DNA of 64,000 bases from Cetorhinus maximus (lineage: Eukaryota). This document shows positions 1-64,000 of this stretch, piece after piece. Both the position numbers and the translations under genes were made by a program. The stretch spans positions 24,614,001 to 24,678,000 of the forward strand of contig NC_135888.1 in assembly GCF_964194155.1 (NCBI RefSeq), written 5' to 3'. The number at the start of each line of letters is the position of its first letter. Positions within the stretch are counted from its first letter, which is position 1. A model generated the notes under the pieces. That model did no database searches, had not been told where the DNA came from, and saw nothing but the letters and a program-made list of their open reading frames with translations.

Positions 1-1010
1 TGTGTGGGACCCGTACCCCATTGAGAGTCAGTGTGTGTGGGACCCGTACCCCAGTGAGAGTCAGGTGTGTGAGACCCTTATCTGAGTGAGAGTCAGTGTG
101 TGTGGCACCCGTACCCGCATGAGAATCAATGTGTGTGGAACTCGTAACCCAGTGAGAGTCAGTGTGTGTGGTACCCGTTAGCCAGTAAGGGTCAGTGTGT
201 GTGGGACCCGTACCCCAGTGAGAGCCAGTGTGTGTGGGACCCATACCCCAGTGAGAGCCAGTGCGTGTGGAACCCGTACCCAGTGAGAGCCAGCGTGTGT
301 GGGACCCGTACCCCAGTGAGAGCCAGTGTGTGTGGAACCCGTACCCCAGTGAGAGTCAGTGTGTGTGGGACCCGTAACCCAGTGAGAGTCAGGGTGTGTA
401 GCACCTGTACCCCAGTGAGAGTCAGTGTGTTTGGGACCCATACCCCAATGACAGCCAGTGTGTGTGGGACCCATACTCCAATGACAGCCAGTGTGTCTGG
501 GACCTGTACCCCAGTGAGAGTCAGTGTGTGGAACCCGTTAGCCAGTGAGAGCCAGTGCATGTGGAACCCGTACCCCAGTGAGAATCAGTGTGTCTGGGAC
601 CCATACCCCAGCGAGAGCCAGTGTGTGTAGCACCTGTACCCCAGTGAGAGTCAGTGTGTGTGGGACCCATACCCCAATGACAGCCAGTGTGTGTGGGACC
701 TGTACTCCAGTGACAGTCAGTGTGTGGAACCTGTTAGCCAGTGAGAGTCAGTGTGTGTGGGACCCGTACCCCAGTGAGAGCCTGAGTGTGTGGACCCGTA
801 ACCCAGTGAGAGTCAGTGTGTGTGGAACCCGTACCCCAGTGAGAGTCAGTGTGTGTGGGACCCGTAACCCAGTGAGAATCAGTGTGTGTGGGACCCGTAC
901 TCCAATGAGAGTCAGTGTGTGTGGGACCCGTACTCCAATGAGAGTCAGTGTGTGTAGGACCTGTACCCCAGTGAGAGTCAGTGTGTGTGGGGCCTTTAAC
1001 CCAGTGAGAG
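1..1010. repeat. 33-bp minisatellite (GTGAGAGTCAGTGTGTGTGGGACCCGTACCCCA)n, in a MED22 intron
   Basis: About 30 tandem units with (GT)n length variants; explains the 11-aa-periodic ORFs at 166-1060. Confidence 0.95.
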
Positions 1011-1071
1011 TTATTTAAAAAAAAACTACCAAGAGAAAGAATGGGGTGCGTTTGACCCACCCGCTACTTAC

Positions 1072-1152
1072 AATGTTTGCTGCTCTAACATGCATCTCAT
1101 AGTGATCTTGTTCACACTGAGTTGCACGGGATACCTGCGTCTCATCTTCAAC
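1072..1152 (-). CDS. MED22: Mediator subunit 22, second coding exon ([27 protein letters not shown]); remaining exons lie left of the window
   Basis: TTTACAG acceptor, GTAAGT donor, 81 nt in phase 0; matches recalled human [27 protein letters not shown]. Confidence 0.95.
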
Positions 1153-1419
1153 CTGTAAAACAAGATTCTGATGAACATTTAGGATCAGCATCTTAGGAAC
1201 TTCACATCAAACCTCTGACCACTTTGCAAATGCGGATGGTTCTGTTTGCTCATTGTGTAGCTCAGGAAACCGAGTGAAGTGGATACAGCAACAGCAGGAG
1301 GATGTTCAGCTCTTCAACCCTGTTCCCCATTTTATCACATCATGGCTGATCTGCACCTCAACTCCAATAACCCACCTTGGTTCCATATAGACTTACAGCC
1401 TTACCCAACAGATTCAGAA

Positions 1420-3180
1420 ATCTTTGGAAAGATTAGACAAGCTGGGATTGCTCTCCTTACAGCAGAGAAGGTTAAGTGGAGATTTAACTGAAGTGTTCAA
1501 AATTATGAAGGATTCTGACACAGTAAATAAGGAAAAACTGTTTCCAGCAGTAGGAGGGTCAGTAACCAGAAGATACAAGTTTAAGGCAATTGACAGATTC
1601 TTTTACCCAGTCAGTTATGATGATCTAGAAGGCACTGCCTGAAAGGGTGATGGAAGCAGACTTAATAGTAATTTTCAAAAGGGATTAGAATAAATACTTG
1701 AAAGGAAAAATGTGCAGGGCTAAGGGGAAAGGGCAGGGGAACCAGCATTAGCAAGGTGGAGCGAATATTTAACAAGATATTTTAATTTTTTTTGTCAAAC
1801 ATTGTGGAGAGAAAGATTTTACCGAGAGTTCTAGTCTCTATTGTAAAATGGATATGGGGCATCAGTAAAGGCGCAATAAAGATCTATAAGGATACAAGAA
1901 TTGAAACGTTATATCCATCAGAGCGTGAACAGGGTGGGTCTACTTTCTCTTGAAAAGAGGAGGCTGATAGGTGACCTGATGGAAGTCTGTAAAATTATGA
2001 AAGGGTTCAATAGGATAGATGTGGAGAAATGTTTTCAATTGTGGATGAGACCAGAATTAGGATACATCAAAATAGGATAGTCTCTAATGAATCATTTTGG
2101 GAATTCAGGAGAAACCTCCTTATCCAGAGAGGGGTGAGAATGTGGAACAACCACAGGGAGTAATCGAAGCAAATACTGTTTAAGGGGAAGCTGGATAAAC
2201 ACACGAGGGAGAAAGGAATAGAAGGATATGCTGATAAAGTGAGGTGAAGAGGAGTGGGAGGAGGCTCGTGTGCAGCATAAACACCAGCACGGACCAGTCG
2301 GGTTGAATGGCCTGTTTCTGTGCTGTAAAATTCAATGTAACTTATTCTTTCTTTATTGCCTGGGCTTTCAGTGTCATCTGGGCGGAGGGGAGATGGAGGA
2401 GGGAGAGTCTCACACTGAGCTAGCGGATTGGAATATGGGGCAGTAAGCAACAGAAGATTAATGACCACAGGGGTTTGAAACTCTGACTCCAGTCAGTGCA
2501 GGTGGGGGGTGGAGTTTGTGGGGAAACAGTGGAAGGGGAACGATGAACAGCATCAATACCCTGAGTTAGACATGTCAAGGTTCCTACTTCTGATCACCAC
2601 CCACCTCACCATTGGTTAAACATCACGCTGGGAAGGAGGCGTAGAAGTTAAGTTAATAAAACTGCTGATTGACTTTGTTGCTGTGGTTCACATCCAATAA
2701 CTCGAGCGCTGGAAAATTGAATGTGCAGCACTTGAAGTATTTTTTCCATCCAAGTAACAGTATTTAGGCAAACAGTGGAACTCTTTGGGGAAGGGTACAT
2801 ATGAACATACAAATTAGGAGGAGTAGGCCACTCGCCCTTCAACCCGCTCCGCAATTCAATAAGATCATGGCTGATCTGATTGTAACCTCAACCCCACATT
2901 CCTGCCTACCCCCAATAACCTTTCACCCCCTTGCTTATCAAGAATCTATCTCGCTCTGCTTCAAAAATATTCAAAGATTCTGCTTCCACTGCCTTTTGAG
3001 GAAGAGAATTCCAAAGACTCATGACCCTCAGAGAAAAAATTTCTCCTCATCTCTGTCTTAAATGGGCGACCCATTTTTAACCAGTGACCCCTAGTTCTAG
3101 ATTCTCCTACAAGAGGAAACATCCTCCACATGGACAATTTCACATTTGCCCACATTATACCCCATTTGCCAGGTTTTTGC
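1420..3180. mobile_element. Cluster of CR1 LINE 3' fragments (about 1420-1745 +, 1880-2340 +, 2800-3180 -)
   Basis: RLDKLGLLSLQQRRLSGDL-type ORF2 C-terminal peptides and CR1 3' UTR tails. Confidence 0.8.
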
Positions 3181-3354
3181 CCAGGGAGTGGTGGAGGTCG
3201 AAATGTTCAAGCTTACCGGTGAAAGAGGATGGGGTTACCGTTATGGAGATGTGAGAAATCAGAGCCCTTGTCATGGGATTTCTTCTCCATGTTATTTCTT
3301 ACCTCCACCCTTATGGATTCTACATCTTCTGATCCAAGTACGATAGCAAGAAAT

Positions 3355-5975
3355 TATCTTGGATTGGAAAATGTAGAATCCATATGGGTGGAGGTAAGAA
3401 ATAACAAGAGGAAGAAACATTGGTGGGAGTAGTCCATAGGCCCCCTAACAGTAGCTATGCTGTAGAACAGAGAATAAATCAGGAGATAATGAGGGCATGT
3501 AAAAAAGGCAGTACATTAATCATGGGTGACTTTAATCTTCATGTAGATTGGGAAAATTAAATGGGCAGAGGTAGCCACAAGCAAGAATTCATAGACTGTA
3601 TTTGGGACAGTTTCCTCGAACAATATGTTGTGAATCCAGGGGTCAGGCTATTTTGGATCTGGTAATGTGTAATAAGGCAGGTTTAATAAATGATCTCAGA
3701 GTAAAAGATCCCCTAGAAAACAGTGACCATAATATGGTAGAATTTAGCGTTCAGTTTGAGTGAGAAACTTGGTTCGGAAACAACTATACTAAACTTAAAT
3801 AAGGGTAATTACAAAGGAATGAGGGCAGAGTTGGTTGGAGTGGACTGGGAAAGGAGTTTATCAGAAAAGACGGTTGATGAACAATGGTAGACGTTTAAGA
3901 AAATAGTTCATGATTCAAAACATATATCCCAGTGAGGAAGAAGGATTCTAGGAAGGGGATACCCAGCCATGGTTAACTAAGGACGTTAAGGAGTTTAACA
4001 AATTGAAAGAAAAAAAAACATACAATGTGGCAAAGATTAGTGGTAAGCCAGAGGATTGGGAAAGTTTTAAAAATCAACAGAAGATAGCCAAAAAAACAAT
4101 AGAGGCAGAAAATAAACTTTGAGGGTAAACTAGCAAATAATATAAAAACGGACAGTAAGAGCTTCTTTAAGTATATAAAAAGGAAGAGAGAGGCCAAAGT
4201 GAACATAGGCCCCTTAGAGAATGAGGCTGGGGAACCAGGAAATGGCAGAGAAGTTGAATAAATACTTTGCATCAGTCTTCATGGTAGAAGACACTAATAG
4301 CATTCCAAAAATATTAAATAAACAGGGGGGGAAGGGGGGGGGGGTGCGAGGAAATAAATACAATAACTATCACTAGAGAAAAAGTACTAGGGAAACTAAT
4401 GGTGCTAAAGGCTGATAAGTTCTTTGGGTTCCATCCTAGGATATTTAAGGAAGTAGCTGCAGAGATAATGGATGCACTGGTAGCAATCTTCCAAGAATTC
4501 TTAGATTTTGGAAAAGTCCCAGAAGATTGGAAAACTGCCAATGTAACACCCTTATTCAGAAAGAGGGGGAGACAAAAAACAGGTAACTATAGGCCAGTTA
4601 GCTTAACATCCGTCACTGGGAAAATGTTGGAGTCCATTATAAAGGATGTAATACCAGGGCATTTAGAAATGCATAATATAATCAAGCAGAGTCAGCATGG
4701 CTTCATGAAGGGGAAATAATGCCTGATAAATTTATTAGAATTCTTTGAGGAGGTGACAAGCATGATAGATAAAGAGGAACCAGCAGATGTAATACATTTG
4801 GATTTTCAAAAGGCATTCAATAAGGTACTGCACATAAGGCTACTTAATAAGATAACAGCCCATGGTGTTGGGGGTAGTATATTAGCATGGACAGAGGATT
4901 GGTTAACTAGTAGAAGGCAGAGAGTTGGGATAAGGGGGTCATTTTTAGGGTGGCAACCTATAACCAGTGGAGCGCCGCAGGGATCAGAGCTGGGGCCACA
5001 ATTATTTACAATATATATTAATGACTTGGATGAGGGAAATGAATGTACTATCGCCAAGTTTGCGCATGACACAAAAATAGGTGGGAAGGCAAGTGGTGAG
5101 GATGACACAAAGAGTCTACAGAGGGATATAGACAGGTTAAGTGAGTGGGCAAAAACTCGGCAGATGGAATATAATGTGGGAAAATGTGAGGTTATGCACT
5201 TTGGCAGGAAGAATAGAGGAGCTGAATATTATTTAAATTGAGAAAGACTACAGGAAGTTGCAGCAGAGGGATTTGGTGGTCCTTGTGCATGAATCCCAAA
5301 AAGCTAGCATACAAGTTCAACAGGTAATAGAGAAGGTAAATGGAATGTTGGCCTTTATTTCAAAGGGAATGAAGTATAAAAATAGGGAAGTCTTGCTAAA
5401 ACTATTCAAGGCACTAGTTAGACCACACCAAGAATACTGTGAACAGTTTTGGTCCCCTTATCTAAGGAAAGATATACTGGCGTTGGAGGCAGTCCAGAGA
5501 AGGTTCACTAGGTTGATCCCAGGTATGGAGGGATTTCCTTATGAGGAGAGGTTGAGTAGGTTGGGCCTGTATTCATTGGAGCATAGAAGAATGAGAGGCG
5601 ATCTTATTGAATATAAGATTCTTAGGGGGCTTGACAGGGTAGATGCTGAGAGGTTATTTCCCTTTGTGGGAGAAACTAGGACCAGAAGGCATCATCTCAA
5701 AGTAAGGGGTTGTCCATTTAAGACAGAGATGAGGAGGAATTTTTTCTCTCAAAGGATAGTTATTCTGTGGAATTCTTTACTGCAGAGGCTCAGTCGTCAA
5801 GTATATTCAAAGCTGAGATAGACAAATTTTTAATCAGTAAGGGAATCAAAGGTCATGGGGAAAAGGCAGGAAAGTGGAGTTGAGAATTATCAGATCAAGC
5901 ATGATCTCATTGAATGGCGGAGCAGACCCAATGGGCCAAATGGCCTACTTCTGCTCCGAAATCCTACGGTCTTAT
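3355..5975 (+). mobile_element. CR1 LINE, degenerate endonuclease-RT
   Basis: MGDFN endonuclease motif, NYRPVSLTS, PQGSELGP and KFAHDTK RT motifs, stops/frameshifts, CR1 3' tail. Confidence 0.92.
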
Positions 5976-6509
5976 GGGAGCAGACAAGGCTAAAGGGGTC
6001 CCTGTTATGGGAGTTTGAGATTAGGAAAGATTATAAGGGGCTAAATAGTCAGAGGTTGGTCCCATTGTTCAGTGGGCAAGGATCAAGAGGCAGATGTTTA
6101 AAATAATCACAAAATAAATTAAAGGAGTAGTTAGAAAATGTTTTTATACACCTGGCAGTCAGAATATGGGATTTTCTGTCACAAACTCTGGCTGAAGCAA
6201 ATCTGTAAATTCTCTGAAAAGAAAATTATAGAATTGCTGACAAAGCGACACATTAAACTGTAAGCAGGGTGAGTGGGATTAGATTGGGTTAATTGTGTGG
6301 CAGGGTTAATGGGCCAAATGACCTTGTTTCTATGCTGGACTGTCACTGACATATAAAGACTGTTGATATATGACTTAATGCTGCCCAGGATTTGAGATTT
6401 GATGCACTATTGAGAAATGGTCTTCCCAGGATAAACATGAAGTAAAGTGAGAGAACATTCGCTCAGATGGGCCTTGCTAGCACAACTGGTCTCATTCGGT
6501 GCCACATAC

Positions 6510-6632
6510 CCGTGCACTTTTGATGATTTCTGTAAAGTTATCCAGGATAGATTTGATGTCATCTTTCAGTCTCTTGTTGTAGGACTGGAGCAGCAGCTCT
6601 TTACTCTGAGGCAATGTTCGTTGCTGTGACAT
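6510..6632 (-). CDS. MED22: Mediator subunit 22, first coding exon ([41 protein letters not shown])
   Basis: ATG at 6632-6630, acceptor TTGCAG just before 6649, GTATGT donor after 6510; near-identical to the recalled MED22 N-terminus. Confidence 0.96.
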
Positions 6633-6829
6633 TCTGGCCCCTGGTCACCCTGCAACAACAGAAGTGAAAATACACAAAAGCAACGTTATTACAAATTTCT
6701 CTACATCAGCTGCACCCCGCCCCCCACTCCAAAATCTCCTATGTTCAGTTCCAGAGAAGTAGGTAGCCCTCTCATACCAGAATTATACAGCCAGGGTTTT
6801 GGGTACGATCTCAGACGCTGACATGAGAG

Positions 6830-7290
6830 CACTAAGAACGTAAAAGCAGAAATAGGCCATTCAGCCCCTTCAGCCTACACTGCCATTTGATAAGATCGTG
6901 GCTGATCTGTTTGTGGCCTCAAATTCATTTTTCCAACTGTCCCCCAAAATTTTTGATACCCTTGTCAATCAAAAATCTGTCTAACTCAGTTTTGAATATA
7001 TTCAATGACCCGGCATCCATTGCTCTCCAAGGAATAGAACAGCAAACACTAATGACCCTCTGAGAGAAGAAATTCTTCCTCATCTACATCTTAAATGGGA
7101 AACCCATTAACTTTAAACTGTGCCCTCTAGTTCTAGCTTTCCCTATGAGAGGAAACATCCTCTCAGCATCCACCATGTCAAGCCCCCTCAGAATCTTGTA
7201 TGTTTTAATAAGATCAACTCTCATTCTCCAAAAATCCAATGAGTATAGGCCCAAACCGCACAATCTTTCCTCATAAGATAAACTCCTCAA
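6830..7290 (-). mobile_element. CR1 LINE 3' fragment
   Basis: YEERLCGLGLYSL...RTRGHSLKL peptide plus CR1 tail. Confidence 0.85.
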
Positions 7291-7424
7291 ATTGTGAAAA
7301 CCTAAAATGTTGAAATCTATACATCCAGAGTTTGGGATCCTAGTTTGCAATCAACAATTTAGTCAGAAAGTTGTGCATTCAAGTTGCACTCCAGGGAGTT
7401 AAACACAGAAACCTGGCACACATT

Positions 7425-8246
7425 CAGAGTGCAGTGCTGAGGGAGTGCCGCACTGTCGGAAGGTCAGTACTGAGAGAGTGCAGCACTGTCGGAGGGTCAG
7501 TACTGAGGGAGTGCTGCACTGTCGGAGGGTCAGTACTGAGAGAGTGCAGCACTGTCGGAGGGTCAGTACTGAGGGAGTGCTGCACTGTCGAAGGGTCAGT
7601 ACTGAGGGAGTGCTGCACTGTCAGAAGGTCAGTACTGAGGGAGTGCTGCACTGTTGGAGGGTCAGTACTGAGGGAGTGCTGCACTGTCGGAGGGTCAGTA
7701 CTGAGGGAGTGCTGCACTGTCGGAGGGTCAGTACTGAGGGAGTGCCGCACTGTCGGAGGGTCAGTACTGAGGGAGTGCTGCACTGTCGGAGGGTCAGTAC
7801 TGAGGGAGTGCTGCACTGTCGGAGGGTCAGTACTGAGGGAGTGCTGCACTGTCGGAGGGTTAGTACTGAGGGAGTGCTGCACTGTCGGTGGGTCAGTATT
7901 GAGGGAGTGCTGCACTGTCGGAGGGTCAATACTGAGGGAGTGCAGCACTGTCGGAGGATCAGTACTGAGGGAGTGCAGCACTGTCGGAGGGTCAGTACTG
8001 AGGGAGTGCTGCACTGTCGGAGGGTCAGTACTGAGGGAGTGCAGCACTGTCGGAGGGTCAGTACTGAGGGAGTGCTGCACTGTCGGAGCGTCAGCACTGA
8101 GGGAGTGCTGCACTGTCGGAGGGTCAATACTGAGGGAGTGCAGCACTGTCGGAGGGTCAGTACTGAGGGAGTGCTGCACTGTCGGAGGGTCAGTACTGAG
8201 GGAGTGCTGCACTGTCGGAGGGTCAGTACTGAGGGAGTGCTGCAGT
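7425..8246 (+). repeat. 33-bp minisatellite (CAGTACTGAGGGAGTGCTGCACTGTCGGAGGGT)n grown from a SINE body
   Basis: About 25 tandem units, preceded by SINE-like sequence at about 7380-7430. Confidence 0.95.
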
Positions 8247-8419
8247 GTTTTGCATGCAATTTGCGCACGGGAAGATCCCACAAAAAAGCGACATTATGGT
8301 AAAGGATTACGTTACTTTTTATTGATGGGAGACCCTCCCCCCGCGTCTTGTTTGCAATGAACCTCACGATCCTTTAATAATAATGAAAATAGAAAATGCT
8401 GGAAATACTCTGCAGGTCT

Positions 8420-8455
8420 GGTTAACGTTTCGAATCTGTATGACTCTTCGTCAGA
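8420..8455 (-). ncRNA. PLE-derived minimal hammerhead core in MED22 intron 1 (stem I disrupted)
   Basis: Minus strand CUGACGA-A-GAGUC-AUACA-GAUUC-GAAACGUU, followed by the PLE 3' terminus. Confidence 0.55.
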
Positions 8456-8495
8456 GGCTCCTTCATCCGGCAAGGGGCTTTGTTTAAATTCTCAC

Positions 8496-8875
8496 CTGGG
8501 TCACCTAAACTGAAGGCACTGAGGCCAGCTGCAGTCAGCACAGCCTCAGGTATGGTCACTGCCTCTCCCGGTGCCGCTAGCCCCGCTCCCCGGGCCTACT
8601 CGCTGCCCGCCCGAGGAAGCCGACAATTCTCAACCGGGCCCGTCAACTGGCTGCAACCAAACCTGCGCCGCCCTGAATTCCCGCCTCAGCTCGCAGTTGA
8701 TTGGTGGTTTGGCTGAAGGCTGACTAATCCCGCCATCTGAATGGCTAGCTGGGATGTCAATCTAACGTGATAGAATCGCCTCTCAAGCTCGGTTGAGCGG
8801 TGGGCAGCCAGCCAATAGAAGGAGCCATACTGGGGCATGTGATAGATCACCGCCATCTTAGTAAGGTCAAGCCTT
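8496..8875 (-). promoter_or_regulatory. MED22: MED22 probable non-coding exon 1 and CpG-rich promoter
   Basis: CAG|GTGAGA donor at 8496/8495; CpG-rich; two YY1-type CCGCCATCT motifs (about 8730, 8850); CCAAT boxes in both orientations (about 8700, 8812). Confidence 0.7.
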
Positions 8876-9049
8876 CTTGTTAAAGGAGAACATCAACAAG
8901 GGTGGGAAGAATAGGGTTATTATGCCCAAATCTGCAAAAGGTTGGAAAACTTTGGGACAAAAGCACATAACTGTCTTTTAGCTCATGTGAATAACTTGAA
9001 TTCAGAAGTGGTCAAACCAGGAAGGCCACTAGATCCAGAAGTTACAGAC

Positions 9050-10430
9050 TGTACTACAGACCAGTGAGTCTCATGTCAGTGGTAGGGAAACTATTGGAGA
9101 AAATTCTGAAGGAGAGAATCTATCTCCATTTGGAGAGGCAAGGTTTGATCAGGGATAGTCAGCATGGCTTTGTCAGAGGGAGGTCATGTCTAACAAATTT
9201 GATTGAATTTTTTGAGGAGGTGACCCGGTGTGTAGATGAGGGTAGTGCAGTTGATGTAGTTTATATGGGTTTCAGCAAAGCCTTTGACAAGGTCCCACAT
9301 GGGAGACTTATAAAGGCACATGTGATACATGGTAATTTGATAAGGTGGATTCAAAATTGACTTAGTTGTAGGAGACAAGGTGATGACAGAAGGCTGCTTT
9401 AGTGACTGGAAGCCAGTGTCTAGTGGCGTATCACAGGGATCTATGCTGGGTCCCCTATTATTCGTCATTTATATAAACAACATAGATGACTATGTGGGGT
9501 AGGATTTGTAAGTTTGTGGATGACACAAAGATTGGCCGGGTGGTTAACAGTGAGGCTGAGTGTCTTGGGCTACAGGAAGATATAGACGGGATGGTCAAAT
9601 GGGCAGATAAGTAGCAGATCGAATTTAACCCTGAAAAGTGTGAGGTGATACAATTTGGAAGGAGTAATTTGACAAGGAAGTATTCAATGAATGGCATGAC
9701 AATAGGAAGTCCGAAGGAACAAAGGGACCTTGGCGTGTGTGTCCATAGATCTCTGAAGGCGGAGGGGCATGTTAGTTGGGTGGTGAAAAAGGCATATGGG
9801 AAACTTGCCTTTATCAATCGAGGCATAGATTACAAAAGTAGGGTGGTCATGTTGGAGTTGTATAGAACCTTGTTGAGGCCACAGCTGGAGTACTGTGTGC
9901 GGTTCTGGTCACCACATTATGGGGAGAATGCGATTGCACTGGAGGGAGTGCAGAGGAGATTCACCAGGATGTTGCCTGGGTGAAACATTTAAGCTATGAG
10001 GAGAGGTTGGATAGACTTGGGTTGTTTTCGTTGGAGCAGAGAAGACTGAGGGGCGACCTGATCGAGGTGTACAAGATTATGAGGGGCATGGACAGGGTGG
10101 ATAGGGAGCAGCTGTTCCCCTTAGTTGAATGTCAGTCACGAGGTGCATAAGTTCAAGGTGAGGGGCAGGAGGCTTAGGGGGATGTGAGGGAAAACTTTTT
10201 TACCCAGAGCGTAGTGACAGTCTGGAATGCGCTGCCTGGGATGGGGGTGGAGGCGGGTTGCCTCACCTCCTTTATAAAGTATCTGGATGAGCACTTGGCA
10301 CATCATAACATTCAAGGCTATGGGCCAAGTGCTGGTAAATGGGATTAGGTAGGTAGGTCAGATGTTTCCCACGTGTCGGTGCAGACTTGATGGGCCGAAG
10401 GGCCTCTTCTGCACTATGTGATTCTGTGTA
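9050..10430 (+). mobile_element. CR1 LINE RT and 3' end (subfamily with an ATTCTGTG-type tail)
   Basis: SQHGFVRGRSCLTNL and [10 protein letters not shown] motifs; tail TGTGATTCTGTG. Confidence 0.92.
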
Positions 10431-10720
10431 TTGGACAAGATCCATCAGTGGGCAGAACAAAGGCAGATTAAATTGAAGGGCAGGGCATTGAATGTAATGT
10501 GCTAAATTGAGCAAGAAAACAGACGACAACTTACATTTATTCAATGCCTTTCACAAACTTGGGCGTTCCAAAGTTGTTCAGACACTGAAGTACTTTTAAC
10601 GAGTGGTCACTTTGAAATATAGTAAGTGTGTAGTGGTACATTTTGGCAGGAAGGAGCTGTTTTCAAGCTGTTCCAGAACAGCTACAACACTGGCATCAAC
10701 CTGGCTATGTGGAAAATTGC

Positions 10721-11755
10721 TGTCGAGGTCGGGCTATATGACTCACAATGAACTTATGCATTGAATACTAAATGTGTCATAATTGTACTGAAGCACCTCA
10801 GAGTGCAACATAATGTATGTCGATAACTCCAATATCATTGCACTGTCTGATTGTCTGTAATGACCTTATTGAAATGACTGTAATATTCATTGATTGTATT
10901 GAAGCACCTTGTGATCCATATGTAAAAGTTGAATTTGAGTACACTTTTTGTGATAACCATTTAGAAATGTTTTGTAATGTTCTTTCAGATATTTTATGAA
11001 TAAAGTATATTTTTCCCCCAAAACAATTGCCCTCGAGGTGGCTGTGGTGGGGAAGAGACCGTTGTTCACCTCCTTGTGGAATGTGCCTTTGCAAAGAAGG
11101 TCTGACGGGAGATGCAGTGGTGTCTGTCCAGGTTCATCCTGAGCAGTGCTGTGACACAGGACTCTGTGCTCTACGGGCTGTTCCTAGGGACACACACCGA
11201 GACAAACACCAACTGCAGCTGGACGATCATCAACTCGGTGAAAGACGCTCTCTGGTCTGCCCGAAACTTGTTGGTCTTCCAGTGCAAAGAGTTGTCCCCA
11301 ACTCAATGTTGCAGACTGGCACGTTCCAAGGTCCAGGACTACGTGCTGAGGGATGCACTAAAGCTTGGGGCAGCCGCCGCAAAGGCACAATGGGGATGGG
11401 TCGCTGTCTTAGATCTTTCTGCCATAGTGCACCGAGGGGCTGGGAATTGTATAGACCCCTCGGGCTGTCTGACGCTCAATGAATGTATACAGTGAATATT
11501 AAATGTATCATAATTGTATTAAAGCACCTCAGAGTGCAACATGATCTATGTTGATAACTTGAATACCATTGCACTGTTTGACTGTATGTAATGACCATGT
11601 TGAAATGTGTGTAATGTTCATTGATTGTATTGAAGCACCCCGTGATCTATGTGGAAAAGTTGAATATGAGTGCAGTTTTTGTGATGGCCATTTTGAAATG
11701 TTTTGTAATGTTCTTTCAGATATTTTATGAATAAAGCATATTTTTCCAAAAAAAC
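10721..11755 (+). mobile_element. Two tandem 3' ends of a Tx1/L1-clade LINE
   Basis: CPRGGCGGEETV..H...C zinc knuckle and KDALWSARN C-terminus; duplicated 3' UTR ending AATAAA plus an A tract; AATTGC(CC) at all three junctions. Confidence 0.75.
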
Positions 11756-12077
11756 AATTGCCCACGTAAGCCCTGTCCACAAAAAGCAGGACAAATCCAA
11801 CCTGGCCAATTACAGTTATAACAAAAGCAAAATACTGTGTATGCTGGAAATCTGAAATAAAAACAGAAAATACTGGAAAAACTCAGCAGGTCTGGCAACA
11901 TCTGCGGAGAGAGAAACAGAGTTAACGTTTCGTGTCTGTATGATTCTTCTTCACAGTTTAAGAGAGGTAGAAATGTGATGGATTTTATACTGTTTAACAG
12001 GGGTGGAGCAGATGGAGCAAAATAGAAGGTCAGGAATGGGTGGGAGTTCAGGAGAGATTTATTTAACAAAATTTCAT

Positions 12078-13330
12078 TTGACAAATTTATTAGAATTCTT
12101 TGAGGAGGTAACAAGCAGGATAGATAAAGGAACCAGCAGATGTAATATATTTGGATTTCCAAAAGGCGTTCGATAAGGTATTACACCATAAGGTTACTTA
12201 ATAAGATAAGAGCCCATGGTGTTGGGAGTAGTATATCAGCATGGATAGAGGATGGCTAACTAATACAATAGAGTTGGGATACAGGGGGCATTTTCAGGAA
12301 TGCAACCTGTAACTAGTGGAGTGCCACAGGGATCAGTGCTGGGGCCACAGTTATTTACAATATATATTAATGACTTAGATGAGAGAAATGAATGTACTAT
12401 CGCCAAGTTTGCAGATGACACAAAAATAGGTGGGAAGACAAGTGGTGAGGATGACACAAAGAGTCTACAAAGGGATATAAATAGGTTGAGTGAGTGGGCA
12501 AAAACTTGGCAGGTGGAATATAATGGGGGAAAATGTGAGGGGTTATGCACTTTGGCAGGAAGAATAGAGGAGCTGAATATTATTTAAATTGAGAAAGACT
12601 GCAGAAAGCTGCAGCACAGGGGGATTTGGGGGTCCTCTTGCATGAATCCCAAAAAGCTAGCATAAAAGTTCAGCAGGTAATAGGTAAGGCAAATGGAATG
12701 TTGACCTTTATTTCAAAAGGAATGGAGTATAAAAATAGGGAAGTCTTGCTAAAACTATACAAGGCACTAGTTAGACCACACCTAGAATACTGTGAACAGT
12801 TTTGGTCCCCTTATCTAAGAAAAGATATACTGGCATTAGAGGCAGTCCAGAGAAGGTTCACTAGGTTGATCCCAGGTATGGAGGGATTTTCTTATGAAGA
12901 GAGGTTGAGTAGGTTGGGTCTGTGCTCATTGGAGTTTAGAAGAGTGAGAGGTGACCTTATTGAAACACATAAGATCCTTTGGGGGCTTGACATGGTGACT
13001 GAGAGGTTGTTTCCTCTGTGGGAGAGTCTAGGACCAGAGGGCATAATCTCAGAGTAAGGGGGCGCCCATTTAAAAGAAAGATGAGGAAGAATTTCTTTTT
13101 TCAGAGGGAAGTCAATCTGTGGAATTCTTTACCGCAAAGGGCTGTAGAGGCTGGGTCGTTAAGTATATTCAAGGCAGAGATAGACAGATTTTTAATCAGT
13201 AAGGGGATCAAGGGTTATAGGGAAAAGGCAGGAAAGTGGAGTTGAAAATGATCAGTTCAGCCACGATCTCATTGAATGGCGGAGCAGACGCGATGGGCCG
13301 AATGGCCTACTTCTGCTCCTAGGTCTTATG
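12078..13330 (+). mobile_element. 5'-truncated CR1 LINE inserted in the PLE 3' UTR
   Basis: [10 protein letters not shown] and KFADDTK motifs; GTCTTATG tail; PLE sequence resumes at TGACAAAG. Confidence 0.92.
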
Positions 13331-13360
13331 TGACAAAGATGTCATGGGCACAAGACAAAG

Positions 13361-14284
13361 TGTTAGAATCATATCTCAAAACTGTTTTTCTCTTTTAGAA
13401 AATGGAAGGATTTAGCATGATCTTCACATTTAGATGTTAACCTGGGATTTTTTTTTTAAAAAGGTCATAAGTTCATCTTGGAACTGTCAGCTTGTAGTCC
13501 TCTTCCAAGAAATCACCTGACCTTTATGGTACTTGAGGAAGGTCTGGTTGTTTGTTTTAAACTGCAATCATTTTAATTGATGGAGGCAAAAAGCTGAAAA
13601 GGAAGGGTGATAACTTGCTGGAAATCACACGGGAGAAAGGAAAATAACCTTAAGTTGTGAACCTGCTTGTTTTGAAGGCAGTCTTGTTGGAGAACAAGCT
13701 AAGGAAAGAAGGCTACCTTGACTGGCTCCCTCTCTCTACCTTGCCTAAAATTGTGTGTGGCTATCAACCTGTAGCCAGAGAACCCTCATTTGAGTGTAAC
13801 TGGTCTGCATTTGGACCTGCAAAGCTGAGCCAAGCTGGTGGGAATTTCCAGGCGTCCACTGGGACCTTCTTCACATGAGAGAACTCCAGTCGACAGCGTC
13901 GAGACCCTGCGGACTTTATCCTTTATTTTATAACACCCAACCTCTAGAGCCCATCTCTGCAGAGAGACTCTGTCTATTTGTCCTTTGTTTGTCTGTCTGT
14001 CTGTACGCTGGGGGAATTCTTTAGGAAGAGACAGATAGTTATACTTCCCAATTACAATTGTGTGTTAACCAGTACATGCAACTTGTTAAAAGAAGTTTTG
14101 CTTTAAAATAAATTAATCATTCTGAGTGTTTGGAAGAAGCCTGGTCTGAGTCTCTTCTGGGTATGAGAGGTATAGGTACACAATTGGCCATTTCAGTGAG
14201 AAAATCAAACATTTAAATTAATGGTACAGCCTGCGGAGTAGTGGGTCTTGATAATTGCAAACTCCTCCCATCCTGGTCGTAACA
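13361..14284. mobile_element. Solo LTR (924 bp) of a Gypsy/ERV-type element
   Basis: TGTTA...TAACA termini, 4-bp AAAG TSD, host PLE sequence rejoins across it, internal AATAAA near 14108. Confidence 0.8.
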
Positions 14285-16978
14285 AAAGAAAGTGTTAATG
14301 GTTGTGTTAAAGACTAAATAAGGTGCTGACAGTGGCATAAAGGTAAGAGCAGAATGTATTAATAGCAGACCAGGTGTCAGCACTCTTGTGAAAGCAAAAC
14401 ATAAGAGCAAGTGACAGATGGCTCTGTAGGGGAGGTTGGGGGAAAAAAATTGGATAAAGAACGAGGTAAAGATGGAGGAGAGAGTTCATGTTCTGAAGTT
14501 GTTCAACTAATGTTAAGTCCAGAAGGCTGTAAAGTGCCTAATCGGAAGATGAGGTGCTGTTCCTCCAGTTTGCATTGAGCTTCACTGGAACATTGCAGCA
14601 GGCCAAGGACAGACATGTGAGCATGAGAGCAGGGTGGTGTGTTGAAATGGCAAGTGACAGGAAGATCTGGGTCATGCTTGCGGACTGAGCAAAGAGGGGT
14701 TTGGTGGTGGCATTGTTCTGGAGTTGGTGGAAATGGTGGAGGATGATCCTGTGAATCTGGTGGGGTGAAAAGTAAGGATGAGGGGGACCCTATCATGGCT
14801 CTGGGTAGGAGGGGAAGGTGTGAGGACAGAGGTGAGGGAGATGGATCAGGCACAGTTGAGGGCCCTGTCAACCACAGTGCGGGGGAAACCTTGGTTAAGG
14901 AAGAAAGAAGACATGTCAGAAGCGCTGTTTTGGAAGGCAGCACCATTAGAACAGATGCAGTGGAGGCGAAGGAACTGAGAGAGTGGGATGGAGTCCTTAC
15001 AGGAAGCAGGGTGTGAGGTGCCGTAGTCGAGGTAGCTGTGGGAGTCGGTAGGCTTGCAATGAATATTGGTGGACAGCCTATAAACAGAAATGGAAACAGA
15101 GGTCAAGGAAGGGAAGGGAAGTGTTGGAGATGGACCATGTGAAAGTGAGAGAGTGGTGGAAATTGGAAGCTACATCGATAAATTTTTCCAGGTCCAGACG
15201 AGTGCAGGAGGCGGTACCGAAACAGTCATTTATGTACCGGAGAAAGGGTTCTGGCAGGGGGGGTGGGGGGTGGCCTGAGTAGGGTTGGAACAAGGAATGT
15301 TCCACATACCCCATAAAGAGACAGGCATAACTGGGGCCCATGCAGGCACGCAGAGCCACACCTTTTATTTGGAAGAAGTGAGACAAGTTAAAGCAGAAAT
15401 TGTTCAGTGAGAGAACAAGTTCAGCCAGGCAGAGGAAGTGGTGGTGGATGGGGATTGTTCAGACCTCTGTTCGAGGAAGAAGCGGAGAGCCCTCAGATCA
15501 TCCTGGTGGGGGATGGAGGTGTAGAGGGATTGGGCGTCCACAGTGAAGAGGAGGTGGTGAGGGCCAGGGAGCTGGAAATTGTTGATATGATGTAGGGCAT
15601 CAGAGGAATCGCAGATGTAGGTGGGAAGAGACTGGACGAGGAGAGAGAGAATGGAGTCAAGATAGGAAGAAGTGAGTTACGTGGGGTAGGAGCAGGCTGA
15701 CACGATGGGTCTACCAGGACAGTCCTGTTTGTGGATTTTGGGAAGAAGGTAGAAGCAGGTTGTGTGGGGTTGGAAGACTATGAGCTTGGAAGCTGTGGAA
15801 GGAAGATCTCCTGAGGAGATGAGGTCACTGACAGTCCTGGAAACAATGGCTTGATGTTCGATGGTGGGGTCATGGTCCAGCGGGACGTAGAACGAACTGT
15901 CTGAGAGTTGGCGCACAGCCTCTGCGAGGTAGAGGTCAGTACGCCAAACAACAACAGCACCACCCGTCAGCAGGTTTGATAACAAAGTCAGGGTTGGACC
16001 TGAGAGTCAGGGTTGGACCTGAGAGAACGGAGTGCAGCAAGTTCAGATGGAGTGGGTGAGGGGAGCAGAGAAATTAAGATGGCCGATGTCACGTTGATAG
16101 TTCTAAATGAAAAGATCAAGAGCAGGTAAGAGGCCGGGGGCGGGGGGAGGGTGTGGTCCAGGTAGAGGGAGAATACAGGAGGCGGGACACAGGATCTGTT
16201 GAATGGGGGAGGACTGCTATCCAAAGAAGCAAGCACAGAGATGAAGGCGGCAGAAGAAGAGTTCAGCATTGTGACTAGCCCAAAATTCATTGAAGTGAGG
16301 GTACAATGGGATGAAACTGAGTCCGTTGGTGAGTACAGGATGTTCAGCCTCAGAGAGGTGAATATCAGAGGATACAGTGAATACATGGCAAGGCCTGGGA
16401 TTAGGAGAAGGGATGGGATCAGAGGGACAGGAAGGAGTGGAGGGTCCCGGATTGGCATTGGAATCATTGCATTCCTTATCACCTGAAAGGAAGAGAAAAA
16501 GTTTCTTGTTAAGGCGGGTGAGTTGAAGAATGAGATGGAACGGGAGACAAGGACAGCTTTGAGATAGGGTGAGTCAGCGTTGCTGGAGAGAGAGGTCGAA
16601 TGTGGTCAATGGTAAACTGAAGTCAATGGGAATCTGGGGGAAACCTTTCCACTGGTTGGAGTCATACCTATCACAAAGGTTGATAGTTATGGTTATTAGA
16701 GGTCAATCATCTCAATCCCAGGACTTGGCTGCAGGATTTCCACAGGGTAGTGTCCTAGGCCAATTACTACCCCATCAGTCTACTCTCAACCATCAGCAAA
16801 GTGACTCGACAGTGCTATCAAGCGGCACTTAGATAGCAATAACCTGCTCACAGATGCTCAGTTTGAGTTCCACCAGGGCCACTCAGCTTCTGACCTCATT
16901 ATAGCCTTCGTCCAAACATGGACAAAAGAACTGAACTCAAGGTGCAGTGAGAGTGACTGCCCTTGACATCAAGGCAGC

Positions 16979-17491
16979 CATAAGACCATAAGACGTAGGA
17001 GCAGGAGTAGGCCATTCAGCCCATCGAGTCTGCTCCACCATTCAATGAGATCATGGCTGATCTGATAATCCTCAACTCCACTTTCCTACCTTTTCCCCAT
17101 AACCCTCAATTCCCTTGCTGATTAAAAATCTGTCTATCTCAGCCTTGAATACACTTAACGACCCAGCCTCTACAGCCCTCTGCGGTAAAGAATTCCATAG
17201 ATTCACTACCCTCTGAGCGAAGAGATTCCTCCTCATCTCTGTCTTAAATTGGCGACCCCCTTACTCTGAGATTATGTCCTCTGGTCCTAGACTCTCCTAC
17301 ACGAGGAAACAGCCTCTCAGCATCTACCCTGTCAAGCCCTCTAAGAATCTTATAAGGTCACTTCTCATTCTTCTAAACTCCAGTGAGTACAGGCCCAACC
17401 TACTCAACCTCTCCTCATAAGAAAATCCCTCCATACTTGGGATCAACCTAGTGAACTGGACTGCCTCCAATGCCACTATATCTTTCCTTAG
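16979..17491 (-). mobile_element. CR1 LINE 3' fragment nested in the HER1-like LINE
   Basis: CATAAGACCATAAGAC tail; YEERLSRLGLYSLEFRR peptide. Confidence 0.88.
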
Positions 17492-19282
17492 CATTTGACC
17501 AAGTGTGGCATTAAGGAGCCCTAGCAAAACTGAAGTCAATGGGAATCAGGGGGGAAGCTCTCCACTGGTTGGAGTCATGCCTAGCACAAAGGAAGATGGT
17601 TGTGGTTGTTGGAGGTCTGTCATCTCAGCTCCAGGACATCACTGCAGGAGTTCCACAGGGTAGTGTCCTAGGCCCAACCATCTTCAGCTGCTTCGTTTTT
17701 AAAATGTATTTATTTGTTTATGGCATGTGGGCATTGCTGGCTAGATCAGCATTTATTGCCCATCCCTAATTGCCCTTGTTCAGGGGCCATTAAGAGTCAA
17801 CCACATTGCAATGGGTCTGGAGTCACATGTAGGTCAGACCTGGTGAGGCTGCCAGATTTCCTTCCCTAAAGGACATTAGTGAACCAGATGGGTTTTTACA
17901 GCAATCAACAATGGTTTTATGGTCAGCAGGGGCTGTTTGCTAGTGCTGTCGGGGAGGGTTTAAACTAGAATGGCAGGGGGATGGGAACCTGAGCAGGGAG
18001 ACAGAGGAGGGGGAAACAAGGATAGAAGCGAAAGACAGAAAAGAAGCAAAAGTGAAAAGCAGAAAAAACAAGGGTGAAAAACAAATAGGGTCATAGTGCA
18101 AAATAAAACTAAGATGACTAACAAGGTTAAAAAGACAAGTCTAAAGGCATTGTATCTTAATGCATGGAGCATTCACAATACAGTAGATGAATTAACAGCG
18201 CAAATAGATATAAACGGTTATGATATTGTTGCAATTACAGAGACATGGCTGCAGGGTGACCAAGGATGGGAACTGAACATCTAGGGGTATTCAATATTTA
18301 GGAAGGACAGACAAATAAGGAAAGGAGGTGGGGCAGCATTGTTAACAAAGGCGGGAATCAATGCAATGGTGAGGAAGGATATAGGCTCAGAAAATTATGA
18401 TGTAGAATCTGTTTAGGTGGAGATAAGAAACACCAAGGGGCAGAAAACATTGGTGGGAGTTGTCTATAGGCCCCCAAACAGTAACGGAGATGTAAGGGAA
18501 GGCATTAAAAAAGAAATTAGAGATGCATGCAAAAAGGGTACAACTGTAATCATGGGTGACTTTAATCTGCATATAGATTGGACAAACCAAACTAGCAATA
18601 ATACTGTGGAGGAGGATTTCCTGGAGTGTGTATGTGATGGTTTTTTAGACCAATACGTTGAGGACCAACTAGAGAGCAGGCTATCCTAGACTGGGTATTG
18701 TGCAATGAGAAAGGATTAATTAACCATCTTGTTGTGCGGGGTCCCTTGGGGAAGAGCGACCATAAAATGATAGAATTGTCCATTGAGATGGAGAGTGAAG
18801 AAATTGAATCCAAAACTAGGGTCCTGAATCTAAATAAAGGGAACTATGAGGGTATGAGGCGCGAGTTGGCAATGATGGATTGGGGAACCTTACTAAAAGG
18901 GGTGACGGTGGATAGGCAATGGCTAATATTTAAGGAATGTATGCAGCCTCAACCATGGATTACAAAATAAATTAGGGATAGTATTAGATCCAAAGAGGAG
19001 GCATATAAAATTGCCAGAAAAAGCAGCAAACTTGAGGATAGGGAGCAGTATAGAATTCAGCAAAAGTGGACAAAAATATTGATCAAGAAGGGGAAAATGG
19101 AGTGAGAGTAAACTTGCAGGGAACATAAAAACTGACTGTAAAAACTTCTATAAATATGTGAAGAGAAAAAGAATAGCAAGCACAAATATAGGTCCCTTAC
19201 AGTCAGAAACGGGGGGAAATTATAATGGGGAACAAAGAAATGGCAGAAGAATTGAACACATATTTTGGTTCTGTCTTCACAA

Positions 19283-20591
19283 AATCGGGCAAAGTCAGCA
19301 TGGTTTCATCAAGGGGAGGTCATGCCTGACAAATCTGTTAGAATTCTTTGAGGAGGTAACGAGTAGGTTAGACAAAGGAGAGCCAATGGATGTTATCTAC
19401 TTGGACTTCCAGAAGACCTTTGACAAGGTGCCGCACAGGAGGCTGCTCAGTAAGATAAGAGCCCATGGTGTTAGAGGCAAGGTACTAGCATGGATAGAAG
19501 ATTGGCTGTCTGGCAGGAGGCAGAGAGTGGGGATAAGGGGGTCCTTCTCAGGATGGCGGCCGGTGACTAGTGGAGTTCCGCAGGGGTCAGTGTTGGGACC
19601 ACAACTTTTCACTTTATACATTAATGATCTAGATGAAGGAACTGAGGGCATCCTGGCTAAGTTTGCAGATGATACAAAGATAGGTGGAGGGAGAGGTAGT
19701 ATTGAGGAGGCGGGGAGGCTGCAGAAGGATTTGGACAGGTTAGGAGAATGGGCAAAGAAGTGGCAGATGGAATACAATGTGGGGAAGTGTGAGGTCATGC
19801 ACTTTGGTAGGAAGAATAGAGGCATAGACTATTTTCTAAATGGGGAGAGAATTCAGAAATCTGGAGTGCAAAGGGACTTGGGAGTCCTAGTCCAGGATTC
19901 TCTTAAGGTTAACTTGCAGGTTGAGTCGGTAGTTAGGAAGGCAAATGCAATGTTGGCATTTATTTCGAGAGGACTAGAATATAAAAGCAGGGATGTGCTG
20001 CTGAGGCTTTATAAGGCTCTGGTCAGACCACATTTAGAAAATTGTGAGCAATTTTGGGCCCCGTATCTCAGGAAGGATGTGTTGGCCCTGGAGAGGGTCC
20101 AGAGGAGGTTCATGAGAATGATCCCAGGAATGAAAGGCTTAACATATGAGGAATGTTTGAGGACAATGGGTCTATACTCGATGGAGTTTAGAAGAATGAG
20201 GGGGGATCTGATTGAAACTTACAGAATACCGAGAGGCCTGGATAGAGTGGACGTGGGGAAGATGTTTCCATTAGTAGGAGAGACTAGGACCCGAGGGCAC
20301 AGCCTCAGAGTAAAGGGAAGACCTTTTAGAACAGAGATGAGGAGAAACTTCTTTAGCCAGAGAGTGGTGAATCTATGGAATTCATTGCCACAGAAGGCTG
20401 TGGAGGCCAGGTCATTGAGTGTATTTAAGACCGAGATAGATAGGTTCTTGATTGGTAAGGGGATCAAAGGTTACGGGGAGAAGGCGGGAGAATGGGGTTG
20501 AGAAACTTATCAGCCATGATCGAATGGCAGAGCAGTCTCGATGGGCTGAATGGCCTAATTTCTGCTCCTATGTCTTATGGTCTTATGGTCT
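19283..20591 (+). mobile_element. Young 5'-truncated CR1 with an uninterrupted RT/C-terminal frame (within ORF 19158-20501)
   Basis: About 400 aa without stops including [10 protein letters not shown] and KFADDTK; (GTCTTATG)n tail; host CR1 resumes after it. Confidence 0.93.
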
Positions 20592-21363
20592 AAGAGGACA
20601 CAAATAATTTCCCAGAAATGTTACGGAACCAAGGGTCTAGTGAGAGGGAGGAATTGAAGAAAATCAGAATAAGTAAAAAAAATGGTGCAGACAAATTAAT
20701 GGGGTTAAAGGCTGAAAAATCCCCAGGGCCTGATAATCTACATCCCAGAGTACTAAAAGAAGTGGCCATGGAAATATTGGATGCATTGGTGGTCATCTTC
20801 AGAAATTCTATAGACTCTGGAGCAGTTCCGGATTGGAGGGTGGCAAATATAACTCTACTATTTAAAAAAGGAGGGTGAGAAAAAACAGAGAATTACATAC
20901 CAGTTAGCCTAACATCAGTAGTGGCGAAAATGCTAGCATCTATTATAAAAGACGTGGTAAAGAACACTTGGAAAGCATTGACCAGATTAGACAAAGTCAG
21001 CATGGGTTTATGAAAGGGAAATCATGCTTAACTAATCTACTGGAGATTTTTGAGGATGTAACTAGTAGAATAGATAAGGGAGAATCAGTGGATATGGTGT
21101 ATTTGGATTTAAAGAAAGCTTTTGATAAGGTCCCACATAAGAGGCTAGTGGGCAAAACTAAGGCACATGGGATTGGTGGTAATATACTGGCATGGATTGA
21201 GAATTGGTTGACAGTCCGGAATCAGGGAGTGGGAATAAATAGATCTTTTTCCGGATGGCAGGTGGTGACTAGTGGTGTACCGCAGGGATCAGTGCTTAGG
21301 CCCCAGCTATTCATGATATTTATAAATGACTTGGATGAGGAAACCAAAATGCAATATTTCCAA

Positions 21364-21449
21364 TATTTTTATATTAGACCTGCTGAGTTTTTCCAGGTAT
21401 TTTTGTTTTTGTTTTGGATTTCCAGCATCCGCAGTTTTTTGCTTTTATC
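21364..21449 (+). mobile_element. Mini PLE 3'-end insertion
   Basis: PLE terminal sequence flanked by a 14-bp TSD TGCAATATTTCCAA (21350-21363 / 21450-21463). Confidence 0.8.
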
Positions 21450-21922
21450 TGCAATATTTCCAAGTTTGCTGATGACACAAAACTGGGCAGGATTGTGAGG
21501 AGGATGCAAGGAGGCTTCAGGGCAATTTAGACAAGTTGTATGTGTGGGCAAACAATGCCAGATGCAGTACAATGTGGATAAGTGTGAAGTTTACACTTCG
21601 ATGTGGAAAACAGAAAGGCAGAGTATTATTTAAATAGTGATATATTGGGAAATGTGGATGTACAAAGGGATCTGGGTGTCCCCGTATCAATCAATGTAAG
21701 TGAACAGGCAGGTGCAACAAGCAATTAGGAAGGCAAATGGTATGTTGGCCTTCATTGCAAGAAGATTTGAGTTCAGAAGTAGAAATGTCTTACTGCCGTT
21801 ATACAAGGCCTTGTGAGACCGCACCTGGAGTATTATGTGCAGTTTTGGTCTCCCTACCTAAGAAAGGATATACTTGCCATAAAGGGAATGCAGCAAATGT
21901 TCACTAGGCTTATACCGGGGAT

Positions 21923-23074
21923 TACCTGGAAAAACTCAGCAGGTCTGGCAGCATCGGCTGAGAAGAAAAGAGTTGACGTTTCGAGTCCTCATGACCTTCA
22001 ACAGAACTGAGTAATATTAGGAGAGGGGTGAAATATAAGCTGGTTTAAGGTGGGGCGGGGGGAGAGAAGTTGGGGTGGGGGGGTAGTTGTAGGGACAAGC
22101 AAGCAGCGATAGGAGCAGATAGTCAAAAGATGTCACAGACAAAGGAACAAAGAGGTGTTGAAGGTGGTGATATTGTCTAAACGAATGTGCTAATTAAGAA
22201 TAGATGGCAGGACACTCAAGGTACAGCTCTAGTGGGGGTGGGGTGGAAAGACTAACAGGGCATTAAAGGTGTAGATTTAAAAATAATGGAAATAGGTGGG
22301 AAAAGAAAAATCTATATAAATTATTGGAAAAAACAAAAGGGAGGGGGAAGAAACGGAAAAGGGGTGGGGATGGAGGAGGGAGTTCAAGATCTAAAGTTGT
22401 TGAATTCAATATTCAGCCCGGAAGGCTGTAAAGTGCCTAGTTGAAAGATGAGGTGCTGATCCTCCAGTTTGCGTTGGGCTTCACTGGAACAATGCAGCAA
22501 GCCAAGGACAGACATGTGGGCAAGAGAGCAGGGTGGAGTGTTAAAATGGCAAGTGACAGGGAGGTTTGGGTCTTTCTTGCGGACAGACCGCAGGTGTTCT
22601 GCAAAGTGGTCGCCCAGTTTACGTTTGGTCTCTCCAATGTAGAGGAGACCGCATTGGAAGCAACGAATGCAGTAGACTAAGTTAGGGGAAATGCAAGTGA
22701 AATTCTCCACTAGAGCTGTACCTTGAGTGTTCTGGCATCCATTCTTAATTAGCACATTCGTTTAGATAATATCACCACCTTCAACGCCTCTTTGTTCCTT
22801 TGTCTGTGACATCTTTTGATTATCTGCTCCTATCACTGCTTGCTTGTCCCTACAACCACCCCCCCCCAAACTTCTCTCCCCTCTCCCCCCCCCCCCACCA
22901 CCTTAAACCAGCTTATATTTCAACCCTCTCCTAATATTACTCAGTTCTGTTGAAGAGTCATGAAGACTCGAAACATCAGCTCTTTTCTTCTCCGCCGATG
23001 CTGCCAGACCTGCTGAGTTTTTCCAGGTAATTCTGTTTTTGTTTTGGATTTCCAGCATCCGCAGTTTTTTGTTT
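21923..23074. mobile_element. Fold-back PLE (GIY-YIG C-terminus plus 3' UTR, with an inverted 3' UTR copy)
   Basis: About 310-bp inverted arms (21922-22236 / 22705-23030); TSD TTATACCGGGGAT; VYCIRCFQCGLLYIGET peptide. Confidence 0.9.
21971..22008 (-). ncRNA. Minimal type I hammerhead-like motif (CUGUUGA variant, GUC triplet)
   Basis: AGUU-CUGUUGA-AGGUCAUGAGGACUC-GAAAC-GUC-AACU; inverted partner at 22943-22981 (+). Confidence 0.65.
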
Positions 23075-24639
23075 TTATACCGGGGATGGCAGGACTGTCA
23101 TATGAGGAGAGATTGGTTCGACTGAGCCTGTATTCACTAGAGTTTAGAAGAATGAGGGGGGATCTGATTGAAACATATAAAATTCTAACAGGACTAGACA
23201 GACTAGATGCAGTGAGGATGTTTCCCCTGATTGGGTAGTCTAGAACCAGGAGCAACAGTGTCAGGATACGGGGCAGGCCATTTAGGACTGAGATGAGGAA
23301 AAATTTCTTCACTCAGACGGTGGTCAACCTATGGAATTCTCTACCACAGAAGGCTGTGGAGGCCGGGTCACTGAGAATATTCAAGAAAGAAATTGATAAA
23401 TTTTTTGGATATTAGGGGCATCAAGGGGTATTGGAGAGAAAGCAGGAATATGGTGTTGAGATAGAGGATCAGCCATAATCATATTGAATGGTGGAGCAGG
23501 CTCAAAGGCCTACTCCTGCTCCTAGTTTCTAACAGACTTTTAATTCCAAATTTTTATTGAATTCAAATTTCACCATCTGCCATGGTGGGATTTGAACCTG
23601 GGTCCACAGAGCATTATCCTGGGTCTCTGGATTACTAGTCCAGTGACAATACCACTATAATGACAATGCCACTATGCCACCACCTCCCCCTCCATCAGAA
23701 GGTCAAAAGTGGGATGTTGGCTGATGATTGCACAATATTCAGCACCATCCACACGTTCTCAGATACTGAAGTAGCCCGTGCCCATCTGCAGCAAGACTTG
23801 GGCAACATTTTGGCTTGGGTTGATAAGTGGCAAGTAACATTCGTGCCACACAAGTGCCAGGCAATGACCATCTCCAACAAGATAAAATTAAACCAGCTCC
23901 CCTTGACATTCAAAGGCATTACCATCACTGAATCCCCCACTATTAACATCCTTGGGATTACCATTGGCCAGAAACTGAACTGGACTAGCCATATAAATAC
24001 AGTGGCTACAAGAGGAGGTCGGAGGCTGGGAATTCTGTGGCAAGCAACGCACCTCCTGACTCTCCAAAGCCTGTCCACCATCTACAAGGCACAAGTCAGG
24101 AGTGTGATAGAATACTCCTCGCTTGCCAGGATGAGTGCAGCTCCCACAACACTCAAGAAGCTTGACACCATCCAAGACAAAGCAGCCCGCTTGATTGGCA
24201 CCCCATCCACAAACACTGACGCACAGTGACAGCAGTATTTACCACCTACAAGATGCACTGCAGAAACTCACCAAGGCTCCTTAGACAGCACCTTCCAAAC
24301 CCACGACTGCTACCATTAAAAGGACAAGGGCAGCAGATACAAGAGAACACCACCACCTGGAAGTTCCCCTCCAAGCCACTCACCACCCTGAATTGGAAAT
24401 ATATCGCCTTTCCTTCACTGTCACTGGGTCAAAATCCTGGAACCCCCTCCCTATGAGCACTGTGGGTGTACCTACACCACATGGACTGCAGCGGTTCAAG
24501 AAGGCAGTTCACCATCACCTTCTCAAGGAGCAATTAGGGATGGGTAATAAATGCTGATTTTGCCAGCAACACCCATATCCCGTGAACGAATAAATAAAAA
24601 TAGATGCGCATTGAATGACCTCCTTAGTGCCATAAATCT

Positions 24640-27030
24640 TTCTTTGTTTTAATAAGGAGGCCACCTACTCTTTGGAAAATAAGTGTCTAAATGGGATAGT
24701 CAAGGTGTAGTGGAATCTGGGGGAACAGATATACAAATCACGAAAAGTAGTGGCACAGGTTAATAAAGCCAGAAAACAGCAAACAAGGTATGGGTTTCTT
24801 TCCTAGAGGAATAGAATTGAAAAGTACAAAATTTATGCGAAACTTGTGTTGAATCTTGCCTAGACTGCCCTTGGAAGCACTGTACACGTTTCTGGCCTCC
24901 ATATTATAAAAAGGATATAGAGGCACAGCTGAAGGTGGAAAAAGATTTACTAGAATTATAGCAGAACTGAGAGGTTATAACAATCAAGAAAGATTGAACA
25001 GGCTTGCACTCTTTTATCTAGAAAAGAAAGCACAGAGGGGTGACCTGATAGCGATCTTTAAAATTATGAAAGGGTTTAGTAGCATTGACATAGAGAAAAT
25101 GCTTTCACTTGCAGGTGAGACCAGAACATCAAGATAGTCACCAATAAATCCATTTGGGAATTCAGGAGAAATTTGAAATCCAGGGAGTGGCGAGAATGTG
25201 GAAATTGCTACTATAAGGAGTGGTTGGGCTGAACATTACTGATGCATTTAAGGGAGAGCTGGTGAAGTACATAAAGAAGAAAGGAATAGAAAGATATGCT
25301 GTTGGTAATATGAAGTAGGATGGGAGGAAACTCGGATGGAGCATGAGCACCAGTGTGGGCTAGTTGGGCTGAATGGCCTGTTTCTGTGCTGTAAATTCTA
25401 TGCAATTCTGGGAAAAGAATGATCAAAGCAAGGGTGGTGCTGATTAGGGACCAAAAGCATCTTTCGGAGTAAGTGGATGTGGCTGAGGTACTGAATGAAT
25501 ACTCTACATCGGTTTTCACTAAAGATGTTACCAGTGTCACAATAACGGAAGCAGTAGAAAAATTGACTCGGATAGAAATAATTAAAGGGGCTTTTAAAAA
25601 GTTGACAGTGCTCAAACTAGGAAAGGCACCCATTCGAGATGGGATGTGTCCTAGGTTATTTAGAGAAAGAAGGGTGAAAATAGCAGAGGCTCTGGTCAGA
25701 ACCTTCCTGTCCTCCTTTGGTATGGGAGTGGTGCCAGAGGACTGGAGAATTGTAAATGTCTAACCCCTTTTCAAAAAAGGGGAGAGGGATAAGCCCAGCA
25801 ACCATAAACCCATCAGTCTAACATCAATGCTGGGAAAATTTAGAGACACAATCATCCCAGGCAAAATTAATTGTCACTTAGAAATTATAGATTAATGATG
25901 ACAAGCCAGGACAGTTTTGTTAAAGACAAATTATGTTCGACTAACTTTGCTTTGCATCCCTTGCTAAAGTAACAGAGAGGGATGATGAGGGTAGTGTGGT
26001 TGATGTGTACATGGAATTTCAAAAGACACTTTATAAAGTACCACATAATAGACTTGTCAGCAAAATTGAAGCCTGTGGGATTAATGAAACAGTAGCAACC
26101 TGGATACAACGTTGGCAAAGGGATAGAAAACAGGAAGTAGTGAACAGTTGTTTTACAGGCAAGTGTTTTTTTTAATCCTTTCACAGGATGTGGGTGTTGC
26201 TGGCTAGGCCAGCATTGCCCATCCTTAATTGCCCTTGAGAAGATGGTGGTGAGCTGCCTCCTTGAACCGCTGCAGTCCCTGTGGTGTAGGTACACCCACA
26301 GTGCTGTTAGGGAGGGAGTTCCAGGATTTCGACCCAAAAGTGCAGTGTTGCTACTCAGGAGTTGGTATTAGGATCACTGCCCTTCCTGACATGACATGAA
26401 ACTCAGCAAACTAGTAAACAGTGAAGGGAACATTAAGAGGCTTCAGTACGACAAAGACAGACTGATGAAATGGGCAAACATGTGGCAGATGAAATTCAAC
26501 AGAGAAATGCAAAGTGATGAATATTGGTAGGAAGAGTAAGGAGAGGGAACATGAATTAAATGATACAATTTTAAAGGGGTGCGAAAACAGAGAGAACTGG
26601 GATGCATGTACACAAATCTTTGGAGGACAAGTTGAGAAACCTGTTAAAAAAGCCGATGGGATCTTGGGCTTTATAAATATAAACTGAATCGCCCCAGCCG
26701 GATTATTGTATCCAATTCCGGGCACTGCAAACTTTAGCAAGGATGTGAAGATCTTGGAGATGGTGTGGGGGAGATTTACTAGAATGGTTCCAAAGACAAG
26801 GGACTTCAGTTAATGTGGAGAGACTGGAGATGTTGGGGTTGTACTTGGAGCAGAGAAGGTTAAGGAAAAGATTAATAGAGATGTTTAAAATCATGAAGAA
26901 TTTTGATAAAGGAAATAAGGAGAAATTGTTTCCCGTGATAGGAGGGTCAAAAACGAGAGGATACAGATTCAAGGCGATTCGCAAAAGAACTGAGGGGAGA
27001 TGAGGAGAAAATAGACTGGAAATGCAAATG
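24640..27030 (+). mobile_element. Mosaic of old CR1 fragments with a HER1-like 3' end (-, about 26165-26335)
   Basis: Degenerate CR1 RT and C-terminal peptides. Confidence 0.75.
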
Positions 27031-27060
27031 GTGGAACCCGTACATATTCCAATATCGATA

Positions 27061-30000
27061 CCATAGACAAAGGGACAAAGGGGTGTTGACGGTGGTGATA
27101 TTATCTAAAGGATGTGCTAATGGGGACTTTAAAGGTAGCAAGCAGGACAAGCTAGTGGCAAATGGCCCTAGTGTGGGTGGAGTGGGGGGAAGGGATCAAA
27201 ATGGGCTAAAAGGTGGAGATGAAACAATAGATCGAAATAAATTTAAAAATAGGTGGGAAAAGAAAAATATATTTGTAAAAAAATTATAAATTATTGGAAA
27301 AAAGGGGGATCGGAAAGGGGGTGGGGATGGAGGAGATAGTTCATGATCTGAAATTGTTGAACTCAATATTAAGTCCGGAAGACTGTTAAGTGCCTCGTCG
27401 GAAGATGAGGTGCTGTTCCTCCAGTTTGCGTTAAGCTTCACTGGAACATTGCAGCAGGCCAAGGACGGACATGTGGGCATGAGAGCAGGGTAGTGTGTTG
27501 AAATGGCAAGCGACAGGGAGGTCTGAGTCATGCTTGTGGACAGACCGAAGGTGTTCCGCAAAGCGGTCACCCAGTCTGTGTTTGGTCTCTCCAATGTAGA
27601 GGAGACCACAGTGGGAGCAGCGAATGCATTAGACTAAATTGAGGGAAGTGCAAGTGAAATGCTGCTTCACTTGAAAGGAGTGTTTGGGCCCTTGGACGGT
27701 GAGGAGAGGGGAAGTAAAGGGGCAGGTGTTGCACTTTCTGCGGTTGCATGGGAAGGTGCCGTGGGAGGGGGTTGAGGTGAAGGGGGTGATGGAACAGTGG
27801 ACCAGGGTGTCCCGGAGGGAACGATCCCTGCGGAAAGCCGCCGGGGGGGGTGAAGGGAAGATGTGTTTGGTGGTGACATCATGCTGGAGTTGGAGTAAAT
27901 GGTGGAGGATGATCCTTTGAACGCGGAGGCTGGTGGGGTGATAAGTGACTTATGAACACACTCAACCTCTCCCTCCAGCAGCACCGACGCACCCTATTTC
28001 TAAACTGTCCTTGCCCCCAGTTTCATTTTATTCTTCGTCTCATCCGATGCCTCAACAAGAAACTTTGTCTCTTTCTTTCAGATGCAAAGGAACGCAAGCT
28101 CCAACAACTCATCGACACCAATACCCATCCAGGACCCTCCACCCCTGCCTGCCCCCATCCCGTCTTCCAATCCCAGCCCCAGCCGTGTATTCACTATACC
28201 CCCTGACCTTCCCCTCTCTGATGTTGAATGTTCAGTACTCAGTGAAGGACTCAGTTTCATACCCTTATGCCCTCACTTCAATGAATTTCGGGCTCGGCAC
28301 GATGCTGAACTCTTCTTCCGCTGCCTTCGTCTCCGTGCTCACTTCTTTGGGCAGGAGTCCTCTCCCTGTTCAAAGGATCTTTTTACCCACCTCCAATATT
28401 CTCCCTCCACCTGGACCCTTCCCTCTGGATTTTTACCTGCTCTTGATCTTTTCATTGAGAACTGTCAGCGCGACATCAGTCATCTCAATTTCTCTGCTCC
28501 TCTCACCCACTCTAACCTGTCTCCTTCTGAACTTGATGTACTCTGTTCTCTCAGGTCCAACCCTGACTTTGACATCAAACCTGCTGACAAGGGTGGTGCT
28601 GTTGTTGTCTGGCGCACTGACCTCTACCTGGCAGAAGCTGAGTGTCAACTCGCAGACACTTCCTCCTCCCTCCCCCTGGACCATGACCTCACCACTGAAC
28701 ATCAAGCCATTGTTTCCAGGACTGTTACTGACCTTATGTCCTCTGGAGATCTTCCTTCCACAGCTTCCCTCAGTTTCCCAACCTCGGACGGCCTGCTTCT
28801 ACCTCCTACCCAAAATCCACAAACAGGACTGTCCCGGTAGACCGATCATGTCAGCCTGTTCCTGCCCCACGGAACTCATTTCTTGCTATCATGACTCCAT
28901 TCTCTCTCCCCTTGTCCAGTCTCTTCCCACCTACATCCGCGATTCCTCTCATGCCCTACATCATATCAACAATTTCCAGTTCCCTGGCCCCAACCGCCTC
29001 CTCTTTACCATGGACGTCCAATCCCTCTACACCTCTATCCCCCACCAGGATGGTCTGAGGGCTCTTCGCTTCTTCCTCGAACAGAGACCCGAACAACCCC
29101 CATCCACCACTACTCTCCTCCATCTGGCTGAACTTGTTCTCTCACTGTACAATTTCTCCTTAAACTTGTCTCACTTCCTCCAAATAAGCGGTGTGGCTAT
29201 GGGTACCTGCATGGGCCCCAGTTATGCCTGTCTCTTTATGGGGTATGTGGAACATTCCTTATTCCAGTCCTACTCAGGCCCCCTCCCACAACTCTTTCTC
29301 CGGTACTTCAATGACTGCTTCGGTGCTGCTTCATGCTCTCGTCTGGATCTGGAAAACTTTATTAATTTTGCTTCCAATTTCCACCCCTCCATCATTTTCA
29401 CATGGTCCATCACTGTCACTTCCCTTCCCTTCCTTGACCTCTCAGTCTCAATTTCTGGTGATAGACTGTCCACCAATATTCATTACAAGCCTACCAACTC
29501 CCACAGCTACCTCGATTACAGCTCCTCACACCCCGCTTCCTGTAAGGACTCCATCCCATTCTCTCAGCTCCTTCGCCTCCGTCGCATCTGTTCTGATGAT
29601 GCCACTTTCCAAAACAGTTCTTCTGACATGTCTTCCTTCTTCCTTAACTGAGGTTTTCCACCCACGGTGGTTGACAGGGCCCTCAACTGTGTCTGGCCCA
29701 TCTCCCACGCATCTGCCCTGACACCTTCCTCTCCCTCCCAGAACCATGATAGGGTCCTCCTTGTCCTCATTTATCACCCCACCAGCCTCCGTGTTCAAAG
29801 GATCATCCTCCGCTATTTCCGCCAACTCCAGCATGATGCCACCACCAAACACATCTTCCCTTCACCCCCCCCAGTGGCTTTCCGCAGGGATCGAACCCTC
29901 CAGGACACCCTGGTCCACTCCTCCATCACCCCCTACACCTCAACCCCCTCCCAAGGCACCTTCCCATGCAACCGGAGAAGGTGCAACACCTGCCCCTTTA

Positions 30001-30892
30001 CTTCCCCTCTCCTCACCGTCCAAGGGCCCAAATACTCCTTTTAAGTGAAGCAGCGCTTCACTTGCACTTCCCTCAATCTAGTCTACTGCATTCGCTGCTC
30101 CCAATGCGGTCTCCTCTACATTGGAGAGACCAAACGCAGACTGGGTGACCGCTTTGTGGAACACCTTCGGTCTGTCCACAAGCATGACCCAGGCCTCTCT
30201 GTCGCTTGCCATTTCAACACACCACCCTGCTCTCATGCCCACATGTCCGTCCTTGGCCTCCTGCAATGTTCCAGTGAAGCTTAACGCAAACTGGAGGAAC
30301 AGCACCTCATCTTCCGATGAGGCACTTAACAATCTTCCGGACTTAATATTGAGTTCAAAAATTTCAGATCATGAACTCTCTCCTCCATCCCCACCCGCTT
30401 TCCAATCCCCCTTTTTCCAATCATTTATAATTTTTTAACAAATATATTTTTCTTTTCCCACCTATTTTAAAATTTATTTCGATCTATTGTTTCATCTCCA
30501 CCTTTTAGCCCATTTTGATCCCTTCCCCCCGCCCCACCCCCACTAGGGCCATCTGCCACTAGCTTGTCCTGCTTGTTACCCTTTATGTCCCATTAGCAAA
30601 TCCTTTAGATAATATCACCACCGTCAACACCCCTTTGTCCTTTTGTCTATATCTTTGGCAGTCTCTTCTTGGCCTCCACCTATCACTGGCCCCCTATCGA
30701 GCTTCACCTGTCCTACCCCCCTCTACCAGCTTATATTTCATCTCATTTCTATATTTTTTAGTTCTGATGAAGGGTCATACGGACTCGAAATGTTAACTGT
30801 ATCCCTCTCTGCAGATGCTGTCAGACCTGCTGAGTTTTTCCAGGTATTTTTGTGCTTGTTCTAGATTTCCAGCATCCGCAGTATTTTGCTTT
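27061..30892 (+). mobile_element. Large Penelope-like element (Neptune-type RT plus GIY-YIG) with an inverted copy of its 3' part at the 5' end
   Basis: RT motifs in ORF 27945-29651; CNRRRCNTC Cys cluster; NLVYCIRC..YIGET endonuclease; 27061-27944 is the reverse complement of about 29770-30650; TSD TATTCCAATAT(C/G)GATA. Confidence 0.93.
30760..30798 (+). ncRNA. Minimal type I hammerhead motif in PLE 3' UTR
   Basis: AGUU-CUGAUGA-A-GGGUC-AUACG-GACUC-GAAAU-GUU-AACU: both core boxes, stem II and stem I present. Confidence 0.75.
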
Positions 30893-31199
30893 TATTCCAA
30901 TATGGATAGATGGCTGGAAAAGCTCGATATTATGGTGAATACAGCCGAAGTAGGAAACACATCAGAACTTTGGGCTGTCATATAGGATCCGTATTTAGTA
31001 ATTGGAATCATATTAAGAAAATTCATTCAACAGCTTAATTCCAATGTCGGTTGGAGAGCATTTAGCTCCCAGCTTATCAGAGATCAAGAAGTGAATGACA
31101 ACACAAATGCGTATCTCATGTGCTGTTTTATTCTAACTCTACACCGTGATCATAAATAGTAGGGTAACCATGTTCAGATGTGGCCTTCATTATCCTTGT

Positions 31200-31572
31200 G
31201 TTCAAATTTATGTCATATCTATGTCCTCTCCCCTTCCTCCCTCTGTGTAACCACCTCTGGCTCTAAAATCCTCCAAGATATCTGTGTTCCTCCAATTCTG
31301 CCCTTTTGCGTGTTGCTGATTTTAATCATTCCACCATTGGTGGCTGTGCCTTTAGCTGCCGAGGCCCTAAGTTCTAGAATCCCTTCCTTAAATCTCTCCA
31401 CCTCTCTTTCTTCCTATAAGACACTTCTTAAAACCTATCCCTTTGACCAGGCTTTTGCTGACTGTCCTAATATATTCTTAGGTGCCTTAGGGTTGATAAT
31501 GTTCCTGTGAAGCACCAAGGGATGTTTTACTACATTAAAGAGGCTATATAAATGCAAGTTGTTGTTGCTGTT
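31200..31572 (+). mobile_element. L2-like LINE 3' end (related pieces at 34020-34500 - and 53080-53385 +)
   Basis: Shared GCCTTYAGCTG...CTRGAATTCCCTCCCTAAAC body and ATAAATGCAAGTTGTTGTTG tail. Confidence 0.65.
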
Positions 31573-32115
31573 GAGTACGACATAACCCAGTCAGCAATAG
31601 AGACTCAGCCGTTTCTGTAGTCAGCTCAATTTCACAGTGGTGCTTTGTTTTAAGGCTTACATTGTTTGTGGTATAACACAGCATCTGATAGTGTCTGTGT
31701 GCTCACTATTTAAACCCGTGGTGTTAGGAAAGAGGCTTTGGAATTCCTTGTTTTAGAAACAGTTGCACCATTGGATGAAATTAATTCCCCTCTGTGCTAT
31801 TACAGTGGGACTGGCCTCTTGTTGAGTAATTTCCTAGATTGGTTAACAGGCAGATCGACTCCCCAATATTCTGCCCTCAGCTGGCTTTACTAACAGGTCT
31901 CTTTTAATAAAATAAATATTTAGAAAAACATATCTCTAGCTTGCATGGAGTAATTTCTCCCAAGATTCACTGAGGTGTCGGTGGGCTGCGTCTGATATAA
32001 ATCAGCTGCAGTTATTTAAATTTATTTATATGATTTTATCCCTTAGGTGGAATCTCCCTCATACCATCACCATGATTGTTCTCCATCAATTAGACCTTCT
32101 ATGCTGGAGACAGGA

Positions 32116-32284
32116 TTAGGATTTAGGTTGATCTCCAGAGCCTAGGGCATCTTTAGAACTGTTCTCCTCAGATAACTCTCCAGGTTTGTTGTGGGCAATT
32201 CCCCCTGTGGTAATTTCCAGCAAGTCTTCACCAACCACACGTTGAACCTTCTCACCTCTTGCAGCCAATATTTCTTCAATATTC
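32116..32284 (-). CDS. DNLZ: DNL-type zinc finger protein, exon 3 (NIEEILAARGEKVQRV...DQPKS*)
   Basis: CATCAG acceptor, phase 2 matches exon 2, NIEEIL motif, TAA stop, AATAAA at 32026-32021. Confidence 0.93.
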
Positions 32285-32369
32285 CTGATGATGCCAATGA
32301 GAATGATAGTTTTATGTTAAAAAAAAAACACTTTGTAAACTTTTAACACATTTTATAAATACTAGATAG

Positions 32370-33240
32370 TGGGTGCAGGAGCAGAAAGACCTGGGTGTAT
32401 ATGTGTATAGATCATTGAAGGTGACAGGACAGGTGGAGAGAGCAGTTAGTAAAACATACAGTATCCTGGGCTTTATTAATAGAGGCATAAAGTACAAGAG
32501 CAGGGAGGTTATGCTGAATTTATGTAAGACACTCGTTAGACCTCAGCTGGAGTCTTGTGTACAGTTCTGGGCGCTACGTTATAGGAAGGATGTGAACACA
32601 TTGGAGAGAGTGCAGAAGAAGTTTACAAGAATGGTTCCAGGGATGAGAAACTTCAATTACAAAGATAGATTAGAGAGGTTGGGACTGTTCTCCTTAGAGA
32701 GGAGAAGGCTAAGAGAAGATTTGATATTGATGTTCAAAATCATAAGAGGGCTAGACAGAGTAGGTAGGGAGAAGTTGTTCCCACTTGTGAAAGGATCAAG
32801 AACGAGAGGAGATGAGAACATTTTGTGCACAGCGAGTTGTGGTCTCCCAGTTCCCCAGTCTGTATTGCAGAGAAACATCCCTACTTATCAAAAACTCTGC
32901 TTCCTAAATTGCTGTTTTTACCATTTAGTTGATAGATATTGTCAATATGTATCATAAATTTAAAGTGATTTGCAAAAGAAGCAAATGTGACGTGAGAAAA
33001 AACTTTTTCACGCAGCAAGTGGTTCGGCTGTGGAATGCACTGCCTGGAAGTGTGGTGGAGGCAGGTTCAATTCAGGCATTCAAGAGGACATTAGATGATT
33101 ATTTCAATAGAAACAATGCGCAGGGGAACAGGGAAAAGGCAGGGTAATGGCCCTAGGTCATAATGCTCATTTGGAGAGCCAGTGCAGACACAATGGGCTG
33201 AATGGCCTCCTTCTGTGCCATTAAAATTCTGTGATTCTGT
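32370..33240 (+). mobile_element. CR1 3' fragment in DNLZ intron 2, interrupted by a templated insert
   Basis: LVRPQLESCVQFW peptide; ATTCTGTGATTCTGT tail. Confidence 0.88.
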
Positions 33241-34735
33241 AGATGTACAGGTGCAGCCCGAGAGCAAGTGTCGCCTTCAGGTGAAGTGGGGTTAGAGGGT
33301 GGGGGTGGTTGGTCTAAGGTATGAAGGCAGAATTCAGACTCCATTTTAAAGTGATATATTCTGAACTTATTATTAAAAGCATTAAATTAAAGTATGTATC
33401 AATAAGTGGTAAACCTAACAGCAATTTAGGAAGCAGAGTTTTTGGTAAGTAGGGATGTTTCTCTGCAATACAGACTGGGGAACTGGGAGACACAAAACTG
33501 AGGCTCTACAGTGCCACCACTGGCAGGAGCATGTAATCACAGTGTGACATGTTTACACAGGTAGATTACATAATAAATGTGGACCTGGGAATTTATTATA
33601 GAAACAGTTGACAGGAATTCATGGATGATACAACACAGTAGGAAGCCTTCAGCCCAGTGTGCCTGTGCCAGCATTTTGAAAGAGCATTCAGTTAGTCCCA
33701 TTCTTCCCAGTTCATTCTTCCATAGCCCTGCTAATTTTTCCCCTTTGAGTATTTCTCCAATTCCCTTTTGAAAGTTACTCTTGGCTCTGCTTCCACTGCT
33801 CTTTCGGGCAGTGCATCCTAGATCACAACTCGCTGTGCACAAAATGTTCTCATCTCCTCTTGGTTCCTTTGCAAATGATCATAAATAGTGTCCTTTGGTT
33901 ACCAATCCATAAGTGCAGCTTTTTCCCAGGCATATCACATTGATAGTCACAAGGTTTCAGGGAACAGTACAAGCTCCTAGTCATCAGTTTGTTTTAGCCA
34001 CTGGCTACATCAAGCACAAACTTGCATTCACATAGCACCTTTAATGTAGTAAAAATCTGCCAAGGTGCTTCACTGGAGCATTATCAGGCTGAAGCAAATT
34101 AAGAGATATTAGGACAGGTGACCAAACATTTGGTCAAAGAGGTAGGTTTTAAGGAGCATCTTAAAGGAAGAGAGACATAGAGGGAGAGAGGTTTATGGAG
34201 GGAATTCTGGAGCTTAAGGCCTTGGTGGATGAAGGCACAATCACCAATGGCGGAGCAATTAAAATTGTGGATGCTCAAAAGGCCAGAATTGAAGGAACAC
34301 AGACTCAGAGGAGGCTGGAGGAGGTTGCAGAAATAGGGAGGGTTGTAGGGGCTGGAGGAGGTTACAGAGATAGGATTGTAGGGGCTGGAGGAGGTTACAG
34401 AGATAGGGAGGGTTGTGGGGCTGGAGGAGGTCACAGAGATAGGGAGGTTTAAGATTAGGGAAGGATCTGTGAAGGAGGATGAGAGTTTTAAAATCAGGGT
34501 ATGTCTGGATGTTACAGCTATAACAGTTCCCTCAAAAAAGAGAAACTAACACAGAAACATTATACTAGACAATGCTGGGTTGGGGGTGGAGGGGGGAAGA
34601 AGGGGAAATGCAGGGGTCATTCAGTGTTGGTTACTTCATTCATTAGGCTAAGAAGTCACAGGGAAAAGCTGGGATCATGGTTAGTTACAGAATTCAGCCA
34701 ATTGAATCAAACACAGAGCATTAAACAGAGCTTAC

Positions 34736-34875
34736 TTTTTTCCATCAAGGTCTGAAAACCATCCCAAATTGTCTGCTATGATGTGGTGATTGCTACAGCC
34801 AGGACACTTTACGATGACAACTCCCTTATGATAGGCAAGTTTGGAGATCCTCTTCATAGATCGTGTTTGGCACAC
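34736..34875 (-). CDS. DNLZ: DNL-type zinc finger protein, exon 2 ([46 protein letters not shown])
   Basis: TTTCAG acceptor and GTAAG donor; CPGC and [10 protein letters not shown] signature of the zf-DNL domain. Confidence 0.97.
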
Positions 34876-35509
34876 CTGAAACAAGACAAAATGTTTGTCT
34901 GTAGAGTAACAGGGCATGGCCAAATGCCTACTTCCATTGGCCTTCTGTCTGGTTCTATTCAGCCTTTCTGTGTATTTCCTATTTTTATTCCTGTTTGGTA
35001 GCTAGCCCTCCCTGTCATCACACACTTGAAGCTGCTGCAGAGCCCAGACAAACAGTTCTCCAGACTCAGAGCCACAGCACTGATCATAAGAACATAAGAA
35101 ATAGGAACAGGAGCACGTTCTCCTCAATTGCTTCGGGGTTGGAGAGGAATTCTCCATCCTCCCACTCCAGTATTTGGCCTGGGATTTGTTTTCCGCCGCT
35201 TCCAGGGGATTATACTTTTGGGGTGGGTGGGGAGTGTCTGTATTCTGATGCACGAGGCATCATAACTGTGTGGGACACATTGGCTGAATCAGTAGGCCCT
35301 TTCCTACCTGCCATTTTCCACATATACACGTATCTACCTCATTGCAACCTGTTAAATTGAGTCAAGCTTAGCGTTTTATATCCATTACCTCCTTCTACTG
35401 TCCAAAACTTCATTTCTAAAACCACATAAAACAGCACTGATAAAAACCCAAGAGGCATTTATTTGACACAGTCAAGAAATGGTGCCTGAGGATCCCCAAA
35501 TACTGTTAA

Positions 35510-35830
35510 AGGAATAAAGAAAGATTTGCTTTAATATATTCTTTAATGAGTTCAGAACACCCATAGCATTTCATAGCCAATGAAGTGCAGGCACTACTAT
35601 AATGTGGGGAAAAGGCAGCCAACTTGCAAATAGCAAGATCCCACAAACAGCAATGAGATAAATGACCAGATATTCTGTTTCTAGTGATGTTGATTGAAGG
35701 ATAAATATTGACCTTTGAGAACACTCCTGCTCTCCTTCAAAGTAGTAGCTGGGGGGTCCTTTATATCCACCTGAGCGAGCAAATTGGACTTTGGTTTAAC
35801 ATTAAATCGGCAAGACAGCCTCTCCGACAG
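35510..35830 (-). mobile_element. Deu-domain/SacSINE1-like SINE body (second copy about 47630-48128)
   Basis: Shared body (GCAGCCAA..TGCA..AGATCCCA.AAACAGCA...ATGACCAGAT); tRNA-like head in the 48030-48128 copy. Family name from memory. Confidence 0.65.
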
Positions 35831-36712
35831 TGCAGCACTCCCTCATTACTGACCCTCCGACAGTGCAGCGCTCCCTTATTACTGACCCTCCGACAGTGCA
35901 GCACTCCCTCGGTACTGACCCTCCGATTGTGCAGCACACCCTCAGTACTGACCCTCCGACAGTGCTGCACTCCCTCATTACTGACCCTCCGACAGTGCAG
36001 CACTCCCTCAGTACTGACCCTCCGACAGTGCAGCACTCCCTCAGTACTGACCATTGGACAGGGCAGCACATCCTCAGTCCTGACCCTCCGACAGTGTAGC
36101 ATCTCCCTCATTACTGACCCTCCGGCAGCGCAGCGCTCCCTCGGTACCAACCCTCTGACAGTGCAGCACTCCCTTGGTACCCTCCCTCCAAACGTGCAGC
36201 ACTCCCTCAGTACTAACCATTGAACAGGGCAGCGATCCTCAGTACTGACCCTCTGACAGTGCAACACTCCCTCATTACTGACCATTGGACAGGGCAGCGC
36301 ATCCTCAGTACTGACCCATCAACAATGTAGTGCTCCCTCAGTACTGACTCTCTGACAGTGCAGCACTCCCTCAGTACTGACCCTCCGACAGTGCAGCATT
36401 CCCTCAGTACTGACCCTCCGACAGTGCAGCACTCCCTCAGTACTGACCCTCCGACAGTGCAGCACTCCCTCAGTACTGACCCTCCGACAGTGCAGCACTC
36501 CCTCAGTACTGACCCTCCGACAGTGCAGCACTCCCTCAGTACTGACCCTCCGACAGTGCAGCACTCCCTCAGTACTGACCCCCCGACAGTGCAGCACTCC
36601 CTCAGTACTGACTCTCCGACAGTGCTGCGCTCCCTCAGTACTGACCCTCCGACAGTGCAGCGCTCCCTCAGTACTGACCCTCCGAGAGTGCACCCTCAGT
36701 ACTGACCCTCCT
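35822..36712 (-). repeat. 33-bp minisatellite, same family as 7425-8246, in DNLZ intron 1
   Basis: About 27 units of ACTGACCCTCCGACAGTGCAGCACTCCCTCAGT. Confidence 0.95.
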
Positions 36713-36893
36713 GAAAAGTGTGCCTGTTGGTGCCCCCGGGAGTCTCTCTATTGAGTTTGTCTTTAAACCAATATTGATTTTTATCATTTTGATTGGTTGA
36801 TGTAGAAGCGACTGATCAGATCATTCCTTGTGAAGGGGAGAGAGATGCAGATGGAGCCGGGGCCTGAAGCTGGTCCCAGAGCCGGGGCCTCAC

Positions 36894-37121
36894 CTTGCAG
36901 GTGTAGACCAGCTGGTAGTGGGTGGCGGCAGCCTGAACCAGGCCGTTCCCGGCCCTCACTCCCGGGGCCGTGTGCAGGCAGCCACCGCTCCGACTGAGGA
37001 AACTCCGGCTCGCAGAGATCCTCCGCCCCGCAGAGATCACCCGGCCCGGCGCCGCTCCCAACAGCCTGGGGACCGCGGCCGCTGCTTTCCCCAAGCGGCC
37101 GAACGCGAGGCCCAGGCTCAT
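36894..37121 (-). CDS. DNLZ: DNL-type zinc finger protein, exon 1 (mitochondrial presequence-like ... YQLVYTCK)
   Basis: GCCATGA start, Arg/Ala/Ser-rich acid-free N-terminus, AAG|GTGAG donor; the 3 exons give 178 aa. Confidence 0.95.
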
Positions 37122-37124
37122 GGC

Positions 37125-37270
37125 TCGCAGCTAGGCCGCAGCTCCGTTTCTATGCCAACCTGAGCTTTCCTGCCAAGGCCGGCACTTCCGGACAGCCGGC
37201 GTCATCGTGTCATTTCCGCCTGACGTATTTGGCGGGTTCTTTCCCAGGGATAGCATGAGAGGGACGGGCC
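37125..37270 (-). promoter_or_regulatory. DNLZ: DNLZ promoter
   Basis: CpG-rich; ETS site CCGGAAGT (about 37184-37191) and TGACG half-sites. Confidence 0.6.
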
Positions 37271-37567
37271 GAATGTCCTGTTTCTTTGTTGTCTGGATGA
37301 TTCCTTCAAAAGAAAATTGTGGTTTGAGTGAAACCTTGCAATGTTTAATACAGAAGAAGACGTTTGAGGTTCATTGTTGTTGGAGCGTCAAAAAATAGAA
37401 GAAAAAGACAAGTGATTCAGCAAGCAGTGATATGTTTGGATTTTTATACTCTTGATAAGCAGCAGAATAGGAAGCCTAAATAAATTATTTGATGTTAAGT
37501 TTAGTTTTTAAAACATTACATATCCAGTATATACATGACAAAAACAGGCCAGTCAACTGGTTTATGC

Positions 37568-38954
37568 CAAAAGCAAAATACTGCAGTTGCTGGAAATATG
37601 AAATAAAAAACAGAAAATGCTGGAAAAACTCAGTAAGTCTGACAACTTCTATGGTGAGAGAAACAGCAGAGTCATATAGACTCAAAACATTAACTCTATA
37701 AGACATTAAAACGTAGTAGCAGAAGTAGGCTATTTGGCCTATCGAGTCTGCTCCGCCATGCAATAACGTCATGGCTGATCTGATAATCCTCAACTCCAAT
37801 TTCTTGCCTTTTCCCCATAACCCTTGATCCCCTTACTGATTAAAAATCTGTCTATCTCAGCCTTAAATATAGTTAGTGACCCAGCCTCTACAGCTCTCTG
37901 CGGTAAAGAATTCCACAGATTGATTTCCCTTTGAGACAAGAAATTCCCCTTCATCACTGTTTTAAATGGGCGCCCCCTTACTCTGAGATTATGCCCTCTG
38001 GTCCTAGACTCTCCCAGAAGAGGAACCAATCTCTCAGCATCTACCCTGTCAAGCCCCCTAAGAAAATCTTATAGGTTTCAATAAGGTTGCCTCTCATTCT
38101 TCTAAACTCCAATAAGCACAGGCCCAACCTACTCAACCTTTCCTCATAAGAAAATCCCTTCATACCCGAGATCAATCTAGTGAACCTTCTCTGGGCTGCC
38201 TCTAATGCCAGTATATCTTTCCTTAGGCAAGGGGACCAAAACTGTTCACACTATTCTAGGTGTGGTCTAACTAGTGCCTTGTATAATTTTAGCAAGACTT
38301 CCCCATTTTTATACTCCATTCCCTTTGAAATAGATATCAATATTCCATTTGCCTTCCCTATTACCTGTTGAACATGTATGTTAGCTTTTTGGGATTCATG
38401 CACAAGGACTCCCAAATCCCTCTGTGCTGCAGCTTTCTGCAGTCTTTCTCCATTTAAATAATATTCAGCTCCTCTATTCATCCTGCCAAAATGCATAACC
38501 TCACATTTTCCCACATTATATTCCATCTGCCAAGTTTTTGCCCACTCACTTAACCTGTCTGTATCCCTCTGTAAACTCTTTGTGTCATCCTCACCACTTG
38601 CCTTCCCACCTATTTTTGTGTCATGCGCAAACTTGGCGATAGTACATTCATTTCCTTCATCCAAGTCATTAATATATATTGTAAATAATTGAGGCCCCAG
38701 CACTGATCCCTGTGGCACTCCTGAAGGTTGCCACCCTGAAAATGCCCACCTTATCCCAACTCTCTGTCTTCTACTAGTTAACCAATCCTCTACCCATGCT
38801 AATATACTACCCCCAACAGCATGGGCTCTTATCTTATTAAGTGGCCTTATGTGCGGTACCTTATCAAACACCTTTTGGAAATCCTCTGTTTTTCTCTCCC
38901 CACAGATGCTGTGAGACTTGCTGCGTTTTTCCAGAATTTTCTGTTTTTATAACA
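37568..38954. mobile_element. Short fold-back PLE terminus interrupted by a CR1 (-, 37698-38883)
   Basis: PLE 3' ends in opposite orientation at 37568-37665 and 38884-38950; GGTTTATGC direct repeat at both flanks; CR1 RT ORF 38251-38871. Confidence 0.8.
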
Positions 38955-39294
38955 GGTTTATGCTGTTGTTCTGCTCCACGTGATCCTCCTCCCATCCCCT
39001 CTTCATCTTCACCCTATCAACATATCCTTCTATTCCTTTCTCATTCATGTGTTACAGCTGTATAAAACTCTGGTCAGTGTCCTTCTTAATTCAGTCCACG
39101 TTGCCTAGTGTTATCAAACCCATGAGGTGACACTGTTCCAATGTTAAAACAACAAATGTGCCTTTAAACCAGGTTGTCAATAGAAAATTAAATCAAGACA
39201 AATGAGGCTTGTCAAATTTACTCAGTTCTCAACTGGAATGAGAGAGTAATTTGAGTCAGGTCTGAGTGAGGACTGTCCCTTTAAGTTGAAATAT

Positions 39295-39375
39295 CGCGGT
39301 GGCCGGCTGACGTCAAGCGAGAGTTTGGGCCGCGATATAAGCGTTTCCCGGCAGCCCCCGCGTTCTCTGTCCGCC
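39295..39375 (+). promoter_or_regulatory. RPL7A: RPL7A promoter and short pyrimidine-rich leader
   Basis: Perfect CRE TGACGTCA at 39308-39315, TATA-like GATATAAG at 39334-39341, TTCTCT leader about 25 nt downstream. Confidence 0.75.
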
Positions 39376-39378
39376 ATG
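39376..39378 (+). CDS. RPL7A: 60S ribosomal protein L7a, exon 1 (ATG only)
   Basis: CCGCCATG|GTAAGT; exons of 3+121+150+141+80+131+70+105 = 801 nt give 266 aa. Confidence 0.9.
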
Positions 39379-39585
39379 GTAAGTCCTGGCTTGTTATGTG
39401 CAGCCGATCGCAATCCGCCGCCATCCGCCAGCAAGTTCGCGCTGCCGCTCCAATACCGCCCCGACACCCATCCGACCCCGTCCCACAACACGCACAGGCC
39501 GCAACGGGGGCGCGATGGTGTCCGGAGGCCGGGCTTTGAGGGGATGCCGAACTCGGCGCCCAAAGCCGTCTTTCCGCCGCGGATA

Positions 39586-39703
39586 TCCCGACACCCCGTC
39601 AATGGGAGGCCCGACACCCCGGCAGTGGGAGGCCCGACACCCCGGCAATGGGAGGCCCGACACCCCGTCAATGGGAGGCCCGACACCCCGTCAATGGGAG
39701 GCC
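39586..39703. repeat. 23-bp GC-rich tandem repeat (about 5 copies) in RPL7A intron 1
   Basis: (GGGAGGCCCGACACCCCGKCART)n. Confidence 0.9.
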
Positions 39704-40409
39704 GGCGCCGGGGGAGGGGCCTGGGATCCCCTCGGCCTCGCCAGGCCTTTGGCTTCTCGGCCTGTCTCCGAGCTGGGCGCCGGGGATCAGAGCATAAGGG
39801 CCAGCGACAACCTGCGTTTATATAGCGCCTGTAGCTGTAATTTACTTGAGGTGGGGCGGGGGGTGGGGGGGGGGATCTCGGTGAGCCTGGGACGCTGGGG
39901 TGGCAGATTTTTGGGTGAGTTGGAGTTTATTGACGGTGGGAGAGCGGCCAGTAGAGGGCTGGAATGAATCTGGAGGTAAGTGTTTCAGTGATCGTGTGGG
40001 GCTCCAGCACAGGGCCGAGTGGCCCATTTCTGTGTTAATTCTATAGTGAAAATTGGGCTGAGTGGTGGATGCTAAGGACAGATATCCAGTCACTGTGTGG
40101 ATAGTAAATGGTGTAGAGGGCTCTGTTTCAGAGAAGCGCATGGTAATTCTCCCTGGTGACCTGATCTGTGTTTAAACATTGTTTTATTGATGTTGGTTAG
40201 TCAGCTGGTCGTTGTTAGTGTGATCTTGCTGTGCAGAAATGGACTACAATGTCCTGTCCGTGTGTCTGATAGAAATACAGTCCCTTTCAGCCATGCTGGC
40301 TGTTCGAGCAAAAGCTGGAAAAACTCAGCATGTCTTACAGCATCTGTTAGAGAGAGAAACAGTTAATGTTTTGAGGCTGTGTGACTTCTCTTCAGAGCGA
40401 TTTCCATCA

Positions 40410-40752
40410 TCTGCAGTAGTGGTCTGGTGACACTGGTTCAAATCCCACCACGGCATTTACAACTCAATTATTAAATCTGTAGTCTAAAGCTAGCCTGAGT
40501 AATGGTGATCATGAAACTATCAAAGTTTGTTTTAAAAACTCACCTGGTTCACTTAACATCCTTTAGGGAAGGAAATCTTGCCTTCCTTACCCGCTCTGGC
40601 CTACATGTGACTCCAGACCCACAGCAATGTGGTTGACTTAGCTGCCTGCTGAAATGTCCTAGCAAGCCAATAGCTAGGGCTATTAGGGATGAGCAACAAA
40701 TGCTGGCCTGGCCAGTGACACCCACATCCCATGTAGGAATGTAAAAATAAAT
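40410..40752 (+). mobile_element. HE1-like tRNA-derived SINE in RPL7A intron 1
   Basis: B box GGTTCAAATCC, conserved body, tail matching the HER1-like LINE 3' end. Confidence 0.82.
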
Positions 40753-40864
40753 CAATAGTTGCTGTTCTGCTTGGGGGAGGGGTGGGGGTTGTGTGTTTGA
40801 GTGGGTTGGGTGATGGTGAGCTTTGCTGTGCCCTCATTAATTTGTGGTTTCTGCCTTGTTTCAG

Positions 40865-40985
40865 CCGAAGGGGAAGAAAGCCAAGGGGAAGAAGGTGGCC
40901 CCGGCTCCTTCTGTCGTAAGGAAGCATGAGGTGAAAAAGGTCGTGAACCCTCTGTTTGAGAAGAGACCCAAAAACTTTGGGATTG
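40865..40985 (+). CDS. RPL7A: 60S ribosomal protein L7a, exon 2
   Basis: [15 protein letters not shown]...KRPKNFGI; AG/GT boundaries. Confidence 0.98.
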
Positions 40986-41388
40986 GTGAGTTCAGGAATC
41001 TGAAAACTGCAATGAGCATGATTCAACTGTGAATCAGCAACTGCATTGGTGAAGAAAGCTTTCCTCAAAATTGATGCTACTGTTTAAAAAATAATAGCTT
41101 TGGGTTTATCCTATCAAGTGGCCCTTCCTCCATATTGAGGCTTGATTGTTTGAGTTTGATGATCATTCTGGTAGTGTAATATTAACACACTTGATGGGGA
41201 TCCAGTTTTTTCAGGTTCATATTGTCTTAAGTCCTTGTAAGGGAGAAGTTGTGGGAAACTAGCAGTAATGAGGTTGCAGGTGTTGGAGATCTGAAACAGG
41301 AAGTGCTGGAAAGCCCAGCAGTTCAGTCAATGGAGAGCGGGGAGTTAACTGAGGCACAGCGGCAAATCTTACAGATTAGTGGTGTTAA

Positions 41389-41646
<258 letters not shown>

Positions 41647-41854
41647 TGAAGGAAACTTTGAACAGGGTGGGGTGGGTAGTATTAAGGTAGCACCACCCAG
41701 GGTGGATTCTCCCACTTCCTCGGATCCAGAGATTCCAAGTTTAATGACCTCCGTTATTATTCCTGGGGTGTTGGAGATTGTACAGGGTTGGGCTGGGGTT
41801 CTCAAGTTTGTGGGCTATGGCAAGGGAAGGTTGGATGGTTGGGATTCTGGAGCC

Positions 41855-41927
41855 TGCAGATGATGTAAACAGAATATTTGCTATCTGAGCTTAACGGATG
41901 ACATTACCCACCAAGATCGCTGATGCA
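41855..41927 (+). ncRNA. SNORD24: Box C/D snoRNA U24 in RPL7A intron 3
   Basis: TGCA terminal stem, C box ATGATG, guides AGAATATTTGCTA-TCTGA and CCACCAAGATCG-CTGA as in recalled human U24; about 80 nt upstream of the acceptor. Confidence 0.95.
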
Positions 41928-42007
41928 CTCCAAATCCCCACTCCTTGTGCTCTGAGACAACACCCTTTGTATTGCAGTCCCAATAACACTGCCTGCTCTC
42001 TTCACAG

Positions 42008-42148
42008 CCACCCAGCTCTTCAAACTGGCCCACAAATATAGGCCTGAGACTAAACCGGAGAAGAAGCAGAGACTACTCGTCCGGGCCCAGCACAAGGCAG
42101 CTGGGAAGGCTGATGCTCCAACAAAGAGACCGGCAGTTCTGCGAACAG
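42008..42148 (+). CDS. RPL7A: 60S ribosomal protein L7a, exon 4
   Basis: [15 protein letters not shown]...KRPAVLRT; 141 nt in phase. Confidence 0.97.
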
Positions 42149-42289
42149 GTGTGTAAGTTAACACTGCTGCCTTGGGGTGGAGGGGTGGTGTGGGAGCCTT
42201 CTGTTTCTGAAATTCAGTCGGCTTGTGTTTAACCCTTGATGTAAAGGAACTGAATGAATCTGCCTTTGCCTATTGATTCCCTGCGCTGA

Positions 42290-42520
<231 letters not shown>

Positions 42521-42757
42521 TAGCCTCCTGGCTGCTGGCACTCAGTGACCCAGAGCCTAATAACTGGCAGAGCTCATGCCTCCTCTATCAGAGACACCCT
42601 GTACTCTGTTTCATTGATGTTTCTGGGGAGTGAAACTGATCCCACAGCTGGCTGTCCTGGAGTTGATTACTGCCCAGCTCCTGATCTGTCCCCCAGCACA
42701 GGAAGATCCCACTTCTCACCCTACCCCACCTTTTGAATGGTGCTGGTCTGGGTGATG

Positions 42758-42833
42758 TTGCGATGATGACTGAATTTCTTCACCTGAAGCTCAACATGTA
42801 GAGCAAATAAATGAGCTTTTTAACCCTGAGCAA
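42758..42833 (+). ncRNA. SNORD36: Box C/D snoRNA U36 in RPL7A intron 5
   Basis: C box ATGATGA, guides GAATTTCTTCAC-CTGA and GAGCTTTTTAACC-CTGA, GATGTTGC/GCAACATC stem. Confidence 0.93.
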
Positions 42834-42949
42834 CATCCATGACCGCATCTTATACCTGGATCAGGACTCTTTGGTGGTGGTGTGTACCTGTTAAATCCCA
42901 ATTCCCTCCCAAGGTGTCTCCTCCTCACAGCTTTGCATGTTTGAATGTA

Positions 42950-44190
42950 GCTCCTGCTACTGGTTGATTTGACATTGAATTCCCTCGATATCTGCCATAA
43001 TCTTTTTTAATCCTAACTTTTGTCCCATGACATCCAGGGTTCTCTGGTCTTGGTTCCCCCCCACCCCTTGTCTTTACAGGAACATATTTGCCCTGTGTAC
43101 ACGCTATTATTTCCTTGAATGTTTCCCACTGCTCTGACACAGTTTCATCTGCAAGTAGCTGTTCCTAGTCCACTTGGGCCAAATGGTATCTCATCTCAGT
43201 AAACTTAGCCTTTCCCCAGTTTAGAACTTGTATTCCTGACCCAACCTTATCCTTTTCCATAACTATCCTAAATCTAACTGAGTTATGGTCATTATCTCCA
43301 AAATGCTCCCCTGCTGATACACCTTCCACCTGCCTGGGCTCATTTCTGAATATTAGGTCCAGAACTGCCCCCTCCCTTGCTGGGCTTTCTACCTACTGCC
43401 TAAAAAAGTTCTCCTAGATGCCACGTAAGAATTTTGTTCCCTCCCTGCCTTGCACACTAAACTACCCAAATATTAACTGGGATAGTTTAAAATCCTCTAT
43501 ATTACTGCCCTTATGATGGTTACACTTCTCTGAAATTTGATTACATATTTGATCCTCTATCTCTCCCTGATTGTTTGGGGGCCTATAGTACACACCCAAT
43601 AGTGTTTTTGCCCCCTTATGCCTACCCATATGACCTCATTTGATGATCCTTCCAGAATATCATCCCTCCTCACTGCTATAATTGGTTCCTTGATCAATAT
43701 TGCAACCCCCCCACCCAATCCTCTTCTATCCCCCTCTCTATCTTGTCCGAATACCCTATAACCAGGAATGTTGAGCTGCCCTTTTACCTAAGTCTCGGTC
43801 ATATCTATGATATCGTGTTCCCACGTGCCTATCTGTGCCCTCAGCTATCTGCCTTATTCCTCAGGCTCCTTGCGTTAAATTATATTCCATTTAGCCTTGC
43901 TAAGTTCACTTCTTTCTTATCCAGCCTGTTTCCCCTGCCTTCCAGACTCTCTTACTAGTGTTTTAACTTCTAATTCCATCTCAGCTTCTCTCTCGTCTGA
44001 AATACTTTTCAGGAACCCACCCCCCTGCCAATTTAGTTTAAATCCACCCCGACAGCATTAGTAAACCTCCCTGTAAGGATGTTGGTCCCGTTCCTTGTTC
44101 AGATGTAACCCATCCAACTTGTACAGGCCCTGCCTCCCCCAGAAACGGTCCCAATGCCCCAGGAATCTTAAGCCCTCCCTCCTTCACCTC
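42950..44190 (-). mobile_element. CR1 endonuclease-region fragment in RPL7A intron 5
   Basis: Minus-strand YYRPP, DFK and NDHN-like endonuclease motifs; WETFKEII peptide. Confidence 0.8.
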
Positions 44191-44375
44191 TCTACCTCTT
44201 ATTCCTCTTCCAAGATGAGCATTAACCTCTACCTCTGACTGTTTGGTCATCTATACTAATCATTTGAGGCCTATCTGATAATTGCTGCCGTGAAGCACTG
44301 TGGGATCTTTCACTCGGTTGATGCTACATAAATCTAAGTTTTTGTTGTTGATCTATTTGTCATGTTGCCCCTCAG

Positions 44376-44506
44376 CTGGTTGTGTTCCTGCCTGCTCTCT
44401 GCCGTAAGATGGGAGTTCCTTATTGCATCGTCAAAGGCAAAGCCAGGCTCGGGCGACTGGTGCACAGAAAGACTGCCACCTGCCTTGCCCTGGCTCAGAT
44501 CAACCC
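44376..44506 (+). CDS. RPL7A: 60S ribosomal protein L7a, exon 6
   Basis: [43 protein letters not shown]. Confidence 0.98.
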
Positions 44507-44875
44507 GTGAGTACCCTGTTTGTAATCTCAACACTCACCTGAGGTGGGAGGGGTGTACGGTCTCAAACAGGTGATGTGTCTTTGTTGGAAATATTTGTTG
44601 CTGTTTCATCAGCTGCTTAAACCACTTCCTACACCTTGTGCTGAGGAATATCACAGCAACACATCACTGGGATCCCAGCCCCTCATTCCTGATGTCCAAA
44701 CACTGAGTAAATGGGAAAGGGAAGTTGCAGTCTGACCCTCTAGCACACCTAGCAACAATTTCATCCTCTCTGCTCAGTGTCCAGGCATATGGGGGCAGGG
44801 GGGTGGGGTTAACCCTAACCCCACTCATTAACAGGGTGGCATTGCTGATGTAGCTATTGTCAGGTTGAACTGGAT

Positions 44876-44947
44876 CTGCAATGATGTCCAATGAATTTCT
44901 TCACCTGAATGACCGTGTGGCATTTTGAGCTTTTTAACCCTGAGCAG
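44876..44947 (+). ncRNA. SNORD36: Box C/D snoRNA U36 in RPL7A intron 6
   Basis: C box ATGATG, the same two guides as the intron 5 copy, CTGC/GCAG stem extended by CAGGT(T)GAACTG/CAGTTCACCTG. Confidence 0.93.
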
Positions 44948-45022
44948 TCAGTTCACCTGGACGCTGGTCCCCAATCTGTGTGCCTGTAAGTACAGTGTGT
45001 AATAACTGTTTCCTTTTCACAG

Positions 45023-45092
45023 TGAGGATAAGGGTGCGATGGCCAAATTGATTGAGGCTGTGCGGACAAACTACAACGAGCGGTTTGATGAG
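45023..45092 (+). CDS. RPL7A: 60S ribosomal protein L7a, exon 7
   Basis: [23 protein letters not shown]. Confidence 0.97.
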
Positions 45093-45592
45093 GTACGGGC
45101 CCGTTACCTTGTAGCAGCTTTGTGTTGAGCGGTGGGCGAGGCTCTTGTAGGGTTTGAGGTGCTTTGCAGCAACCCATCAATGCAAGGTTAATCTGAAAAC
45201 AACCCTTAAGATGGGGATTGTTGAAAGACAACTGCATGGTGTCCAAAGTTGTGTGTGGGATAAGGGGCTAATTAAATGGCAACACACGGGTTCCCAAATG
45301 CAAGCAGAGTGTGTATACTGGCCTGAGGGGTGGAGGGGGTGTTTATGTGTTTCACATGGGTTCCTGCTCCCCTCCCCCCATGCAAAACCTGCATGGTGGA
45401 CTCTAAGCCACTGCAGACAAATCAGCTCCAGCACAGGAGGGAGGGGGTGCCATTTAGCCCATCATGTCTATGCTAGCTCTTTAAAAAGAGCATTGCAGAT
45501 CCAATGATAGACAGTGGGTGAAACCAGTAAGATTTCAATGGCTTTAATGCACTTGGTGCGATGTGGGAGCTGTCAGCACAGTTTGCCTTTAG

Positions 45593-45787
<195 letters not shown>

Positions 45788-46176
45788 CCTCCTGTCCACA
45801 TGGCCTGTTGTATATAAAAAAAGTAAAACCAATTGTATTTAAAAAAAAATCTGCCTCATTATTGATCCGAGAAATTGTGCTGAAACAGCTCTGCTTAATC
45901 CATAATGCAAAATCCAGGTGAGCCTCCATTACCCAGTGTTGAGAATGTGGAACTCGCCAGCACAGTTGTTGAGATTACTATAGATAAATTTAAGTGATTA
46001 GAAGGATATGTTTATATAGGGTGTGATCAAGAAGAGTGGGAGGAGGCTTGTTTGGAACATAAACAGATCAGTTTTATTTGTTAGAATTTACAGCATCATA
46101 TTTCCCACAGAGGGGAGACAGAAAAAGATTCATAACAGGGAAGTTAATTTCCATGGAGAAGCTGCTGAACAGGTCA

Positions 46177-46243
46177 CTAGACAGCGATTTTCCGTACAAA
46201 CTTCTGGAACCACATGTAGGACGTTGCTGCGCACAATCCATAC
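46177..46243 (-). CDS. SURF1: SURF1 cytochrome c oxidase assembly factor, exon 9
   Basis: YGLCAATSYMWFQKFVRKIAV*; AATAAA at 46078-46073. Confidence 0.95.
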
Positions 46244-46640
46244 CTTCCAAATAAAAAATACAACATTTATACAGTAATAGTGAAGCTGCTAATCAAACCT
46301 CATACTTGATCAGACAGGAGACAACTATCAAGAAAGATTGAACAGGCTTGGGCCTCTTTATTGGGTGAAAGTAGCAGAGAGGTGACCAGAAGGTCTTTCA
46401 ATTTATAAAAGGGTTTGCATTTAGGTGCAACCAGAACTAGGCTGGAAATGAGCTAGTCACTACTGAATAGGGAGTTTAGGAAGTGGTGAGAATGTAGAAC
46501 TAGTTACCACAGGGAACAGTGAAGATGAAAAGGGCGAGGGGGATGGGAGACGGCTTATTTGTGCTGTAAATTGTGTAACGTTTAGACACGTTGAGGCTAT
46601 AAGCAAGACTTGGCTGTACAGTACCTGCCCTATAATCTTA

Positions 46641-46811
<171 letters not shown>

Positions 46812-47917
46812 CTAGCCTGATACAGGCAGTGTGTTTCCCATCTCAATAAGTTAGGTGGCACAGTTTGATAGGATGGAGAGAGGCCACACATTCCTTGGAA
46901 AATCTAAATGAGGCAGAGGGATAGAATTGAAAAAGTTTAACTTGTAAAACCCCTTCCATATTATAAAAAGGATAAAACTGGAAAAGGTGCAAAGATTTTC
47001 AAGAGCGATAGCATGAAATGAGGTTATAAACGATAGGGAAAGATTGAAGAGACTACCGCGAGAGAGAACCTGACAGAGGATTAAAGAAAATGTTTCTATA
47101 CTTGTGTGTGAAATCACAACTAGGAGCAATCAATAAAAGTCACTAATAAATCCAATCGGGAATTCAGGAGAAACTTCTTTAATCAGGGTGTGGTGAGAAA
47201 TGTGGAACTTCAATACAGTGACTAGTAGAAATGAACAGCATCTATGTGTTTCTGGGGAAGCTGGAGAGAGAACGGAATTATGCACGTACAAGTGTAATCA
47301 TGGTCAGGAAATTCAACCTAAGCAGCAGCACAGCTGAGCTCCCTGCCCTCACCTGAAGGGCAGTCAAATGTTATGAGCAGGTACCCTGAGCTGTTTTCTA
47401 TCCACTCAGCCAACTGCACCACCTGTCAACAGGGTTGAGGATAACTCCAACCCTGGTCAGTATGGTTCAATACGACGTCAGGTCAGTACTCCTTCAGTAC
47501 TGACTAAGCCATAGAGGTGAGGGCACATAGCAGATCCCATTCACATTGGGAAGAACTGGCTGGTGGCTTTGTGGAGGAGTTGAGGAACGACCTACAAAAG
47601 GGCTGCTGAAAGGAAACATTTAATTAAAGTCCTATTTCTAATAACCTGTTGCACCTTTCGCAATCGCAGGACATCCCAATATCCTTTATAACCAGTAATG
47701 TACTTTTTGAAGTGTAGTCAGTGTTGTAATACCAGAACTGTAGCAGCCAATTTGCACACAGCTAGATCCCAGAAACAGCACTTGGATAATGACCAGATCA
47801 GCTGTTTCAGTGATGTTGGTTGAGGGATAAAAATTAGCTAAGACACTGCTTTTCCTCAATAGTGGCTGAGATCTTTTATATCCACCTAAGAGTAAGAGAT
47901 CCCACCCAAAAGACTGC

Positions 47918-48027
47918 TTCCTCAGTACTGACCCTCCGACACTGCAGCGCTGCCTCAGTACTGACCCTCTGACAGTGCAGCACTGCCTCAGTACTGACCC
48001 TCCGACAGTGCAGCACTGCCTCAGTAC
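47918..48027 (-). repeat. Three-unit version of the 33-bp minisatellite inside a SINE
   Basis: CTCAGTACTGACCCTCCGACAGTGCAGCACTGC x3 between SINE body and tRNA head. Confidence 0.85.
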
Positions 48028-48147
48028 GGCACTCGAAACGTTAGCCTGGATTGTGGGCTCAAGTCACCGAAGTGGAAGTTGAACCCACAACCTCCAGATT
48101 TGAAGGAGGTGAGTGCTACTCATTGAGCAGTTTTCACCAAGCCTTAC

Positions 48148-48310
48148 CTAAGTCTGCATCGATGAGGATCGGTTCGGTGCCCACAACTTGTGCCATTGTC
48201 TCCAAATCCCGGTAATGCCAGCAGTTCTTCTTAACGTCATTCTGAGGGATGAACGGTTTGCGAGTTTCCGAGAGTCGAACAACCCCAACGAGCTCAACTT
48301 CTCCTGTAAT
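48148..48310 (-). CDS. SURF1: SURF1 exon 7
   Basis: [24 protein letters not shown]...[10 protein letters not shown]...EPILIDADL; 163 nt. Confidence 0.97.
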
Positions 48311-48704
48311 CTACGGGGAGGAGACAACGAACAACACTGCTTCCTAAAGCTTTATTGTTCCCATCGCCAACACAAAACTGCAAACAATTCCCCACTCATA
48401 CTGAGTATACAGACTGTCCTATTCAACCCCTTCGTCACCCCTACCTACCCCATCCATACCTGCCTCCCCCCACCTGTTTGCACCTGTCTAGAATTTTGGC
48501 CTAAGCATTTTGATCTAGAGGCCAATACACAGGCAATTTGTATTGGTCGACACAGGTAACAAAAGGCGCAAAGTTTCCACCACCACAAACTGTCACATCA
48601 CAGATAAGAGGCCATTCAGCTTATAAATCCCACAGTCCATGTACACTATCCCCTGTCATGGAGTTTACCCACCCTCACCTGCCTGTTTCCTAGGATCCTC
48701 TCAC

Positions 48705-48777
48705 CTGTCCTTTGCTCCGTGTTTCTGGCTTGATCCTCGTTCTGGGTACAAAGCCCCTGTTAACAAGAATCCTCACC
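48705..48777 (-). CDS. SURF1: SURF1 exon 6
   Basis: VRILVNRGFVPRTRIKPETRSKGQ; 73 nt. Confidence 0.97.
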
Positions 48778-49063
48778 CTGAAATACATAAATTCATGGGC
48801 AGTTAATCCAGAGGTACAACATCCGAGGAGAGTGGTGGTTTTTTTTACAAGCTCCTCTACAATGGAGCTGATGGCTGGAGCCATGGGCTAGACACAGATT
48901 AATGGGCTGAGCGATCTGTCTGTAAACTTGCAGTTTGCTCTCAGTGCTGTTCTCCCAAGCCAACATCAAAACCAACATATATTTGGACTAATATGAAATA
49001 CTACTCTGAAAGACCTGCTGCGGCTAACAGAAAATAACACACTGATACATTAAGAGGGGCATA

Positions 49064-50060
49064 ACCTGTGCTGTTCCTGGGAGTGTTTGATGAGGACAGC
49101 GTAGAGGGAGCTTTACTCTGTATCTAACCCCGTGCTGTACCTGCCCTGGGAGTGTTTGATGGGGACAGTGTAGAGGGAGCTTTACTCTGTATCTAACCCT
49201 GTGCTGTACCTGTCCTGGGAGTGTTTGATGGGGACAGTGTAGAGGGAGCTTTACTCTGTATCTAACCCCGTGCTGTACCTGTCCTGTGAGTGTTTGATGG
49301 GGACAGTGTAGAGGGAGCTTTACTCTGTATCTAACCCCGTGCTGTACCTGTCCTGGGAGTGTTTGATGGGGACAGTGTAGAGGAAGCTTTACTCTGTATC
49401 TAACCCCGTGCTGTACCTGTCCTGTGAGTGTTTGATGGGGACAGTGTAGAGGGAGCTTTACTCTGTATCTAACCCCGTACTGTACCTGCCCTGGGAGTAT
49501 TTGATGGGGACAGTGTAGAGGGAGCTTTACTCTGTATCTAACCCCGTGCTGTACCTGTCCTGGGAGTGTTTGATGGGGACAGTGTAAAGGGAGCTTTACT
49601 CTGTATCTAACCCCGTACTGTACCTGCCCTGGGAGTGTTTGATGGGGACAGTGTAGAGGGAGCTTTACTCTGTATCTAACCCCGTACTGTACCTGCCCTG
49701 GGAGTATTTGATGGGGACAGTGTAGAGGGAGCTTTACTCTGTATCTAACCCCGTGCTGTACCTGTCCTGGGAGCGTTTGATGGGGACAGTGTAGAGAGAG
49801 CTTTACTCTGTATCTAACCCCGTGCTGTACGTGCCCTGGGAGTATTTGATGGGGACAGTGTAGAGGGAGCTTTACTCTGTATCTAACCCCGTGCTGTACC
49901 TGTCCTGGGAGTTTTTGATGGGGACAGTGTAGAGGGAGCTTTACTCTGTATCTAACCCCGTGCTGTACCTGTCCTGGGAGTTTTTGATGGGGACAGTGTA
50001 GAGGGAGCTTTACTCTATATCTAACCCCATGCTGTACCTGTCCTGGGAGTGTTTGATGGG
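49064..50060. repeat. 69-bp minisatellite, about 14 copies, in SURF1 intron 5
   Basis: (GGGAGTGTTTGATGGGGACAGTGTAGAGGGAGCTTTACTCTGTATCTAACCCCGTGCTGTACCTGTCCT)n. Confidence 0.96.
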
Positions 50061-50542
50061 ATATAGTATGTCAGACAGTGGGAGTAAACCACAGTTTGAG
50101 ATTGGCTGTACAGGCTAAATTAAAGACCCTAATAATGGGTTGAATGGACCCTGTGATGCCTCCTGTAACTCTTAACACCTCATGGTCCCGATCCAGACAG
50201 GTTAAATTACCGGACAAACACAGACAGAATGCTGATAAGTTTCCCCAAAACTGCCACTTTGAGGATAGAAACCATCGTATCAGCAGCTTTTTTGTGTCGT
50301 TAAAAATAGGCTTTAATATAAAATAGCTTAGTGCGAGGTGTTGATAGGTGTTGGAAGATGCAAAAGGAGTTAGCTGTGAGAATGTGTGGTCAGTAACTGC
50401 ACCACTGCCCTCTCAATTTCCATACTCTCAATATCTTAACCAAATGGTGTAAGAAGCATGAATGGCCTCCTCCTGTTCCTGTGTAACAGGCTCAAGGGGC
50501 TGAATGGCCTCCTGTTCTTGTGTATGGCAATCTGTTACGTAC

Positions 50543-50734
50543 CCCAGGTCTGTGCAGTTGAATGGTGTGACTACATTGGCCCCGGTCTCTGTGCTGGACA
50601 TCAGACGCCCAGCTTCTTGCGCCTCCTTATCCGGATCCACCCGTGATCGGGGCATAATGTAGAGCTCCGTGGAGTGGTCAAACCTCCCTCGCACCCTCAC
50701 CCGTCGGAACTCCAGCTCCTTCAACTCCAGCTGA
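50543..50734 (-). CDS. SURF1: SURF1 exon 5
   Basis: [29 protein letters not shown]...[11 protein letters not shown]; 192 nt. Confidence 0.97.
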
Positions 50735-51004
50735 CTGGACAGAGAGGACACAAAGGTTACAGTTTGTGTTACCGTGTTAGACCCCCCTCTCCCTCCCACA
50801 ATACACAAACAGGACAGAGCCGAAGGGCCAAGCCTGCTGCCCTTCAAACATATTAGGTCATTACTCTCTCGACCTTGGTGTCCCAACCATCCAAACACAG
50901 ACCAGGAGACAGTGGAGAGGGACAAAGGTCAGTGCGACTCCTGGGATGAAGTGGTTTGTCTTATGAAGAAAGGTTGAGCAGGTTGGGCCTATACTCATTG
51001 GAGT

Positions 51005-52485
51005 TTGGATGGGCTCCCCCATCATTGAGGATGGGGATATTTCTGGACTCTCCTCCTCCAGTGAGTTGTTTAATTGTCCATCACCATTCATGACTGGATG
51101 TGGCAGGACTCCAGAGCTTAGATCTGAACCGTTGGTTTTAGGATCGCTTAGCTCTGTCTATCACTTACTGCTTTTGCTGTTTGGCACACAAATAGTCTTG
51201 TGTTATAGTTTCACCTGGTTGACACCTCATTTTTAGGTATGCCTGGTGCTGCTCCTGGCATGCCCTCCTGCACTCTTCATTGAACCAGGGCTGATCCCCT
51301 GGCTTGGTGACAATGGTAGAGTGGGGGATATGCCAGGCCATGAGGTTACAGATTGTGGTCAAGTACAATTCTGCTGCTGCCGATGGCCCACAGTGCCTCA
51401 TGGATGCCTAATTTTGAGTTGCTAGATCTGTTTAAAATTTATCCCATTTAGCACGGCAGTAGTGCCACACAATATGATGGAGGATATCCTCAATGTGAAG
51501 GCGGGACTTCGTCTCCACAAGGACTGTGCGGTGGTCTCTCCTACTGATACCGTCATGGACAGATGCATCTGTTACAGGCAGGTTGGTGAGGATGAGGTCA
51601 ATTATATTTTTCCCTCTTGTTGGTTCCCTCACCACCTCCTGCAGACCCAGTCTAGCAGCTATGTCCTTTCAGACTCAGCCAGCTCGGCATCTAATGGTGC
51701 TACCGAGCCACACTTGGTAATGGACATGCAAGTCCCCCACCCAGAGTGCATTCTGTGCCCTTGCCACCCTCAGTGCTTCCTCCAATTGGTGTTCAACATG
51801 GAGGAGCACTGACTCATCAGCTGAGCGAGGGCGGTATGTGGTAATCAACAGGAGGTTTCCTTGCCCATGTTTGACCTGATGCCATGAGGCTTCATGGGTC
51901 CGGAGTCAATGCTGAAGATGTCCAGGGCAACTCCCTCCTGACTGTATACCGCTGTGCCGTCACCTCTGTAAGGTATGATTCCGTGAGTGTGACTATGTCA
52001 GACAGTGTGACAGCTCTCCCTATTTTGGCACAAGCCCCCAGATGTGAGTCAGGAGGACTTTGCTGGGTTGACAGGGCTGAGATTTCCGTTGTCATTTCCG
52101 GTGCCTCGGTCAATGCTGGGTGGTCCGTCTGGTTTTGTTCCTTTCTGTAGACTCTGTCGTGGTTTAATACAACTGAGTGGCTTGCTCACCCATTTCAGAA
52201 GACAGTTAAGAGTCAACCACATTATTTTGAGTCAGGAGTCACATGTGGGCCAGACCAGGTGAGGACGACAGATTTCCTTCCCTAAAGGGCAATAGTGAAC
52301 CAGATGGGTTTTTACAACAATCATCAATGGTTTCATAGTCACTATTACCGAGACTAGCTTTTTATCTCCAGATTTATTAACTGAATTTAAATTCCAACAG
52401 ATTCAAACCCACGTTTCCACAGCGTTAGCTTGGGCCTCTGGATTACTAGTCCAGCGACAATACCACAACGCCATTGTCTCCCCCT
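51005..52485 (-). mobile_element. 5' half of a HER1-like LINE with tRNA-derived head
   Basis: Head GGGGAGACAATGGCGTTGTGG...GGTTTGAATC, SINE-like body, then DIVTLTESYL and EPTRGKNIIDLILTN endonuclease motifs. Confidence 0.85.
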
Positions 52486-52566
52486 AGGGCATACTCCTGC
52501 TCCTAATCCTTATGACTCTGGGGCACCAGAGGGCTCATGCAACTCCAGGGGGTCTGTGTTACTCAC

Positions 52567-52649
52567 TCTAGGGGAAGGGGCAGGGGGTCAGAGTGTGTTC
52601 TCTCCTTCAGTTCCTTGATAAGCTGCAGTTTCCATTTCCGACGTTGAAT
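52567..52649 (-). CDS. SURF1: SURF1 exon 4
   Basis: IQRRKWKLQLIKELKERTHSDPLPLPL; 83 nt. Confidence 0.96.
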
Positions 52650-52879
52650 CTGAAGAGAGAGAGAGAGAAATAATCAGACCCTTCCAACATCCTTCAGCCA
52701 TGCCCACACTCCCCTGCCCACCTGGCCCTCTCCAACATCAATCCCAGGGCTATCAGGGGTTTTGAAGTACTCAAGGTTTCTTGATTATTTTTGTCCATGT
52801 CAACATCAGTGCGAATATTGGGAGCACTGAACCCTGCACGGACCCTGCCCCCCCCAATCTCCACGCCCCTCAAGTTTAC

Positions 52880-53007
52880 CTGCCAGGTTCCGAGGCCAAA
52901 GGTGGCGACTGGGATTAGGAGCAGAGCCCACTTCAGGAGTGAATCTTCAGCACCTGCGGCAACCGCTGCCGTGGAGATGTACACCCCATTGTGTTTCACA
53001 ACAATCC
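52880..53007 (-). CDS. SURF1: SURF1 exon 3
   Basis: ...EDSLLKWALLLIPVATFGLGTWQ (first transmembrane segment). Confidence 0.96.
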
Positions 53008-53428
53008 CTGCAGCACAAACACAGACACAGCATCAACAACCCACCCGAGTAACTGCAGGAGCCGAGACTCCCCATCGCTATAACCTCCTCCAGACTTACA
53101 ACCCTCTGAAATCTCAGCGTTTCTTTAATTCTGGCCTCCTGCACATTCCAATTTTAATCACCACCATTGGCTGCTCTGCCTTCAGCTGCCTGGGCCCGAA
53201 TCTCTGGAATTCCCTCCCTAAACCTCTCTGCCTCTTGTAGAGGCTCCTTCAAACACACCTTCTGCTTACCTGCCCTAATATCACCTGACGTGCCGCAGTG
53301 TCAAGTTTTGTTTGAATTAGCCTTCTCTGTATCACCTTGGGATGTTTTCAATATGTTAAAGGTGCTACATAAATGCAAGATGTAAATACTCCGTAGCTGT
53401 GATTGCGGAGTGAGGGGGAGCTCCTTAC

Positions 53429-53504
53429 CTTTAAACTTTGCTCTGACACAGGGCGAGATCAGGTGAGTCCCAGTGACCACCTCTGTCGTGCAAACATTCA
53501 GTAC
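53429..53504 (-). CDS. SURF1: SURF1 exon 2 (VLNVCTTEVVTGTHLISPCVRAKFK)
   Basis: Strong acceptor TTTTCCCCTCTCTCAG, AAG|GTAAGG donor, phases 0/1 fit the neighbours; poorly conserved peptide. Confidence 0.78.
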
Positions 53505-53849
53505 CTGAGAGAGGGGAAAAAACCGGAAAGATTTAAAAGGGCTCAACACCAGGGTTTTCTGTGGGCCCCACCAATACCACTGCTGATGTCTCCCTTTCAC
53601 AGTGACTCCATGCTTAATTCGAGACACACATTTCAGAAGGACAGGATTCAGCCCATTCTGCAGTGCTGGCTCTTTGAAAAAGCTATGCAATTACATAACA
53701 AATCTGACCAGGCCAGAACATTAAATGCAGCAAGAATCCAAAAAATTGAGACATTCAGCCTGTCTGATAAATTTAATCTGAATTACAAGGGGCCCTAGTG
53801 GCAGAGTCTTATTCAGTGACAAATCTGTATTCATGAGTTCTATTTCCCA

Positions 53850-55525
53850 GTGCAAAAGATAAGGCCAAATCATTTGCAACCATCTTCAGCCAGAAGTGCC
53901 GAGTGGATGATCCATCTCAGCCTCCTATGGAAGGTCCCCAGCATCACAGATGCCAGTCTTCAACCAATTCGATTCACTCCACATGATATCAAGAAACGGC
54001 TGAAGGCACTGGATACTGCAAAGGCTATGGGGCCTGACAATATCCCGGCCGTAGTACTGAAGACTTGTGCTCCAGAACTTACCGCGCCCCTAGCCAAGCT
54101 GTTCCAGTACAGCTATAACACTGGCATCTACCCGGCTATGTGGAAAATTGCCCAGGTGTGTCCTGTACACAAAAAGGACAAACCCAACTCGGCCAATTCC
54201 TGTCCCATCAGTTTACTCTTGATCATCAGTAAAGTGTTGGAAGGGGTCATCAACAGTGGTATCAAGCGGTATTTACTCAGCAATAACCTGATCACTGACG
54301 TGCAGTTTGGGTTCCGCCAGGGTCACTCAGCTCCTGACCTGATTACTGCCTTGGTTCAAACATGGACAATAGAGCTGAACTCCAGAGGTGAGGCAAGAGT
54401 GACTGTCCTTGACATCAAGGCAGCATTTGACCGAGTGTGGCATCAAGGAGCCTTAGCAAAACTGGAGTCAATGAGAATCAGGGGAAACCTCTCCATTGGT
54501 TGGAGTCATACCTAGCACAAAGGAAGATGGTTGTGGTCATTGGAGGTCAATCACCTCAGTTGCAGGACATCACTGCAGAAGTTCCTCAGGGTAGTGTCCT
54601 TGGTCCAACCATCTTCAGCTGCTTCATCAATGACCTTCCTTACATCATAAATTCAGAAGTGGGGATGTTCGCTGATGATTGCACAATGTTCAGTACCATT
54701 CGCGACTCCTCAGATACTGAAGCCGTCCATGTCCAAATGCAACAAGACCTGGACAATATCCAGGCTTGGGCTGACAAGTGGCAAGTAACATTTGCGTCAT
54801 ACAAGTCCCAGGCAATGACCATCTCCAACAAGATAAAATTAAACCGGCTCCCCAATCCCCCACAATCAACATCCTGGGGGTTGCCATTGACCAGAAGCTG
54901 AACTGGACTAGCCATATAAATACTGTGGCTACAAGAGCAGGTCAGAGGTTAGGAATAGTACAACGAGAACCCACCTGACTCCCCAAAGTCTGTCCACCAT
55001 CTACAAAGCACAAGTCAGGAGTGTGATGGGATACTCCCCATTTGCCTGGATGAGTGCAGCTCCCACAACACTCAAGGAGTTCGACATCATCCAGGATAAA
55101 GCAGCCCCGCTTGATCGGCACCACATCCACAAACATTCACTCCCTCCACCACCGACACACAGTAGCAGCAGTGTGTACCATCTACAAGATGCACTGCAGC
55201 AACTCACCAAGGCTCCTTAGACAGCACCTTCCAAACCCACAACTGCCTCCATCTGGACGTACATGGGCAGCAGACAGATGGGAACACCACCACCTGGAAA
55301 TTCCCCTCCAAGCCACTCACCATCCTGACTTGGAAATATATCATCGTTCCTTCACTGTCACTGGGTCAAAATCCTGGAACTCCCTCCCTAACAGCACTGT
55401 GGGTGTACCTACACCACATGGACTGCAGCGGTTCAAGAAGGCAGCTCACCACCACCTTCTCAAGGGCAAATAGGGATGGGCAATAAATGCTGGCCTAGCC
55501 AGTGAAGCCCATGCCTACTGAATGA
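53850..55525 (+). mobile_element. HER1-like LINE RT and 3' end in SURF1 intron 1
   Basis: GPDNIP, QFGFR, LDIKAAFDRV, VPQGSVLGP and FADD motifs. Confidence 0.92.
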
Positions 55526-55636
55526 AGGCAGGAAGTGTTACTGTGCTTCCCTGAGACAGTCCGTCGCCGTGGATTGTTCCTGATCCCTGCCTTCTGCACA
55601 GTGTGTGTGCACTGTCAGCGGAGCAGACCCCCCACC

Positions 55637-55988
55637 GGGGGGGGGGGAGAGAGACACCGGGTGGGGGGAGAGACGGGGGAGGGGTGGGGGGAGAGACGGG
55701 GGAGGGGTTGGGGGGGGGAGAGACACGGGGGAGAGACGGTGGGGGGGGACACCGCGGGGGTGGTGGGGGAGACACGGAGGAGGGGTGGGGGGAGAGACGG
55801 GAGGGGGTGGGGGGAGACACGGGGGAGGGGTTGGGGGGGGGAGACACGGGGGGGTGGGGGGGAGACACGGGGGAGGGGTTGGGGGGGGGAGACACGGGGG
55901 AGGGGTGGGGGGAGAGACGGGGGAGGGGTGGGGGGAGAGACGGGAGGGGGTGGGGGGAGACACGGGGGAGGGGTTGGGGGGGGGAGAC
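55637..55988 (+). repeat. G-rich tandem repeat (GGGGGAGASACGGGGGAGGGGTG-like), G-quadruplex prone
   Basis: Dense G runs directly abutting the SURF1 intron 1 donor. Confidence 0.9.
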
Positions 55989-55992
55989 TCAC

Positions 55993-56019
55993 CCGCCGGC
56001 CGACAAGTCGCAGCATCAT
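55993..56019 (-). CDS. SURF1: SURF1 exon 1 (MMLRLVGRR)
   Basis: ATG in a CpG island, CGG|GTGAGT donor in phase 0; the 9 exons total 891 nt (296 aa). Confidence 0.8.
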
Positions 56020-56175
56020 CACCCGGAACCGGAATCTCGGCTACAGTTCCGGGTCACGTCACCCGGGCCGCCGCACTAGAAAGGTGCCATATTGTTTAAA
56101 CATCCGGGGCCTGGTCTCTGGGGGCGGGGTCTGGTCTCCAGGGGGCGGGGCGGGGCGCGGGCTTTGCCTGCCCGG
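56020..56175 (-). promoter_or_regulatory. SURF1: SURF1 CpG-island promoter
   Basis: Tandem CCGGAA ETS cores, GTCACGTCAC E-box/CRE-like site, GCCAT, several GGGGCGGGG boxes; no TATA. Confidence 0.7.
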
Positions 56176-56224
56176 CTTCAGTTGTCTCTGTACTGATTGT
56201 TCCTGCAGGATGTGCAGCTGAACC

Positions 56225-56718
56225 AATGCCGGGAACTGTCAACACTTTCATTCTCCAGCAAGAATGCAGTTTGCTACCGCGCAAAGCCCAAGACAAAACA
56301 TCTACTGCTGGATCCGATTCTGCAATTGGGCAGCACTTGCTGGAAAATCCTGAGTGCACTAATAACTACACTAACAACCACTTTAAGATCATCAGTCAAA
56401 CTCCTAACGTAGCTCATTTATGCTTGCTAGAAGCAACATATTGTATATTCATGTGCAGGGCCCCGTTCTCTGCGAACAAAAGAAATATGTCCAAGCCTTG
56501 TGGCTATTTTGAATTACCCGGGAACTTCAGGAGCCTATAGTTCCCCATTGCTTTCTCCATGGCAGTGCCTTGGCCAATCAGAATTGACTTGTTAATCAAT
56601 CTGTACCCTTTTCTCCTGTAGTATAAATTGTTGCCATCATTTGGAATTTGACATTCTTGTTTCTCCCGATGAGTGCAAGACAAAAAGCTTCAGCAACATG
56701 TCTCTCTTTTCAGTCATA
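56225..56718 (+). mobile_element. 3' fragment of a second PLE family
   Basis: SAIGQHLLENPEC...LEATY GIY-YIG C-terminus; decayed hammerhead-like CCGATGAGTGCAAGACAAAAAGCTTC near 56666. Confidence 0.65.
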
Positions 56719-56732
56719 TTCAAGAAAGTTAA

Positions 56733-57512
56733 AAGCAAAATGCTGTGGATGCTGGAAATTTGAAGCAAAATCAGAAAATCCTGGAAAAACTCAGCAGGTC
56801 TGACAGCATCTGTGGAGAAAAAAAAACAATGTTAATGTTTCGAGTCCTTATGACCCTTCTTCAGAGCTGAAGAGAAGTGGAAATGTGATTAAATTTATAC
56901 TGTTTAAGGGGGGTGGGGCAGACGGAGCTGGATAAAAGATCAGTGACAGGTGGGGACAAAGGAGGGATTGACAAAAATGTCATGAACAAGGGGACAAAGG
57001 GATTGTTAATGGTTGTGCTAAAAAAGGTACTCATAGCGGCATAAAGGTAAGAAAGAAATGTGTTTTATTTTTATTCATTTATCCGTAGTTTTATCCCATC
57101 TTCTATCCTTTTTTCCCCCCCACCACCCCAACCCCTACAGGACCATCTGTCACTTGTTCCATGTTGCTCGTTCACACAATGCTAAACTTGTTCTGCTATA
57201 ATCACATTCTGCTTTCTTATCTTTACGCCACTATTAGCACCTTTTTTAAGCACTAACCACAACCATTAACAATCCCTTTGTCCCCTTGTTCATGACATCT
57301 TTGTCAATCCCTCCTTTGTGCCCACCTACTGCTGGCCTTCTATTCAGCTCCACCTGCCCCACCCCCCCTTAAACAGTATAAATTTAATCACATTTCCATT
57401 TCTCTTCAGCTCTGAAGAAGGGTCATATGGACTCGAAACGTTAACTTTGTTTTTTTCTCTCTCCACAGATGCTGTCAGACCTTCTGATTTTTTCCAGCAT
57501 TTTCTGTTTTTG
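56733..57512. mobile_element. Non-coding fold-back PLE derivative with two opposed hammerheads
   Basis: Inverted arms about 56768-57025 / 57240-57510; 14-bp TSD TTCAAGAAAGTTAA. Confidence 0.9.
57408..57446 (+). ncRNA. Minimal hammerhead motif (inverted partner at 56831-56868, -)
   Basis: CUGAAGA-A-GGGUC-AUAUG-GACUC-GAAACGUU with palindromic helix III. Confidence 0.7.
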
Positions 57513-57794
57513 TTCAAGAAAGTTAAGCCTTGTCATTTCAGTCCAAGTACTCATCTAACAATATGATAACCATTAATTACTATCAAACAATCTCTTTGGC
57601 ACTGTCAATTAACTGTTACAAGTGTGGAATCTCATTCCTCCAGATATTGATTGTTGTGATATTAAAAAAATAGAAATTAAAATGATTTTACTTTGTGTTC
57701 TCTTTTTTCTCTCTCAATCCAATATTTCTTTCCATCTTTCTATTTCTATATGTGGACCTTACTTGAAATTGAACTCCTCAATTCCAATTTACAC

Positions 57795-58290
57795 TTAGAA
57801 TGGTGAGAGCACAGGAGGCCATTCAGACTATCATGTCTGTGCTGGCTCTCTGAAGGTGCAAATCATCTAGTGCCATTCCCCTGACTTTTCCCCATAGCCC
57901 TGCAAATTTTTTCCTTTTCAGATAATGATTCACTTCCCTTTTGAAAGCCTGAATTGAACCTGCCTCCACCATACTCTCAGGCAGTGCATTCCGGACTAAT
58001 TGGCCAGCCAGTGTGAAATCGTGGTTAGGGGCTGATTGTGGTCGGGGGTCCATTTCCCGGCTGCTTCCAGACCCACTAAACTAAAAATCTTGCCCCAGGC
58101 TGCTTGTGTCCCTTTTATTCCATGAGCTATAACTTTGTTCAAAAGTCGGTTGTGAGGCACTTTATCAAATGCCTTTTGGAAGTCCATGTACACCACATCA
58201 ACAGCAATACCCACATCAACCCTGTTACCTCATCAAAAAATTCAAGCAAGTTTCTTAAACACAATTTGCCCGAACTAATCTGAGCTGTTT
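57795..58290 (-). mobile_element. CR1 fragments
   Basis: [14 protein letters not shown] peptide and 3' tail. Confidence 0.8.
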
Positions 58291-58307
58291 TTCCTTAATT
58301 AACCTTA

Positions 58308-61085
58308 AGGGGAGGCGATGGTGTAGCGATATTATCGCTAGTGTGGCGATATTATCGCTAGACTAGTAATCCAAAGACTGAGGTTAATGCTCTGGGGACC
58401 CGGGTTCGAATCCTGCCATGGCTGATGGTGGAATTTAAATTGAATAAAAATCTGAAATTAAAAGTCTGATGATGATGGTTCACTACTGCCCCTTTAGGGG
58501 GCCTGGCCTACATGTCACTCCGGACCCCCCATGGCAATGTGGTTGACTCTTAAATGGCCTCATATGTAACAAACTGCTTCCTGAAGCTGGACAGACCACC
58601 TGGCATCGACCTAGGGACTGGATCTCAGTGAATCAGTGCTCCTCCACTTGAACACCACTTGGAGGGAGCACTGAGGGTGGCAAAGGTGCAGAATGGATTC
58701 TGGGTGACTTCAATGTCCATCACCAAGAGTGGCTCGGTAGCAGGCCCAGCCCTAAAGGGCATAGCAGTTAGACTGGGTCTGCGGCAGGTGGTGATGGAAA
58801 AACATGCTTGACCTCGTCCTCACCAACCTGACTGCCGCAGATGCATCTGTCCGTGACAGTATCAATGGAATGACCTCTGTACAGTCATTGTGGAGATGAA
58901 GTATCACCTTCACACTGAGGGTACACTCCATCGTGTTGTGTGGCACTACCATCGTGCTAAATGGGATAGATTTCAAACAGATCTAGCAACTCAAGACTTG
59001 GTACCCGTGAGGCAATTGGCAGCAGCATTATACTCGAACACAATCTGTAACCTCATGGCTTGGCACATCCCCCATAACCATCAAGCCAGGGAATCCACCC
59101 TAGTCCAATGAAGATTGTAGGAGGGGATGCCAGGAGCAGCACCAGGCATACCTAAAAATGAGGTATCAACCTGGTGAAGCTATAACACAGGGCTACTTGT
59201 GTGCCAACCAGTATAAGCAGCAAGTGATAGACAGAGCTAAGCGATCCCACAACCAACAGATCAGATCTAAGCTCTGCAGTCCTGCCACATCCAGTCGTGA
59301 ATGGTGGTGGACAATTAAACGACTCATGAGGAGGAGGCTCCACAAATATTGGCATCCTCAATGATGGAGGAGCCCAGCAGAGCAGTGCAAAAGATAAGAC
59401 TAGAGCAGTTGCTACAATCTCCAGCCAGAAGTGCTGAGTGGATGATCCATCTCGCCCTCCTCAGGAGGTCCCCAGCATCACAGATGCCAGTCTTCAACCA
59501 ATTCGATTCACTCCACGTGATATCAAGAAACAGCTGAAGGCACTGGAAAGTGCAAAGGCCAAGGGGCCTGACAATATTCTGGCAATAGTACTGAAGACTT
59601 GTGCCCCAGAACTTGTCGCGCCCCTAGCCAAGCTGTTCCAATACAGCTACAACACTGGCATCTACCCGGCTATGTGGAAAATTGCCCAGGTATGTCCTGT
59701 ACACAAAAAGCAGGACGAATCCAACCCAGCCAATTACCACCCCATCAATCTACTTTCCATCATCTGTAAAGTGATGGGAGGGGTCATCAACAGTGCTATC
59801 AAGCACCACTTGCTTCACAATAACCTACTCACTGAGGCCCAGTTTGGGTTCTGCCAGGGCCATTCAGCTCCTGACCTCATTACAGCCTTGGTTCAAATAT
59901 GGACAAAAGAGCTGAGCTCCCGAGGTGAGGTGAGAGTGACTGCCCTTGACATCAAGGCCGCATTTGACCAAGTGTGGCATCAAGGAACCCTAGCAAAACT
60001 GGAGTCAACAGGAATCGGGGGAAAACTCTCTATTGGTTGGAGTCATACTTAGCACAAAGAAAGATGGTGGTGGTTGTTGGAGGTCAGTCATCTCAGCTCC
60101 AGGATATCACCGCACGAGTTCCTCAGGGTAGTGTCCTTGGCCCAACCACCTTCAGCTGCTTCATCAATGACCTGCCTTCTATCATAAGGTCAGAAGTGGG
60201 GATGTTCGCTGATGATTGTACAATGTTCAGCACCATTCGCGACTCCTCAGATACTGAAGCAGTCTATGTCCAAATGCAGCAAATGGACAACATCCAGGCT
60301 TGGGCTGACAAGTGGCAAGTAACATTCGCGCCACACAAGTGTCAGGCAATTACCATCTCCAGCAAGAGAGAATCCAACCATCTCCCCTTGATGTTCAATG
60401 GCATTACCAACACTGAATCCCCCACTATCAACATCCTGGGAGTTACCATTGACCAGAAACTGAACTGGACCAGCTTTATAAATACTGTGGCTACAAGAGC
60501 AGGTCAGGGGCTTGGAATCGTGCGACGAGTAACCCACCTCCTGACTCCCCAAAGTCTGTCCACCATCTACAAGGCACAAGTCAGGAGTGTGATGGAATAC
60601 TGCCCACTTGCCTGGATGAGTGCAGCTCCAACAACTCAAGAAGCTTGACACTGTCCAGGACAAAGCAGCCCACTTGATTGGCACCACATCCACAAACATT
60701 CAATCTCTCCACCACCGAAGCACAGTAGCAGCAGTGTGTACCATCTACAAGTTGCACAAGACTCCTTAGGTAGCAACTTCCAAACCCACAACCACTACCA
60801 TCTAGAAGGACAAGGGCAGCAGATAGACGGCAACACCACCACCTGGAAGTTCCCCTCCAAGTTACTCACCATCCTGACTTGGAAATATATCACCGTTCCT
60901 TCACTGTCGCTGGGTCAAAATCCTGGAACTCCCTTCCTAACAGCACTGTGGGTGTACCTACACCACATGGGCTCCAGCAGTTCAAGAAGGCAGCTCACCA
61001 CCACCTTCTCAAGGGCAACTAGGGATGGGCAATAAATGCTGGCCCAGCCTGTGGCGCCCACATCTCATGAATGAATTTTTAAAAG
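58308..61085 (+). mobile_element. Near full-length HER1-like LINE with tRNA-derived head and internal deletions
   Basis: A box-like TGGTGTAGCG, B box GGTTCGAATCC, GDFN endonuclease motif, RT ORFs 59438-60648, 3' tail. Confidence 0.9.
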
Positions 61086-61089
61086 AACC

Positions 61090-61660
61090 TGCATTTGCCC
61101 AAGTGACCATTAATTTTGTCCCAAATTATCATTTCTCCAAGGTTAAACTCACTGGTCTATAGTTCCTGGGTTATCTTTACATCCTTTTTTCACAAGGGTA
61201 GTATTTGCAATTATCCAGTTCTCTAGCACTGCCCCTGAGGCTAAGGAATATTGGAATATTATGGCCAGTGCCTCTGCAATTTCCACTCTCACTTCCTTCA
61301 GTATCCTTGGATGCATCTCATCTGTTCCTGGTTCCTTATCAACTTTTAAGTACAGACAGCCAATCCTTATCAATTCTAAACCCTTGAAATGTCTGAACTA
61401 TCTCCTCATTCACCACGACCTGGGCAGCACCTTCTTCCTTGGTAAAGACAGATGGAAAGTATTTATTTAATACCTCAGCCATACATTCTGCCTCCATGTG
61501 TAAATCCCCCTTTTGGTCCCTAATCAACCCCACCTCTCCTTTTACTATTTGTATGCCTATCAAAGACTTCTGGATTCCCTTTTATGTTAGCTGCCAGTCT
61601 CTTCACATACTCTCTCTTTGCTTACCTTATTTGCTTTTTCAATTCCCCTCTGAACCTTCT
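61090..61660 (-). mobile_element. CR1 fragment
   Basis: PGTDEMHPRILKE and AEVLNKYFPSVFT peptides. Confidence 0.8.
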
Positions 61661-62099
61661 ACCTTACAACCTCCAGAGCAAAATATAATTGGTATTAAAA
61701 AGACAAAGACAAGTCTACTAATGACAGGCACTGTTTGTTGGCCTGTCACAGGACATTTTGAGCCTGTACATCTACATTGCATTATTCACAATAATGTGCA
61801 CAATATTTTCAAGCAACATATTTATTTGGCCATGTTCTATTCACGTTCTTACAAAGAATCATGAGATGAAAAAGCTTAGAAGTACTACATGAGACAAGCA
61901 GTTTCAGAAGCACCAGCATTGATTGCCTGCCATGATAAATCAGCTTCTTTCCTCCTTGTTAAACCTAAAATGCAAGGCACACACAACACATGTAAAACTA
62001 TTTCTAAAACATCTTTTAATTTAATGAACTTTCCCCACGGTGCTTCCTTCCAGGGACCGACACTCACTGCTGATTTTCTTTTTTTAATCAAAATGGTGC

Positions 62100-62236
62100 T
62101 CACAGCGTCACTTGGGGCCAATTTCTCTGACATTCATCAGGAGAGATGTTGCTGTGCACATTTCTAGCATCCTTTCCTGGTTTGCCTAGCTGGGGATATT
62201 GATAATTAGAATTAGCTTTATTTCCTTTCTCTAGAC
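62100..62236 (-). CDS. Candidate terminal exon of an unidentified gene
   Basis: CCCCCCACCCCAG acceptor, 45-codon open frame ending NWPQVTL*, AATAAA at 61826-61821; no recognised homology. Confidence 0.3.
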
Positions 62237-62274
62237 CTGGGGTGGGGGGTGGTACAGTACTTAAAGTTCACAAT

Positions 62275-62660
62275 GCTTATGGTTTACAGTGCTTCGGGGC
62301 TCTATTGTTTAGTGTTTGGGGGTTCTAGTGTTAGGGGTTTACAGTATTTGTGGTTCAATGTTTCGGGTTCCTAATGTTTGGGGTTCAGTGGTTGGGGTTT
62401 GTAGTGTTTGAGGTTCAGTAGTTGGAGTTTATAGTGTTTGGGGGTCAGTGTTTGGATTCCAGTGGTTGGGGTTTATAGTGTTTAGATTTCAGTAGTTGGA
62501 GTTTATAGTGTTTGGGGGTCAGTGTTTGGGTTCCAGTGGTTGGGGTTTATAGTGTTTGGGGTTCAGTGGTGGGGTTTACAGTGTTTTGGGGTTTACAGTG
62601 TTTGGGGCTCAGAGTTTAGGGTTTATGGTGTTTAGGGTTCAGTGTTTGGGATTTAGTGTT
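62275..62660. repeat. Degenerate GT-rich repeat (GGGGTTTATAGTGTTT / GGGGTTCAGTG)
   Basis: Alternating 13-16 bp units. Confidence 0.88.
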
Positions 62661-63559
62661 TCTCTTCACTGTTTGGTGTGTGTATAAAGCAGGAAAACTC
62701 ACATTTTCAGAAACCCACTTTGCTTAGACTGACCTTTTGAGTAACATCAATAAACACCGATAAATTGTTTTTAACAGGCTGTTAACTTTATGCCTTTGGG
62801 CTTGGTCAGTGCCTGGTCTTCAGAAACACAGGTGGGTTATTTGAATTAAATTGTTGGGGAGGCTCCCAAGCACAGATCCACATCCCATCTGGGAAAGCAT
62901 GTTGCAGCATTCCTGAGTGCAGTCTTTGAGGATGGCTGCCTGGGACTGCAAGGCTCGACAAAAACATACAATCCTGTTCTTCAGCTCTACATTAACTCTG
63001 TATTCAGCCCAGTCAATCTCATTTCACTTTGATGCCTGGGTCTGTGGATAATTATTATTTATTAATGTATCGAAAAAGACAAATTCACATGTAGCATTTA
63101 TCCTCCTATAACATCTCTATTGTAATTTAATGAGCATGGTATCATTGGGCTTGAACAACAGGTGCGCCAGATGTCACTGGATTGGAAATACAGCTGCTCC
63201 AGATGTTATCAGCGTTGGCAGTACTGGTGCTCCAGGCGTGATTAACTCACCATATGACAAAGACATCAATAGAAAGAAGCCTGTATGAATGAGCAGAATA
63301 ATCACATTCAGAAAACAAAGTAAGAGCAGCAGAAGCCTGCTGTGAAAAGGAGTAACAATGGAAGGAATTGTTTGCCATGGGGCTCATTTTGATTCAATTC
63401 CTATCCACAGAGTGAAATTTAGAACATTTGCTACTTCACTTTAGCTAGCTCCACTTTCATGCCCTCATAATTGCCCTTATTTAAGCTTAAAACACTAGTT
63501 TTGGATGCACTCGTTTCTCCCTGAGAATTAATGTAAAATTAACACAGGGAGAACAGTCA

Positions 63560-64000
63560 CTTGAGTGTGTGTGAAACACGTACCCCAGTGAGAGTCAGTG
63601 AGTGTGAAACACGTACCCCAATGAGAGTCAGTGAGTGTGGGACCCGTACCCCATTGAGAGTCAGTGTTTGTGGAACACGTACCCCAATGAGAGTCAGTGA
63701 GTGTGAAACACGTACCCCAATGAGAGTCAGTGTGTGTGGGACCCGTACCCCATTGAGAGTCAGTGTATGTGGGACCCGTACCCCAGTGAGAGTCAGTGTG
63801 TGTGGGACCCGTACCTCAGTGAGAGTCAGTCTGTGTGGGACCCGTACCCCATTGAGAGTCAATGTGTGTGGGCCCCGTACCCCATTGAGAGTCAGTGTGT
63901 GTGAGACCCGTACCCCATTGAGAGTCAGTGTGTGTGGGACCTGTACCCCATTGAGAGTCAGTGTATGTGGGACCCGTACCCCAGTGAGAGTCAGTGTGTG
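63560..64000. repeat. 33-bp minisatellite, same family and orientation as 1-1010
   Basis: About 13 units running off the right edge. Confidence 0.95.

Follow-up and report, generated by a model that had tools for sequence, protein, structure and literature searches.

By the usual working rule, LINEs are RNA polymerase II (Pol II) mRNAs, and SINEs are noncoding RNA polymerase III (Pol III) RNAs that borrow the tail of a LINE. Several described systems come close to the elements reported here. Elasmobranch Zenon LINEs have been catalogued as ORF1-less elements with a poly-A tail (PMC13343379). In Lepidoptera, the short Persaeus elements (SIDEs) arose repeatedly from a 3.3-kb, single-ORF Zenon by deletion at microhomologies, and in the relevant sections they are stated to be without tRNA homology or a Pol III promoter, whereas the parent LINE of the sharks bears a tRNA head and its deletion products are true SINEs by structure (PMC6740152). 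In Bov-B/Bov-A/Bov-tA and in SINE2-1_ACar with Vingi, the body and the tail are the two ends of a LINE, as in the family described here, but the head of these bipartite SINEs was added after the deletion to a noncoding element, whereas here it sits on a coding one; as far as the cited sections go, the sources of such SINEs are only RTE and Vingi, and SINEs are stated to be unable to encode protein (PMC5786205). Finally, the V-SINE HE1 and its partner HER1 resemble the present family in that a tRNA-derived SINE and a CR1-group LINE of sharks and rays share a 3' tail, and differ from it in that HE1 is a V-SINE (PMC3747384).

The current study of a 64-kb stretch of the Cetorhinus maximus genome (contig NC_135888.1; in the following, "the window" is this whole stretch of 64,000 nucleotides) favors, with somewhat better than even confidence, an ORF1-less Zenon that begins with a tRNA-Thr-derived head, is likely transcribed over its full length by Pol III and has likely given rise to its SINEs by loss of the coding middle. 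The family is represented by a majority line of 3,282 nt, built from 39 long LINE copies, with a head (1 to ~95), a body of ~220 nt (to 315), a linker, an endonuclease (from 434) and a single ORF, ORF2, of about 930 codons (434 to 3225), followed by a 60-nt 3' UTR and an A-rich end; the individual copies end in a short A-rich run. The endonuclease domains PF14529 and PF03372 (Pfam) were found on the natural sister copy L039, and the one frame slip of the majority line, at a G-run, is read through in a natural copy. Every copy seen is dead, the best being about 93% identical to the majority line over its full length.

Two LINEs of the window align from the start of the majority line, as the original prediction of a SINE-like tRNA head on both had claimed. 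LINE A (58309..61085, + strand) is a decayed full-length Zenon-type LINE that runs from the head to the A-rich tail with private deletions; its alignment with the majority line covers 58309-61076, and the A-rich end follows. The tRNA-Thr(AGT)-derived head (58309..58425) has a decayed and locally duplicated A box and an intact B box (58403-58413). It is followed on the same strand by a remnant of the SINE-shared body with two deletions (58426..58566, majority ~96-315), what remains of the LINE-only linker that stretches from the SINE joint to the endonuclease (58567..58621), an ORF2 remnant with many stops and frameshifts that comprises the APE endonuclease without its start and then the reverse transcriptase (RT) (58629..61022, stop codon 61020-61022), and the 3' tail common to all SINE forms, which contains the last ORF2 codons and the A-rich end (61010..61085). 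The start of the endonuclease is gone because the private deletions include majority 389-756. The short run from head to endonuclease that had been read from these copies is thus partly private to LINE A, whereas a distance of about 120 nt between the SINE-shared region and the endonuclease is valid family-wide. LINE B consists of a 5' half with the H1 head variant (51010..52483, - strand, majority 1-1563) and an inverted 3' half (53848..55511, + strand, majority 1570-3266). It is a single full-length copy, longer than originally predicted. The break lies at majority 1563/1570 and the halves, on opposite strands, are 1.36 kb apart, which fits a local 2.8 kb inversion, or twin priming plus an insertion.

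The two SINEs of the window have the head and body of the LINEs, from which they jump to the last ~67 nt of the LINE, and they belong to different subfamilies with different joints. The first, of subfamily S1 (40410..40752, + strand), has an H1 head and a decayed 5' part; as predicted, it leaves the LINE sequence, after majority 315, and resumes at the 3' tail. The second, of subfamily S2, lies on the - strand with its head at 23534..23690 and its body and tail at 17697..17928 (H2 head type, joint after majority 292), and it is split by about 5.6 kb of later, nested insertions. At 23534-24591, its head adjoins, in a back-to-back arrangement, a 5'-truncated member of its own LINE family (23688..24591, + strand, majority 2362-3282), with an overlap of 2-3 nt. 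Directly downstream of the S1 SINE lies an exon (40868-40987) whose translation we take to resemble the start of ribosomal protein L7a. The window further contains repeats with a GIY-YIG-like endonuclease (21921-22710, 27062-27948 and 29767-30846), presumably Penelope-like elements, and tandem arrays with units of about 33 nt and 69 nt (1-1011, 63564-64000, 7370-8249, 35811-36726 and 49065-50060), the 33-nt kinds recurring at separate sites.

SINEs of this family are very abundant, and the window copies might be chance insertions in front of 5'-truncated LINEs whose real 5' end carries an ORF1. This reading is refuted, and we give it practically no weight. The 5' ends were sampled by means of a 20-nt motif at the endonuclease start, i.e., blind to whatever lies upstream: of its 3,858 exact matches the first 30 were taken, and they represent 29 independent copies, since L174 and L175 are duplicates. 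Upstream of the endonuclease, all 30 enter the same SINE-shared region, one of them for a mere 8 nt; the head is reached by 22, and the remaining 8 break off within the body. The start lies within 6 nt of position 1 in 15 of the 30. Neither an alternative 5' region nor a shared flank at a common position was found among them. The tRNA-derived head is accordingly the regular 5' end of the LINE family, and the predicted absence of ORF1 was confirmed, with only head, body and linker upstream of the endonuclease in the 30 sampled copies. The junction of the head region with the LINE is a single fixed one, with 4,821 exact matches to its motif and none to the reversed control, the SINE tail is absent before the linker, and the junction is identical in the consensus sequences of five species in the supplement of PMC13343379. 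The layout of head, body, linker, ORF2 and tail is therefore nearly certain to be family-wide.

The same junction is bridged in contigs of three organisms, with the same SINE joints; the host species may be among them. Zenon-type LINE pieces are also located inside gene models of Heterodontus, Heptranchias, Pristiophorus and Scyliorhinus. A coral-labelled metatranscriptome and another one contain the element from end to end, again with these SINE joints, and these copies are most likely shark nucleic acid in the samples, rather than evidence for other hosts or for transcription. The proposed check of the family had asked for an identical junction and for target site duplications (TSDs) enclosing head and LINE. 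The junction was borne out by the motif counts; the TSD test was uninformative because neither LINE nor SINE copies exceeded chance (1 of 21 full-length LINEs versus 29 of 420 control pairs; 7 of 51 full-length SINEs at score 7 versus 7.0% of control pairs).

The head of the majority line has an A box at 11 and a B box at 75. Its alignment with the genomic tRNA-Thr(AGT) gene, relative to which it carries a 20-nt insert, scored 52.8, versus a mean of 16.6 and a maximum of 36.8 in 1,000 shuffles. A head copy that has lost the insert (L144:1492-1563) was called tRNA-Thr(AGT) by ARAGORN. In the 64-kb window ARAGORN found 0 genes, and Rfam returned no tRNA match for the head of copy L052; both missed the head due to the insert and to decay. 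Covariation in the head was uninformative, with none of 20 base pairs compensatory in nine dead copies. Among 99 LINE copies, the head variant was H1 in 5 and H2 in 62, and 32 were unclassified. Seven of nine matches to a tRNA-like pattern were element heads, and these may swell the number of tRNA genes counted in such genomes.

Based on its sequence, the family is the elasmobranch Zenon of the CR1 group. Head and junction motifs were recovered in the supplementary rows of PMC13343379, the first 400 nt were compared by eye, and those of CarCar_Zenon-1 match the majority line almost base for base. In this supplement, seven consensus sequences from five shark and ray species (CarCar_Zenon-1, RhiTyp_Zenon-1, ScyCan_Zenon-1, SquAca_Zenon-1 to -3 and HypSab_Zenon-1) begin with the head, and the elements agree with ours in their length of about 3.28 kb, the single ORF, the absence of ORF1 and the A-rich tail (PMC13343379). 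The hagfish and coelacanth Zenons listed there have no such head in the first 400 nt, by eye, and the T4-or-longer-free start is not shared either, since EptBur_Zenon-1 and LatCha_Zenon-1 hold such runs within this stretch (PMC13343379). The main text contains none of the words "tRNA," "promoter" and "polymerase," and the supplement does not contain "tRNA"; in these parts, the account omits the head, the T-run loss and the SINEs described here (PMC13343379). The expectation of an undescribed architecture thus held only halfway: the head is already present in published consensus sequences, and it is unannotated there. In the open-access literature searched, no description of a tRNA-headed coding LINE was found. 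The family itself is known, and what has gone unremarked is the architecture of its 5' end.

The original prediction had placed the elements in the frame of HE1/HER1, where HER1 would presumably be the classical CR1 of this genome. The HE1/HER1 label is not supported, because the classical CR1 has another tail and forms a separate clade. In a quick RT tree, in which no labelled Zenon RT was included, the LINE groups with invertebrate-type relatives apart from classical CR1 (SH-aLRT 99). The tail of the classical CR1 resembles CR1-1_CM, by eye (PMC7245038 Fig. S5). A MetaSINE, suspected from the tRNA-Thr head, was also rejected, as the central domain is absent: no Meta, Deu or UCON3 domain was seen by eye in the body against the alignments of supplement 1 of PMC7245038, and motif searches gave 0 matches.

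Short forms composed of head and tail exist in at least five versions. S1 (H1 head) leaves the LINE after 315, and its joint has 5,000 exact matches; S2 (H2 head) leaves after 292, with 5,974; the reversed control gave 0 in either case. S3 (H2 head; 531 exact matches) has the exit after 315 in common with S1 and picks up the tail 2 nt earlier, at a TT microhomology. Of 4,308 matches to the gap pattern, the first 100 were sorted by eye into 59 S2, 38 S1-like and 3 S3. Differences between head variants aside, the S1 and S2 majority lines contain no bases absent from the LINE. In 80 further matches, LINE-only linker bases past 315 are retained to the left of the joint and ORF2 codons to the right; at least three classes of joint recur among them, and several joints are singletons. 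Among 25 of these rare linker-keeping forms (S4/S5) that were inspected, 7 extend into the first 40 nt of the head and three fit the 5' region poorly. The short forms carry an A/B-box tRNA head, are noncoding, share their 3' tail with a LINE and have been amplified as a unit, as is characteristic of SINE2 elements; they are also composed only of the 5' and 3' ends of one LINE, as is characteristic of SIDEs. Hundreds of contigs of three organisms exit the body at L178:637 (majority about 275) into A-rich sequence of low agreement, which is possibly a tail-less short form.

Since LINE-only bases flank their joint on both sides, the rare S4/S5 forms come from the headed LINE by internal deletion, and a deletion origin is shown for these junction classes. 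For the abundant S1 to S3, we infer the same: internal deletion is the simplest reading because they contain nothing that the LINE lacks and because the LINE junction has no tail remnant between body and ORF2 (its score is reached by 919 of 1,000 shuffles). The prediction that the SINE was born by deletion rather than by tail capture is hence established for the rare classes and inferential for the abundant ones; overall, we consider a deletion origin of the SINEs of this LINE probable. The tail breakpoints of S1, S2 and S3 lie no more than 2 nt apart, S2 and S3 join the newer head to the older tail type, and H1 and H2 heads are present in both LINEs and SINEs with mosaic tails, so that a single origin of S1 to S3 with exchange of heads also fits. 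These near-identical breakpoints and mosaics, together with the well-documented exchange of modules among SINEs (PMC4824008, as far as consulted sections go), are in line with the reverse order of events, in which a SINE of head and body first captured the Zenon tail and its 5' part was later passed on to the LINE through template switching, S1 to S3 descend from that SINE with swapped heads, and only S4/S5 are deletions. We regard this order as rather improbable. The switch would have to hit the exact boundary of body and tail and leave no tail remnant, the body does not, by eye, match the SINE domains named above, and the most diverged short forms sampled, S4/S5 (13% versus 7.5% mismatch), are those with LINE-only bases.

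The origin of the body bears on the same question. Body and linker show a weak collinear alignment (score 85) with the unheaded, native 5' UTR of a relative (L284:420-760); this score was matched by 1 of 500 shuffles and by 5 of 1,003 control windows, and that of the body alone by 48 of 500 shuffles. The alignment is contrary to a donor SINE and hints that only the tRNA part was captured, the body being native to the LINE. The body motif had 0 matches in metagenome contigs. Named relatives of L284 are from amphioxus, wrasse, brittle star, crab and anemone, and no ribozyme family was found in the 5' region of L284 and of three short loci.

A run of four or more T in the sense strand stops Pol III. 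The sense strand of the majority line has 6 T3 versus 21.6 expected, with 0 of 2,000 shuffles as low, and no T4 versus 4.4 expected (P 0.012). Shuffling of synonymous codons likewise left the observed T3 far below expectation (4 versus 12.8; 0 of 2,000 as low). The loss is present in both halves of ORF2, and neither A, C and G triplets nor pyrimidine tracts nor A-rich and C-rich windows are depleted. The CR1 control of the genome (30 copies) has 31 T3 versus 23.5 expected and 6 T4, and the observed/expected TTT ratios per copy do not overlap (0.20-0.60 in 39 LINE copies versus 0.97-1.36 in the 30 CR1). Compared with 53 control LINE ORFs, i.e., those of 80 related metagenome-contig loci with a stop-free frame of at least 500 codons, the value of this LINE (0.22) is below the lowest (0.36; median 1.04), and T4 is absent from 5 of the 53 as well. 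L284, the nearest intact relative (41.5% identity), has no A or B box, a value of 1.02 and seven T4 runs. The sole recurrent T4 site among the LINE copies is due to CpG decay. Dinucleotide shuffles were as low in 191 of 1,000 cases for T4, in 27 of 1,000 for T3 and in 6 of 1,000 for windows with four T in five, and the absence of T4 is weak by itself once the low TT content is allowed for. The T-run depletion is an indirect, Pol III-like signature, and the chance that the full-length LINE is transcribed by Pol III may be put at about even to slightly better.

LINEs are Pol II transcripts as a rule, and a head that is fixed but passive, either as part of the 5' UTR or beside a Pol II promoter, would leave Pol III to the SINEs only, with the LINE transcribed by Pol II from a promoter of its own or through read-through from the host. 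That possibility, which we hold to be a minority one, has in its favor that a capped RNA is easier to translate and that the T4 statistic is not significant versus dinucleotide shuffles. Kojima argues in addition for a possible conflict between the cis-elements of Pol II and those of Pol III (PMC5786205, in the sections concerned). What a Pol II transcript leaves unexplained is the T-specific loss of runs in both halves of ORF2, which is absent in CR1, L284 and the 53 controls, and the coincidence of the LINE and SINE 5' ends at a point 10 nt upstream of a perfect A box.

No in-frame AUG stands directly before the endonuclease on the majority line. One in-frame AUG, at 293, is separated from a stop by a single codon (AUG-GCC-UAG), an arrangement present in 6 of the 7 published elasmobranch consensus sequences (supplement of PMC13343379), and another AUG, at 349, overlaps the start of the endonuclease in a different frame. 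The frame of the endonuclease is itself extended by an arginine-rich stretch, and inspection by eye of the sequence from the AUG at 349 to this frame revealed no canonical slippery heptamer. At majority 317-319 (window about 58567-58570), just past the junction, a T/A variant interrupts the endonuclease frame with a stop in a sizeable minority of copies and in the Squalus consensus sequences of the supplement (PMC13343379), so that the start of translation is probably located further downstream. Translation from a Pol III RNA, which would lack a cap and contain 13 upstream AUGs, is left unexplained by the model.

The model itself, i.e., the Pol III-transcribed headed LINE with SINEs derived from it, would run as follows. 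An ancestral Zenon would have gained the tRNA head by template switching, and the head, as an internal promoter, would be retained by each full-length insertion. Selection would then strip oligo-T terminators across 3.3 kb, ORF2 would be made from the Pol III RNA by an unconventional start, and its product would copy its own RNA from the tail by target-primed reverse transcription. Any deletion from body to tail would keep both promoter and recognition tail and could thus yield a complete SINE in one step. The full proposition of a coding, autonomous Pol III retrotransposon, in effect a SINE with an endonuclease and reverse transcriptase of its own, maintained across sharks and rays, free of terminators over 3.3 kb, translated without a cap in a nonstandard manner and shedding SINEs by single deletions, appears to us evenly poised between true and false.

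With respect to the organization of these elements, the headed Zenon family straddles the rule that separates LINEs from SINEs and offers a one-step route of SINE birth whose stages are visible at many joints. If transcription by Pol III is true, the element would be a natural multi-kilobase Pol III mRNA, and its cap-independent, nonstandard initiation of ORF2 would be directly testable. For the annotation of shark genomes, the 5' end of this LINE is prone to being miscalled as a SINE or a tRNA.
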